This document shows, one piece after another, positions 1 to 64,000 of a stretch of 64,000 bases of DNA. Within the stretch, counting starts at the first letter, position 1, and each line of letters begins with the position of its first letter. Source of the DNA: Patellaria atrata CBS 101060 (lineage: Eukaryota); contig MU006096.1 of the NCBI GenBank assembly GCA_010093705.1, positions 952,004 to 1,016,003 of the forward strand, read 5' to 3'. The notes below the pieces were generated by a model. That model saw only the letters and a list, made by a program, of their open reading frames with translations, was not told the DNA's origin and made no database searches. Made by a program: the position numbers and the translations under genes.

Positions 1-697
1 CCGCCCAATCGACTGCCAGTGTTCTCCCATCAACCTCCTTCCCATTCACCGCCTCAATGGCCTTTTCCGCGTTCTTTCTTCCTCGAAGTACTACGAAGCC
101 AAAGCCCGAAAGAGCGCCTGATTTCTGCTTAGGAAGTACTGCATGCTTCACTTTGCCATAACTCCTAAACAGCAAAGCCAATTCATCCGGCTCCTTAATA
201 CTCCACGGCAAATTCCTAATAATTAACCTCGGCGGTTGTCGAGCCTCGACCCTCTCTTTCTCCCTATTGGCCTTTAGCTCAATCGCTTTACTTGCCTTGT
301 CACCAGATTCCTCGTTTCTATGACGCGGTTCCGCAATCTCCACTCTGATCTTCTTATCCTGGAATTTGGACCCATTGAACTCCTCTTTTGCCCTTTCTGC
401 GTCTTCAGCGTCTACGAAGGTCACGAAGCCGTACCCTTTGCACTGTTTAGTAGTTGAGTCGGTGACGACGGTTGCGTGCTTTAAGGGGTAAGATTGGGAG
501 AAGTGTTCGACGAGAGAGTCGTTTGTGGTTGAGGTGGGGAGATTGCGGACGAAGAGAGTACGGCGTTGTTCTGGTTTGGAGTCGCTGAGTTTGGGTTCAT
601 CGGGGTTTTTTGCAGAGGATTTTGGACTTGCAGTAAGGACCACACCTCCCTCATCTCCATCCTCGGAAAGCCTTTGCTTTTTGCGTCGGGGAGCCAT
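1..697 (-). CDS. NOP4: Nucleolar multi-RRM protein Nop4/RBM28 (5' part; runs off the window start)
   Basis: Manual translation from ATG 697: MAPRRKKQRLSEDG...RRTLFVRNLPTSTTNDSLVEHFSQSYPLKHATVVTDSTTKQCKGYGFVTF (RNP1), then a second RRM (LIIRNLPWSIK...GFGFVVL). Not in the ORF track because it is truncated. Confidence 0.85.
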   Translation of the reverse strand, partial: MAPRRKKQRLSEDGDEGGVVLTASPKSSAKNPDEPKLSDSKPEQRRTLFVRNLPTSTTNDSLVEHFSQSYPLKHATVVTDSTTKQCKGYGFVTFVDAEDAERAKEEFNGSKFQDKKIRVEIAEPRHRNEESGDKASKAIELKANREKERVEARQPPRLIIRNLPWSIKEPDELALLFRSYGKVKHAVLPKQKSGALSGFGFVVLRGRKNAEKAIEAVNGKEVDGRTLAVDWA

Positions 698-969
698 AAT
701 TATAGCTTTTTCTACTGCTAAAGCCAATTGTAGCAAAAGTTCATGCTACTATAAAATTTCAGAGCCGAATATTTCCCGGTTTGATCCTAGTCCCTAGAAG
801 CTCTAGCTCGAACTTCCTGTGAGTAACTGTCATGTCAATTAGACGTTAAAAAGAACATAGGAGAGAGAAATTCCGCCTAAAAAGATCAAACACGAAGTGT
901 ATGCTTTGGTTCTAAAGCGCTTCCGCCATTGATTCTATGCATCGAGAAATTTGGTGAAAAAGGGGTACA

Positions 970-3138
970 ATGACAGAAGCAGAGCTTGCAGCGACATTCA
1001 TTCCATCACTATATAAACCCCCTTCTCTGCTTCCAATTGCTCGTCATAAAGATGCTCTTCTTTACCTCATTGAAACGTTTCCAGTCGTCATAGTAGTTGG
1101 TCAAACAGGTAGTGGTAAGACCACACAGATTCCTCAGTACTTAGAACAAGCTGGATGGTGTTCAGAGGGAAAGACTATCGCAGTCACTCAGGTATGGATG
1201 GGTACCATTATTCAAATTAATCTTGATACTGATATCTTATTAGCCGCGGCGCGTTGCTGCAACCACTGTGGCTGCTAGAGTGGCGGAAGAAATGAGATGC
1301 AAACTAGGACAAGAGGTATAGACGAAATGGATTAAGTTCCATATTTCCTAGTCTAATACCGCGTAGGTTGGCTACTCTATTAGATTTGAGGATGTTACTT
1401 CCTCAGTAACCCGTATCAAGTTCCTCACTGACGGGCTTCTTCTAAGAGAAGCTTTGGTTGACCCTCTACTCTCTCGTTATTCTATTGTCATGGTGGATGA
1501 AGCTCATGAGCGCTCTTTAAGCTCCGATATCCTCCTAGGATTGTTGAAGAAGATACGAAAGAAGAGATCTGATCTGAGGATCATTGTCAGTAGTGCTACG
1601 TTACAAGCCGAAGATTTTCTCCGGTTCTTCGCTGGTGATGAAACGGTAAGCAGAGACGGATCCTTGGAGCTCGGTGGGAGTATCGGTAGGATCATTAGTC
1701 TTCAGGGACGAATGTACCCGGTGGACATCCACTACCTTGAGAATCCGGCTGAGAATTATATCGAATGCACTGTTAAAACGGTCTTTGACATCCACCTGAA
1801 AGAGCCCGAGGGTGATATCTTGATATTCCTCCCCGGTCGAGACGATATCAAAAAAACCATCGAAATGATTTCTGATAGGGCTAATGACCTTAATCCTGCT
1901 GGACCAAGATTACAACCACTGCCCCTATATGCTGGTCTTACTACCGATCAGCAAATGTACGTATTTGAACCAGCAGCAGAAAACACGCGGAAATGTATTG
2001 TATCCACAAATATTGCGGAAGCTTCCGTAACAATCGATGGTATTATATATGTTTTGGATTGTGGATTTGTCAAGCTGCGAGCATTCAATCCCACTACCGG
2101 TATTGAGACTCTCACAGCAACGCCTGTGTCAAAAGCATCAGCCACACAACGTGCTGGTCGAGCAGGGCGTACAAAGCCCGGTAAATGTTACAGACTATAT
2201 ACGGAGCAAGACTATGATTCCCTCCCGGAAACATCGGTTCCTGAAATACAGAGATCGGACCTCGCTCCTATGGTTCTGCAGCTAAAAGCACTTGGTATCG
2301 ACAACATTGCTCGCTTCGATTATCTGACTCCACCACCTGCTGAGTTAGTAATCCGTGCTTTAGAGCTTCTCTACTCTTTAGGGGCCCTCGACGACTATGC
2401 TAAACTCACAAAGCCGCTCGGATCACGAATGGCCGAATTATCCGTGGAACCGATGATGGCCAAAGTCTTACTGTCGGCCCCTACTTTTGACTGCTTGAGT
2501 GAAATTCTCACAATTGCAGCTATGACGAGCTTGCAAGAGACCGTGTGGATATCCCACGAGGGAGAAAAGAAAGCAACAGAGACCGCACGTCGAAGATTTG
2601 CAGTAGAAGAAGGCGATCATCTCACTCTACTCAACGTTTATCAAGCATTTGTCACTAAAGGCAAGAAAGATACTCAATGGTGTCGAACACATTATCTTAA
2701 CTTCAAGTCGATGATTCGAGCGGTGAGCATAAGGAATCAGCTGAAGAGATATCTAGAACGCTTTGGAGTCAACGTAGACGAGAGTCTCAGTGTACAAAAA
2801 TTGACTGCTGAAGGGCCTGATATAGGTGAAAAGATTAGGCGGTGTTTAACTACCGGGTACTTCGCACATGCAGCAAGAATGCAACCAGATGGAAGTTTTA
2901 TTACGGTCAATGGAGGAACGGTATTGCACCCTCATCCTACATCCCTAATGTTTGTAAGTTATGATTCAATCAGCTTTGTTGCTCACTCCTAACTTGTCTA
3001 TAGAATCGTAAGGCTGATTGGGTGATATTTCACGAAATCATGGAAACTGGTTCCAAAACCTTTATTCGTGACGTTACTAAGATTGAGAAAGGGTGGCTCG
3101 CGGAGTATGCGCCTCAATTCTACCAAATCTCAAGATAA
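970..3138 (+). CDS. DHX35: DEAH-box RNA helicase, DHX35-like (4 exons)
   Basis: Motifs GQTGSGKTTQ, DEAHER, SAT, QRAGRAGR, HA2 and OB-fold tail (NRKADWVIFHE). Introns about 1192-1242, 1315-1366 and 2954-3003; stop TAA 3136-3138. Confidence 0.85.
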
Positions 3139-3230
3139 CGGAAGTAGTGCAGGAATGATGGTCAATTCAAGATTCCAAGATCCCTAATCTAACCCCTTGC
3201 GCCCGAAAGTAATCCCACGTCATTATCCCA

Positions 3231-4065
3231 TTATTTCAGCGTGGCAACAAATATTTCTCGCATGTCCTTCAAGAACATTCCTATATCTCTCGTTTGGTTG
3301 ACTTTCTCGAGAGCCCTGTCCACTTCGTCCCTATCAAGCTTAGGGCGATATGCTAACACCTCGTACTCCCGTTTCGAGATGTCGAGGTCAAACCATGCTT
3401 CCCTCTCCCAATCTCGCTCATCAACATGAGTGTACACAAACTTGAGCTTGTCCACTGCGCCAGCACCCTCGATTCGTAAGCAAAGATAGTCCTGCCAAAA
3501 TTCCAGCTCCGGGACATTAAATCTTGCCTGGCTGTCTAGATATCTTGCATGTTTATGTTGCGCTTCGCGGCGAGCTGCGATTTGTTTCTGTACATCTACG
3601 ATTTGCGACTTAAGAGCGTCGCGGTTTGCGGCACGGGCGTCTCGTTGTTCCTTTAGTGAGGCTATCGCGGCGTGCATCTCGGCAGTTTCCTGCGCTTCTT
3701 TCGCGATTGTCTGGCTGTGAGTTTCGGACTTTAGAGTGAGAATTTCGATGTCGCGCTTCTTCAAGCGCTGGTCCTCTATACAACGGAACATGTTAGACTC
3801 TACCCCTCGTGTGTGTGATAATAATGCGCCTACCTTGTAGCTCTGTGATATTAAGTCGAAATTGATTTCGCTCTTCTAAGACTTGTTTTCGTCCCTTTTC
3901 TATGAATTCGTCGAATCTTTGGGTGAATCGCATCATGCGCTCGCGGAGGTCGTCGAAGCCAAAATTTACACTAGGTAGCGAATCTGCCATGGAGGGCGCA
4001 TCGGTCGAGTGCCCGGAGCGCATCATACTTGTAGAGAGGGAAGGTTCGAAAGTTGCGGTCGCCAT
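3231..4065 (-). CDS. SPC25: Kinetochore NDC80-complex subunit Spc25 (2 exons)
   Basis: LPSVNFGFDDLRERMMRFTQRFDEFIEKGRKQVLEERNQF, a coiled coil, then RWD-like tail FWQDYLCLRIEGAG..LKFVYTHVDERDWERE. Intron 3833-3776. Confidence 0.88.
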
Positions 4066-4422
4066 TTTGAAGATCCGGTAGTTATATGCGCTCGGTTATT
4101 CAATGTTGTCTCTGCGTAGCGTGGTTGTGAAGAGGAAATATTATTGTTGACTATCTGATGAGGTTTGGATTGAAGACAATGTTTACTTTCTACCCTGAAA
4201 AGGAAAAGCGGCGATCATCCTTGGTACGGATGCACGTGCGCCAAGAAACCTTATTGGGCCGCATTGAACCTCAAGAAATTTTTGGAATATGTCACAAATT
4301 TCATAAATTATATTTCACTTCTTGTATACATGCACAGTCTTCCGGTTTATTCTCTGCTCTAGTTTTACTCGATATGAAACGCGTCTTCTACCTCGGTGGC
4401 TCTCATTTTGCTCTGAAACCGA

Positions 4423-7400
4423 ATGACTAACCCATCCATTCATGACCTCAAATATGGTCATGTAGGACCCGCTGTATACGATACTGATACTAAAGAATGG
4501 CTTTTTGGTCGAGAGATTAGTCGATGCAACGTATTGAAAGTCGTTGGTGAACCTGAGAAACTCTTAGAATCTTCCGTCCGGAATTCAGTGGAACAGGACG
4601 AGAATAACTCGAATAAGCATTTTTCGCAGAGAATACGTAATGCATTAGAGGGACTCCCAGAACTTCTACCGGCAAGGCATATTATCGAGGAGTATGCTAA
4701 GGTTTCGTCCGCTATGTGCTCCGCAGCAAGATTCTACGACCCTGCAAACGGCAAACTGATTGGATTTGGAAAAGCAGCTGATCTTGACCGGAGATCCCAA
4801 GCTCTAGTACGAGTGATTGCAAAACCCTCTGGGGAAAGCGGAGAGATCCTTCACTTAGCCCAAGTTTTTGAGGAACGACGCGGCTGGGGTACGGAAAAGG
4901 CCCCGGCACTTCGAGACTTCAACATCGACACTAAAGGGCCTACCTACTGGCCTGGTGATGGTTCCCCGATAAAACACATATGCTTCTCGCGACCAGAAGG
5001 TAATCAGAGCGCTTTTATCGCTGTTAGAACCGCGGTTTCCACATCAATACTTCGACCATTACTTCACCGGTCTGCTATTCCAAATCGTGGAGGCTCTCTT
5101 GGCCAGCATGTGTATAGTATTTCTAGATTGGATGCAAATCCTATTCTCAAAGTACCTATAACGAGTACGGGGGGGGACTTTCATGCCGATGTAGCCTTTA
5201 ATCCGTGGTACCAGCGGCAGTTTGCCCTGGTAGATTACCGTGGTCATTGGAGTATCTGGAATGTGGAGGGTGGGCAGACCCGTGGCGGAAGAACTAACAA
5301 GTATGATGTCAAGAAAATGAAGATTGGGATTCTTGAATCTCTTGTGAAAGAGCAGAGTAACATCCATGAGCGTCCTGACGACGGTTGGCGACGGATATTC
5401 TGGGCTGGGAATATCAATACCATAATTGTTTGTGACCGAAAGGCACTTGCTGTATTTGATATCCGGGAGAGGCCTCTCCGATTGCAAGGGCCAAATCTAC
5501 ATCTGGACACTTCTCCCGATTGGATACTTGATGCCCGAGTTGATCCTATGCAAGATGATCGTTTCTTTGTTCTAACTTCTTCACGAATCTTTTGGATACA
5601 AATAGATTATCTAGGAGGAGCGGAAGCTAATAGTGGAATTGCGCGTATCCTACTCTCATGGGCGCATTTTCGACACCCGGGAGACATATCCCTTAGCATA
5701 CACCCCTTCAAATGTGGTAATGGTAAGACTAGTTCTTATGATTTGCCTCTCACTCATAACTAATACAATGCAGAGATATTCGTGCTATTAAACTCACGAG
5801 TCGATTTCCCTATTCAGGTCTTTCGGTTCACTCACGAAGATAGCGGACTATCTATTCCACGTTCATTATCTGACCCGTTCGTTTTGAACCTAGAATCCCA
5901 TTCAGACGGTCATATTCGGCAGAAAATCCTCGATCTTGACGTTGAAGGGTTATCATTCCACTTCGAAAATCGTTTCGTCAACAAAGATGGTGTGGGGGGC
6001 CGATACGCAAATGAAGGCTTACAGTTCTTTAGCCTCGTTTCTATTAATGACGATTTTAGTATTTCTCGACTACTGTTATATAGAGAAACTCGCGTTTGCA
6101 AATTTGAAGAGAAGGAGACTAGGCCAAAGAGCGTAGAATTTCCGACGTGGTCGACGAATATCGAATTGAGACGCTATCTGTCCAGTACTTTTGTTGAAGA
6201 TTCCAGCGATAGCGAGCCTGATTTTATTGTACCTGATGGTATTGCTGATTTGGAATTGATCCCGCAACATGTCCCCATCACCAACCCACTTCAGGATCAT
6301 GTAACTTCACAAATCAAATCTGCCGGTTTAAAGAGCAAAATGCAGCTTCTAAATAGGGATTACATAAAGAACCTTCGCGACCCATCCACTGTCGAATTGA
6401 GTTCCGATATTATGGATGTGATCGCAGATATTAGAAACGAAATGGATTCAAAAGCTACATTAGAGGAAGATAAATATTATGGTACTTTGTAAGTCTATTT
6501 GCTATCCTAATTGTCGAATAAATCACTAATTTTTGCTTTAGGTTAGAATTTGCAACGTCTGCACTCAAAGTGGAGGATGTGGATACAGCATCATCGAGCT
6601 TAGAAGATATGATTATCAGTTCGGGCCCTCGGGATTTAGAATCTCGCGTGCTCTATATTTTTCGGCGATACGCTGGGATTTTACTCGATCAACCTTTCAG
6701 GGTTGAAGGGAATCAGTCGCTACTGGATATCTATATTCATTTCTTGCACCTCTGGCTTTCTTTTCTCCCCCTTAATACTCCGAACAGCCTTCGTACCGCT
6801 AAAGAGAGCCTATGTCGTAGGTTTGCAGCTGAATGCGTTCTTTCACAACTGGAACTGAAAATCTCGGAACCAGTTAATAAGCCGGAACCGGTCGAATCTG
6901 CTACGGATATTGAAACTCAGACGAACATCTCTCAACCTAGTAGCTTTTCATTGCCTCTTCGAACCTCAGGAAGAGATAACGTTCGTGGCTACGATGAATT
7001 AAGCTCCCAGTCAATTTCTACATTCAACGACATGCATTCAAGCCAAGGAGAAGGCCTTCTACCGACGCCAGAGCTCACCCCATCAGTATTTTCAGGATCG
7101 TCATTTTCATCTTCTATGTCAGGGTTGAATGATACAACATTTACTCGTATGAAAAGACGCACGACACTAGAGGATACGGCACCGTTCCTTCCAACACAAG
7201 CATCTCGCGTACTGATGCATTGGAATGTCGACAGCAATCCTGATGATTATGACTGGGAAGCTACCAAGGACGCTATCGACGATGCAAGTGATACGGAAGT
7301 CGATGGACTCTCAGCAGCACGAAGAGATAAGTTAAAACGACGTGCTGAAAAACATCTCAAACGCCAACGCCGAGAAACAGCTTCTGCTTCGGCTAGTATA

Positions 7401-7568
7401 CAACCTACGTTCAGAAGTTCTCCTGGCCCAACTTTAGATTATGGCGGTAGTAGTCAGATGGCTACTTCACAGCCCTTCGTTGCATCACAGGCAGAGAGAG
7501 GTTTATTCGGAACGAGACGGCCGCCAAAGAAGAAGGCAAAGGTGAAGAGACAAGCTGGTTTCAGATGA
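4423..7568 (+). CDS. RRN6: RNA polymerase I core factor subunit Rrn6-like (3 exons)
   Basis: N-terminal LKYGHVGPAVYD, HADVAFNPWYQRQFALVDYRGHWSIW, LLSWAHFRHPGD, W..DSNPDDYDWEA and a basic C-terminus ending RQAGFR, as in fungal Rrn6. Introns about 5723-5773 and 6489-6541. Confidence 0.8.
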
Positions 7569-7764
7569 TGTACAAGGTCACTACCACCTACAGTAAGGTT
7601 AAATTGCTCATTTGTAGTACTTTACGCTACCCTTACGACCATATACAGGGAGAATGGACGAACAAACTAAGGACAAGGTGATTCAACCGAGCAGATATCC
7701 AATTGACCGTGCGTTAGACCATAGTTAGGAAGTTAAAGGAATCCATTTCTACCATAAAGCTGGC

Positions 7765-8110
7765 TCAACCGCCAATCCACCCCGGCTTAATCTTCAAGAT
7801 CCTGCACTGGATTAACCTATCCATCAAGACCCCTAATATTAAGTACCGGTGCGCCCCAAACTCGCCCAGGATCTCTGCGATATCTTCTTCCAAGGGGTTA
7901 CGAACGAGATTCCTTATACGCGGCATAACCTCCTTAGGATCGCTGCCGGAGAGTTCAATATTCGTCCATTTTATAGCAAGAGCGAGCACACGAGGCGGCA
8001 AAGCATCGAAGCCAGGCCGTGTGATCTCCCGGTTGCGTACATAGAGATCTCATCATAAGTGGGATCATTTCTCTTCATCCTTGGCGGAACTGGTGATTGT
8101 ATGCCGACAT
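7765..8110 (-). pseudogene. Orphan-family paralogue copy 1 (in-frame TGA plus one frameshift)
   Basis: MSAYNHQFRQG*REMIPLMM / DLYVRNREITRPGFDALPPRVLALAIKW...RIRNLVRNPLEEDIAEIL aligns by eye with intact copy 4 (TFQEEWDQI...HVLAVAVRL...LAQLRGNPEEFDIYETL). Confidence 0.6.
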
Positions 8111-8540
8111 AGTAATGATGTAGTTATTGTATGTTTATTGGAGGATTTTAGAGCGTCTCAGATTGTATTTTGGGGTTTTGGATGAGAGACGCATTTACAG
8201 AAGAAGTGAACGACTTATATTCAGGTCAAGGGCGAGGAGTTGGATGAGTGGAGGGTCCGACTGTATTTTTACAATATTTTTGAGTGGTAAAGGGGATGTT
8301 TGTCAATATAAGGTGCCTAGTTCATATGAGTAAGTCCTTCACTCGCCTATTGATTCACGACTTCTGTTATTGTTCATTTTGACACGGACAGCTGCCTAAT
8401 AAAATGTTAGGGTTAAAGAAAGAATAAATTTACATGACTGAGGAGAGAATAACTAAGCATGTTTCAGTTCCTGTCTACATTTCCCATAATGCCGTCGAAG
8501 GCCACGTCGAGTCATCAAGTACACCTCCCATATGCCAGAG

Positions 8541-8933
8541 CTATGATCTATATATCCGCCGGCCCTCCAGCGCTGCCTAGTGCTCCCAGTACAACATCAA
8601 GTGGTAGGAAAGCCCTTCGTGGGTATGGCCGAATTCATCGAATATATTGTAAGGATAATAGTCTTTCAAAACGTGCTTTTCAAACCAGCCCTTATCGACC
8701 TGCACAATTTGTTTCGACTCCAAGGCGTCAATCATGTGAATCGCAAATGTGAGAGCCAGTGCGAGAGCGTAAGTGCTGAATGCTGGAAAAAACGAGTACA
8801 TATTCATCGGATCAACGAAAACGTCGACGCAGACCTGTTCAAGGTCGTCTCATTCGCTGCGGATGGTATCAGTGCCCATTTTTGTGGAGTTTGGGTCGAG
8901 GATTCGGTATATATATGGGTGTTTTGTGGACAT
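8541..8933 (-). pseudogene. Orphan-family paralogue copy 2 (no frameshift; two in-frame stops, both at conserved Trp positions)
   Basis: MSTKHP...TIRSE*DDLEQVCVDVFVDPMNMYSFFPAFSTYALALALTFA...EGLSYHLMLYWEH*AALEGRRIYRS. TGA at 8852-8850 and TAG at 8579-8577. Confidence 0.7.
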
Positions 8934-9761
8934 GTTATATAAGTTGATATTGTGGTGGAGAGCACTCGGGATCTGACGGGTTTGAGATAGGAGTATATAG
9001 TGTGAATGTGAGATATTTGTGGATCTCAGAGAATAGAAATAGAGAAGCAGGATATATATAGGGGAAGGGTGGTCCTAAGAGAAGGGGTGTAAGTTAAGTA
9101 TGTTTGTCATAACTTACATGTATCCCCTTAGTTTTGATATACGTATGCCCCTTATCAAAATAATCAGGTGATACCTGAACTGGAATCGCGGATCTCAATT
9201 GCATCAAAGTACATGTTATCACATCCCGTCGAGTCACGGCTTTCAGCACGTTGAATTAGGAATATCTTAGAATATGCTAGATAGCGCGCGGTAAACCAAG
9301 CTGTAGAATAGCGTATAAAGTAATTTATAAACCAGCATATGAGTAATAGACAGTAGAATGTGGATCACACCGCCGACGTACTATATGGACAGCTACCGTA
9401 TAAGCTAGCATTCTTATTTTACTTTATAGAATAGTGTATGAAGTGAACTCCAAAGGCTATGGTGCACTATTAAAGTCCCTTAGTCGGAGTTTGTGGTGAG
9501 ACCCAACAGAGTATAGACATAAAATAAGAGATCCCAGCTTACATAGGATCTTCCTAAAGGCGCGGGTGTATATGTATTAAATCACAGGAATCGCTGGCCT
9601 AATGCAAGCTGCAAGGTGAGTGAGACAGTTTGATTTCACACGATCGAAAAGCTTTCACGAAATACATTCTCTTCCCTATATTACATCCTATTAGGGGATG
9701 AAGGGGCCACATCCAGATATCAAGCCAACCTCCCCCTTACAACTAATCAAAACATATTCAA

Positions 9762-10083
9762 TCAACGGCAACCCGCACTCATCGCCCAGCGCACTATCGC
9801 CTCAGCCGTGTCTTCCTTGAGCGTAGCGCGGTCGTTATTATATACACGACGTGTATCAGAAACTTCCTCGAGCTCCGGATAGTCCTCAAGGCGCTTCAGC
9901 GGCGGTCACATCGGTTCTTTGATTCCCCGATAGACAATGGAGTCTCGTGCTAGGTTGCTCATCTGTGCGCGATGAGGAGCATGTCGTCGGAGAAGCGCTC
10001 GAGGTCCGGGTATGAGTTTGGGTTCAGAAAAGGGCTTCTTTGAGCTCGAGGATCTGCGTCCATTCATCCTTGAATGTCGACAT
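9762..10083 (-). pseudogene. Orphan-family paralogue copy 3 (two 1-nt deletions and one in-frame TGA)
   Basis: MSTFKDEWTQILELKEALF / NPNSYPDLERFSDDMLLIAH / MSNLARDS...PM*PPLKRLEDYPELEEVSDT...AEAIVRWAMSAG versus copy 4 MPTFQEEWDQIEELRLAYFRDPNLTLDFGRFS...WSRWAQLTG. Confidence 0.75.
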
Positions 10084-10858
10084 ATTTTGGAGATGTGGAG
10101 TATAAAGGTTTGGGGTGTTAGAGGAAATATAACCGTTGAGGAAAAGTTCAGTATGTGGAACAGTATATAGTTGTCGAGAGGGTTTCGGTGCGGGAGAGCG
10201 TATGTTTTGTTTCGAGCCTTGTACAGTTATTGATATAGGGGTTGGGGTGTGGGAAAGAGGGTATACAGGATTGGCAGAATAAAGGTAGAGAGTCAAAGAA
10301 GGAGAAGATATGTAGAGGGGAGCGGGCGTCCTTCTAAGGTGGAAGTTAGTAGTGGCAGTTCTGGGGAAGGTATATGTTGGCCATATTCGCCGTTGTGCGT
10401 TGTCACCTAGTGCGTTTGTTGTGCTATTGATGTGGTTGTTGTAATTTGAAGAGTAGTACTGAAGGTCATTTCGGGATTTGGAGGAAAGAGATTTGTGATT
10501 TATAAGTAGAACATTGGATAATATACTTAAGGGTAAGCGACGCATTGAATGAGCGAAAGTTGTTAGTTTGAATCTTCTTATTGTTGGGTTATAAGAAATG
10601 GGAACGTTCATAAATGTACTTGGTGCCGTCGTAGTAGTTTATTATTCTGATAAAATGTATGAGTCCTCTCATGACTTATCATAATACTGATAGCCGTTCA
10701 AGAAACACGTAGATACGAAGAGAAAATTCAGTTCGATATAAGTAAGGGAATCTTTATCATGTATAATTGATATCCAACCTAAACATTATAATTCCTTCTA
10801 GGGTACTATTGGGAAACATCAAGACCCCTTGTCGACCTCCCCCATAGCCCATATAACA

Positions 10859-11203
10859 CTAATTAGGTGAATCGTCCGAGACCAGCTCCGGTTCGGGGTG
10901 AAAGCCGGTCAGTTGCGCCCAGCGGCTCCACTCTTGGATTAATGCTCTCGAGAGTCCTGGCTTATCCCAATGCCACTGTAATGTTTCGTAGATATCGAAT
11001 TCCTCAGGATTACCCCTGAGCTGCGCCAGCTCGTCCAGACGATCGTCCATCCAAGAGCTGATGACTACAAGCTCTGCAAGTCTGACCGCGACGGCGAGTA
11101 CGTGAAATGAGAATCTCCCGAAGTCGAGGGTTAAGTTGGGGTCCCTGAAGTATGCTAGCCTGAGTTCTTCGATTTGGTCCCATTCTTCCTGGAAAGTAGG
11201 CAT
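10859..11203 (-). CDS. Orphan small protein, intact paralogue copy 4 (114 aa from MPTFQEEW; alternative start 11269)
   Basis: Open intronless ORF, upstream TATATA elements, and three recognisable neighbouring paralogues. No family recognised. Confidence 0.6.
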   Translation of the reverse strand: MPTFQEEWDQIEELRLAYFRDPNLTLDFGRFSFHVLAVAVRLAELVVISSWMDDRLDELAQLRGNPEEFDIYETLQWHWDKPGLSRALIQEWSRWAQLTGFHPEPELVSDDSPN

Positions 11204-11590
11204 GTTGATATATAGATCCGAGTATATATGTTCAAGTTGAGGTTTGAAATGTGCGAGGAGTATATTCATTGGTTTTGATGTCGAGATAGGAGCTTAGAGT
11301 ATATGTAAGGATGTATTGCGAATCTGGAAGGATGGAGCTAAGAGGGTGGTGGAAGAAAGGTATATATAGGCGAACGTGTAGTGTTTTAGGAAGGGCGCAG
11401 GTTGTTGTGCGTTGGCAAATGATACGTTCAGTGTATTACTAGTAGACATCACAGTAGCAGATCGGTGGGTTGCTGTAACGATGATCACGATTTTCCTATA
11501 TTCATGAGAGGTAAGGTGAACGTTGCTGCTGGACATATGCTGGCGGATGCGGCACAGAGAAAGCTTCCATAGTTTCCTATCAGGAACTGT

Positions 11591-12724
11591 TTACTTGTTC
11601 CCCTTCTTCCTCTTTTTCCGTTTCATATTTCTCTTCGCATTTTTCCCCCTCACGGCTGCTGATTGCTCTCCCTTCTCCTCGCCTTCTTCCTCGTCCTCAT
11701 CACCCTCGTCATCCTCCCCATCGACGCTATCAACGGCCCGCCCAACAACAGGTCTCGGTCCCGCCCGCCCGTACCTCTTAGACACCTCCCTCTCAAAACC
11801 ATCTTTCTCCCGCCTGAAGAGTAACATCGTCGCTCTCGCATCCTCAAGACTACTATGCTCGCCCCCCTGAATCTCAACACCGAGCAGCTCTTTTGCGAGC
11901 CGCTTCAACGCCGGCGTCCGCCCTCGACTTAACTTGCGGAACTCTGCGTACCGTGAAGTGTCTCTAATATCCCTCGGGGGGTGCTTCAGCTGCAAGGCCT
12001 CAAGATCGTTCTTTATGGCATGACCAACCAGGATACGGTTCTCTAGCAATGCTTCCACGTCGCGCCGAACAGACTTAAAGGGCCGTGCTGCTTTAAGGAG
12101 CTCCTCTGTGATTCCCGAGACGTGCGTACGGTAGTCAGTAACCCGTATTGTGGGCGCAACATACGAGTCGTAGATTTGCACGCCGTGGTAGTTGACCAAG
12201 GAGACACGCGCGAGTTGGGAGTCGGTGCTTGGGGGCGGCCCGGTGCCCACCATTTCGCAGTCCAGCGCAACGTATTTGCCTATCTGGACGGTGGTGTTAA
12301 GACCGCTATTGGGGACTTCAGGAGGTGCGGTGGAGGTAGGGATAGAGATGCTGGTTGGAGGGATAGAATACGCCGCTGCGACATCTGCAGGATTGAGGTC
12401 GTGATCTTCAGCGAAGAGGGCAAGGGTTGCGGAGGGGGGTTGCTGGGAGGTAGTGATAGAGGCTGAGGGAGTTCTCAAGGGTTTAGAGCTAAGGATGCCC
12501 ATTTTGCGGGGTTTAGAAGTGGGTATCGAGGGCTTAGGTGTGAGTCTGGGTCTTTTTAAACCATTATGTGTCGTCTTAGGGGGTAATTGCCCGTTTGATT
12601 GTTTACGTTTGAGAGGAATCGAGGTGCCGTGGGTGATGGGCTTGGAGGAGGTTTCGAGGGTTTTGGAGGACTTGAGGGACTTTTGGAGCCTTTTCCAGTT
12701 GCTGGAGAGGTTTTGAAGATCCAT
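11591..12724 (-). CDS. REX4: RNA exonuclease 4 (DEDDh)
   Basis: MDLQNLSSNWKRLQ, YVALDCEMVG, LVGHAIKNDL, HSSLEDARATM. Confidence 0.92.
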   Translation of the reverse strand: MDLQNLSSNWKRLQKSLKSSKTLETSSKPITHGTSIPLKRKQSNGQLPPKTTHNGLKRPRLTPKPSIPTSKPRKMGILSSKPLRTPSASITTSQQPPSATLALFAEDHDLNPADVAAAYSIPPTSISIPTSTAPPEVPNSGLNTTVQIGKYVALDCEMVGTGPPPSTDSQLARVSLVNYHGVQIYDSYVAPTIRVTDYRTHVSGITEELLKAARPFKSVRRDVEALLENRILVGHAIKNDLEALQLKHPPRDIRDTSRYAEFRKLSRGRTPALKRLAKELLGVEIQGGEHSSLEDARATMLLFRREKDGFEREVSKRYGRAGPRPVVGRAVDSVDGEDDEGDEDEEEGEEKGEQSAAVRGKNAKRNMKRKKRKKGNK

Positions 12725-13012
12725 TGGGCACTGTTATCGCATTTTTAGGTCTAAGAATGAGCGTGGGTGTATCTAACCCCGAAGTTTATGAATATATTCA
12801 ACATTGTTAAGGTGGTGCAGAAAAAGTTCAAGACAATGAACAGTATCTAGAGGCCCGTGCACACCCGCCTAACAGCGGCATGTGTCAAGCGCTCCCAGCC
12901 GGATTTCATTTACACGGTCGCAAAGGCATCAAAGCTACAGAAGTCAAAGCGATACAATAATTCAAAACCATCTCTTTTCATCTCATAACTCTGACAGTAG
13001 GTAGCGCTCGTC

Positions 13013-14866
13013 ATGGCGCCTCGAGACTCTTCACATGAGCCGAATGGCACCCCGGATCCAGTCGAAAAGGGCTTTGCCACTTTGAATACTTTGAGGTAGA
13101 GTATACCACTTCCAAGGTAGACAGAAATGCGTAGATAGCTAATAATGTCATAGAGTGGGAGTAAAAGCGTTCGTTGAGAAAGTAAGTTATCTCGTCTATC
13201 TTCCTTTGGAGGACCATTCCGCATATAGCACCCCTATATATGCACTTTTACACTATGTGTGAATATGATGCTCTCTATAATCACCAAATTCTCTCTATCA
13301 TACTATGCACTTGTCTAATACTTTGGCCCCTGTTCTAACATTTCTGGAGGACGGAGAAAAGCGTAAAGCAGAAATCTTGTCTATACAGACTCGGAAGGGA
13401 GACCTTACATTTTAGTAAGATACCGTGCTACTATTTATATAGGAGGAATCTGACAATATTAGTGTGCACTACGAAGAGTTCAACAAGCGTCTCGATGGTA
13501 GGTCGAAGTCCGTTTTCTGTTCTCCTAAACTAAAGAAAGACTAGAATGGATCAACGCCGATAGAATCGATCTGTCTCAGGAGGTGGAATGGCCAGCTCCT
13601 GAGAAACCAGAAAAGAAGAAAGCCAGCGCGCCCCAGACTAAGGCTGCTCAAGTGTCGAAAGCTGAGCAAGCATACAAGAAGAATCCTAAGAGACAGCGCT
13701 CGAAACTGGACCGTGAGCTTTCTATGACCCCTGATGTCCTCTCCGGCACCAATGCCCAAGGCAAAGCTTCGCGTCCAACCCGAGCCGGCGGGAAAGAGAA
13801 CCGTGACCAAGTCAGTGTGATGGCCCCTGAGATCGTAGACGGCACACCCAAAGCAGAAGACGACGAAATGGACCTAGTGGACCTGCAGGACGCAGCAGCG
13901 GCTGCTAAAGCTGTACCGCCTGAGGTCTACTCTCGGGAAGAGGAGATTGAGAAACTCCGCACTCAAGGGTCGATGACCCAGAACCAAACCGAGATCTCGC
14001 GCGTGCGAAATCTCAACCGGATTCAAATGGGCGAGCACGAGATCGAGCCGTGGTATTTCTCCCCTTACCCCATCGAGTTCGCGCAGGATAGCGACATGGT
14101 CTATATCTGCGAGTTCTGCCTCAGCTACTTCGGCGAGCTGAAGCAGTTCGAGCGGCACAGGACTAAGTGCACGCTGATGCACCCGCCCGGCAACGAGATC
14201 TACCGCGACGACTATGTTAGTTTCTTCGAGATCGATGGACGTAGGCAGAGGACGTGGTGTCGTAATCTCTGTCTCCTTTCGAAATTGTTCTTGGATCACA
14301 AGACCCTGTTCTATGATGTCGACCCCTTTCTTTTCTACTGCATGACCACCCGCGACGAACACGGTTGCCACCTCGTCGGCTACTTCTCCAAAGAGAAAGA
14401 GTCCGCGGAGGGGTATAACGTCGCGTGTATCCTGACGCTGCCGCAGTATCAGCGGAAGGGCTTCGGTCGCCTCCTCATCGCGTTCTCGTACGAGCTTTCA
14501 AAGCGCGAAGGCAAGTTAGGCAGTCCTGAGAAGCCCCTTAGTGATCTGGGGTTGCTGGGTTATCGCGCGTACTGGCAAGAGACACTGGTGGAGCTTCTCA
14601 TGGATGGTAGGGCGGAGGCGAATATCGAAGAGCTTGGCTCACTGAGCGCCATGACGACGAATGATGTGCTGCATACGTTGCAGAATTTGAATATGTTGAG
14701 GTATTCGAAGAACAATCATGTTATCGTGCTGACGGACGAGGTTGTGGCGGCGAGAGAGAAACAGTTGGCAAAGGAGAAGGTGAAGGGGAAGAGGACGATT
14801 GATCCGGCAAGGTTGCAGTGGAAACCGCCTGTTTTTACTGCATCATCTAGGACGTGGAATTGGTGA
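13013..14866 (+). CDS. ESA1: MYST histone acetyltransferase Esa1/Tip60 (5 exons)
   Basis: Spliced chromo-barrel N-terminus (MAPRDS...KAEILSIQ...[16 protein letters not shown]), C2HC finger (YICEFCL...H..C), QYQRKGFG acetyl-CoA motif, [11 protein letters not shown]. Confidence 0.95.
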
Positions 14867-15076
14867 TTTTCTGGGAGGTTTTCCCGAGAGACTGGCGTTT
14901 GGGGAGCTATGGGAAGAGCGGATCTCTGATTAAATATAAGATACCCTTGGTAGGATGATTTACGAATATTTATGCTTGATTTGGATTGAATAAGTACTTC
15001 ATCAGTGAAGAAGCTTATAGCGCACCGCCATGTCGCAACTTTAAGCAGAGATATCTCTCCTAATCGTTCTGATACT

Positions 15077-16108
15077 TCAGAAGATTTTACTCAACACCCT
15101 CTTCACATCATCCGGATGATCTCCATTCGCAGTATCCCTCGGTGTCTTCCGCATAACAGCATTCTGTCTAAAATGCATGAACTCTGTCTTCCCCCCGTCC
15201 TCCTCCACCAACTCCACCCCACCACCCTCCTTCTCCCTCCTCGCCCTCTTCTTCCTCTCTTTCGTCTCCACAACCTTCCCCCTCTCCACATTCCGGACAA
15301 ACTCCCTATCCTCCCTCCTCGCCCTCGATACCTCCGCCCTCATCCTCGCGGCCCTCTCCGCGTTCTCATTCGCAATCTGCTCCGTCAAATGCCGCCACTT
15401 GAAGCCCTTCAGGTACTTCATATTCCACACATCGTCATAGTAGTACCCGCCCTTCTTGCCGCCGATGGGCTGGGCGTTGAGCGTCGCGGCGCAGGCTTTG
15501 GCGTCGCGTTTGCTGACGAATTCGACCCAGCCGTCGAGGTAAAGAGTCTTTTTGTTGCCGCCGCGCGAGGTGCGCTGGCGGTGCGATATGGCGGGTTCCG
15601 GGGTCAGGAAGATGCGGTTTAGGGCGCCGTGGGGGGTGAGGAGGGTCCGGAGGGTGGTTGGTTTCATGAAGGGCGGGATGCGTGAGAGGTAGATTACCCC
15701 GGAGCGGTGTTTGGATTTCTTGGTGGCGGATTGTTTCTTTGATGTGGAGAGAGCATCGTCGGCGCCGTTGTCGTCGTGTTCGGGGGCTTCTGGTTCTGGG
15801 GAGAGCGATTCGGGGGGGAAATGTGCGAAGCGGAGATCGCTGGTTTGAGGTTTCTTCGTCGTGCGTTGGGATTTCGATTTCGACTTTGCTTTGGTCCCAG
15901 GCTTGATTATATCGTCTTGACCGTCAACTTGCTCTCCTGAGTCGGATAACGCGTCAGAGTCGTCCCCGCTTTCGGTTTTTTGTCTCTTGGGTGCTCGTCC
16001 TGCTAGAGCTGTACCTCTGCTCTCTTCGGCGGCTTCTGAGTCGTAGCCTTGATCCTCATCCTCACTAGACTCGGCCTCGAGAAACTCATTTCTCTTCCTG
16101 GTCACCAT
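15077..16108 (-). CDS. ESF2: Pre-rRNA processing protein Esf2/ABT1
   Basis: GVIYLSRIPPFMKP, GWVEF, IGGKKGGYYYDDVWNMKYLKGFKWRHLTEQIA. Confidence 0.93.
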   Translation of the reverse strand: MVTRKRNEFLEAESSEDEDQGYDSEAAEESRGTALAGRAPKRQKTESGDDSDALSDSGEQVDGQDDIIKPGTKAKSKSKSQRTTKKPQTSDLRFAHFPPESLSPEPEAPEHDDNGADDALSTSKKQSATKKSKHRSGVIYLSRIPPFMKPTTLRTLLTPHGALNRIFLTPEPAISHRQRTSRGGNKKTLYLDGWVEFVSKRDAKACAATLNAQPIGGKKGGYYYDDVWNMKYLKGFKWRHLTEQIANENAERAARMRAEVSRARREDREFVRNVERGKVVETKERKKRARREKEGGGVELVEEDGGKTEFMHFRQNAVMRKTPRDTANGDHPDDVKRVLSKIF

Positions 16109-16806
16109 ATCGAATTGTTGTTAGAGACGTTATGTGCAACTGCGCGGTAGAAGAAAATAATGCGGGAGTGCCAAGATATTCATAAGTTGTGACAAGTGCT
16201 GGTGGTACGTGCAGCGTGTCTTCGGTTCCGTCCGTGCTTTTCACTTGTGTCACTGCAGAAAAACTGAACTTCAGCTACCTTATCCACATTTTTATATCGC
16301 ACACGAATCGACGAGATTTTTCCAGGAGAATTTCAATAACTGTAAGAACTTATTCTATTCATAAACGTTAAGCAAATGACCAAAAAAATTTTCGAGCTTT
16401 TTAAGAGAACCCCAGAACAACTTTCATGCCAAGACCTCGGACATGTGCTCAGCCCTACAAAGCAACAGTAACATCGTGCATCGACTAATCGTACATACAG
16501 TCACCGATAATTTTTCCTCTGGCAACTTTACTGGATCACAACATGTTTATGGCTTTCCAAGATAGACAAAATGATAAAGCGACCGCTATGTTTTGACTCT
16601 GTCGAATTAGTTGCTTCTGCCGAGCTTCAGCTGAAGTTTTGTGATACGAGTTGTCGGAATGAGTATTCCTATATAACTTCCCGCTGTCCCATTTCGACTC
16701 CCCATCTCAATTACCTAGACAGATCCTCACATAGATCAATCTTCTGTCATCCCCTATTCGCTTTCATCTGGTCTATATATCTTTTCCAATCATACAAAAT
16801 CTCAAA

Positions 16807-17911
16807 ATGTCATATCTCCGCTTTACAAAACCTGACCGCACATCTACTCCACTTCCATCTCATATCACTCGTATTTTCGTTCCTAGTCCAGATGGCCCTC
16901 TTGAGCTTCTTTCAGCACAATCGCCATCCTCCTATAACGGCCCTGCAAAGGCACCATTCTTCTTCGCCCATGGCGGCACAGGACATGCTTCGGTGTGGTT
17001 GGAATGGATGACATTCTTCTCGCAAAGACATAACATTCCCTGTTATGCCCTATCAATCCGTGGTCATGGCTTTAGCTGGTACCCAAGCTACATTCGGATG
17101 GTGTATTTCACATCGAAGAGAGCATTAGCCGATGATCTAGTGACGGGAATTAAGTATGCGCAACAGAAAGAGCAGAAGAAGACTGGAAAGCCGACGGATA
17201 TCGTTCTAGTCGGCCATTCTAGCGGCGGTGGTTTGTCGCAAATAGTCCTCAGCTCAAAGGACGTGCAAGCTAAGGGATTGGCGCTTGTCGCCAGCATCCC
17301 TTGTTATGGATCGTAGGTGAATATGGCCAGTATCGATTTAGTATGTTACTGAATTTTTCCCCAGCTTTGGTGTCTATTGGAGATGGTGGACGATGGATCC
17401 TTGGTTTGTAATGCGACAATGGATTCACTTCATGCATCCAAACTCACCACTATCCTCGCGACGATTAGTGAAACAAGCATTCTTCTGTGACGCATATCCA
17501 GATGAGCGAGTTGATGAGTTCGCAAAGGAAATGTCCTACTACGAGAGCTACCTCTGGCCTATCGGGATGATGTTCGGCAGTTTCGTGAATGTCAAGAACA
17601 TCCTACAACAAATTGTTGGATGGGGCATTGGGGAACGCGTTCTAATCCTTGCCGCAGAGAATGATAGATTGATGAGTGTCGAACAGATGCAGAGAGCGGC
17701 CGATACATATCGAACGGGAGTGACCGACCTTGTGGGGACGAAGAAACTTGAGACGAAAAGTGACGGGGTCTACGTTGATGAGAAAACTCTGGGGAGTGAA
17801 GGACAAGGGGTTCGGTTTGGACTCGTAAGAGGAGCTGGACATCATCTCCAGAATGACTTGCAGTGGGAAGATGGCGCGGAGAAGTTGTTGGAATTTTATA
17901 AGCAGTTGTAG
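16807..17911 (+). CDS. Alpha/beta-fold hydrolase (2 exons)
   Basis: FFAHGG oxyanion motif, GHSSGG nucleophile elbow, Asp in AENDRL, His in GAGHHL. Intron about 17313-17364. Confidence 0.85.
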
Positions 17912-18176
17912 CAAGCGGGGATAAAACAAACATTGAACATATGTATCAGTATTGTAACTAGCTTTCAAAATGATACACTCTGGGCTCTTTGATATCAAGT
18001 AGTTCTATTATTCACCATGCTCTTCAAACCGGACTTCCCAAATGTGGATGGCGGCAGAGGGTTGGTCGACCTCGGCCCGTGAGTCGTCACAATTCGAACT
18101 TCATCATCAGCAGCAAAAGTTGCGATAACAATGCTTCAGCCTCGATTGCATCCTCATAGAACTCCAGAAAACCATA

Positions 18177-19644
18177 ATGGAGTTCATGACCAACCTGCAA
18201 AATGGTTACGATGAGCTGAAGCCATCGCTCTTCGGTACAGCCACCCAAACTGCCATCCCATTACTGATCCTATACTCAACATAAGATTAAAGAACGTATT
18301 TGAGGATCCTTCTAATAGTTTATAGAACTCCTCTCCGAGCAGCAGCTCTCGTCTCTCCTACCTCCATCGCTCCGCTATCTACTAGCGGTCGCCACTCACC
18401 GTCGTCCTCGATATCTCCTCCCTATCCTCAATTCCTTCGACGAACTATACGCGCTCGTCTTCCTTCTACTCGAGCGCCACTACCTCAAAACCACTGGCGG
18501 CAGTTTTACAGAGAACTTCTATGGCCTTAAGCGCGAACGCGTCCTTCGCGTTAAAGGAGGTGAGGTTCCACGAGCCCAGCTCGGCGCGTCCAAGGAGGTC
18601 AGAGAAACCCTACAGGTGGGGAGGGGAGACATATGGCGGAACCTAGCCATCATGGTCGGGTTCCCATACCTAAAACGAAAGCTAGATGAAGGATGGGAAG
18701 TCCACGCACAACACGTAGGTGTGCTCGGTGGACGTCGAGAAGAAAGATTACCAGACAGACCATCTGTAAAACAACGGCTGCTCTTCTGGTATAAGTGGTT
18801 CCTGCGGAAAGTCTACCCCAGCATCAATGCTGCGTACTACTTCTCACTCCTCACTTTTAATCTCGCATATCTCTTCGATAACTCAAAATACCACCACCCC
18901 CTTCTCTGGCTCGTCGGAACCCGGATGCGCCGTCTCGGCGCCGCGGACCACAAAGCCATCGAAGCGGCATTGACGGCGCCTGTAATAACATCCAAAGGCG
19001 CAAAACCAGGCCAGGGAAACTCGATATTCAACCCCCGGACCGTCTATCACACCCTATACCCCCGCATGCTCTCCTCCCTGCGTCTCCTCCTCCCAACCTC
19101 CATCTTCGCCCTCAAGTTTCTAGAATGGTGGTACGCGTCCGACTTCGCGCGCCAGCTCTCTCGAAAAGCAACAGAAGGTCTCGCACTCCCCCCACCTGTC
19201 ATATCCGGGCTCTCGGGCGCGCCCGCCAGGCGTACTTCTACTAAACTTGCGTCTTCCTCTCAGTCAAAACAAATGTCATTCGAATCTAAGCATACCCACC
19301 AACAAGCCCGTAACCCACCTATTTCCTCGACCTCTCTCCTCCCCATCCTTACGGTTCCTGCACCTACAAATGCTACGTCTGCCCTCTGCCCCATCTGCGT
19401 CTCGCCTGTAGTGAATGCGACGGCTGCGCCTACGGGGTATGTGTACTGCTACGCGTGCATCCACAAGTGGGTTGAAGGCACGCATGAGCGGCAGACGGCG
19501 TTTATGGAAGGCGGGGGAGGGGAGGAAGGGTGGGACGAGGAAGGAAGTAGGGAGGGAAGGTGGGAGAGTGGGAAGGGGAGGTGTGCGGTTAGTGGGAGGA
19601 GGGTGCTTGGGGGGACGGAGGGGTTGAGGAGGGTGTTGGTTTAG
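18177..19644 (+). CDS. PEX12: Peroxin 12, RING peroxin (2 exons)
   Basis: MEFMTNLQNGYDELKPSLFELLSEQQL, GGSFTENFYGLKRER, IFALKFLEWWYASDF, degenerate RING CPIC...GYVYCYACI...GRCAVSG. Intron 18235-18325. Confidence 0.93.
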
Positions 19645-20259
19645 GGGTGGGTTGGATGTTTTTGGATGGTGGAATCGGTAGGTGTGGGTACGGCGTGTGG
19701 AGTAGTGTGGGGTAATATGTCTCCTTGGAAGAGGATATCCGGGAATGCTCTTCAGCTATCTGTGGTATCTGTGGTATTTTGGATTATTTGTACCGTTGCC
19801 TGGACACGTTTCTTGCTTGACTGTACGGTATTCCCTCATGGAATAGTAAAATGTGACTGGACTACTCGCTCTGACTGGACTGTACAAAATCATCGGTATA
19901 CCCGACGGTTATAACCTAAATCAACACCACGACAGCGCTATACAGAATAACGCGATGAGTTATACATCATAACATACGCATATACCCCATGATGTTTCAT
20001 GCTTATACAGATTACTCACACTGTACTGTCTCATGCGGAAGGAAAATGACTGAAAGCTATGCTCTCCCAGCAGATAATTGCCTTGAAATAAGGAATTCAT
20101 AATATAGCAGTCATAACTAAAACACCACAATCGAAGACAATACAGACAAATATAACACTCCTACAACCCCCTCCCCTCCTCAAACTAAATCACCAAAATA
20201 TATATATAAGCAAATCAAATTGAACCATCCCCTTACTACCTTACTCTACCCTTATCCCA

Positions 20260-23015
20260 CTACAAGCGACTCTCAACCTCCCACCCCCTCTCACCAGGCC
20301 AATCAGCATCCGGCCAAACCTTCCCCAACCCCTCCCAGATACTTCCCACATGAACAATCTCAAGACCATCTCTAACCTCCTGCGGCACCTCTCTCACCTC
20401 CTTCCTGTTCCCGGCTGGGAGCAGCACAGTCTTAACGCCCGCCCTCAACGCGCCGATCAATTTCTCCTTGATGCCACCCACGGGGGTAACCTTCCCGCGC
20501 AGCGACACTTCCCCCGTCATCGCGATGTGCGGCGGGACAGCCTTGCCCGCGAAGAGACTGACGAGGGCAACAGTGTGCGCGAGACCGGCGGAGGGTCCGT
20601 CCTTGGGGATCGCGCCGGAGGGACAGTGCACGTGGACGTCGCGCCGCTTCATGATGTCCTCGCTCGGGTCAGCCGTGAGGCCGAGGTCGAAGGCATGAGC
20701 TTTGACCCACGTGAGAGCCACCTCGACGGACTCCTTGAGGACGTCGCCGAGTTTGCCGGTCAGCTGGACGCGGCCGCCGCCCGGGACGTCGGCGACCTCG
20801 ATGAAGAGGATGCTGCCGGTGCCGCCGGTGGAGTAGGCGACTAGGCCTGTGACGACGCCGGGACGGGCGACTTGCTCGGCGATTTCGTCGTCGAAGCGCT
20901 CGATGCCGAGAATGGTGTCAAGGTCTGCGACGCTGACGGAAGGGTTGTAGGACTTGAGGCTTTCGGAGTCTTTGGCGTCGGCGTATTCGACCGCTTTGGA
21001 GCGGCAGACGGCGCCGAGTTCACGTTCTAGGTTGCGGACGCCGGATTCGCGGGTGTAGCTCCCTATTATTTTATCTAGGACATCTTCTGGGAGGACGATA
21101 TGTTCTTGTTTAAGCCCATTGGAGGTTATCTGCTTGGGTAGAAGGTGGTGGGTAGCAATGTGTCGTTTCTCAAGGGTTGTGTAGCCGGAGAGCTGAATTG
21201 TCTCCATTCTATCAAGCAGGGCTGGTGGGATGGTGTCGAGGCTATTAGCAGTGGCGATGAAAAGCACTTTACTGAGGTCGATTGGGATATTAACATAGTG
21301 ATCCGTAAATGTGTGATTTTGCTCCGGGTCGAGCACCTCCAACATTGCTGCGGACGGATCACCGTGGAAGTTTGAGCCGCCGACTTTGTCTATTTCGTCG
21401 AGAAGGAAGACGGGATTGCAGACGCCGACTTTCTTAAGACCTTGAACGATGAGGCCGGGCATGGCGGCAACGTAGGTGCGGCGGTGACCCCTGATTTCTG
21501 CTTCGTCCCGGACACCTCCCAGGGAGATGCGGTGAAATTTGCGTCCCAGTGCCGTTGCGACGGATTTGGCGAGAGAGGTCTTGCCGGTTCCTGGTGGGCC
21601 AACTAGGAGGAGGATTGGTGACTTATCGATCATACGTTTCGTTCGGGTTGCTTGTAGTTGAGATTTGTCGTCAGTGCTGTGCTTGATTTGAGACTCCAAG
21701 TCGGCGTTAACAGCTTGTTTCAGCTTGAGGACCGCCAGATACTCAAGAAGTCGCTTCTTAATTTTCTCTAAGCCATAATGATCATCATCTAGTTGTTGTC
21801 TCGCTCGTTTCAGGGTATCCGCGCCCAAGTGATCGTTCGTAGTCTGCGTCCACGGTATCTCTGCCAGGTTTTCTAGATATGTGCGGCACACTTGGTATTC
21901 AGCTTGCGCTGGGTTCATCTTGTGTAGTCGAGCCAGTTCCCGTTGTGCAACCTTTTGAGCATCTGGACTCAATCCAGCATCGTCTAGCCTCTTCTTGAGC
22001 TCGTCCAGCTCATTGCCTTCTTCTTCGCCACCTTGCGATCCTCCACCGGGGAAACCTCCTCCAAACCCTGGCGGAAGTACTCCTCCTCTTCGAGCTGCTT
22101 GATCTGCGCGCAATTTCAATAGCCTTTCTATGTCAAATCCGCTCGACGCGGGTGTTGTCGTTGTGGTAACGGTTAATATTCGTCCATTCTTCTGCAGAGC
22201 CCTTATTTCTCGTTGTAGCATCTCTGTTAGGCGCTCCATACGATCTTGTACAGATAACGCTGAAAGTATACGCAGCTTCTCCTCTGGGCTTGCATCTATT
22301 ATATGTGCAAGGAAGTCTGTTAAGCTCCCGGCGTCTTCGATATTCTTTTGGGCAATATATACTTCTAATCTTCTCGCAGTGATAGGAGATATGGCTGGTG
22401 TGGATGCTCGAGGTAATAGTGATGATAATCGTACGAGGGCTAGTAGCTCTCGCGATAGTTGTTTTAAGTCCGCGAATAGTTGTACGATCTCCGTGTTGGT
22501 GATATCCACGTCTATTGGGTGTTAAATCATATTTCGTAAAATAGAGGTGAAATGAACGTACCAGCATCCTCATGGTGTACTACCTCGGCTTCGAAATATG
22601 GTCGTTCCTGGATAACCTTATCGACTTGAAACCTACTGATGCCCTCGACTACTAACGACATCTCTCCTGGTCTTCTTCCCTGAACGCCAGACACTTTGGC
22701 AACTGTACCATACTGGAAGAGATCCTTGGCCGTAGCGGACATAGGATCAGTTTCATACTTAGCTGCTTTCGAGCCCTTTGTTCCGTCTAGCAGCAGTTTA
22801 CCATCAGGACTTAGGTATGAGGAGTTTAGAGGGACGCATCCTATGGTGATGGGCGCGTCTGGTTTCGGTTTTACAGCATGGCTGTAGATATTCGCAAGTA
22901 TCGCCGCGACATCACTGCGGTTGAGTATGGAAATGCGGAGAGTGGTGCCCGGGAGGAGTACGGCGCCTTGAGAGAGGGGGATAATGGGTAATACTCTTGA
23001 CTTTACTTTGACCAT
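20260..23015 (-). CDS. LONP2: Peroxisomal Lon protease (LONP2/Pln type; 2 exons)
   Basis: Lon N domain, Walker [10 protein letters not shown], Walker B LLDEIDK, catalytic PKDGPSAG and a C-terminal PTS1 -SRL. Confidence 0.93.
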
Positions 23016-26000
23016 TTTGTCCGTATAGAATAAGTCTTGGAGGGGGAAAACGAGGGAAGAAAGTTGTTCAGATTCAATTAAAAGATAAAGGACGGTAAGG
23101 GAATAGGAAATAAATACAAAAGAATCACGAGCTTTTAGATGTACGGTAGTGTAATAGTAGATCTGGGTTGGGTTGTATGCACTGGAGGTTGGAGGTTTCC
23201 GTGCAGCTGCAGCATTCACTTGCGACTTGGACGATCCATCCGAGGTTGATCACCTTGTCAGTGGGTATTTTTATCATCACGTGATCTAGTGGCGTCTATA
23301 AATGCCATCTATTCCAATTTGTTCCATCTGATCCCTCGCATTTCTACCTACTTTAGCTCCCAACTGGCTCTCAACTGGCTCCGTAAGCTTCACTTCGCAT
23401 TCACAAGCTTGTCCCCTTCTCCCCGTCCTCCGCAGCTTGGGATTAGAACGGATGCAGGGCTTTCCTATCTATTGCAAGGATATGATTCAGCTCCCCAATT
23501 GTATGTCTGACATTCCTGCAGCATAATCCAAAGGGGGTAAAGGAGGGGAAAGCTTCTGTGAATCCCTAGATTGAAGGAATTAGATCAAATGCAGGGTCTA
23601 ATTGTTTGTTCAGGGTGAACCGCCCATCCCGCCCGGAGTAATCCTCCAAATGCTTATGCTATATAGTTCTCCCTTACCGTACACTTGGAGGGCCTATCAT
23701 CTTTCAACAGGGTCTGCAGGGAGGGGCCGGAGGGCATGGCTGTACTGTACGGTATGAGTGGATGCAGAATTGTATGACTGTAAAGGTGGGTATAGAGGGC
23801 TGTGATTCGGCTAGATTATAATTATCTCATCAATCACATCCTCCTCTTTCGACGTCCCTTTTCCGATAAAATAGGACCTATAGGTCCTCCAGATTGCGGT
23901 ACTGAGTCGCCTATAGCGCTCAAGATCGTGTATATGCTTATTTCATACAGCATCCCATACAAACATCCCGTATAGTAATATTGAAGGACTTTGCCTTCGA
24001 GAATATTTGATGGGAGGGTTGTGTTGTCTGTACTATACGTGTGAGCAGCCGTAAAGGTACAGAGACTTGCGTATCTAATCTATATATTCCCTGTACGGGG
24101 AAGACGAATACTGACCGGACGGAAGTAAGCATATTCTCTAGTTACTTGTGCTTGTCCATCCTCTCTAACGTACTAAAGTACGTTTCATGGTTCTTGTTCT
24201 CGTTGTATCAAAATTTTGACGAATATGGCCTTCTTAGGGGTCAAAATTGTTTCATTCTATCCACCAGGGCCTAATGAGGACAAATTATGCTGACTGCTAT
24301 CTGATCCAGGAGAAAAATTACCTGGTACGGGGAGCATCTAGCTGTTCCAGCCTTTATGGCTCCAGTTCCATTGAGTCTGCTCCTTATATGACTTCTACGT
24401 TCTCATATCGCAATATCTTATTATACAGCAAGCGTAGCTTGCCAACTCCCCTCTTAGCCCGCTTCACGGTTTTGGAGAGACTTAGGTGGGTTGTACCTTC
24501 GTGTTCAGTCATCGTAGAGATTCGTATTGTAAAGAACGCTCGAGGCGTCGATTCTGGTAACTCAGGCTGTGGCTGCTCCTTGTATGTGGTACCTTCTAGT
24601 TTCTTAGATGGAATAACTGTACTTGATAGAAGAAGAACTACGGTATGATATTATGCGTAGTGGGTATAATCTTTCCCAGCTTCTTCCGTACAGGGGCGTT
24701 CTTGGCGTATTTCCTAAATACCTCTTGCCGTACAGGACAGTAAGAACCCTTCCATGACCCCTGTAGCTTGGTTCCCATAAGGATCCATCTATAAAATATC
24801 TCTGTATTGTAATTTCCGTTTTTGCAGTACCTGAAGAAAATTTCTCCATTCTGAAAGGGTTATTTTTGTAGGGGGCTCAGGGGGTTTGCCTAGTGTTATC
24901 TTTCTATGCCACCACCTAGGTTTCTTGTAGCAAACTTCCCGGTAACAATTATGTCGACAAGCCCTTTCTTAATGTTCAGACACTGTAATCTATGAGTACT
25001 ATGCCGGAGTTGATTTGTTGCATGCACTTCTTTCTATGAGAGACCTCTGATTTAACCCATCCTCTCCCTTGAAGGCGAGCTTTGTGAATACACCATCAAC
25101 TCCGCTGGGGACAGAGCTTTCTAAGATTCCGCGAGTGATCCCAATGATCTCTCACTGGCAATAAGTTGCTTCACCTGGTGAGTGCTATCTCAAGAAACGA
25201 GGTTCTCCTCGTCCTAGAGTGCCGTCCTCGCGTTATGGCAAGCAAGAAACCTCCGCGGCACAGCAGCCTCAACACACGCAACCGCGAAAAGCAGAAAGCA
25301 AAAGCTAAGTCCTACAATCCGAGGAGAACCTCGGAGAAACCGATTCCACATCTGATCACGGCTACTGAAATAGAGATCCTCGACCGTAGGAGATTCGCTA
25401 AACGGAACGCCGATAACAGATAAGCCTGCAACCGTCTCAGCACAATAAGCCTTCAGCTTGCCGAAGAAAGAGAAAATCCAGTATAGTTAAGCACAAGATC
25501 CTCTAGGGAGAGATTAGATCACTGACATCGGGTTCAATCTTGCTTCATATAGGGTTGGACGGCAAGAAAGTGACTCCCGCCAGGTTTACACCTCATCGAA
25601 GAGCGACGTCCGCGTCTTTTTAAGCATGGGAAAGGACATACCAGAGACACACAATCAGAATTTGGTATTCATTGATCGAGTTGCTCTATCAATACAAGTA
25701 GCATCCAGAGGATCGGGAAAAGTTTGGGAAACGTCCTAGATCCCTCACCATGCGGATTCGCTCTTCCCCTTTCAGCGTCCGAACAGGACGGTTGCACATG
25801 AACAGGGAACTTTAAGGCAACATAAGCTTATAGGTAAACGGCTAAACTGGTCGGCAAGCTTTTGACACTGTCGTTAGGTCCTCCTGGTTTCCGTTTTGAC
25901 CCCTCCTTCGAACGCCGAGAGTACCAAACAATCGTTCCGCGCTCTTTCCCCGTGCCATGAATCAGATAGAGAGACAACAAGGAGCCTAGTAGAGGTAGCG

Positions 26001-27761
26001 GAAACCCTCTTCCATGGTCAGTATTGGAGCTTCCGGAGTTTCTATACGGTTGAGATAGATATCCTAGAACACGACCAGCTCCACCGAAGCGTGAGACCTC
26101 CAGAAGTGGTACACTAGATTGGAACGCCTTCTTGGTATATAAGCATACAATTAGTCAGGAGTGTCAAGAGAAGATGAAGAAATAGACATACTGTGAACAT
26201 GACCGGAACGGAACGGACACTACCGTCAGCGAAAGGTATCTCCATCCCATAATGACGACCTTCTTGTTGCTACACACAGTCCCTGAGACACTGCTACATG
26301 TTTGATCACTATTTGGTGGACGTCTCACTAACACGAATATAAACCGTATAAGGAAAAAAAAGTGATAGGCCTACTATCATCCCAAGACTGGAGCGGATCC
26401 TGCTGCAAGAGGGGAGTATCTTTAACCCCTATAACGGTTGCTACTCATCGGTTGTTACACATTGGATAATCCTACTCTTGGCCATTATCACTTTCCTTTT
26501 GGCTTTAGGATCTCCAGGATATGGACCGCCCTGACTAATCACCTTTTGACATCAACCTGTTACAAATCAGCAGTGTTACCATTGGGGATGAGACGGATAG
26601 AATATGCGTCTACGTGGAAAAAATATAGCTTGAACGATAACTGGAGATTCATAGGGTCTCACTCGACATAAACCACACATTGATAAGATGCCCATAATCA
26701 CTAGTATTTTTTGAACAGTAAGAGAAAAGGGAACGGCACTTTCACAACCATTTTAGAACTAGGGGGACGTATCTTCCCAAAATCATAATTTAATCATCTT
26801 TATATAGGTCTATCACTTGATTTAAGCAAGTACAGATCTTTACTAGATGAGGATCACGCTAACTAGTGGTATTATAACTACACATCCGAAGACATGGGTA
26901 CTGATTCTCTTCTGAATTGAATGGCGTTTGCTTACCTCAATCGGTCCATATGAGGACTTCTCTAGTGGAAGATTGCTCACTCATGAACTCAGGAAAGACG
27001 TCATCCTTCGTGAGGTTTAGCGCTCCGTAAGTGTTATGCAATTGGTGTATGCATAGAGGCCAAATACCTATCTGAATTCTAAGCAGATATGCGCCTTTAT
27101 GCACTTCAAGGCGTTCTTACGGTTGGGCCTCCTCTCGTACCGTCTGATCAATCCGTTTAGTGAAGTGGAAGAGTTCCTGCGCATCACTATACAATTAGTT
27201 AGGAACGCTATGATGGGGAAAGGAATACCTCTGATTATCTTTTGGTAGAGCGTGAAGATTTTTGCGAAAGAGCTAGGGATGCGTTGTATAATCGCTTGGA
27301 AGATCCAGCTTTCCCATGGATCGGATCGATTTTGTTCTCGAGAAGAGTTACCGTGTCGTAGGACACCATACCTATTATCCATGGAATCCAGCGAATAGGC
27401 GCTAAGAGCTGAGGACTCCAGTTAGTAGGATTCGCAGCGAAGGTTCCCTTGGATATGCTCAATGTCCGTATTCAACAAAATCGGACGATAGGTATTCCTC
27501 GATAGTGATTCCGGATACGGCGTACAGTCTGTACGCAAACGAGCCTCAGTAGGGCTCTTTTTTGTTCACTACATACATTCATTATTCTTCAGTCTATTCT
27601 CCTCGTCGCGAAATCATCATCTCCAGCTCTTTCAATATGTTGTAAAGCAGACGATAACTGTGGCCGTCTGATCTCCTACAGTACTACGTCATTAGCAATC
27701 TGAAGCTCTATGGTTCTTCTAGATACGTACACTCTCAATGCCCTCTAACAGGGCCAACCCC

Positions 27762-28187
27762 TCATTGGAGGTTGAATTCATCGGTTATCTCGTACCAAAG
27801 ACTCGGCACATCGGTATCCAACCCGTTCTTCCGCACCTAGTGTGCGTACAGGTTGCGCCAGGGCCGGACGAACATCTGCTCTGGCCCTTCGCCAGTGCTA
27901 CCGGTCGAGGGGTTCAGATAGGCCTGCGGGAGGAAACGGATGCTCCAAGCCGCCTGCTCTCCTGGCGGCAAGAATATCCCGTCCGCTATTTCCTGCGCTG
28001 CGGGTACCGAATTCTCGGCTTCTGGTTGCGGTGCAGGCGCTAGTACCGCCGCAGACTCACTCTCCTCTTAGGGTCTGAGCCCCAACACCCTCTCCATGTC
28101 TTCGATGAGCTCGAGATCTGGCTCAAACTCACGACGGCGACGGAAACACCGCCGGAATACGCGACCAAAAAGGCCACCAAAATACAT
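27762..28187 (-). pseudogene. Orphan ORF interrupted by in-frame stops without frameshift (or a small spliced gene)
   Basis: One frame reads MYFGGLFGRVFRRCF...VLGLRP*EESES...MFVRPWRNLYAH*VRKNGLDTDVPSLWYEITDEFNLQ*. GC-rich and coding-like inside a more AT-rich region. Confidence 0.4.
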
Positions 28188-29189
28188 GCTGGATGGTTTA
28201 GAATGTTTTGATGTGGTGTGATTGAAGAGCTTTTTTAGAAGTTGTGATGTTGAGGGGAATAGTGTGGAGAGAAGAAAGTGTTGTGTGGAAACCCAACAGC
28301 AAGAAGCTCTATCGTGAACCACCGCGGAATGTACCCACACGAAACGTGAATTTAAGGGCGGTTTTCTACAGCAGTACTCCAATTTCACTTAAAAGCTATG
28401 TAAATGGCTAGGACACCGCTTATGGGCTCCTGAAAAATGCCTTATGGCTTCTAGTACAGGACTGGACGGAATCTCCATTTAGTCCAATCTCCTCCTGACA
28501 GCATGGTAGCCTCTCTGTCAATTACCCCAATTGTGGAACTACATAGGACTCGTATCCTTTTACTGCACCATATCTCCCAATATATACAATCGTCGGAATC
28601 CCTCACAACCAAATCCATTCCAATCCCTTTGTAGCAGACTTAGAACCTGACTCCAATTCCAGAGGACACGGGTCAACCCTCCAGTTTCTGTAGAAATCAA
28701 AATTTGAGAACATTGCGTTTGAATCAGCCAGCTCTGAACGAGGTGCTATTTTAAACTGGTTTAGCTCCGTCTCCTGGATGGGATAGGAATGAAACTTGCT
28801 TCGAGATTTTCAGGATTGTGCAGTATTTAGAAGACTGAGGAACGGTCTATCCTACTGCTTACGAGTTGACAGCAGCACACTTCAGTGCTGTCATCGCGAT
28901 GGCGATATAATATATATCTGTTATATATCCCATGTCATCCCGGAGCGACAAATCCACCACACGTAAAGTATTTGCATGGCTGGCCTTCTATTCGCTGTGT
29001 TGAACGGATCAAGCGTGGCGTCGAGGTCGATGAGCGGACTCATCGCGTCAAAATCTGGATTCGAATGGTCAACAGAGGTAGTAATTAAGACGTGGAGGAG
29101 ATAGAGCTGATAGTGGACAGGTCACCGAGCATGCGTCTGGATTAGCCGACAGAGAACAGATATTTTCTCTGGAGGAGGTTTGCTACTGA

Positions 29190-29615
29190 GATTTCAATTG
29201 ACCCCGATAGCTCGAAGGTAGTCTGGCCATGGTTCGTACATCGCGTCGCTGTCTCTGCGAGGTCTTGTTTGTCAACCTCACACCCCGGATGGTGGCTGAA
29301 TCAAAAATATCCATCCCCGGCCATAAAATTCCTTCAAAATTTGCGCTCGCACAATAATAGATACGTTCCAGGTTAGGTCAGTTCGTTTACTTCGAGCTCC
29401 AGCTACTGGGATGCCGATTGTGCCCGACGGCTTGAGGCCAGTCTTACCACGGTCCGTAGATCGAGTCGCTGGCTCTGCGAGGTCTTGTTTGTCGGCCTCA
29501 CTGATAGCTGAATCAAAAACATCCATCCTCGGCTATGAAATTCCTTCAGCATGTGCATTTGTTCAATGCTGGATGTCTTCTAGGGAAAGTCAGTTCGATC
29601 ACTTCGGGCTCCAGA
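29190..29615. repeat. Diverged tandem duplication, ~220-bp period
   Basis: tcgcgtcgctgtctctgcgaggtcttgtttgtc (29241) recurs as tcgagtcgctggctctgcgaggtcttgtttgtc (29461). gctgaatcaaaaa, aaattccttca and gtcagttcg blocks are also doubled. Confidence 0.9.
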
Positions 29616-29740
29616 GATCTCCGTTCCTCACACAACACCCCTCTAGCCCTTGTGCATTCGGAGAGAATTTCCTTTCGGGATAGGGAAAAGAAAGCGATCT
29701 GGGACTTCGATATGAGTAAGTATCTGGTATACGTGAGTAT

Positions 29741-29787
29741 TGTTGGTAATCAATGTTGGTAATCAATGTTGGTGATCAATGTTGGTG
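29741..29787. repeat. 13-bp minisatellite TGTTGGT(A/G)ATCAA x ~3.6
   Basis: Units start at 29741, 29754, 29767 and 29780. Confidence 0.95.
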
Positions 29788-31050
29788 CTTGAAGCTCCGA
29801 AAGTGCAACGAGATCTTATACACTTGTAGTCTTGGCAACTAAGCGTTCCATTTTCACTCTCTCAATACAGGCGTTATTTACATTAAGCAGTCCCGTCCCG
29901 GCCCGGGGGATCTCGAATATCTTATGAAATTACACTACTTTCGAGCAGCGGAAGGCAAGTATATTCCGCTATTATTACATATTCATGGTCTAGGTCTACT
30001 GATCTTACTATTACAGCTATTTGAATCTTTTTTGAACCAGCTGCACCGAAACGGTATTTGTAGCCTCCTATTTGAAGAAAGTTGTCCGCTACGACATTCA
30101 TAATACGTAACAGCGGAGCCCCATCGAAGAGCAAGGCTGCTGTGCACTCCCGATTACTACCTTCGCTTTCCGGTACGGTTTAAAGAACCTTGAGATGGTA
30201 AACAAGCATAGGTTATCCGAACAGTACCGTCAAACTGAACATAGCAACTGAGCTCTCTGTTAAAAGGGAATCTGGGAGTAGGTCCAAGGAGACCAGGAGG
30301 CCAGAGAGACGTGCTGGTTGAGGCTACATCTTAAGTAACGGCGAGAACGAAGTGTACGCAACTATAACCGGCCAAATGAAGGGACTAGATATAGATCAGA
30401 ACAATGTGAACATGCGGATGTCTGTATAGTCAATGGTGAGAGTAGTAGGGTGTGGTGACTGGTGTTGGAGGAGAGTCGGCTGATTCAGCGACCAGGATGC
30501 CGAGAGAAATATTCGGCTCCACTCTGTGCTTATCCAGACGTCTATCGAGTCCTACTAGACAATTTCATCAATTAAACAACCTTTTAATGTTTAATTCTTT
30601 ACATACTATGATCTGATACTTAGTTCCACGCATAGGGAGGAGGTTGCAACCGAGTAATAGTCCATACCATCACAGCCATCCCTTCGTCAAGCCTAACGAT
30701 TTGCAAACAGCCTGGGGCTAATTGAGCACAATATCCTCTATTTAATCAGACGGATATGCATCCGTAACTAGGGACTACTGTGGTCGAAGAATTCTCTAGT
30801 AGATTGGGTCGATATAAGGATTGATCACCATATTCAGATCCCTTTGCTATATACGGACCATAGGCTTCACGTAAGATACAGTGCAATGAAGGGCATAGCG
30901 GAGCAGTTGCGAATCACGACACCACCACAAGGGAATCTCAAATCCTCTGTATATCGACATCATACACTCATATCGTACAGTTTCAAGGTTCTTTTAGTCA
31001 ATCTGTCTAAGTTTCCAACATGGGCTGTAATAACCCCTTCCTGATGTTCT

Positions 31051-32112
31051 CTATTCAGATACATCATCGCTCTCCGTTCCTTCTTCGTTCTCACCAAGGA
31101 CCTCCTCACCCATACTGTATTTCTCCTCCATAGCCGCATCTTGTCCACCAGGACCACCTGCTTCTACCTCCGCCTCCCCAGACTTCATCAGTTGCGCGAA
31201 AACTGCACGGTTTATGAACCGGCAGAGACCTTCAGCCCGACGGCGAACTTCCGCTTGTTCGCTGCGGACGGACTCAAGGTCCCCCTCCATCAGCTCTTTC
31301 AGCTGGGTGGTGAGCGTACTCATCGTCTTTGTTAGGGGCGCTTTCTTGGTGCCTATGGGGATTTTCAGCTCCCCACAGATCCTTTGGATCTGGTCGGTAT
31401 AGTCCGGCGCCTCTCTTTTCGGCGTACATTTCTTGAAGACGTGGTCGCTTCCGACGATCCGTGCAACCTGGGGGACCAAGGCGAGGAGTTCATTCCAATC
31501 TACGATATCCATGATGTCTGGTTTGCCGTGGAGAAGGGTCCCAAGCTTCTCCACATCCGCGGCTGGGAGAGCGACGGCATTGTTCTTTGCTTTGGAAAGC
31601 GCCTTCTGGTCTTTCCGTTCTCTTTTGGAGAGCTTTTTCCCCTCTTCGTTTTCGGATACTGGTTTTACCCAGCCCCCTTTCTTCCTTGGTTTGGATGGGA
31701 TTTCCTCCACATCCTCACTCTCCTTTTCCAAGTCTCTGATCTCTTTTATGACTTTTACCATCTCTTGATGGCGCCCTATGTCTCTTTCTAGCGAGTTGAT
31801 ACAGCTATTTCACGTTAGTCATTTGTTTAGTGTTGTACGGGCGGGGAAAGTTTGCTACTTACGCCTTGCAATCATGAGTTCGACCTTTCCTAAAAAATAT
31901 GGGATGAAATTCCTTGCAAACTTCCATATGTGTGCCGAGGCACGTACGCAGAGTCGTGGGATTCGACATCGGCTTCTCGCAAACTCCACAATGATGTGCT
32001 ATCAAGCTGTTAGCTACACGTATACTCCTGCGTTTGTTGTGGTTGAAGGGTGGTATAAATACTTACAGAGCGCAGTGGTCTTTGTCCAGTCGAAAATTCC
32101 TTGTGTCGACAT
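31051..32112 (-). CDS. Hypothetical 311-aa protein with an N-terminal Cys/His cluster (3 exons: 32112-32067, 31998-31863, 31804-31051)
   Basis: Both introns have GTAAGT donors, CTAAC branch points and TAG acceptors and join in frame: MSTQGIFDWTKTTALSHHCGVCEKPMSNPTTLRTCLGTHMEVCKEFHPIFFRKGRTHDCKACINSLERDIGRHQEMVKVIK... Confidence 0.75.
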
Positions 32113-34232
32113 TTCTACGGTTTCTTTTCTGCTTGAAAATTTTTTCTGTGGTTTATATTTATAAGCTACTGAAAGTTTACTTGCGGTCTTCGAATACGAA
32201 CAATGTAGGCTTACCGGGAAATGTGAGAGCGTGGATGCAAGACAATGTCTTGATGTTGCGGAGTTGAGGGCTTTCCACCGAACGACCAAGGCGAGAGAGC
32301 GCGAGGGCGGTAATATCAGCTGAAGTTGATCTGGAGAGGTATTAGAGATGGCTATCCACAGGCGAGAGAAGTCTAATTATTGCGGTAAGTTGACGTTATA
32401 ATGTGTGATAATTAGGTCTGCTAGGTGGATGTTGCTAGAGAAGAAAGAGTTGTTTTGGCACTATGCATGTGTTGATAGTGAGTAATTTCCGACTAACATG
32501 TTTTGTCACCACTTTCGGCTAGGCTACTTCCGAGGACAATCGAAAGCTTGCTCTGGATTTTCGAGATATTTCAAGCCCCTGGAGATCTATGAGTGCTTCT
32601 AAAGAGCTCCTTTAGATGAACCGGCGCGTCAAGGTAGCCTTCCATTGATACAGGGCCCTTTGAGCGGATCCATACCAGGAGCATATCAGAGCATGTTGAG
32701 AAAAGACAGGAGACTCTACTATTGTCCGTACAAGCGGACATCGCCGGTTAGAATATACTAACTGCCAGTCCATCTCCGTATAAGAAGAAGCTTACGGAAC
32801 AATTCTGTGGGTAAGTCGTTGCAGGATTAATTAGAGCAATTGAGCAAGGACAACGTCGACTTAGAACAGACATTGGACTCAAGTATGAATTCTCCATTCT
32901 GGTTAAGCTACTGAACTATACACAAAACACCAAGGCTATGCCATACAGCCAGATGAACTTGTGTCTTCTCCAATACCTCCACCAAGAGTCTAATAGCTAT
33001 TAAATTACCCATGATCATGAGGAATTCAGTTGAGATACTTACTCTAGTTTCCATACCTAGCCCACAAATGTCCAGCGGAGTTTCTTAACAGTGTATATCG
33101 TACCGTCGACGAGTTGGTAAGACGGAGAAGGTAATCAGCGATTAGGATCAGGATACTCTATCACACAACGTTAGAACTTTCGAAGCCATCAAATCTCGAA
33201 CAAGTTGTGAGTCATTATTTACCTGATTGCAGGGACAGTGGACTGCTCAAATTGCAAGTCTTCTTCAAAGCGTTAACGTCAGCTCCAAAGAGACGATATC
33301 AGCGTACAATGAAGACTCTATAATCCACAGCACACCAGATCAATCGTATCCTACCGCAGAGTAACGCGCGAGCAGTACTCACTGCTTATGAAGATAGAGC
33401 GGTAGACGGTATTCTTCGAAGCAGTCGTTATCAGGAACGCTGCGTAAGACCTGGATACAAGCTGCGGATAGGAGTTGCAGAGAACTCGATATACTGAAGT
33501 ATAAGTGATGAATTTGCCCGAAAGAGTTATCGAAAGGCGGGATTTGTAGATACGGACTGAGATACAACTGCAAAGAAGAAGGCAGAAGCAAGTACGAGAG
33601 TTTAAAGTATTTGTACTAAGCCGCGGCAAATCGTACGGGCGCGTTTTGCTTATGTGCGTGAAAGGAATAATTAAAGACGTTAACTTGGATAACCAATAGA
33701 CGCCACCAAATCCCTCATGATCAAGGGGATATTGGAATTGCGTCAGTTATAACATCCGGCACGCACCTTTAATGGAGGTGGTCTTATGTTTCACGTTCTG
33801 AATAAAGAACTATCAAAGATGTCACAGCGGAATGATATCAAGCGAACTATGGATCTAATAAAGTCCTACGAGACGATCACTCTAGGGAAATGGCCTGGAA
33901 AAGTAAATATCCTGCAACGACAAGGGCGTTCTGAATGAATATAGGTCCACCGTTCCATCTCTACAACAGTTTCCTCTATGACACATATTACTCACAGAAA
34001 TGTTGAACGGTTTCCATCGAATCGACCTACTACTTTCACACTTTATACTCCAATTCAAGGAACCAAGTCATAATAAAACTCTTAAGGATAAACTAGCTAT
34101 ACGCCTATCGATTGTATACTGTTTTCCCACGAAACGAGCAAAAAAGCTAAACGAAGGAAACACAGCACCGAACATAAACGAGCGAGAAGTCCTAGTCAAT
34201 CCTAAAAGTCAATCACTCAAGTTCCTCATCTC

Positions 34233-34986
34233 CTAACTGGTAAAAGGAACTGCAGTCCTATTCCCCTCGGTACCTTCCATGGCGGCGATATACTCCGCCA
34301 AAGTGAGAAGCGGCGGAGCATCAACCTCACCTCGAGCGTTGGCAACTCTAGCATTGCTGTTGAGCTGCGGGGCCGTGAAACGCGTGAGGCAGCGGAACTT
34401 GCGGCGGCCTTCAATGCGGAAGACTTGCCCAGCGACGGGGCAGTTATAGTCGCCGTTGGGGAAAACGATGCAGTTCCCGTAGGCGTTACCGTCCACTGAT
34501 TTGAGTTAGTGAGTTGGAAAATTTGGAAATTAGAAAATTAGGAAAGAGTAGAGCATAGGGAGAAAGTAGACTGACATCCAATCATGGAACGGCCGCGGTT
34601 TTTATAAAGAGCTGTACGATCATCATCAGCACGTGGAAAAAAAAGGCGGTTTAGCTTTTAATAGGGGAAAACTCACTCCAATGATACAACGGATTGTTGC
34701 TCGTGTGAATCTCCAGCTCGTCGATGTTATCAGGAGGAGGTTGAGCACCGCATCCGCTTCCCTTACAGCGCACGCCCAGCTTCGACCCGCTGACGTCTCC
34801 GTGGTCCTCCCAGATCGGCGTATTGACCACCTGGTCGCAGTTACTCGGCTCAGCTTCGAAGAATTGCCAGACGATGGCGGGCCGGTTGATGTAGATCCAT
34901 TCGGTCCTGTAGACGTCGAAGTTGGCTTGAACCTGGGGGAGGATGGTCGCTGCCATAAAGGCAAGGGTTGGGAGGGTGAAATGCAT
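34233..34986 (-). CDS. Small secreted cysteine-rich protein, 202 aa (3 exons: 34986-34677, 34611-34576, 34495-34233)
   Basis: Signal peptide MHFTLPTLAFMAATILPQVQA followed by NFDVY, six Cys, in-frame GT-AG introns and an upstream TATAAAA. Confidence 0.85.
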
Positions 34987-36074
34987 AGTCACGGGAGCTG
35001 GATAGCTGCTACTGTCGTAGATGAAAGGATGGGGTTTGGAATGTGTAGATGTGATTGTGGTACTCGATGTGAGTGTCGTTTCGATACTGATGGAAGAGAT
35101 CTCGCTCCCTTTTATATTCGAAAATATACTCACTTGTAGCTAGAGCTGTGATACTAAAGTCTATGATTAGAAGCATCTCCTCTCCCGTAAGGCGCCCTAC
35201 TTGGTCACAGTTGGAGATTTTCGTCCAACTTTTTCAGTTAGGCCCTCATATGGCGTTCTCAATGAATTCAACCGTGTCGCTGAACCAATTCCTAATCCAA
35301 CGAAAACCATGTTGGAGGTCAACTTCTCGCTTTCATTATGTTAGATCAATCTATATGTGACTAACCAGGCCTAAACTAAGACGGTCCAGAGCAAGTATTG
35401 CTTGAAAATGGAAGGTAATTAGCTAAGATGAAGTTGCGGTGTTATTATATCGTCGGTATCGTATACAAAGAATAAGGCTGAGCGAACTTTGTATACGATT
35501 TCGCCAATCGAACTACCACCGCGCCGCGGAACTGGCACGCATCACCTACACGCCAAGGATATGGCTGAGCGGAGTTCCACGACATGAACACGCCGACAGT
35601 CGGTTCTCCACAGCTTATGGTACAAAAGTACGTCAGCTCAACTGCCGGCGATCCCGTCCTACCACATCGGTCCAAGGGGTCCAAAACGCTAATAATAACG
35701 TGCTGTGGAGAAACTGGGAGATTGGATGGGAGAGGATGGTACCTGGTAGGGCTGACGAGGTCGAGATAAAGCACTCAGGTACCTTATACGGAAGGATTGT
35801 CGCCCGAAAATATTGCGTCAGCTAACCGAGGGGGGTAACGGTCCACCAGTACCTAAGTCATCCTAGCACTCCACTATCTTCTAAGCTAGACCGACTACGA
35901 ATAAGCTAGCACCCCCTTAGGTTAGCACCCGCTACGCCCTCGGGTTCGACGGGACGCCCTCGCAACAACACCCCCTTGACCCATCAAAGGCATCTATCCA
36001 ACATCCTCACCTCAACCCAATAATTAATCTCCCCGAATAACTCACAACCCCAACTCCAACGCTCCCCACCAAAA

Positions 36075-36596
36075 ATGCGAATCACACCCGCACGGCCCTC
36101 CCTTCAGCACCTCCTAAGTCCCATCCTGCGACCCCTGCCCCGCCGCCTCATCTCCCTCTCCTCCTCATCACAATCCCAAAACCGCATCTACGACTCAATC
36201 CGGTACCCCAACGACCTCCACACCCTCCTCGCCCTGCACGCCTCCTTCCGGCGCTCCCTCCTAACCCTCTGGCTGCACACCCACGACACATCCTCTCTCC
36301 GCGCATCCTCTCTCCTGCGCTCCCTCCTCACTGACGGCGTGGGGGAAACACATGGTGGGGTTGGGTATGTGGAGGTGCAGCTGGATGCGCCCACGATAGA
36401 GGATCTAGGAGTGGTGTTTAGGATTAACGAGATCCCGACGCTGATGGCGTTTTCGAGGGGGGAGGCGCAATTTGGGTCGAGGGTTGAGACGTCTGGCAAG
36501 GGTGGGTTGGGGGATCGGGCGTTTTTGAGTGGATGGGTGGAGAGGGAGGCGGCGAGGAGGGGGGAGGGAGGTGGGGAGAAGGGGTGGTTAGGGTAG
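36075..36596 (+). CDS. Mitochondrial-targeted thioredoxin-fold-like protein lacking CxxC
   Basis: Arg/Ser/Leu-rich presequence; Trx-like VGYVEVQLDAP and FRINEIPTLMAF (cis-Pro loop). The protein has no Cys. Confidence 0.65.
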   Translation: MRITPARPSLQHLLSPILRPLPRRLISLSSSSQSQNRIYDSIRYPNDLHTLLALHASFRRSLLTLWLHTHDTSSLRASSLLRSLLTDGVGETHGGVGYVEVQLDAPTIEDLGVVFRINEIPTLMAFSRGEAQFGSRVETSGKGGLGDRAFLSGWVEREAARRGEGGGEKGWLG

Positions 36597-36947
36597 GGAG
36601 GTGTAAGGGGATGGACTATGGACGGACATGGCCCGCGCTTTGGTTATCCTGATTATGAGGTTCTGAGGTGAGTTGAGCGGCTTTCCGGGGCTATGTATTG
36701 GCCAGTGGATATCATGAAGGTAAATTATTTGAATCTTGTCTGCGAGATGCGCGACTGAGCAGCTCAATTCAGGAAATGGCAGCACTGACGAGCACGACCA
36801 TATCGCTACGCCTTCGAAAGATATGGATGTATAATGTTCATTCTGAATAATCAACAGCTTGAGACCGCTGCCCTCAACCACTCTTACCCACCGAGATAGA
36901 ACACCCCCTGAAAGCTTTTGGAACTCCGCAACATCTCGCCTAAAACT

Positions 36948-38662
36948 TTAATAACTTCTTCCAAACATGACCCATCTCTTCGCCAACTCCTTGCATTCGG
37001 GATTTGTGCACTTGGTCTTACCCTCCACGATTCCCTCTGGCTGTTCAAACGGAATACACAAGCTCTTCGCACCCATACTCGGAGCTCTGGCATCCTCAGC
37101 GAGCGAGTCACCCTCGTCCTTTCTCGCACTCATTTCCTTAATCTGATCTTCGCATGGTCCGCCTTCGCAATGGGGGATCAGACATACGTTCTTGGCGTTG
37201 AGAGCTGGCACGAAGTCTTTCCAATCTGTAATGAGCTTGCGGTGCTCGCGGAACTCCTTGTCTGCTTTGTTGAAGAGATCGGATTGAATCGTGTCAAGGA
37301 GGGCCTTGGTTTGCGCTGCAAGATCTGAGATGGGGATAGTGCTCTTACCTTCTTGGTCGCGGCGAGAGGTAGTAACGACGTGGTTTGCAGAGTCCTTGGG
37401 ACCGAACTCTAGGCGAAGTGGGACACCCTTGAGTTCCCAGTCATTGAACTTCCAACCGGGGGAGTAGCCTTCGCGGAAGTCCACCTTGACGCGGATTCCA
37501 GCTTCCTTTAGAACCTCGCCTAAGGCTGTCGCTTCCTTGTATAGTTTATCCCTGTCTTCGTCGCCTGTCTTTGCAGTGATGCCAACTGGAACAATAGCAA
37601 CTTGGATTTTAGCAACACGTGGTGGAAGGACGAGACCTTTGTTATCACTGTGGGTTAGCACCATGACTCCAATTGAGCGAGTAGTGAAGCCCCAGGAATT
37701 TTGCCAGACATTTACAGGGGGTTTTTTGACACCTTCCTTGGAAGAGGGATCTTCGACAGTGATGTCGAACATTTTGCTGAAATGCTGGCCGAGACAGTGC
37801 GAGGTCCCACCCTGAATACCTCTCCCAGTAGCGGGAATAAAACCTTCAACTGTAGTGGTATAGTGCGCGCCTGGAAATTGTTCGTTCTTGGTTTTCATAC
37901 CCTTAACTACGGGAACTGCGAGGAGCTCCTCGTAGATGGCTGCATAAAAGTCCAAGATCTGTCTCACTTCTATGCCTGCTTCCTCCTCTGTGAAATGTGC
38001 AGTGTGCCCTTCCTGCCATAGAAACTCGCGGGACCTGATGAAGGGCATTGGATGTTTGAATTCCCACCGTACCACGTTGTTCCATTGATTGAGTTTGAGG
38101 GGAAGGTCTCTATGACTCTGAATCTTCTCTCTGAAGTAGTTGTACATGGCAGTTTCAGAGGTGGGACGGATTGCTACAGGCTGCGCGAGATCGCTTGTAC
38201 CACTGGGAAAATTAGCATAATGTTCTGATGTACTACTCCAATGATGTACCCTTTCGTCACCCAGGCGACCTCAGCAGCAAAGCCCTCAACGTGCTCTTTT
38301 TCCCTTTGCAAATTGTCCGCAGAGATAAATATAGGGAAATATGAATTATCCACACCCAAGCTATGAATCCTCTCGTTAAAGAAAGCCTGGATCCTCTCCC
38401 ATATGGAATAACTTGGGGGAAGGAGAATATAACATCCTGCTACATCGTAGTAGGCCAACATTTCGGCCTTAGTGAGGACCTGTTGATACCATTCTGCCAA
38501 ATTATCTTCCTTCGCAACATCGATACCAATCAAAGCTGCGCCTTCTATCTTCTTCTTCTGTGGAGCTTTGGGTTTCTGTTCTGGCTTCTCTTTCTTCTCC
38601 TTCTTGGGCTTGGGCTCCTTCTTGCGCTCTGGGATAATGGCTTCAGGCTGTTCTGAGGCCAT
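36948..38662 (-). CDS. Cytosolic prolyl-tRNA synthetase, eukaryote/archaeal type (2 exons)
   Basis: EKEHVEGFAAEVAWVT, AIRPTSETAMY, VVRWEFKHPMPFIRSREFLWQEGHTAH, IQGGTSHCLGQ and C-terminal FGRSY. Confidence 0.96.
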
Positions 38663-38816
38663 ATTGCAGAATTCGCAGGGAGCTAATTTGAATATATTTG
38701 ATCAGAAAGAAGCGGGCACAATCTGATCTTTATGAGGCCTCAGAAATTGAGTGAGAAGAATCCGTATGCTCTATCTGATTGCGTGAATTGTGGATTGTGT
38801 ACCCCTCGGGCGGGGC

Positions 38817-38823
38817 TGACTCA
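38817..38823. promoter_or_regulatory. Perfect Gcn4/CpcA (cross-pathway control) site TGACTCA in the ProRS-CCT1 divergent promoter
   Basis: Exact consensus about 155 bp upstream of the ProRS ATG. Aminoacyl-tRNA synthetases are established CPC-1/Gcn4 targets. Confidence 0.55.
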
Positions 38824-38957
38824 ATTTCAGTGGCCCCTGCACAGAGCTTCAGTCAATACGGAAGCCTAACCGCCGCTTCGCGCAACAACTTCGAGATTTT
38901 GCTTTCGCGTTAACATAGTAATATCAAAAGATCATAGACCTTTTAGAAATCAACAAT

Positions 38958-40805
38958 ATGGCAGGAATATTCGAGCAACCGAGAAATGCTGGAACCTTGT
39001 GTAAGTCTGAATCTCTATAGACCTAAGAATCCCTTTCTGATCATATTTAAACAGTCCTCGGCGGGCAGAAAATCAGCGGGCAAGATATACGAGACCAAAA
39101 TGTGTTAGCTACTCAGGCAATCTCAAATGTAGTAAAAAGCTCATTTGGCCCTTCGGGGTTGGACAAGATGATGGTGGACGATATTGGAGATGTGACTGTA
39201 ACTAACGACGGCGCAACTATCCTCAGTCTTCTCGACGTCGAGCATCCAGCAGGCAAAATATTGGTGGACCTAGCCCAGCAGCAGGATAGAGAAGTTGGTG
39301 ATGGAACCACATCAGTTGTCTTGATTGCCGCAGAGCTATTGAGACGAGCCAACGAGCTCACGAAGAACAGAATACATCCCACCACCATTATAACAGGTTA
39401 CAGGCTTGCGTTAAGGGAGGCTGTGAGGTACATGAACGAGAATATCGCTACAAAGGTTGACAATTTGGGGAGAGAGAGCTTGGTTAGCATTGCAAAGACT
39501 TCTATGTCAAGCAAGATCATCGGTGGGGACTCGGATTTCTTCGCAAACATGTGCGTTGATGCTATGCAAGCAGTGAAGACAGTGAATAATAAGAACGAGG
39601 TCAAATATCCGGTAAAGGCGGTCAATATACTCAAAGCTCACGGTCAGAGTGCTACAGAATCGATTCTGGTCAAAGGCTATGCTCTCAACTGCACAGTTGC
39701 CTCACAAGCCATGAAAACCAGGATAACTGATGCTAAAATTGCGTGTCTGGACATCAACCTGCAAAAAGAGCGTATGAAGTTGGGCGTACAAATTACAGTG
39801 GATGACCCGCAACAGTTGGAGAAGATCCGGGAACGAGAGGCCGGAATCGTCCTCGAACGTGTTGAGATGATTCTAAAAGCCGGTGCCAACGTTGTCCTCA
39901 CCACGAAAGGTATCGACGACCTATGCTTAAAACAATTTATTGAAAAAGGGGCGATGGCAGTTAGAAGGTGTAAAAAGGAGGATCTGCGAAGAATAGCAAA
40001 AGCAACCGGGGCAACACTTGTTAGTACCCTATCCGACCTAAACGGCGACGAAAAGTTCGAACCATCACTTTTAGGTCATGCGGAAGAGGTAGTACAAGAG
40101 CGAATCTCAGATGATGAGTGTATCTTAGTCAAAGGCACTAAGGTCCACTCTTCGGCGTCAATCATTCTACGAGGAGCCAACGACTACTCGCTAGATGAGA
40201 TGGAACGTTCTGTACATGATTCTCTCTCGGCTATCAAGCGAACTCTCGAAAGTGGTAGAATAGTTCCGGGTGGTGGAGCTGTGGAGACAGCGCTGCACAT
40301 ATATCTCGAGGAGTGGGCAACCTCTGTCGTGAGTTGCAGTGAAGTCTTTCCGGTGCTGCATGATTCTAACAATATATAGGGCTCCCGTGAGCAGCTCGCT
40401 ATCGGCGAATTCGCTGCTGCTCTCCTCGTCATCCCCAAAACTCTTGCAATAAACGCCGCAGTCGACGCCGCAGAGCTCGTTGCACAACTCCGATCACGTC
40501 ATGCTCTATCACAACGGACAGCCGACCAACCTCCCCAAGCTGCCCATGGTGCCAAGGTTCCTCCACCATCCACAGAAGACGAGAAGGCGTTGGCGAGGAA
40601 GAAGAACTATAAGAATTACGGCTTGGATCTAACGAAAGGTAAGGTCCATGATGAGATCAAAGCTGGCGTTTTGGAGCCGAGCATGAGCAAGGTCAAACAG
40701 TTGAAGAGTGCGGTAGAAGCTTGTATCGCTATTATGAGGATCGATACTTTGATCAAGCTGGATCCGGAGCAGAGAGGTGGTGAAGATGATGGACATGGAC
40801 ATTGA
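38958..40805 (+). CDS. CCT1: Chaperonin CCT/TRiC alpha subunit (3 exons)
   Basis: [47 protein letters not shown]. Introns 39001-39053 and 40329-40379. Confidence 0.96.
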
Positions 40806-41270
40806 TGATGTTATGTATCTCCGAGAAGACTCAATTTCTGTTCCAAAAAGACATAGACTCCATTGCATGGTAAATCAGCGTTCAAGGGTCAATCAAAATA
40901 ATATTCGAAGTCGAACAATTTTTATGTCGAGAAATTTGAATTACCGCATTTGAACAGTTTGCCATCCCATCCAGGTCTTTCAGTATATGCCGTTAAAGAA
41001 GAAAACAGAGTGTGGAATCAACCTGATAATCGTTTGGTTGATATTGAGACCATAAATAATAGTCGGAGCGGAAGAACCTTGTTCCATTTGCAGAATTATC
41101 ATATGGCCGGGATGTTCAGATAAAGGTAGCTGCGTCACCTCACAGCCACGGGACCTGTTCCTACCAACTATTCCTCCCTTGAGCCTCCACATCTCTATAA
41201 ATCAATCCTCTACCTCTCATACACATTATCGTAAACTTCAACAAGCACAACAAACTAACGAACCGTCAAC

Positions 41271-41934
41271 ATGTGTGGCTCCGACATCTTCCTCATCTGC
41301 CTCGCAGTCCTCTTCCCACCCGTAGGAGGTAAGTCTCAGGCAACACCCTAACCCTCCACACCCCCAGCTAACAAAACCCCCCAGTCTGGGTCAAACGTGG
41401 TATCTGCAGCGCCGACTCCCTCATCAACCTCGCACTCTGGTAAGACCACCATCCCCCATCCATCTCCCCGGGTACCCCCAACATCGATCCCCATCAAAGC
41501 TAACACCCCCCAACAGCTGTCTAGGCTACTTCCCGGGTCTCCTCCACGCCTGGTACATCATCTATACTTATCCAGACGCCTGGGACTACGAGCCTGTCGA
41601 CCGCGAGGCCGAGGGCACCGTCACGTACTACTACGTACAGCAAGGTGGACCCCCGCGAAGAGCCCAGATGACTGTGCCTGGACAGCAGAAGCCGCAACAA
41701 TCATCCCAGCATCAGCAGCAGCAGGGCCCGCAGAATTATGGGACCGTTGGCTCGAGTGCGCAGGGTCAGCGGAGTGAGGGTTCGCAGGGACAGCAGTCGG
41801 GCCCGGTGAATAAGGGGAATTCGTCCGCTGAGGGACAGAGGGACGGCGGAGAGGGAAGTGCCGGGCAGACGGCGCCGCCGCCGAGTTATGCGGATGTTAT
41901 TAAGGGGGATCATAAGGTTCAATCGAGTGATTAG
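41271..41934 (+). CDS. Pmp3/UPF0057 (SNA/RCI) proteolipid with a long C-terminal tail and PPSY motif (3 exons)
   Basis: Spliced: MCGSDIFLICLAVLFPPVGVWVKRGICSADSLINLALCCLGYFPGLLHAWYII...APPPSYADVIKGDHKVQSSD. Confidence 0.85.
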
Positions 41935-42181
41935 ACGTCTGGGGTGGTATCGGAATGGTGCTTTGCAGCTGGGAAAGATGAAGTTTCGTTTTGGTACTTG
42001 GTCAGGTGAGGTTATTCCGCACGTCAATGTCGTAGGTGGAGTAGTGTTATTAAGGAGGTTTTACAATTATGATTTCGGTTACAGGAGTGCTATAAACTAC
42101 AAATACAAAGTCTAATCCCCAATCCAATGACTTTTTGTCCCTTTTACTTCACCATCCACAACACTAGTGACATCAGACCGC

Positions 42182-43167
42182 CTATTGCCTCTGAAACGTG
42201 ACCCTGATAGCTTGTCCACTCAACACCATTCCCGCACACCCCTCCTTCGCACTAATCGCTCCACTCTCCGCCTCGTACTCGACGAACGCCAACCCTTTCC
42301 GTCCCGGCACCTGCCTGACCTCTCTGAATCCTTCGAAGCGCGCGAATATGGCGGACAGAGCCTCGACATCGTAATCCTCGGGTACGTTTTGTACGAAGAG
42401 GATCTTGTTCGGCGGGAGGTATTCGTCTGGGACGACGGGCGCCGAGGGCGCAGTTGCCTTGAGCCCAGCGCCGCGGGTTGTCTTCGCAGGACGAGCGAGG
42501 GAGGGATCGGTAGGAGGGGGGCGTTTCAGACTCGCGGCTTGCTGTTGCGCTTCCAACGCTTGTTTCCGTTCTGCGGAGTTGAGAGTATATTAGCTCGCTG
42601 TCATGTATCGTATATCGGACACGATGAGGGGATGGACGAAGAGACAACCAAGGTTCCTCCACCACCATAACAGAAAAGCATCATGTAGAGAAAGTGATAG
42701 AAATCGCAAACTCACCCTTCTCCGCCAACCTAGCCCTCTTGTGTTTCTCGAAGGCTTCGTCGTCCCCTTCTCTTAAGACCGTCGCGTCGCTTTTCGTGCG
42801 CGCGTACTCGACCTTCATCGCCTTGTCGAAGAGCTCGAACCCCTGTGTTTCCTCCATCGCGCGTGCCGCTTCCTCCCGTGTCTCGTACACGATGAACGCC
42901 TGGCCCTTCCGCTTCAGGCTCTTCTTGGCCACGATATCGATGACGGTGCCGAAGGCGCCGAAGAGCGCGGATAAAGCTTCGGTTAGGGGTTCGAGCTTTA
43001 TTTTCTCTTCGAGGTTGTGGACCTAGGGGTGTTAGACTGCGGGGATGTGGTTTAGACATGGGAGAGAGCTACATAGAGACTACAAAAAATTGTTAGAAAG
43101 CTAGGTTGAGAGGGACAGTTGGGGGACGGAAAACGAACGTATTGTTGGGTATAGCCGCTGCCGCCAT
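42182..43167 (-). CDS. U1A/U2B''-family snRNP protein with two RRMs, most U1A-like (4 exons including a 7-nt micro-exon)
   Basis: MAAAAIPNNT-LY-VHNLEEKIK...VIDIVAKKSLKRKGQAFIVY...YARTKSD; C-terminal RRM YLPPNKILFVQNVP...GLAFVEY. Confidence 0.88.
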
Positions 43168-43653
43168 CTTAGCCTTTTCAAAACCGTCTTCTGATAGTTG
43201 ATGGTCTACTATGCCCGATAATTGTTCTCGCGAGTATATTTTTCGAGGCCGTGGGGATTCAAGCGGTGGTTGTGATATGGCGACTACGGCGGGCTCGGTG
43301 CTCATGTCGGTAGAAATCGGTTCGTCGCTCCGCACTAGCTCCCCTCCCGAACGCCAAGGCCGATCGCTCTCCTCTACAAGCGGCGCGTTGACACATGATT
43401 CCGCGACGGTTCCCCAGAAACTCATAGGAAACAGTGTACTTTGTAATATGACACTAGGATAAAGTGGTTGTGAATTGAGTTTCTTGCTCTAATGAAATGT
43501 CTTGAAGAGCTTAAGGTACCTGGAAGTAACATCATATTGAAATTATATTCTGGCAAGTCCTTTCAGCATATTGCACCTTCTACACACTGGAGCATGCCTC
43601 GTAACTTGAGGTAAGGATGAGGGGATATCATATAAGGTAATATACTATAATAT

Positions 43654-45707
43654 CTACAATAGGTATACAAATGGCTTCTGTCTTCTAACAGTGTCCCTCC
43701 CATCCATCAATGGCTCATCTACCTCCGTCATCTCAATTTCCCCATTCTCAAACCTATTTACATTCGCTTCATTCTCCCACCTCAGTTTCAGTCGCAGCAT
43801 CACTGCTAAGAATGCGACGAATAGCATAAATGCTGAACAAATCGCCATCCCCTTAATATAATATGGCTTATCCTCCTTCGGATAGAGTCGGGTCCCGAGC
43901 AATGGACCGCACTGACCAATTACATTCATCATGGCGATACCTGTCCCTTTTTTCGAGTCGGAATCCTGGTTATTCAATGTCCAAGTGATAATGATGGTGA
44001 TTGCGGAAAAGAATCCCGCAGCGGCAGGGTAGACGGCTAGATAACGCCAGATATTGCTCCATGCGAATTTGCCGGCGAGCGCCATTGTAGCATAGCCAGA
44101 TGCAGCAAGTAACACGTGGATGATGATGAAGAAGCTCCGGTTTTGCATACGGTCTGATGCGTAAGCGGTAAACAGAACCACCAGGAAGGAGAATAGGTAA
44201 GGAGGGGCGGACAGAGCTTGGGAGGTTACTGCTGTGTATCCCATACTATATACTACAGTTAGACAAATTCTCTGCAGAAAGTCTTTGGAACATACTCCTT
44301 GATGATAGTCGGAAGGAAAACGGGTAGAGAACTAAATGCCACATTACAAGAAAAGAACATCATCTATGGCTAATGTTAGTCCTATCTCCATACGTAAATA
44401 ATGTAACATACCGCAGTTACATAACATTTCGGATCCGCAAGCGTCTGCAGTATCTCGCTGAAGTCGAGTCTTCGGTTCTTGTTACCTCTATCCCCTTTCT
44501 CATCGATTACGGGCTGCTCTTTTTTATCCTGTACGGTCTCATTACGCAGCCTCAACGCTGCGACTTTCCTTTCTCTCTTACTCAGAAACTTTGCAGTGCC
44601 CGGACTGTCCGGAATAAAAGACCAGGCAAACACCGCGACCAGGACGCTCGGGAATCCTTCCACGAGGAATAACAAACGCCATGGGGCGATTGGCCCGCCC
44701 TCCCCAAGTTTTACAATCGCGTACGCAAGCCCACTGGCAAAAGATGTAGCCAAAGGAGCTGCTGAGATGAATAGTCCTGTACGGAGGGCGAGTTCATTTC
44801 GGCGGAAGAAGAAAGAGAGATAAAACGGCACACCTGGCCCGAATGCAGCCTCACCAATTCCTAAGAAAGCTCTTAAAATAAGTAGTGATCCAAACGACGT
44901 ACATACGGATTGAAGAGATGCGAGGATTCCCCAAGATAGTATGCAAAGTGAAATATAAATATGTGGAGGGATTATACGGTATCTTGTACAATCAGTACGG
45001 GATAATATGTGTAACCGGGGGATATACGAGTACATACAATAGAGTCATCCATTCAAATAAAATGTACGTGATATAGAAAGCTGTGAGTAGCCACTCATAT
45101 TGGCCTCCATGCAGACCGAGATCCCGCTCGAGTCCCGCAATCCGTGCGTTCCCAATATCTATCAGTACATTAGTTAGCTACAAATTTAAGCAACTCATAA
45201 CATCTCCCTCCGTATACACAGTGGCCTGCTCCCAATTTATCTTCCTACCATAATTTCAAATCCCGGCACAATTGCTCGGGAGTGCGTCCAAATGCTCTCA
45301 TAGAGCACCGATATGCACTTACGCCATACAGCCGTGTCTCACTTCCCATAATCCCTACGAAGCGCAAACACTTCCAACAAAACGCAAAAGCAATACCTAC
45401 TCGACCGGTCCAGAAAGCTCAACAAATACAATCCCGCCAAAAACGCCACTAGCTTCCTGTCTAACTTCTTCCTCACCACTCTCTCCTCGTCCGGGGTATA
45501 TAGTTCGAAACTCTGCGTGCTCGCTCTTCTCTTCCCGTTCCGGACGAACTGCTCCTCTTCATCTGTACCATCGTCGACGTCGGAGTCATTGGCTACGCTG
45601 GGAGAGGAGGAGGATGGTGTTAAGCGGGCGAAGGTGGGCGAGTCGGAAGGGGTGGAGTGGGAGGGACTGGAAAGGGTGGACGGTGGAGGGCGAAAGAGAG
45701 ACGCCAT
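43654..45707 (-). CDS. MFS permease, anion:cation symporter/Dal5-Tna1 family (multi-exon)
   Basis: VRKKLDRKLV..LYLLSFLDRS-NIGNARIAG, RAFLGIGEAAFGPG, APWRLLFLVEG, PDSPGTAKFL, AQALSAPPY-like motif. Confidence 0.9.
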
Positions 45708-46415
45708 TAGGGTGGTGATGTGCTACGATTCAGTGATGCATTGTGATGAGCTGAGTTATCGAGCAAAACGGTGGTTGTATAGAGGTGGAGAGGTGAGCAA
45801 AGCTATGGGGTTTAATGAGGAAGTGCTGGGATGTGGCGCTTGACATGGGAGGGCTTGTATCAACGTCAGCCGAGTTTCCTGCAAGGTACTGTACTTGTAC
45901 AATCAAGTACTCCTATATGATTTTATGTTCATCTAAAGACATCAAGAAAATATAAGCAAGACGGGTGTGTAGAAGGTAATTCAATGTTTTGAACTTCTAA
46001 TGAGTGACCATGTAGTTCTATATGGAGACAGCTGCATAGAAACATCAGTTCGATATCCACTTAGAATAGCGACGGTATGGCGTACAACGAGTGTTTAGGT
46101 CACAAGGTTCAGGCATATCGAGCTCCAGAGGGATAACTTGAACATGAGAATAGAGTATTCGAAATCCCAATCAGCGCGTACAGGTTCACTTCGTAGAGCG
46201 CATGCCAAACTCTCCCGTTCAAAACAAAGCGATATACTACCAACTCTGTAACCAGACTCTGGGATTTAAGGTAAGAGTTCAGACATATCCGCAATTCATA
46301 TGAAAAATTAAAGCGTAACAGATCTGTCCGAAGTTGATTTAGCGGTGGACAAAAGACTACTTCTGCCAGACTCCTCTCCGCAATAAAGGGGTTTAAAAAG
46401 TGAAAAAAAGAATTG

Positions 46416-46576
46416 AAAAAAATGGCAAAAAGAACACTCTCCTTCGAGAGTTAAGTGAACCACTTTGTGATTTAAACTTGAGCGATATTCCAATATTAAG
46501 CCATGTGCAGGGCTCGAACCGAGGGGGTTTGGGGGGATACGTACCTGAAAGAGCCCTAACTGCACCATGGCGGAAT
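46416..46576 (-). ncRNA. Candidate RNA polymerase III transcript (~150-160 nt) with a tRNA-like internal promoter; identity unknown
   Basis: TATAAA at 46605-46600; A box TGGTGCAGTTAGG at 46567-46555; B box GGTTCGAGCCC at 46520-46510; T5 at 46431-46427 and T7 at 46422-46416; several hairpins. Confidence 0.6.
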
Positions 46577-46901
46577 GAAAAGTACGGCATTTGAAATAGT
46601 TTATAACGTCAGTCCCTCAATCTCGGATTAGGAGGAGGAAAGTTACGTGGAAACCAAAGACGGGAGACCCATCCGTTTGCACAGCACGCAGTCTTCTGTA
46701 TAAAATTATGCCCCTCATTCATGAGCGTTCTACAACAAATCATACAGTGGCTTAGGTGGTGCAAGACAAAAGTAATTGTAAGTCTCATCGAGGGCTCCCA
46801 TACTAGATTTCATATTAATCCAGTGTCATAATGATGAGCAAGAGAGTACGAGAATTTGATTGCATATATACCTATTTGGCTATCTGGAGTATTATACACT
46901 C

Positions 46902-49313
46902 TCAGATCTCAGCAATTTCCTTTTTCCTTCCTTTTCTATCTACTCTCTCATCCTCCGGATTAAAACCGCCATTACCCCAAAGCGCCCATTCAGGGGTTGG
47001 TGGTCCCATATAGTCCTCCGGCATAAAGCTCTTCCCTGACTCTAAACACTCAAAGAACTTGTCATAATCGATGAGAGTACACCATTTACCATCTCTTCTG
47101 AATCGTGTACTGGCTAGTAAAACACAACAACTATGTGCATGCTCAGCCGCAATACCATATTCCAGTCCCCGCTTAGCAAGAGCATCATTGAGAGCAGTGA
47201 CGAATTCCGTTACTTCAGCGTAGAAGGGTACATTCTGCATAGTTAAACCGGCCGAGGAAGAAGTTGATGTCCCGCAGTAGGTGACACCTTTGATTTCGAC
47301 AAAACATGGTAGGCTGCGAGCAACGAGATCAGCGTAACCTTCAACCTCATCCTCGACATTGAAGCCCTTGACCAGTGTCAGACGGAATACAGTCCGTTGT
47401 TGGAATCTTTTCTCCCTGAGAATCTCTAGACATCTTTGGAATCTCTCCCAGAAATCGCGATGAAGAGGCCTGTCAATCTTACGGAGACTCTCGCGGTTCG
47501 AGGCGTCGATTGAAACGTAAAGCTGTGTTACGGGTTTCAAAGCGGCAAGCTGATCGGGATGCTGCGCGTTACAAACCAGGAAGCTGGAGATGTGTTCTTT
47601 ATGTAGCATGGTTGTAAACTCATTAATGTGAGGATAGAATATGGGCTCGCCAACGAGAGATAGCGCACAATGTCGTATCCTCATCGCTTCAGCAAATCTC
47701 TCCGCACGAACTCCAGGAACACCTTTCATCATCTTGATCTTCTTGTAATGTCCTTCTTTGACTCCTTTGAAAATCTCTTCCGGAGGGTCCACGACCCAGC
47801 GCCATGTTGTTCCTACCGGATTGGTACCGTGACGCCAACAGAATACACACTTATTGCTACAGGACAGCGATGGAGTAGTTTCCATACATAGATGCGACTT
47901 AATTCCGTAGAATGAGAATTTGTAGCATGAACCACGGCCCCGAAGAGCAGATTTAGTCCAGCGACAGATTTTGACGCCTGAATGAGAGCCTACGATTGTG
48001 TAACCCTGCTTGGTGAGAGCAGCATAAGTAGGGGAGGATTTCGGAACCATCTCTTTTATTTGAACGGAATTTGGTCTTATCGAATGATTTGAAGACTTGT
48101 AGGCGGTAAAGTCAATGGGTACTAGAGATGATGATGGAGATTCCTTCTGGATCATAAGTCCCAGATCTTCTACATCGTCCACCCGTTTACCTCTAGCAGC
48201 TTCTCGAGTCCTGGATGCTCCCTCTACCGCTTCATCTCCATCTTCTTCTTCTTCTTCTACCGCATCCTCCTCATCACTTTCTACAGGATCTCCACTTCCA
48301 ACAACACCATCACCGAGCCCACGTCCGGACAAGATCTCTAAAAATACCTCCTGCACCCCGAAACGCCACTCCTGTAGCCTCTCAGTTGCATCACTCTTAA
48401 CATCCCCCATCCCCAATGGGAAAGCTCTCTTCTTTCCTGTTAATCTTGCTAGCCATTTATCGACTTCCTTTGCTTGCGAGCAGAAACCCTCTTCTTCGGT
48501 TGGCCAGCCCTCTAGATCCCCAAGTCCAAACACTGAATATCCAAGCAGAGCTTCCAGAGGTGCGGTATCTATCCTGAAGTCATTGTGGGTCTCCTGTAGA
48601 TGCTCTAGAAAAGTGTTCATTATGGTGTCAATGTTATAGGAGGGTATGATCATAAGGTAGAAATATTTTATATCCAATTCACCTTTTGGAGGTGAGATGA
48701 AATAGTCGTCTAACTCGATTTCAGAAAGGTCGTGAAGCTTCGCCTCTAATAGGTTGAATGTTTCCGCATCCGAAGAATTTCTCCACGAATTCAGGGCCTT
48801 AACGAATTCTGATGCAGTAGTCTTCGTCGTCCCAAGTAAAGACGAGTAGAAAACCAACGGCTGTACCTTGTCCTTTCCATTATCAAATGACGCTGCTCTG
48901 GTAGCTGCCTTTCGCACGCTCTTGTTGCCAGTAATTCTCTTCGGTATGCCTTTCCCTAAGACCTTTGTTGGAGCTATGATGGTGACATTCTCGACATGGT
49001 CGTCATCTAAGCCTCGCAACTTCGCTCCAACGTCCGTTTTCGGTGATGACCAGTCTAAGGTGTTCTTATCGATAGTATTTGGAGATCCGGGGAGTGAAGA
49101 GGCGGACGGTCCTTTATGGCGTTGGCGCAGTGTTAATTCAGATTTTATGAGCGTAAGGATTATGAAGATACCCAAAATAAGGGGCAATCGGTATGCGTGC
49201 CATATTTCTAAAGGATCTACACATTGAACAAGACATCAGTAACAAGCTCACTAGTAGATCATTTAGCAGCGAATCTTACTCATATGAAGCTCAGAAGAAG
49301 CCATGTTCTCCAT
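46902..49313 (-). CDS. TYW1: tRNA wybutosine-synthesising protein Tyw1 (flavodoxin plus radical SAM; 2 exons)
   Basis: N-terminal membrane anchor, flavodoxin-like domain, IVGSHSGVKICRWTKSALRGRGSCYK, CSNKCVFCWRH (CxxxCxxC), HCALSLVGEP. Confidence 0.95.
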
Positions 49314-49806
49314 TTTGTCTTCTTAGAGGTGACTATACGGACGGGAAGCGAAGGGATATCTGAGAAAAATGCACAATACAAATTTTCATAACTCTGTTCT
49401 GCGCACTACTAGAATCATTCCGCGCAGAGCTATGCTAACTGCATGTGAGACGTGAGCTTTTTCGTATATGAAGAGATTGACTTCAGCGTATCTGAAGGGA
49501 TCGCGTTGGAAATAAGGGTTGATAGGGGGTAGGGCGGGGGAGGGGTTGAAATTTAGTTGAGTTCTCCGCATACCCCTGTCAGCCTTACGACAGGGGTGCG
49601 GCTTCCCCAGATGTTCTCGTCTCTTGCCAGCTTTAGACAAAAACAACACACCCGACCAACCTCTACTTCCTCCTAATTATGACACAGCTATAACATGACC
49701 ATCTCTTCGACTGCTACACTTCTTCTTCATATCACTCATTGTAGCTCTTGTCTCTATATGCTCCATACTTAGTTCATCTTGTAGTTCTACCGTCACTTAA
49801 CACAGC

Positions 49807-51100
49807 ATGCATAACAGCTTTGACAGCTTCTTGTCCGATGGACGTTGTACTGAGCTTGCCCACCCAGACAAGTTTAACTTTGGTCTATCACTGTATGAGA
49901 CGTATACTTCTCATCCCAAATCTATTACTTATACCGTATGATTGCAGCTTCATTCTCGTTGGCATCTTAGTGTCCTACCTTCCGCAACACCTGCGGATCA
50001 TATTCCGGAGGTCATCCGAAGGCCTCTCACCACTATTCGTGCTACTTGGAACTGTATCAGGAACATGCGCTATATTCAACATCGTCTCTCTGCCCACTAG
50101 TCAGGCTGATGTAGCTTGCTGCAAGGAGATAAGCGGTCTGGCATGCACGGCTAGCATCCTGGGGATCGCTCAAGTTGGCGTGCAATGGTTTTGTTTCTTC
50201 ATCATGTAAGATTCTCTGCAACTCCTGAAATACTCTCTAACACTTTCATATAGTATGTTACTCTTCATCATCTTCATTCCCCGCCCCATCCCCAGCCGTG
50301 CGAATCCGCGCGCAAGTTGGGAAAATACACCTTCGCCCACTTGGAGAGAGGCCGTTACGGTCGTCGCTATTTGTATGGCTACTTTTGTTGCCGTCTTCAT
50401 CATCACCGGCGTCTTTTTCCTTCGTTACCCACAAAACCTGCAAGTCTGGGCCAACCTTCTCGGCGCTAGTGCCGGCGTTATGGCCTGTATCCAATACCTC
50501 CCACAGATCTGGACAACTTGGCGATTACAGCATGTTATGAGTCTCAGTGTGCCCATGATGTGCATCCAAACTCCTGGTAGCTTCGTCTTCGCAGCAAGTC
50601 TAGGTTTGCGGCTTGGCTGGGATGGGTGGAGCGCATGGGGTGTGTATATCGTAACCGGCATCTTACAAGGCTTCCTCCTTGTTATGGGCATCATATTTCT
50701 CATCCGGGATCGCAAGGCAGACAAAAAGGTCGCCCAACCCCTAGGCAACGGCTTAGGAAGCCATCTTCGAATGCCTGAAGAGTCCGACGATGAAGGCGGC
50801 TTGACCGGAACGAATGACTCCTCCCCATCCGAGACCTCCCCGTTGCTCGATCGCACCTCAAACCCGCGCCCCGCCAGACGCGTAGGGAACGAGCGCAGTC
50901 TTAGTGAACGTCTCGCGACGCGCGATGTCTACGGCGGTCCAGACTCCTCGGGCAGCACTAAGCAGACCACTCCTTCGCCGTCCAAATTCAAGCAGCTAGG
51001 GAGAACCATAAGTGCAGACTCGGGAGCAGGAGCGGTAGGAGTAGTACCGGAGGCTAGGAGAAAGTCCAAATTATCCCTTACGCAGAATACTGACGCCTGA
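49807..51100 (+). CDS. PQ-loop repeat membrane protein (3 exons)
   Basis: Two PQ motifs: VSYLPQHLRIIFRRSSEGLS and IQYLPQIWTTWRLQHVMSLS. Acidic dileucine-like ETSPLL in the tail. Confidence 0.88.
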
Positions 51101-51467
51101 TTATAGCCGCCGGATCCGAGCTTCAGGTGGGATAGTGAGGAGTTGCGGGTATTGCCGGGCGAACCGAGCGGTGGAAGACCTGGAGAGATATGGGCGTTTC
51201 GGGAGTTGACTGGAGATACCCAGGAATTGGATCGAATTCGAGGTTCGCGAAAGGGAGTAAGATTTGTCTAGCGTTTCGTTTTGTGGTATAATGCATATAC
51301 TCGTATTATGCTATTACAGTCGAACAACGACTTTACAGCTCTACGTACCCTCTGCAGCTCTGAACGAACATTCTCAACTCGAAATACAGTGAAGTATATG
51401 TAAAATTTATAACACATCAACCGCCACAAAATATCGACAACCCTTTCAAAAAATACTCCAGAATACT

Positions 51468-53927
51468 TTATAACCCCCAAGTCTTTCCCCATCCCGTCTC
51501 CTGTCCATTTCCCAGCTCCCTCTCCTGCCCCTTCTTTCGTCCCTTCTCTTGCTCGATTCTCTGCTGATCCTGATACTCCTCTAACTTACTCCCCCGAATA
51601 ACAAACCAACATGTCCTCCACAACCGAACCCACTCGCCACCTCTATCCTTCGGTGTCCTCCCATCCAGCGCCTCAATCTCCGGCTCCGCGATCCTCACCG
51701 CCGCAACCAACTTCTCCGCCAACACCTTTCCGAGCTTTATACTCGGCTCCTCCACGAGCATCTCCTGCAACAATTTCCGAATCGCCCGTTCTGCATGCGC
51801 CTGATGATCCCAGGTGGCGACAAAGTCAAACGCGAGGGCATACATGGCGGGGGTGTGGGTGACGAAGTGCCGGGATAGGGCATCCCAGATGTGCCAGAAG
51901 GAGGCCTGGTCGAAGGCTGCAACGTGGTATTTCAGCATCGCTAGTGCTGTGTCGTGATCGCGGAGGGGAGAGGCCTCGGGGGCGTAGTCGTCGATGAAGG
52001 CGAGGAGGCGATTTTGCAGACTGATTGCGGAAGCTGCGGTCTGTGGGTCTTGGGGCGGGGTCCGGGGTGTCACGTTTGTGAGGAGGAGGGAGAAGGTTTC
52101 AGGGGTTAGGGCGTTGTAGCCGTGGTTGTTGAGGGATCTGACGATGTCGAGAGAGCTCTCGAGGAGTTTGAGGTCTGGGGTGCTGGATTGGAAGAGGCGG
52201 TTTGATTCGTATGCGAGACCACGCAGGATGAGGTCAGAGATGGCCGGTGTGATGGGGAGCCCGTGAGAGAGCATTCTATCGTAAGCTTCCGTGAGGTAGT
52301 GGGATGTGTAGGCTTGGTGGCGGAGCTGGATGGCGTAGGTGAATATGGCGAGTTTACGTTCCCAATGAGAGATTGGTGCGAAGATGTTGACGTCTTCGTA
52401 AAAGGAGCGGAGGAAAGGAGTTGATTTGATGTCGTGAGGGCCTTCGCCTAACTGTGCGATTGCTTCCTTATGAGATAGGCTGCGTAAGTATTGGAGTTCG
52501 GGGTAGGTCTCTCCCCATAGAACGCGTGGAGCGTTCTCGGCTTGAATAACATCGCCAGAAGCTGATCCGATCAATTCCTCCATCACATCTGGTAGAAGGA
52601 CCTCAACCGATGCCCCAATAGATTCATGTACTAGGGGTACATATTGATCAAAAGAGACAGTTTCCGGGACCTTCTGCTCCGCTCTAGACGACGCTTGTAT
52701 TGGTTCCGCCTTTGTCGGCTCCTGAAGATAACTGTCCAATGACTCCAATCTTCGGTTATTAGAGTTGGGAGAGGTCTCATTCAAACTCCTTAAATCCCAA
52801 GTTGTGCTTTCCAAGGCCATGGTATTCCTCCGGAAATGAGTAGCGTGATATTGCCTGACCTGTTGGGCCGTTTGCGAGTTTGATACGTGGGGCCGTGCAT
52901 CATCTCGATTGAAAGATGCTGCATGGATCGGAGAGTTACTCTCTATAGGGGAAGAGGTAACTTGGGATCCTGAAGGAGATTTCTGTTCCTCTGGAGTGGA
53001 TGAAGGGTTTTCCTCAGCTAACATTTTTTCCGAGCGGCGTTTTATTCCCAACCAAAGTTTTTCAAGATCAATCTCACCTCTCTTCTCTTCAGTGAACATC
53101 TGAACTACAACCGTCACGCCATCTGACCGCCTTCCGAACCCTATAAAGTTACCCTCCCGTTCTTCTCTTACTGGTACATCCTTTGCGGGTTCCACTCTTC
53201 CTAAATTGACACAAACCCAACCTGTCCTGATTCCATCATCAACTTCCGCCATCTCCGTCGCTCCAGCGCTAGCCATTATTCTTGACCGCCTTGCTTTCCG
53301 TCTTAATTTAAGCTTCAGTTCATTCCGACCCAATAGCCCATCAGCCAACGGACGAAGCTGGTATGTACTCCTCAACCACCGACACAATCTATCCGCAGAG
53401 ACATGAAGATGCTTTTCGCTTCGTGCTGTCCCAATTACCATAAGGAGACTGCCCCCTAGTGCAGGAGGGGGATCGATATTCCGAAGATCCAAAAGACTGA
53501 GATCATCTATACCTAGGTCGACGGAGATATGTTGGAGAAGGTCCTGAAGAATTGGGGGGGAGTATTCTGGAAGATCCGGTATTCGTTGCCGTTCTGCCAT
53601 CGGATGAGAAGGGTCTAACTGCTTTGGTTGCTTCTGAGTGTCCACTTGTAAATACCAGGGGACATAGGTGGCATTGGATTTCCCATCGGTAGGAGTCTCA
53701 TGTTCCTCGCTTTTAAGCTTTGTAGTATTATCGTTTAGAGATTGCTGTGCAATGAAGGATCTAGTAGGTCGATTGAAATTTCTCCTTTGCCCCTGTCCAT
53801 GACGACTGAATATGAACTCTGATTGGGAAGGTAGAGATATGCCAGATAGAGAAGAAAATGATCGAAGAATGGTGAGACGACATCCATTGCACTGGAGTAC
53901 GGATGTCGCAGCTCGCGCGACAGACAT
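51468..53927 (-). CDS. ATP25: Mitochondrial ATPase synthesis protein Atp25
   Basis: Presequence MSVARAATSVL, VPWYLQV, and an RsfS-like domain LLDLRNIDPPPALG..MVIGTARSEKHLHVSADRLCRWLR..ADGLLGRNELKLKLRRKARR. Confidence 0.88.
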   Translation of the reverse strand: MSVARAATSVLQCNGCRLTILRSFSSLSGISLPSQSEFIFSRHGQGQRRNFNRPTRSFIAQQSLNDNTTKLKSEEHETPTDGKSNATYVPWYLQVDTQKQPKQLDPSHPMAERQRIPDLPEYSPPILQDLLQHISVDLGIDDLSLLDLRNIDPPPALGGSLLMVIGTARSEKHLHVSADRLCRWLRSTYQLRPLADGLLGRNELKLKLRRKARRSRIMASAGATEMAEVDDGIRTGWVCVNLGRVEPAKDVPVREEREGNFIGFGRRSDGVTVVVQMFTEEKRGEIDLEKLWLGIKRRSEKMLAEENPSSTPEEQKSPSGSQVTSSPIESNSPIHAASFNRDDARPHVSNSQTAQQVRQYHATHFRRNTMALESTTWDLRSLNETSPNSNNRRLESLDSYLQEPTKAEPIQASSRAEQKVPETVSFDQYVPLVHESIGASVEVLLPDVMEELIGSASGDVIQAENAPRVLWGETYPELQYLRSLSHKEAIAQLGEGPHDIKSTPFLRSFYEDVNIFAPISHWERKLAIFTYAIQLRHQAYTSHYLTEAYDRMLSHGLPITPAISDLILRGLAYESNRLFQSSTPDLKLLESSLDIVRSLNNHGYNALTPETFSLLLTNVTPRTPPQDPQTAASAISLQNRLLAFIDDYAPEASPLRDHDTALAMLKYHVAAFDQASFWHIWDALSRHFVTHTPAMYALAFDFVATWDHQAHAERAIRKLLQEMLVEEPSIKLGKVLAEKLVAAVRIAEPEIEALDGRTPKDRGGEWVRLWRTCWFVIRGSKLEEYQDQQRIEQEKGRKKGQERELGNGQETGWGKTWGL

Positions 53928-54148
53928 ATTGTTAAAAATGAAGTTGATGAGTACGGAAAACTCCCGTCGCGTAGAACCATCGATGAAACCTGCCAAGGGC
54001 TCAAGGGTAGATTTGCGGAGCGGGAAATATTCGGCTGAACTTTCCAATGTGGCGGAACTTTTATGACTACGAATATGATTTACAATCCAGTCTCACCTTC
54101 AACCTCTTTTTCCCTCTTACTTTATTGTTCATTCTTAATCCCAGGGTT

Positions 54149-55746
54149 ATGTCTATGGATATTGATGCTCCAGTGGCTATACAGCCAGTACCTCAAAATG
54201 CTGCGACGTAAGTTCATCACGGGGTATATTCTAAGAACATCGAGACTAACAAAATATCAGGATTCTATGTTGCAACTGCGGTGTCCCTATTGATGGGACT
54301 AAATCCGCCGGCGCCATGTGCTATGACTGCGTCAAACTGACTGTAGACATCTCCCAAGGCATACAACGAGAAGCGACCCTCCACATGTGCAGGGACTGTG
54401 ACAGGTGGCTCTCGCCACCACAACAGTGGGTTGTCGCGCAACCAGAGTCTAGAGAGCTTCTTGCTCTCTGTTTAAGAAAACTGAGAGGGTTGGGAAAAGT
54501 ACGTATTATCGACGCTAGTTTTATATGGACGGAACCGCACTCTCGGAGAGTGAAGGTTAAGATTACGGTACAACAAGAGGTCTTCGAGGGAAGCATAATG
54601 CAGCAAACTTTCGAGGTGGAATATGTTCAAGCATTTCAACAGTGCCCAGACTGCGCAAAGTCATATACACATAACACATGGAGAGCGGTGGTCCAAGTGA
54701 GACAGAAAGTATCCCATAAAAGGACATTCCTATACCTGGAACAGCTTATATTGAGGCACGGTGCCCACAAGGACACGATAAATATCAAGGAAGTCAACGA
54801 TGGAATCGACTTTTACTTCGGCCAACGAAATCACGCTGAAAAATTCGTAGATTTCCTTAAATCCGTAACCCCTGTACACATCAAGAAATCTCAGGAGCTC
54901 ATCTCCATGGACATCCATTCCTCCACCAAATCCTATAAATTCTCTTACTCCGCTGAGCTCGTCCCGATCTGCAAAGATGATCTCGTTGTCATCCCCACTA
55001 AACTTGCCAAACAAATCGGAAACATCTCCCCCCTAGCCCTCTGCTACCGTGTCGGCACCTCTGTCAGCTTCCTCGACCCGCACACCCTCCAAACTGCCGA
55101 CATCTCCGAAAAGCAGTTTTGGCACGAACCGTTTGCCGCGCTTGCAGACGTACCAGAGCTCGTTGAGTTCATTGTGCTAGATATTGAGCCTCTAGGCGTA
55201 GTACGGGGTCGACACGTCCTCGCCGAAGCCACTATCGCCCGGGCCTCCGACATGGGCGTGAACGACACGACGTACACGACTCGCACGCATCTCGGCACCA
55301 TCATCCACGTCGGCGATAGCGTGCTGGGGTACCACCTTACCGGTACCAACTTCAACAACGCGCTCTTCGAGTCGCTCGAGCGCTCTAAGCACGCCTCTCG
55401 CATACCGGACGCCATCCTCGTCAAGAAACTCTACACGCGCAGGAAGAAGCGAACGCGGAACTGGCAGCTCAAGCGCCTCGCGAAGGAGGAGAGCGAGATG
55501 CTACCGCGAAAGCAAGACCAAGATCGCATGGAGCGCGACTTTGAGATGTTCCTGCGGGATGTAGAGGAAGATGAGGACCTGCGGAACACGATGGCGTTGT
55601 ATAAGGCCCAGAAACAGCGGGAACTAGAGGCGCAGGGTCAGATGGATGAGGAGAGCGGGAGCGAGGAGGAGGGCATCACGATTCCGATGGAGCAGCTTAT
55701 TGATGAGATGGAGGATTTGGATATGAGGGATGGGGAGGTGGTTTGA
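54149..55746 (+). CDS. NMD3: 60S ribosomal export adaptor Nmd3 (2 exons)
   Basis: ILCCNCG..MCYDC, CRDC, FIWTEPHSRRVKVK, CPDC, WRAVVQVRQKVSHKRTFLYLEQLIL and a C-terminal NES-like tail. Confidence 0.96.
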
Positions 55747-55964
55747 TGGGTGTAAGAGTTTTGTCATTTTGAGAGCATTTCCGCGGTGTACGGGCTCGTT
55801 TTTAGAAATACTTCATGAGTTTACGGGTATGGGACTGGGTGTTCCTGCGCAAATAGAATATGAGACTTGCACTGAGAAGGGAACTCGTCTTTTCGAACCG
55901 ACAGATTTGTGCCCAATGCACTTGAGATGTCCCATTTCCCACCTGGGACTTCTCTTGTGCGTAC

Positions 55965-56090
55965 ATCTGCTGTACAGTTAGCTCATCCTGTACAACTAGG
56001 TCATGCTGTACATTTCACTCATTATGTACCTTACAGTCACTCTGTACATTTTACTCATTCTGTACATCCCAATCATGCCATACATTCAAC
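55965..56090. repeat. Degenerate 18-bp tandem repeat x7 built around TGTAC(A)
   Basis: Cores at 55971, 55989, 56007, 56025, 56043, 56061 and 56079 (last degenerate), an exact 18-bp period. Confidence 0.85.
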
Positions 56091-56231
56091 TTATATAAGA
56101 TGTTTCCCGCAACAGATCCACGTTCCTAACCCAATCGCCATCCTCCGCAACCCACCCTAACCAATACCAGATATACTCCCTCCTCTCCCAAGACCCAACA
56201 AAAAAGCCCCCACATAACCCAACACCTCAAC

Positions 56232-57028
56232 CTACGGCTCCTCATAAGGTGCCATGAGCTCATTGTTCTCCACCATCTCCGCAAAGTGCTCAATAGCCGT
56301 AGTATGACACCACGGCTTCTTCCAAATCTCATCCCTAACCGTCGCCGCAAAACACCCGGACCAGCCATGTCTCGGAAAAGCGTGAACGACGGACTCGATA
56401 GTGGAAGGGTGTATCAGCGTCGGGTTCGCTCCGATATTATCTTTCCTTCACATCAGCCACCATGCCAACACCAAACGCAAATAGCGGGTTAATCCAAGAC
56501 AGAGGGAGGGAATGCGGACTCACCGAAGACGGTAGCCAACTGGACCAACAACCCCATCCCCGTAATCGTTCCCACGTCCCCCAAATCCTGATGCCGCACC
56601 ACGGCCTCCGCCACGCTCTCCCACATACTCCTCTCCGCGCCCTCCGCCGCCAACACCTCCATCGCGACCCACGCGCCGCGGAACTCAAAACTCATCTGCG
56701 ACTCCTGCATATTCGCCGCCGTGGTCCCGATATCGTGCAGCAGGCACGTCAGGTAGAATGTCTCGGTAAACGCGAGGAAGTGCGGGAAGTGCTGTCGCGC
56801 GAGCGCTTGTCCGTAGAGGAAGACCCGCATGCTGTGGTTGTAGGTTGCGGGGGGAAGGTGGGAGTGTGCGTAGGTGCGGATGCGGTGGGCGAGGGGGGTG
56901 GAGGGCAGCGGGAGGTCGGAGACGTGTAGGGGTTTTGTGTTTGAGGGAGAGACGTCCTTGAGGAAGAGAGAGTGAGAGCGGGGGACGGCGGTCCAGCCGT
57001 GGGTATGGGTTGGGTTTGGGGTGGACAT
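56232..57028 (-). CDS. HD-domain protein, cyanamide hydratase (Cah/Ddi2-Ddi3) family, 237 aa (intron 56523-56441)
   Basis: HGWTAVPRS, TYNHSMRVF, TCLLHDIGT, MSFEFRG, EAVVRHQD, LQLATVFDNIG-like motif, FPRHGWSGCFA, KPWCHTT. Confidence 0.9.
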
Positions 57029-57880
57029 TTTGGGGGTTTTGATTGGAGATATTCGTGTGGTTAGGGTGGTGTGTATCTTCGACTCTTTGCGGTGGTGGTG
57101 GTTGGGTTTATATCTGAGGGAGTGGTGGATGGGATTGCTCTGCTTTGCTGTGAAGAATGATCATATCGGAGAAGATCCGGTTGCGTTTTATATGGTGTAT
57201 AAATGTCATTATCACCGACGTTGATTGTCTAAGCTTCTTCGTAGGGCGTGTATTCTGGTTCGTTATGATTTCGTCATCTATCAATGCGGAGGGCGGAGAC
57301 GGGAGCTCTAGGATCAGCGATGAAATCAGGAGTAATCAGCAATGATTCGCTCGAATATCTATCCTTTACAGTTACATCTGCTACTTAAACTCTAAAAGAA
57401 GTAGGGGCTTTCAATTTTTATATCACTCTCTTATAGTACACTGCAAGTCAGCAACCCAGCTTATTTTGAATTTTTGATGCCCTGCTATTTGAGTGTCATG
57501 TGCGTCCCCAATGCTCCATCGTAATTGAGGTCAATACACCTCCGTATGGTGAGATGAGTGAATACGAGGTATCTGGAAGTGTCTCTAAAGCAATCTCCGC
57601 GGTTTTTGTGTACGTAGAGCGGCCATTGAGCTTTTTGATTTTTAGAAGGTGCTCATGCCGTCGCGGAGAGACTTGACGACTAATCCTACACGTGACTACC
57701 CATTCTGTGTTAACCCCTTACGACCAGAGAAAAGGGGTGTGGCTCCATAATCTACTTAAGTATTAACTTACAGGATAAGTTAATCTAAAATTGAATTAAT
57801 TTTCTTATTTCCTATCTTCGCTTCTAGGATCATGTACAAGCCTCCCCACAAGCGACATCTACATCTACACGAGTCACGCG

Positions 57881-57911
<31 letters not shown>

Positions 57912-57913
57912 CA
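57881..57913. repeat. (GCA)n/(ACA)n microsatellite downstream of PMC1
   Basis: gcagcagcagcagcagcagcagcaacaacaaca. Confidence 0.9.
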
Positions 57914-58388
57914 AACAACAAGACCGATTTCAAGACTCGTTTTGTACTTTTGCCTTTCCATCCAGCACCAAAGTAGTGTTTAGTAAGACAAGCTACCCAG
58001 AATTGAAGAGACGCTCCCTCACTCCCAGTTAAAGAAAGATCACAAATGAGACAACATAACAGAAGCAATGGTAGACCTGTAAGGGTTATAGTGATGGAAA
58101 ACTCAAGCAAACCCTCCCGTGTCTTAGGATATTCTATTCCGGTACACCTATGTGCGATACCATGATGGAAAACCGCCATGACGCCTGAACAATATGCTGA
58201 GGAAAGTAAGGTAGTATTATACAAAGGGATGAAGCGAGTGATAAAAATACTCGGGAGGTACCGGATGAGAACTTGGTAAGAGATCGTCCGAGTAGATGTA
58301 GGTATGTGGGCGTTTTTGAGTTTGATCCCCAAAGGTGCAACCGGCCTCTAAAGCTGTGTTGAATTAGGTTGAATGATATCTGATTTCT

Positions 58389-61300
58389 TCAGGGTGCGGT
58401 ATCATCCTTCTTCTTCGGGTTTTGAGTATCTGGCTGGCCTTTGAAAGGGCCGTCAAGAAAGTTGGGCGTTGTCTCCTTGGCCTGGCTAGGTGGAACACCC
58501 TTCCTCAAGGGATCATCAACAACAACGGGATCATCTTGGTGGGTGCCCGGCGCGACTCGAATGCCTTCCTGCGCCTCGATATCTGAACGACTTCTATTAT
58601 GAGCGAACTTGAGTGAATCGTTTTCTTCTCCCTCCCCTCGTTGAATTGGCGACCATCCAGCAATGCTACCAGCGACAATACCGGCCATTGCAGCAGCAGG
58701 ACCAAACGCTGAATTTGAGCGAGAGCGATTGCGACGGCTTCTACGGGAATCAGGTGTGGGCGGGGCGGGAAACTGGCCGTTCTCGTTATCACTTCTGTCT
58801 CCTGGTGGAGTTTGTGGAAGATCTTGGCTGCTACGAGATCGGGATCCACTCCTTGAGCGCGGAAGTAAAGTCTCGATCGGGTGTTGGACTTTGAACTTTA
58901 GGGAGCTGAGACGACCACCACGAATCTTCTTGATGAAAGCAAGCTCTTCACGGATCTCAGTCATGCCTTGGTTCCATTCGTAGCTATGTTCGTCATACAC
59001 GACCAGCTCTGGTGTGTTCCTGCGCTTAAGCCGTTCGGGAATGAGTTTTCTAATAAATTCATCAGGAACTAATCGAATGATTACACCCATCGGGAGAGAT
59101 AGAGCTCCGAGTGCGATGGAGTATCCCCAGAGAGGTCCATTAAGCTTAGTAACCGAGAACGCTTGCCCACCGACGAAGATGATCATTATCTGACCGCCAA
59201 CCATGATGCAATTGATGAAGATGAAGAAGTAATTGTGGTGGATTCCCTCGAAAACATTGAACCTGTTATCCAGACGACGATTGTTTACTTCGTTAAAGAT
59301 CTGCATCCAAACGAAGGTATTGAACACAAGTGTAGGGAGCATCTTTTTCTCGTCGTCGCTCGTGTACGACAAGATATCTCCTCCTTTGAAATGAAGGATA
59401 AACGTAACAACCAATTGATAAATGGCTTGACCGATGATCATCTTCCACATATTCAGGGTAATCAGAGGGGCAGATTTTGGCTGTGGCGGTCTGTTGAGTA
59501 AGCCCAAAGTTGGCGGATCTGTAGCAAGCGCAAGAGCAGCAAATGTATCCATAATAAGGTTCACCCAGAGAAGCTGAACAGCCGTAAGAACCGAGGTTTG
59601 ATCCGAACTTGCCACTGCAGAGACGAAAGTCAAAATGACAGCTGTGATATTAACAGTGATCTGGAACTGCAGGAATTTCTTGACGGCGTCATTGACTGCT
59701 CTACCCCAAAGAAGAGCCTTCACGATAGATGAGAAATTATCATCCATAAGAATGATATCAGAAGCTTCTTTGGCGACTTCAGTTCCAGCAATACCCATGG
59801 AAAAACCGACATCTGCAGTCTTCAGGGCGGGAGCATCGTTAGTACCATCTCCGGTCACGGCGACAGTTTCACCAAGTTCCTTGAGGCGTTTGACTAAGAT
59901 ACGTTTGTCTTCTGGACTTGAACGAGCAAGGACACAAAGTTTCGGAATGACTTGATCCATCTGTCTCTTACTGAGGACACGGAAAGCAGGCCCTTCCATG
60001 ACAAGCCCGCCAGGAACGAGAATACCGCAATCAGTGGCAATAGCTTGGGCAGTCATAACATTGTCACCAGTGACCATGCGTACGTAGACACCGGCGCGTT
60101 GACAATCCTTGACTGCTTCTCGCACGCCATCACGAAGTGGATCTTGGATACCAACGACCCCCAAGAAGACCATATTCTTATGGATGGCGTCAAAATCAGC
60201 CATTGACGGACTGTCTTCTACAGTCTTGGAACCCCTAGGCGGCCATTGCTCGAAATCGCGATAAAGCAAGGCGATGGTTCTGAGAGAACGAGAAGCGTAG
60301 GTCGAGATTAATTGTTCGAGCATTTGTCGTTTTTCCGGTTGAAGGGCAACATCGGCAACTCCCTTAGTTGGATCTGCAATGATACTGCTGCATTTTCCGA
60401 GGAGTATTTCCGATGCACCCTTAACATACATACGATAGGTTCCGTTGGTGAGTTTGACAACAGCTGCCATACATTTCCGGCCAGAATCGAAAGGGACAAC
60501 TTGAACGATATTTGCATTGGCCCTCTCGGTGCTAACAGGTCCCATGCCTAAAAAGTCCCGAGCAAATCCAAGAAGCGCTGTTTCAGTCTTTGATCCAATG
60601 AAAGCGGCCTTGCCATCTTCTTCGCCTTCGAATGCAGTGGAGTTGATGACGATCGATTGTAAGAGAAGTGCCTTAGATTCCTCGTTAAGATTGCTAGTGA
60701 ATTCTGCCGGGGAAACGTCTTCATGGTCATCTGCGGTAACCGTACCCTTCCCATCAGGCGGGACAACTCCATTTTCGCCAGCACCTTTACGATCACCAAA
60801 TCGCACAGCAGTACCAACGGTACCGGCGACGACCGTCATCTTATTCTGAGTCAATGTGCCTGTCTTATCTGAACAGACTGTGGTAGCGTTACCCATAGTT
60901 TCACATGAACGAAGCACACGAACTAGATTATTGTCCTTCAACATACGAGTTGTCGCAAATGCGAGAGCCAATGTAACTGCAAGGGGAAGACCTTCGGGCA
61001 CGGCTACGACGACAACGGTGATGGCGACGATGAGAATATTCAGGAAATTCTGCCCCTTCTCAGCTGGTGGTCTATGGTCCTTAGGAAGGTGAGCCAGGAA
61101 TTCGATGAGCAATACAATGAAGAGTAACAAGGCAGATGCGCCACCGAGCTTTGCGATGTACTCCGCAAGTACATTGAGTTTAGCCTGGAGGGGAGTGACT
61201 TCGTTTTCTTCGCGGAGAGACATCATCGTTTTACCGAAGCTGGAGTTGACACCGGTTGCAGTGACGAGGAATGAGCCTACTCCTTCAGATACCTTTGCAC

Positions 61301-62684
61301 CGGAGAGAATGAAGGGATCCATTTTCTTTACGCTCTCCCCATTCTCCATAGCACGGTAGACGGTATCGCCCGGAGTCTTTTTCAGCAAGTCGGATTCACC
61401 AGTCGCAGACGATTCATCGCATTTGACATTGTGCCCGTCGATAAATATCCCATCAACTGGGACCAAGTCACCAGGTTCCAAAAGGACAACGTCACCGACA
61501 AAGATATCGTAGACCGAGATTTCCAGAGTCTTTCCAGACCTGATGGCCTTGACAGTACGATTTTCCTTCTTCTTGTTGAGTTTGACGAACTGCCGTTCCT
61601 TTTGCCAATCATTCGCAGCACCAACGACTACGACGATAATGATAGCAACCATGATAGCGACACCTTCGACCCACTCTACTTTGGCACCTTCATGTTCTGT
61701 TACACCAAAGGTCTGGTAGAGTCCAAGAGCCAACGAGATGACGGCGGCAACGGTCAAAAGGATCAGGACTTTATCGTTGTACGCTATCCAAGCTAGTTGA
61801 AAGATGCTCTTTGATTTACGTTCCGGTAGTCTGTTGTCGCTGTAAACTCGTTTACGGTCCGCATAAGCAGATTCGTTTTGATTAGGTGGAGTCGATTTGG
61901 CGGTCTCTGTTCTCTGAGGGGTTTCATCTTCTGATGATTTCTTAAAAGTTTGATCCGATGCATACGCGAGAGCTTCCTCGAACGAAACCTGTTGTGACAC
62001 AAAAGTTTCGTCTATGCTCAGTCCGCTATTTCGACTCGTCTGTAGACCACGTTCAAGACCCATAAGACCTCCAAGAGCGTGGAATGCCCCCAAACTCTTT
62101 GGGTTGTACATTTTCATTAGTTGTCCAGGGGAGAAGGCGAATTTGTTATCTTCAACTTCAAAATCGGCTTCCGTACCGGGATCAGGCTTTAAAGCGTCTT
62201 CATCGCTCAGTATTTCTCCAGCGGTGTGACGTCCCTCTGCTATTTTTGTTTTATCACCCTGAGACGATGGTGAAGGAGTATTGACGTAAGTATCACCACT
62301 CACTGATGAGTGACCCTCTTCTGCGGTCGAGTCCATGGAATTCCCTCTCGACCGTGGGCCGCCGGGAACAGACAGGAAGTTCTGATTGTCTCCCCATCTC
62401 GCCGTAGGAGATGAGACGTTGTGAGGAGAGGTTGGCCGGCTCTCTTTACTGTCAAAGGAGTTTGCGTTTCGAAGTTCGATAGGTGATTGTTGTGCAGGTG
62501 TCTGTGATGTCTGGTTTGTGGGATTACTTCTTGACTCCGGTATATTTTCTGAACTTGCATTATCCATTGGTGGATCGTTACTTCCTCCACTAACAGCAGA
62601 AGTATCTATTGTGATTGTAGGAGCTCTCTGTCTTCGAGGTCCTGTAGAAGGGGACTCACGGCCATCAGGGCCTATATCTGCCAT
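58389..62684 (-). CDS. PMC1: P2B-type (PMCA-like) Ca2+-transporting ATPase, intronless
   Basis: DESSATGES, VAVPEGLPLAVT, CSDKTGTLT (phosphorylated Asp), KGASE, MVTGDN, GDGTNDAPAL, QLLWVNLIMDT. Confidence 0.95.
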   Translation of the reverse strand: MADIGPDGRESPSTGPRRQRAPTITIDTSAVSGGSNDPPMDNASSENIPESRSNPTNQTSQTPAQQSPIELRNANSFDSKESRPTSPHNVSSPTARWGDNQNFLSVPGGPRSRGNSMDSTAEEGHSSVSGDTYVNTPSPSSQGDKTKIAEGRHTAGEILSDEDALKPDPGTEADFEVEDNKFAFSPGQLMKMYNPKSLGAFHALGGLMGLERGLQTSRNSGLSIDETFVSQQVSFEEALAYASDQTFKKSSEDETPQRTETAKSTPPNQNESAYADRKRVYSDNRLPERKSKSIFQLAWIAYNDKVLILLTVAAVISLALGLYQTFGVTEHEGAKVEWVEGVAIMVAIIIVVVVGAANDWQKERQFVKLNKKKENRTVKAIRSGKTLEISVYDIFVGDVVLLEPGDLVPVDGIFIDGHNVKCDESSATGESDLLKKTPGDTVYRAMENGESVKKMDPFILSGAKVSEGVGSFLVTATGVNSSFGKTMMSLREENEVTPLQAKLNVLAEYIAKLGGASALLLFIVLLIEFLAHLPKDHRPPAEKGQNFLNILIVAITVVVVAVPEGLPLAVTLALAFATTRMLKDNNLVRVLRSCETMGNATTVCSDKTGTLTQNKMTVVAGTVGTAVRFGDRKGAGENGVVPPDGKGTVTADDHEDVSPAEFTSNLNEESKALLLQSIVINSTAFEGEEDGKAAFIGSKTETALLGFARDFLGMGPVSTERANANIVQVVPFDSGRKCMAAVVKLTNGTYRMYVKGASEILLGKCSSIIADPTKGVADVALQPEKRQMLEQLISTYASRSLRTIALLYRDFEQWPPRGSKTVEDSPSMADFDAIHKNMVFLGVVGIQDPLRDGVREAVKDCQRAGVYVRMVTGDNVMTAQAIATDCGILVPGGLVMEGPAFRVLSKRQMDQVIPKLCVLARSSPEDKRILVKRLKELGETVAVTGDGTNDAPALKTADVGFSMGIAGTEVAKEASDIILMDDNFSSIVKALLWGRAVNDAVKKFLQFQITVNITAVILTFVSAVASSDQTSVLTAVQLLWVNLIMDTFAALALATDPPTLGLLNRPPQPKSAPLITLNMWKMIIGQAIYQLVVTFILHFKGGDILSYTSDDEKKMLPTLVFNTFVWMQIFNEVNNRRLDNRFNVFEGIHHNYFFIFINCIMVGGQIMIIFVGGQAFSVTKLNGPLWGYSIALGALSLPMGVIIRLVPDEFIRKLIPERLKRRNTPELVVYDEHSYEWNQGMTEIREELAFIKKIRGGRLSSLKFKVQHPIETLLPRSRSGSRSRSSQDLPQTPPGDRSDNENGQFPAPPTPDSRRSRRNRSRSNSAFGPAAAMAGIVAGSIAGWSPIQRGEGEENDSLKFAHNRSRSDIEAQEGIRVAPGTHQDDPVVVDDPLRKGVPPSQAKETTPNFLDGPFKGQPDTQNPKKKDDTAP

Positions 62685-63053
62685 GACTGCGCCGCTCTTG
62701 GCCTTATAGGAGAGTATTCTAGGGTGAAATTTCCTTTAGCGAAGTGTTTGTTGTAAGGCTCGTGGCCTTGGAGGATGTGGATCAGGAGGGTGCAAATGCA
62801 AAACTGCGCCCTGGCTGAGTTACCGGTGAGAGTTCATGGATGACGGACACGACAAAATATTTGAGAGAGCAAGGTCCAGCGGCGAATTAGGCTGTGGGGT
62901 TCGAGGTAGCTGGTCGAAATACGTTTCAGCAGGCTCGGTATAGACAAAGGCGTTTGTTCAACCACGGAAGCGCGTCTAGGGCAAAGTTAACAATTAGCTT
63001 TCCACGTAAACCTAAAGAATGTGACGAAAATCCAGCCAGAGATGTTCGACAGC

Positions 63054-63061
63054 TGAGCCAC
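63054..63061 (-). promoter_or_regulatory. Possible Crz1/CrzA calcineurin-dependent response element GTGGCTCA upstream of PMC1
   Basis: Matches the yeast CDRE consensus GNGGC(G/T)CA about 370 bp upstream of the ATG. PMC1 is an established Crz1 target, but the motif is short. Confidence 0.35.
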
Positions 63062-64000
63062 AGCGTGACGCCTTTGTAGGCGGTGCATTTAGTCCGGAAG
63101 ATAAGAGGCAAGACTTGGTGGAGGTAGATATCAAATATCGCGGCGGAGAACAGCGAGCTCACCTTTTTCGGCCAACAGAGTTCCAGTAAGATACTCGCTT
63201 CTAGGAATCTTTTTGTTGAGTTATCAGATCTTGAAAATATGCAAGGGGAAAGTCGGTCGGGATGATTTGAGAAGGTTGAGTGGTTGGTATTGCACAGGAG
63301 GAGGCAGTGCTGTGGTAATGAAAGTGTAGTATGTAACTAAGGTAGGTAGTTGTTATGGTTGACTGTACCAGTCCTGAAATGATGACGCCTCTACAGATGC
63401 ATTGTCAATTAGACAGACAACTGAATAGATATGAGGATCAAGTAGAAGAGTAATTGATTGCTATGAGTATTCAAGGTCGTCGACACGTAGGAAACAAGGC
63501 TGTTATTACGACCTCATCCTCTAGGGATATAGAAATGTTCATTCTCAGTAATGACCCTAATGGTCAGACGCGCCAAGTGCTAATGGCAGAGAAGCACTTG
63601 CAGTTTGTTTTGCACAGCCCCCTTTGGGCTCCCTTTCAAGCTTCTTGGTTCCTTCCCTAGCAGATATTCACTTTACAATACGGAAGGTACCACCTCCACT
63701 CACGATTACTGCAGCCGGGCTTTAGCGTCAGCGCCTCTCACCATTGGTTGCTGGCAGGACATAAATTTTTGAAACAAAAGTGACAAAGCATCATTCCGCC
63801 AGCGTGTATGGATTGGACCCTCCATACGCATATGGTACAAACATCAAACCAACGGATTGCTTTTAAGATGTGATGCGGTAAGCTACTATGCCTTCAATTG
63901 TCCCTTTAAGCCTGACAGTTTACCGCCGGAATAGACGCTCAAAATACTGTTACAGTATTTGCATATGCTGTTGATGTTGTTATTGTTTGCCAAAGGACTT

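What the first reader, a model, noticed from the sequence alone, without database searches (positions are those of the whole stretch)
46416..46610. Unidentified Pol III small RNA gene: tRNA-sized, tRNA-promoter module that folds as a long hairpin instead of a cloverleaf
Seen on the minus strand in the MFS-TYW1 intergenic region: TATAAA (46605), a plausible start A ~29 nt later (46576), A box TGGTGCAGTTAGG at about +10, B box GGTTCGAGCCC at about +57, and terminators T5, T7 and further T runs. The segment 46571-46500 is exactly 72 nt, begins GCCAT, ends ATGGC, and places GTTCGA at tRNA positions 53-58. The T-stem (CTCGG/CCTGC) and anticodon arm do not pair. Instead both promoter boxes lie in one extended stem, GCCAT-G-GTGCA-GTTA-GGGCTC...GAGCCC-TGCAC-ATGGC. 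The 3' trailer has more hairpins (AAGTG-gtt-CACTT; ACTCTC-gaag-GAGAGT). The loop contains CAG|GTACGT, a spliceosomal donor-like site, recalling B-box-containing introns of fission-yeast U6. Established: TATA plus internal A/B boxes is the fungal SCR1/U6/tRNA-type promoter; yeast RPR1 and SNR52 use cleaved A/B-box leaders; Neurospora milRNA precursors are Pol III hairpins. Inference: this is a functional ncRNA (milRNA precursor, leader plus small RNA, or new class), and it lacks the signatures of the standard snRNAs.
Basis: partly seen in the sequence, partly recalled or inferred. Interest (0 to 1): 0.8.

Follow-up and report, generated by a model that had tools for sequence, protein, structure and literature searches.

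The report
Degenerate tRNA-like Pol III promoter cassette
A short stretch between two fungal genes carries the promoter signals of a tRNA gene but cannot fold as a tRNA; it is most likely the remnant of a dead tRNA gene that may still attract the tRNA-transcribing machinery, and nothing yet shows that it makes a useful RNA.

Summary
These are TATAAA, an A-box-like TGGTGCAGTTAGG, a consensus B box GGTTCGAGCCC, a 72-nt segment with pairing ends, and a T5/T7/T7/T5 cluster.

It is not a tRNA or any Rfam family. The box combination is hard to get by chance: it is the only A+B pair in 64 kb, with tRNA-like spacing and a TATA box 38 nt upstream. The hairpin itself is not remarkable. About 2.2% of all 72-nt windows, and 9.8% of GC-matched ones, fold at least as well.

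There is no second copy in the window, and DNA contigs run unbroken through the locus. That argues against a young SINE. A coding or intron reading has no support.

Expression and conservation could not be tested. No RNA run is listed, no genome is held, and the nearest TYW1 relative is only 70% identical.

Best reading (about 0.4): a tRNA-gene relic or type-2 Pol III promoter remnant, comparable to yeast ZOD1, possibly still bound by TFIIIC. A functional hairpin RNA remains possible (about 0.18). Interest is low to moderate.

The parts
46600..46605 (-). TATAAA. Its first T is 38 nt upstream of the first T of the A box. Candidate TFIIIB/TBP site.
   Evidence: Read. TATAAA occurs 40 times on the two strands of the window.
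46571..46576 (-). Predicted Pol III start zone (A 46576 to G 46571), 4-9 nt upstream of the A box. Inferred, not shown.
   Evidence: Inferred from geometry. In the yeast tH(GUG) gene printed in PMC11724288, +1 lies 7 nt upstream of the A box by my count.
46555..46567 (-). A-box-like TGGTGCAGTTAGG. It fits TRGYNNAR(N2-4)GG. It starts at position 5, not 8, of the 72-nt segment.
   Evidence: It matches 3 of the 4 fixed positions of TNGNNNANNNG (motif from PMC11724288); the final G is displaced by 1-2 nt.
46510..46520 (-). B box GGTTCGAGCCC, a full match to GGTTCGANNCC. It is the only such match in the window.
   Evidence: The identical 11-mer is listed as a tRNA B box for several yeasts in a table of PMC12498455.
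46500..46571 (-). 72-nt GC-rich segment (61% GC) that folds as a long hairpin. Stems: GCCATG/CATGGC, GTGCA/TGCAC, GGGCTC/GAGCCC.
   Evidence: -25.1 kcal/mol, z -1.95. (not an outlier). (local GC peak of 0.54-0.56 in a 42% GC intergenic region).
46539..46544 (-). GTACGT, a 5' splice-site-like hexamer in the hairpin loop.
   Evidence: GTACGT occurs 22 times on the two strands of the window.
46436..46465 (-). Two small trailer hairpins, of 5 bp and 6 bp.
46395..46431 (-). Oligo-T cluster T5, T7, T7, T5: candidate Pol III terminators. There is no run of T4 or longer between 46576 and 46432.
   Evidence: Read. Predicted primary transcript is about 146-161 nt (inference).

Best explanation
This is a degenerate tRNA-gene-type (type-2) Pol III promoter cassette. 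Most likely it is the remnant of a former tRNA gene whose cloverleaf has been lost while the TATA, A-box and B-box signals remain.

Inferred mechanism:
- The tau-B module of TFIIIC binds the consensus B box (46520-46510).
- The tau-A module sits on the A box 34 nt upstream.
- TFIIIB is placed on the TATAAA.
- If Pol III is recruited, it starts near 46576-46571. It reads through the 72-nt hairpin and a 69-nt trailer and stops in the T5/T7 runs (46431-46416).
- The product would be a low-level RNA of about 146-161 nt with no tRNA function.

Any selected role is more likely at the DNA level than as a new RNA class. A TFIIIC/Pol III complex would sit between the 3' end of TYW1 and the promoter of the downstream MFS gene, both on the minus strand. 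There it could act as a roadblock or boundary against read-through.

Shown: the motifs, their spacing, their uniqueness in the window, and the failure of every tRNA and Rfam test.

Inferred: the tRNA origin, factor binding, transcription, and any boundary role.
For: - The B box is a full consensus match and the only one in 64 kb.
- This is the only A+B pair in the window.
- There are 34 nt between the boxes. That is inside the 31-93 bp range quoted for yeast tRNA genes (PMC11724288 passages) and the 30-40 nt called typical (PMC12498455 passages).
- A TATAAA lies 38 nt upstream of the A box. By my count of the sequence printed in PMC11724288, the figure is 33 nt in the engineered yeast tRNA-His construct.
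- My arithmetic: 0.46 B boxes x (63 offsets x 3.1e-4) x (16 offsets x 3.1e-4) gives about 4.5e-5 chance composites per window. The motifs were defined after the fact, so the true figure could be 10-50 times higher.
- The B box sits at tRNA positions 52-62 of a segment whose ends pair 6 of 7. The segment is a local GC peak.
- The cloverleaf and covariance-model tests all fail, as expected for a relic rather than a live tRNA.
- Precedents from the literature. [quoted passage not shown] The B box is the main TFIIIC affinity determinant (PMC11724288). tDNAs and TFIIIC sites block intergenic Pol II read-through (PMC4228148 abstract).
Against: - No residual tRNA similarity is detectable. Rfam lists no tRNA hit even at E<=10 on 181 nt. 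So the tRNA origin rests on promoter geometry and paired ends only.
- The A box is 3 nt out of register with the paired ends.
- Promoter motifs are intact while the stems are largely gone. Uniform neutral decay would not predict that, although the locus was picked because its boxes are intact.
- There is no oligo-T right after the 3' end, as a tRNA gene would have.
- No relative shows an intact tRNA gene at this site, and no ChIP or RNA data exist.
- Pure chance is not excluded, because the B box alone is expected 0.46 times per window.
Confidence: 0.4

Rival explanations
1. This is a genuine, selected Pol III-transcribed small RNA gene. It would be tRNA-derived and remodelled into a long hairpin that embeds both promoter boxes. 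It might act as such, as vault or VA-type RNAs do, or as a Dicer substrate or milRNA precursor.
For: - The type-2 promoter layout is complete, with correct spacing and an upstream TATA.
- No run of T4 or longer lies before the T5/T7 cluster.
- The 151-nt predicted transcript folds with z = -2.28, and 5 of 200 shuffles fold as well.
- Promoter motifs are intact while the tRNA stems are not.
- Neurospora's major milRNAs are Pol III products followed by T clusters, and milR-4 is linked to a tRNA (PMC3547838 passages).
Against: - The hairpin stability is ordinary for this window: 2.2% of all 72-nt windows and 9.8% of GC-matched windows fold as well.
- The stem is interrupted, and the loop of about 35 nt is a C-rich, low-complexity stretch.
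- The terminator lies 69 nt beyond the hairpin, whereas the Neurospora T clusters lie immediately downstream of the milRNA.
- The trailer hairpins are only 5-6 bp.
- There is no Rfam match.
- No conservation or expression evidence could be obtained.
Confidence: 0.18
2. This is a chance cluster of short motifs in an intergenic region, with no Pol III history.
For: - A strict B box is expected 0.46 times per window, and 35 of 100 shuffles have at least one.
- The A box needs a flexible D-loop spacing to fit, and such loose A boxes occur 40 times in the window.
- T5 runs and TATAAA are common: 142 and 40 matches.
- The hairpin is not an outlier.
- The motif definitions were chosen after seeing the locus.
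- The same two-box pattern found one unrelated GC-rich contig in the metagenome collection.
Against:
- It is the only A+B pair in the window.
Confidence: 0.2
3. This is part of a Pol II gene. The ATG at 46568 (context GCCATGG) would open an 8-codon first exon that ends at the GTACGT donor.
- It could be spliced over 103 nt (46544-46442) in frame into a 110-codon ORF (46441-46112).
- Or it could be spliced over 822 nt to TAG|CAC at 45723/45722, in frame with the MFS ORF.
For: - Both junctions are in frame, with YAG acceptors and branch-like TTAAC or ATAAC motifs (read by eye).
- GTACGT is a plausible donor. Real MFS introns here use GTAGGT or GTATGT and are about 50-242 nt long (by eye).
- Full-length MFS homologues have N-terminal tails about 36-46 residues longer than the ATG-45705 model. 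In P0166, query residues 37-103 align with residues 73-142. In P0176, residues 29-103 align with 75-148.
Against: - The 110-aa ORF has no homologue (2 word-sharing candidates, none scored) and no Pfam family.
- Its codon-usage log-odds is -0.21 bits per codon. Seven TYW1 pieces give 0.11-0.48 and two MFS pieces give -0.02 and 0.27.
- Its best Atlas score is 0.79, in the noise range.
- The unspliced 86-aa ORF also finds nothing.
- TATA to ATG is only 37 nt, which leaves almost no 5' UTR.
- A CT-rich block typical of fungal start regions lies just upstream of the ATG at 45705 (by eye).
- An 822-nt intron would be far longer than the others seen here.
Confidence: 0.1
4. This is the head of a tRNA-derived SINE or another small mobile element.
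For: tRNA-related SINE heads keep A and B boxes while losing the cloverleaf. Such families exist in Ascomycetes, for example AfuSINE2 (PMC5063351, abstract seen in the listing).
Against: - There is no other copy in the 64-kb window; the best non-self blastn hit has E = 0.76.
- Logan DNA contigs run unbroken through the locus. X1 record 1 covers 43500-48549 and X2 record 11 covers 45717-49400, at the same word depth as the flanks. That argues against young near-identical copies.
- The flanking 11-nt near-repeat (46493-46503 / 46812-46822) is of a kind expected about 6 times by chance in 1.25 kb (my arithmetic).
- There is no A-rich or LINE-like tail.
Confidence: 0.04

Closest known systems
Eukaryotic tRNA gene (type-2 Pol III promoter; Rfam RF00005)
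   Same: - An A-box-like and a consensus B box, with 34 nt between them.
- The B box lies at positions 52-62 of a 72-nt segment with paired ends.
- An upstream TATA and downstream oligo-T.
   Different: - No cloverleaf: the anticodon stem has 0 of 5 pairs, and the D and T stems are mostly unpaired.
- No ARAGORN call and no covariance-model hit even at E<=10.
- The A box is 3 nt out of register.
- The first terminator is 69 nt downstream rather than adjacent.
Yeast tRNA-relic locus ZOD1 and extra-TFIIIC (ETC) sites
   Same: - Non-tRNA intergenic loci that keep tRNA-type promoter boxes and recruit all or part of the Pol III machinery.
- ZOD1 is called a tRNA relic, is bound by Pol III and is weakly transcribed (PMC5911963).
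- ETC sites act through a B box and TFIIIC and affect neighbouring Pol II transcription (PMC3395662; PMC4228148).
   Different: - ETC sites carry a B box with a conserved 10-base 3' extension, lack Pol III, and tend to lie in divergent intergenic regions.
- This locus has an A box and a TATA box and lies between tandem genes.
- Factor occupancy and conservation are untested here.
- There is no sequence relationship to the yeast loci.
Neurospora Pol III-transcribed milRNA loci (milR-1 to milR-4)
   Same: Intergenic hairpin-forming loci with TATA-like elements, putative A and B boxes in some, and a T cluster downstream. milR-4 is made from a tRNA-containing precursor (PMC3547838).
   Different: - In Neurospora the T cluster follows the milRNA immediately. 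milR-1 has no A or B box. milR-4 uses intact tRNAs and RNase Z.
- Here the tRNA-like part is not a foldable tRNA.
- The stem is short and interrupted.
- No small RNAs are known from this locus.
Hairpin RNAs driven by internal type-2 promoters (adenovirus VA RNAs, BLV pre-miRNAs; vault RNAs, the last recalled only)
   Same: Pol III units whose A box, and sometimes B box, lies inside a stem-loop RNA rather than a cloverleaf (PMC12498455 passages).
   Different: - These are animal or viral families with no fungal members known to me.
- In BLV the B box lies beyond the terminator.
- The Rfam scans gave no match to any family, vault RNA included.
tRNA-related SINEs of Ascomycetes (e.g. AfuSINE2)
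   Same: A tRNA-derived head with A and B boxes and a degenerate cloverleaf.
   Different: There is no second copy in the window and no break in the contigs. There are no convincing target-site duplications and no 3' tail.

Membership tests
tRNA gene | A cloverleaf with four stems, detected by tRNA finders | tested here: not met
   - ARAGORN finds 0 genes in the window.
- It still finds none at the default threshold with introns allowed.
- Only a 114-nt-intron artefact appears at the 80% threshold. That setting 'genes' in the 64-kb window, so it is noise.
- By eye, the anticodon stem has 0 of 5 pairs.
tRNA gene | Covariance-model similarity (RF00005) | tested here: not met
   There is no tRNA hit at the gathering threshold. 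There is none at E<=10 on 801 nt or on 181 nt.
tRNA gene | Oligo-T terminator within a few nucleotides of the 3' end | tested here: not met
   The first run of T5 or longer starts 69 nt after position 72.
Type-2 Pol III transcription unit | Internal A box and B box at permissive spacing | tested here: met
   The A-box-like motif lies at 46567-46555 and the consensus B box at 46520-46510, with 34 nt between them. The quoted range is 31-93 bp.
Type-2 Pol III transcription unit | TFIIIC/TFIIIB/Pol III occupancy and a 5'-triphosphate transcript ending in oligo-U | not testable with these tools
   No RNA holder is listed. The two runs laid are DNA contigs.
ETC (extra TFIIIC) site | B box with a conserved 10-base 3' extension, and TFIIIC without Pol III | not testable with these tools
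   The extension consensus is defined for Saccharomyces sensu stricto only. No ChIP data and no close relatives are available.
ETC (extra TFIIIC) site | Tendency to lie in divergent intergenic regions | tested here: not met
   TYW1 and the MFS gene are both on the minus strand, so the arrangement is tandem.
tRNA-derived SINE | Multiple dispersed copies with target-site duplications and a 3' tail | tested here: inconclusive
   There is no second copy in the 64-kb window and the DNA contigs are unbroken. The whole genome was not available.
Fungal milRNA precursor | A hairpin that yields discrete Argonaute-bound small RNAs | not testable with these tools
   No small-RNA data are available. The hairpin is present but statistically ordinary.
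Known Pol III or small RNAs in Rfam (U6, 7SL, RNase P/MRP, snoRNAs, vault, Afu_* families) | A covariance-model match | tested here: not met
   There are 0 matches at gathering scores in the whole window. Only chance-level hits with E>=0.71 lie near the locus.

The most novel reading that the evidence does not exclude
A filamentous ascomycete has turned a tRNA gene into a new Pol III gene. The cloverleaf was remodelled into a long hairpin that contains both promoter boxes. It gives a roughly 150-nt RNA that works as a structured RNA or small-RNA precursor. This would be a fungal counterpart of VA, vault or BLV-type Pol III hairpin RNAs.
Probability: 0.15. Interest if true: 0.6.

Novelty: new member of a known kind. 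Interest (0 to 1): 0.3.

Why it matters
- If the cassette still binds TFIIIC or Pol III, it would be an example outside the yeasts of a tRNA relic kept as a Pol III landing site between tandem Pol II genes. That bears on how TFIIIC sites insulate neighbouring genes.
- If it makes a stable hairpin RNA, it would show a route from a tRNA gene to a new Pol III RNA in fungi.
- If it is neither, it is an ordinary decayed pseudogene or a chance motif cluster, and serves only as a caution for motif-based calls.

Tried and rejected
- Whole-genome copy count: no genome is held for this window.
- Expression: no RNA holder is listed. The two runs found (one sample, one study) are DNA contigs and show no joints over 43500-49400, so they say nothing about transcripts.
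It returned a single GC-rich contig (L001) with no blastn similarity to the window, which is a chance match.
- Conservation, relatives: the closest TYW1 other than the window's own (P0002, 100% identical) is 70% identical. Close relatives are therefore lacking anyway.
- Earlier findings of this scan: nothing by place, sequence or words.
- Relaxed ARAGORN: rejected as noise, with 112 calls at the 80% threshold and 20 at the 90% threshold in 64 kb.
- Coding reading: rejected as unsupported.
- MFS N-terminus: a search of protein representatives with MFS exon 1 did not return the organism's own gene model. Whether the annotated MFS protein uses the upstream ATG stays open.
- C/D or H/ACA snoRNA in the trailer: there is no C, D or ACA box arrangement by eye.
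- tRNA-His origin: the yeast tH(GUG) gene printed in PMC11724288 shares GCCAT...ATGGC ends and AAACCC before the T arm with the candidate. This was compared by eye only and not run in any tool. Acceptor stems differ between distant fungi, so it is kept as a lead, not evidence.

Full report
**Observation**

- TATAAA at 46605-46600.
- An A-box-like TGGTGCAGTTAGG at 46567-46555.
- A B box GGTTCGAGCCC at 46520-46510.
- A 72-nt, 61% GC segment at 46571-46500 whose ends (GCCATG / CATGGC) pair.
- A GTACGT hexamer in the loop.
- Two small trailer hairpins.
- Four oligo-T runs: T5 46431-46427, T7 46422-46416, T7 46409-46403 and T5 46399-46395.

No run of T4 or longer lies between 46576 and 46432.

The neighbours are as stated. 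TYW1 is the minus-strand ORF 46902-49235, with Flavodoxin_1, Radical_SAM and Wyosine_form domains. The MFS transporter has minus-strand exons at 43654-45722 and matches MFS_1. The two genes are in tandem. The locus starts about 300 nt past the TYW1 stop and lies about 800 nt upstream of the MFS ATG at 45705.

**Known families**

- ARAGORN finds no tRNA in the whole window.
- With introns allowed it still finds none at the default threshold.
- At an 80% threshold it builds a 'tRNA-Gly' with a 114-nt intron that borrows the T arm. That setting 'genes' in the 64 kb, and the 90% setting, so the result is noise.
- Rfam gives 0 matches at gathering scores in the window.
- In E-value mode it gives only chance-level hits: four with E 0.71-5.8 on 801 nt and one plus-strand miRNA model at E 6.1 on 181 nt. 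No tRNA, U6, 7SL, RNase P/MRP, snoRNA or vault hit appears.
The D stem has 1 Watson-Crick pair plus 1 GU, of 4. The anticodon stem has 0 of 5. The T stem has 2 Watson-Crick pairs plus 1 GU, of 5.
- The A box begins at position 5 of the 72-mer, not 8. The TGG is shared between the 'acceptor' and the A box. One parsimonious but untested idea is a TGG-TGG slippage deletion in an ancestral gene.

**Chance**

- The strict B box alone is unremarkable: 1 found against 0.46 expected, and 35 of 100 shuffles have at least one.
- The loose B box GTTCRANNC occurs 17 times against 17.5 expected.
- A loose A box (TRGYNNAR, then 2-4 nt, then GG) occurs 40 times on the two strands, as does TATAAA.
- The candidate is nevertheless the only place in the window where a loose A box precedes even a loose B box by 25-80 nt.
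- The 34 nt between the boxes fall in the 31-93 bp range quoted for yeast tRNA genes (PMC11724288 passages). They also fall in the 30-40 nt called typical (PMC12498455 passages).
- The TATAAA begins 38 nt upstream of the A box. By my count it is 33 nt in the engineered yeast tRNA-His construct printed in PMC11724288.
- Multiplying the densities gives about 4.5e-5 such composites per window. The calculation is 0.46 x 63 offsets x 3.1e-4 x 16 offsets x 3.1e-4.
- The motif definitions were fitted after the fact, so I allow a 10-50-fold inflation. Even then the composite is rarer than plausible rates of tRNA-derived loci. I therefore put pure chance at about 0.2.

**Structure**

- The 151-nt predicted transcript extends the basal stem and gives z = -2.28, with 5 of 200 shuffles folding as well.
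- I also folded 42,620 72-nt windows of the same 64 kb, on both strands at step 3. Of these, 918 (2.2%) fold at least as well. So do 9.8% of the 4,026 windows within 3% GC of the candidate. The GC-corrected residual is -1.6 sd.
- The hairpin is real but not evidence of selection.

**Mobile element**

- blastn of the 1,179-nt intergenic region against the window finds only itself. The best other hit has E = 0.76.
- The short direct and inverted repeats nearby are of chance size.
- DNA contigs of two runs, from one sample, cross the locus without a break, at the same word depth as the flanks.
- A young multi-copy SINE is therefore unlikely. Old diverged copies cannot be excluded without the genome.

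**Pol II rival**

The ATG at 46568 sits in a GCCATGG context. It opens 8 codons that end exactly at the GTACGT donor. Two acceptors would continue in frame:
- GAAG| at 46442, into a 110-codon ORF (P0001).
- TAG| at 45723, into the MFS ORF.

The evidence does not support either junction:
- P0001 has no homologue, no Pfam family and only noise-level Atlas neighbours, with a best score of 0.79.
- Its codon-usage score is -0.21 bits per codon. The seven TYW1 pieces score 0.11-0.48, and its own other frames score no worse.
- The unspliced 86-aa ORF also finds nothing.
- The TATA-to-ATG distance leaves almost no 5' UTR.
- The real MFS introns read are about 50-242 nt long and have better branch sites.
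- The representative search with MFS exon 1 did not return the organism's own model. It showed only that homologues have somewhat longer N-terminal tails.

I keep this rival at about 0.1.

**What could not be done**

- No RNA run is listed.
- No genome is held.
- The single metagenome scan returned one unrelated contig.
- The window's TYW1 is 100% identical to P0002, a named Dothideomycete protein. The next relatives are 70% identical or less. Alignable intergenic DNA from relatives is therefore unlikely to exist in any case.
- Expression and conservation, the two decisive tests, remain open.

**Mechanism and comparison**

- In yeast the B box is the high-affinity TFIIIC determinant. [quoted passage not shown]
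- A consensus B box with a fitting A box and TATA is therefore likely to be bound if the chromatin is open. Pol III would then make an RNA of about 146-161 nt that ends in the T5/T7 runs.
- The closest known things are tRNA relics such as yeast ZOD1, which is bound by Pol III and weakly transcribed (PMC5911963 passage), and ETC sites (PMC3395662 passages).
- Pol III complexes and TFIIIC sites stop read-through of upstream Pol II transcripts (PMC4228148 abstract). That would suit a site between the TYW1 3' end and the MFS promoter.
- Membership of ETC is not claimed. The extended B box cannot be judged, and the genes are tandem rather than divergent.
- The locus works like a Pol III hairpin RNA gene (VA RNAs, BLV pre-miRNAs, Neurospora milRs) only on paper.
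- I searched the paper library four times and saw no description of a fungal Pol III hairpin RNA with both boxes inside the stem. That is a limited search, not proof that none has been published.

**Verdict**

My estimates are:

| Reading | Probability |
|---|---|
| tRNA-type Pol III promoter remnant, possibly still factor-bound | about 0.4 |
| Chance | about 0.2 |
| Functional hairpin RNA | about 0.18 |
| Pol II exon and intron | about 0.1 |
| SINE | about 0.04 |

Interest is 0.3.

Noticed in passing
window 45503-46519: Loose B-box-like motifs (GTTCRANNC) cluster here.
- Three lie in the 1,179-nt TYW1-MFS intergenic region: 46519-46511 (-), 46217-46225 (+) and 45994-45986 (-).
- A fourth lies at 45503-45511 (+), inside MFS exon 1.
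- Markov-1 simulations give three or more in 0.36% of 5,000 trials. About 1.3% of real sliding windows reach three.
- Two of the motifs are the same 10-mer, GTTCAAAACA, in inverted orientation (I4).
- This was noticed after the fact. It recalls the multi-B-box boundary elements of fission yeast but may reflect base composition.
   Followed up: partly
window 46568-46545, 46442, 45723: The ATG-plus-8-codon 'exon' that ends at GTACGT can be joined in frame to two different downstream ORFs: a 110-codon orphan ORF and the MFS ORF. No coding support was found for either. The annotated N-terminus of the MFS protein could not be retrieved.
   Followed up: partly
window 46503-46490 and 46461-46450: Just downstream of the hairpin lie a second loose A-box-like motif (TGGCTTAATATTGG) and a near-B box (GGTTCACTTAAC, with the A58 and C61 positions wrong). 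They are 42 nt apart, and the T5 run follows about 20 nt later. This could be a second, more decayed tRNA-like unit, or it could be chance in AT-rich DNA.
   Followed up: no
window 42185-43022 (-): Two RRM_1 domains lie in adjacent minus-strand ORFs (E 3.9e-12 and 5.3e-10). This is probably a two-RRM RNA-binding protein gene downstream of the MFS gene.
   Followed up: partly
window 50210-51097 (+): An ORF with a PQ-loop repeat (E 1.4e-9) lies upstream of TYW1 on the opposite strand.
   Followed up: partly
window 46902-49235 (-): The 777-codon TYW1 open frame has no ATG near its 5' end, so a short upstream exon must supply the start. The matching database protein P0002 is 782 aa long.
   Followed up: no
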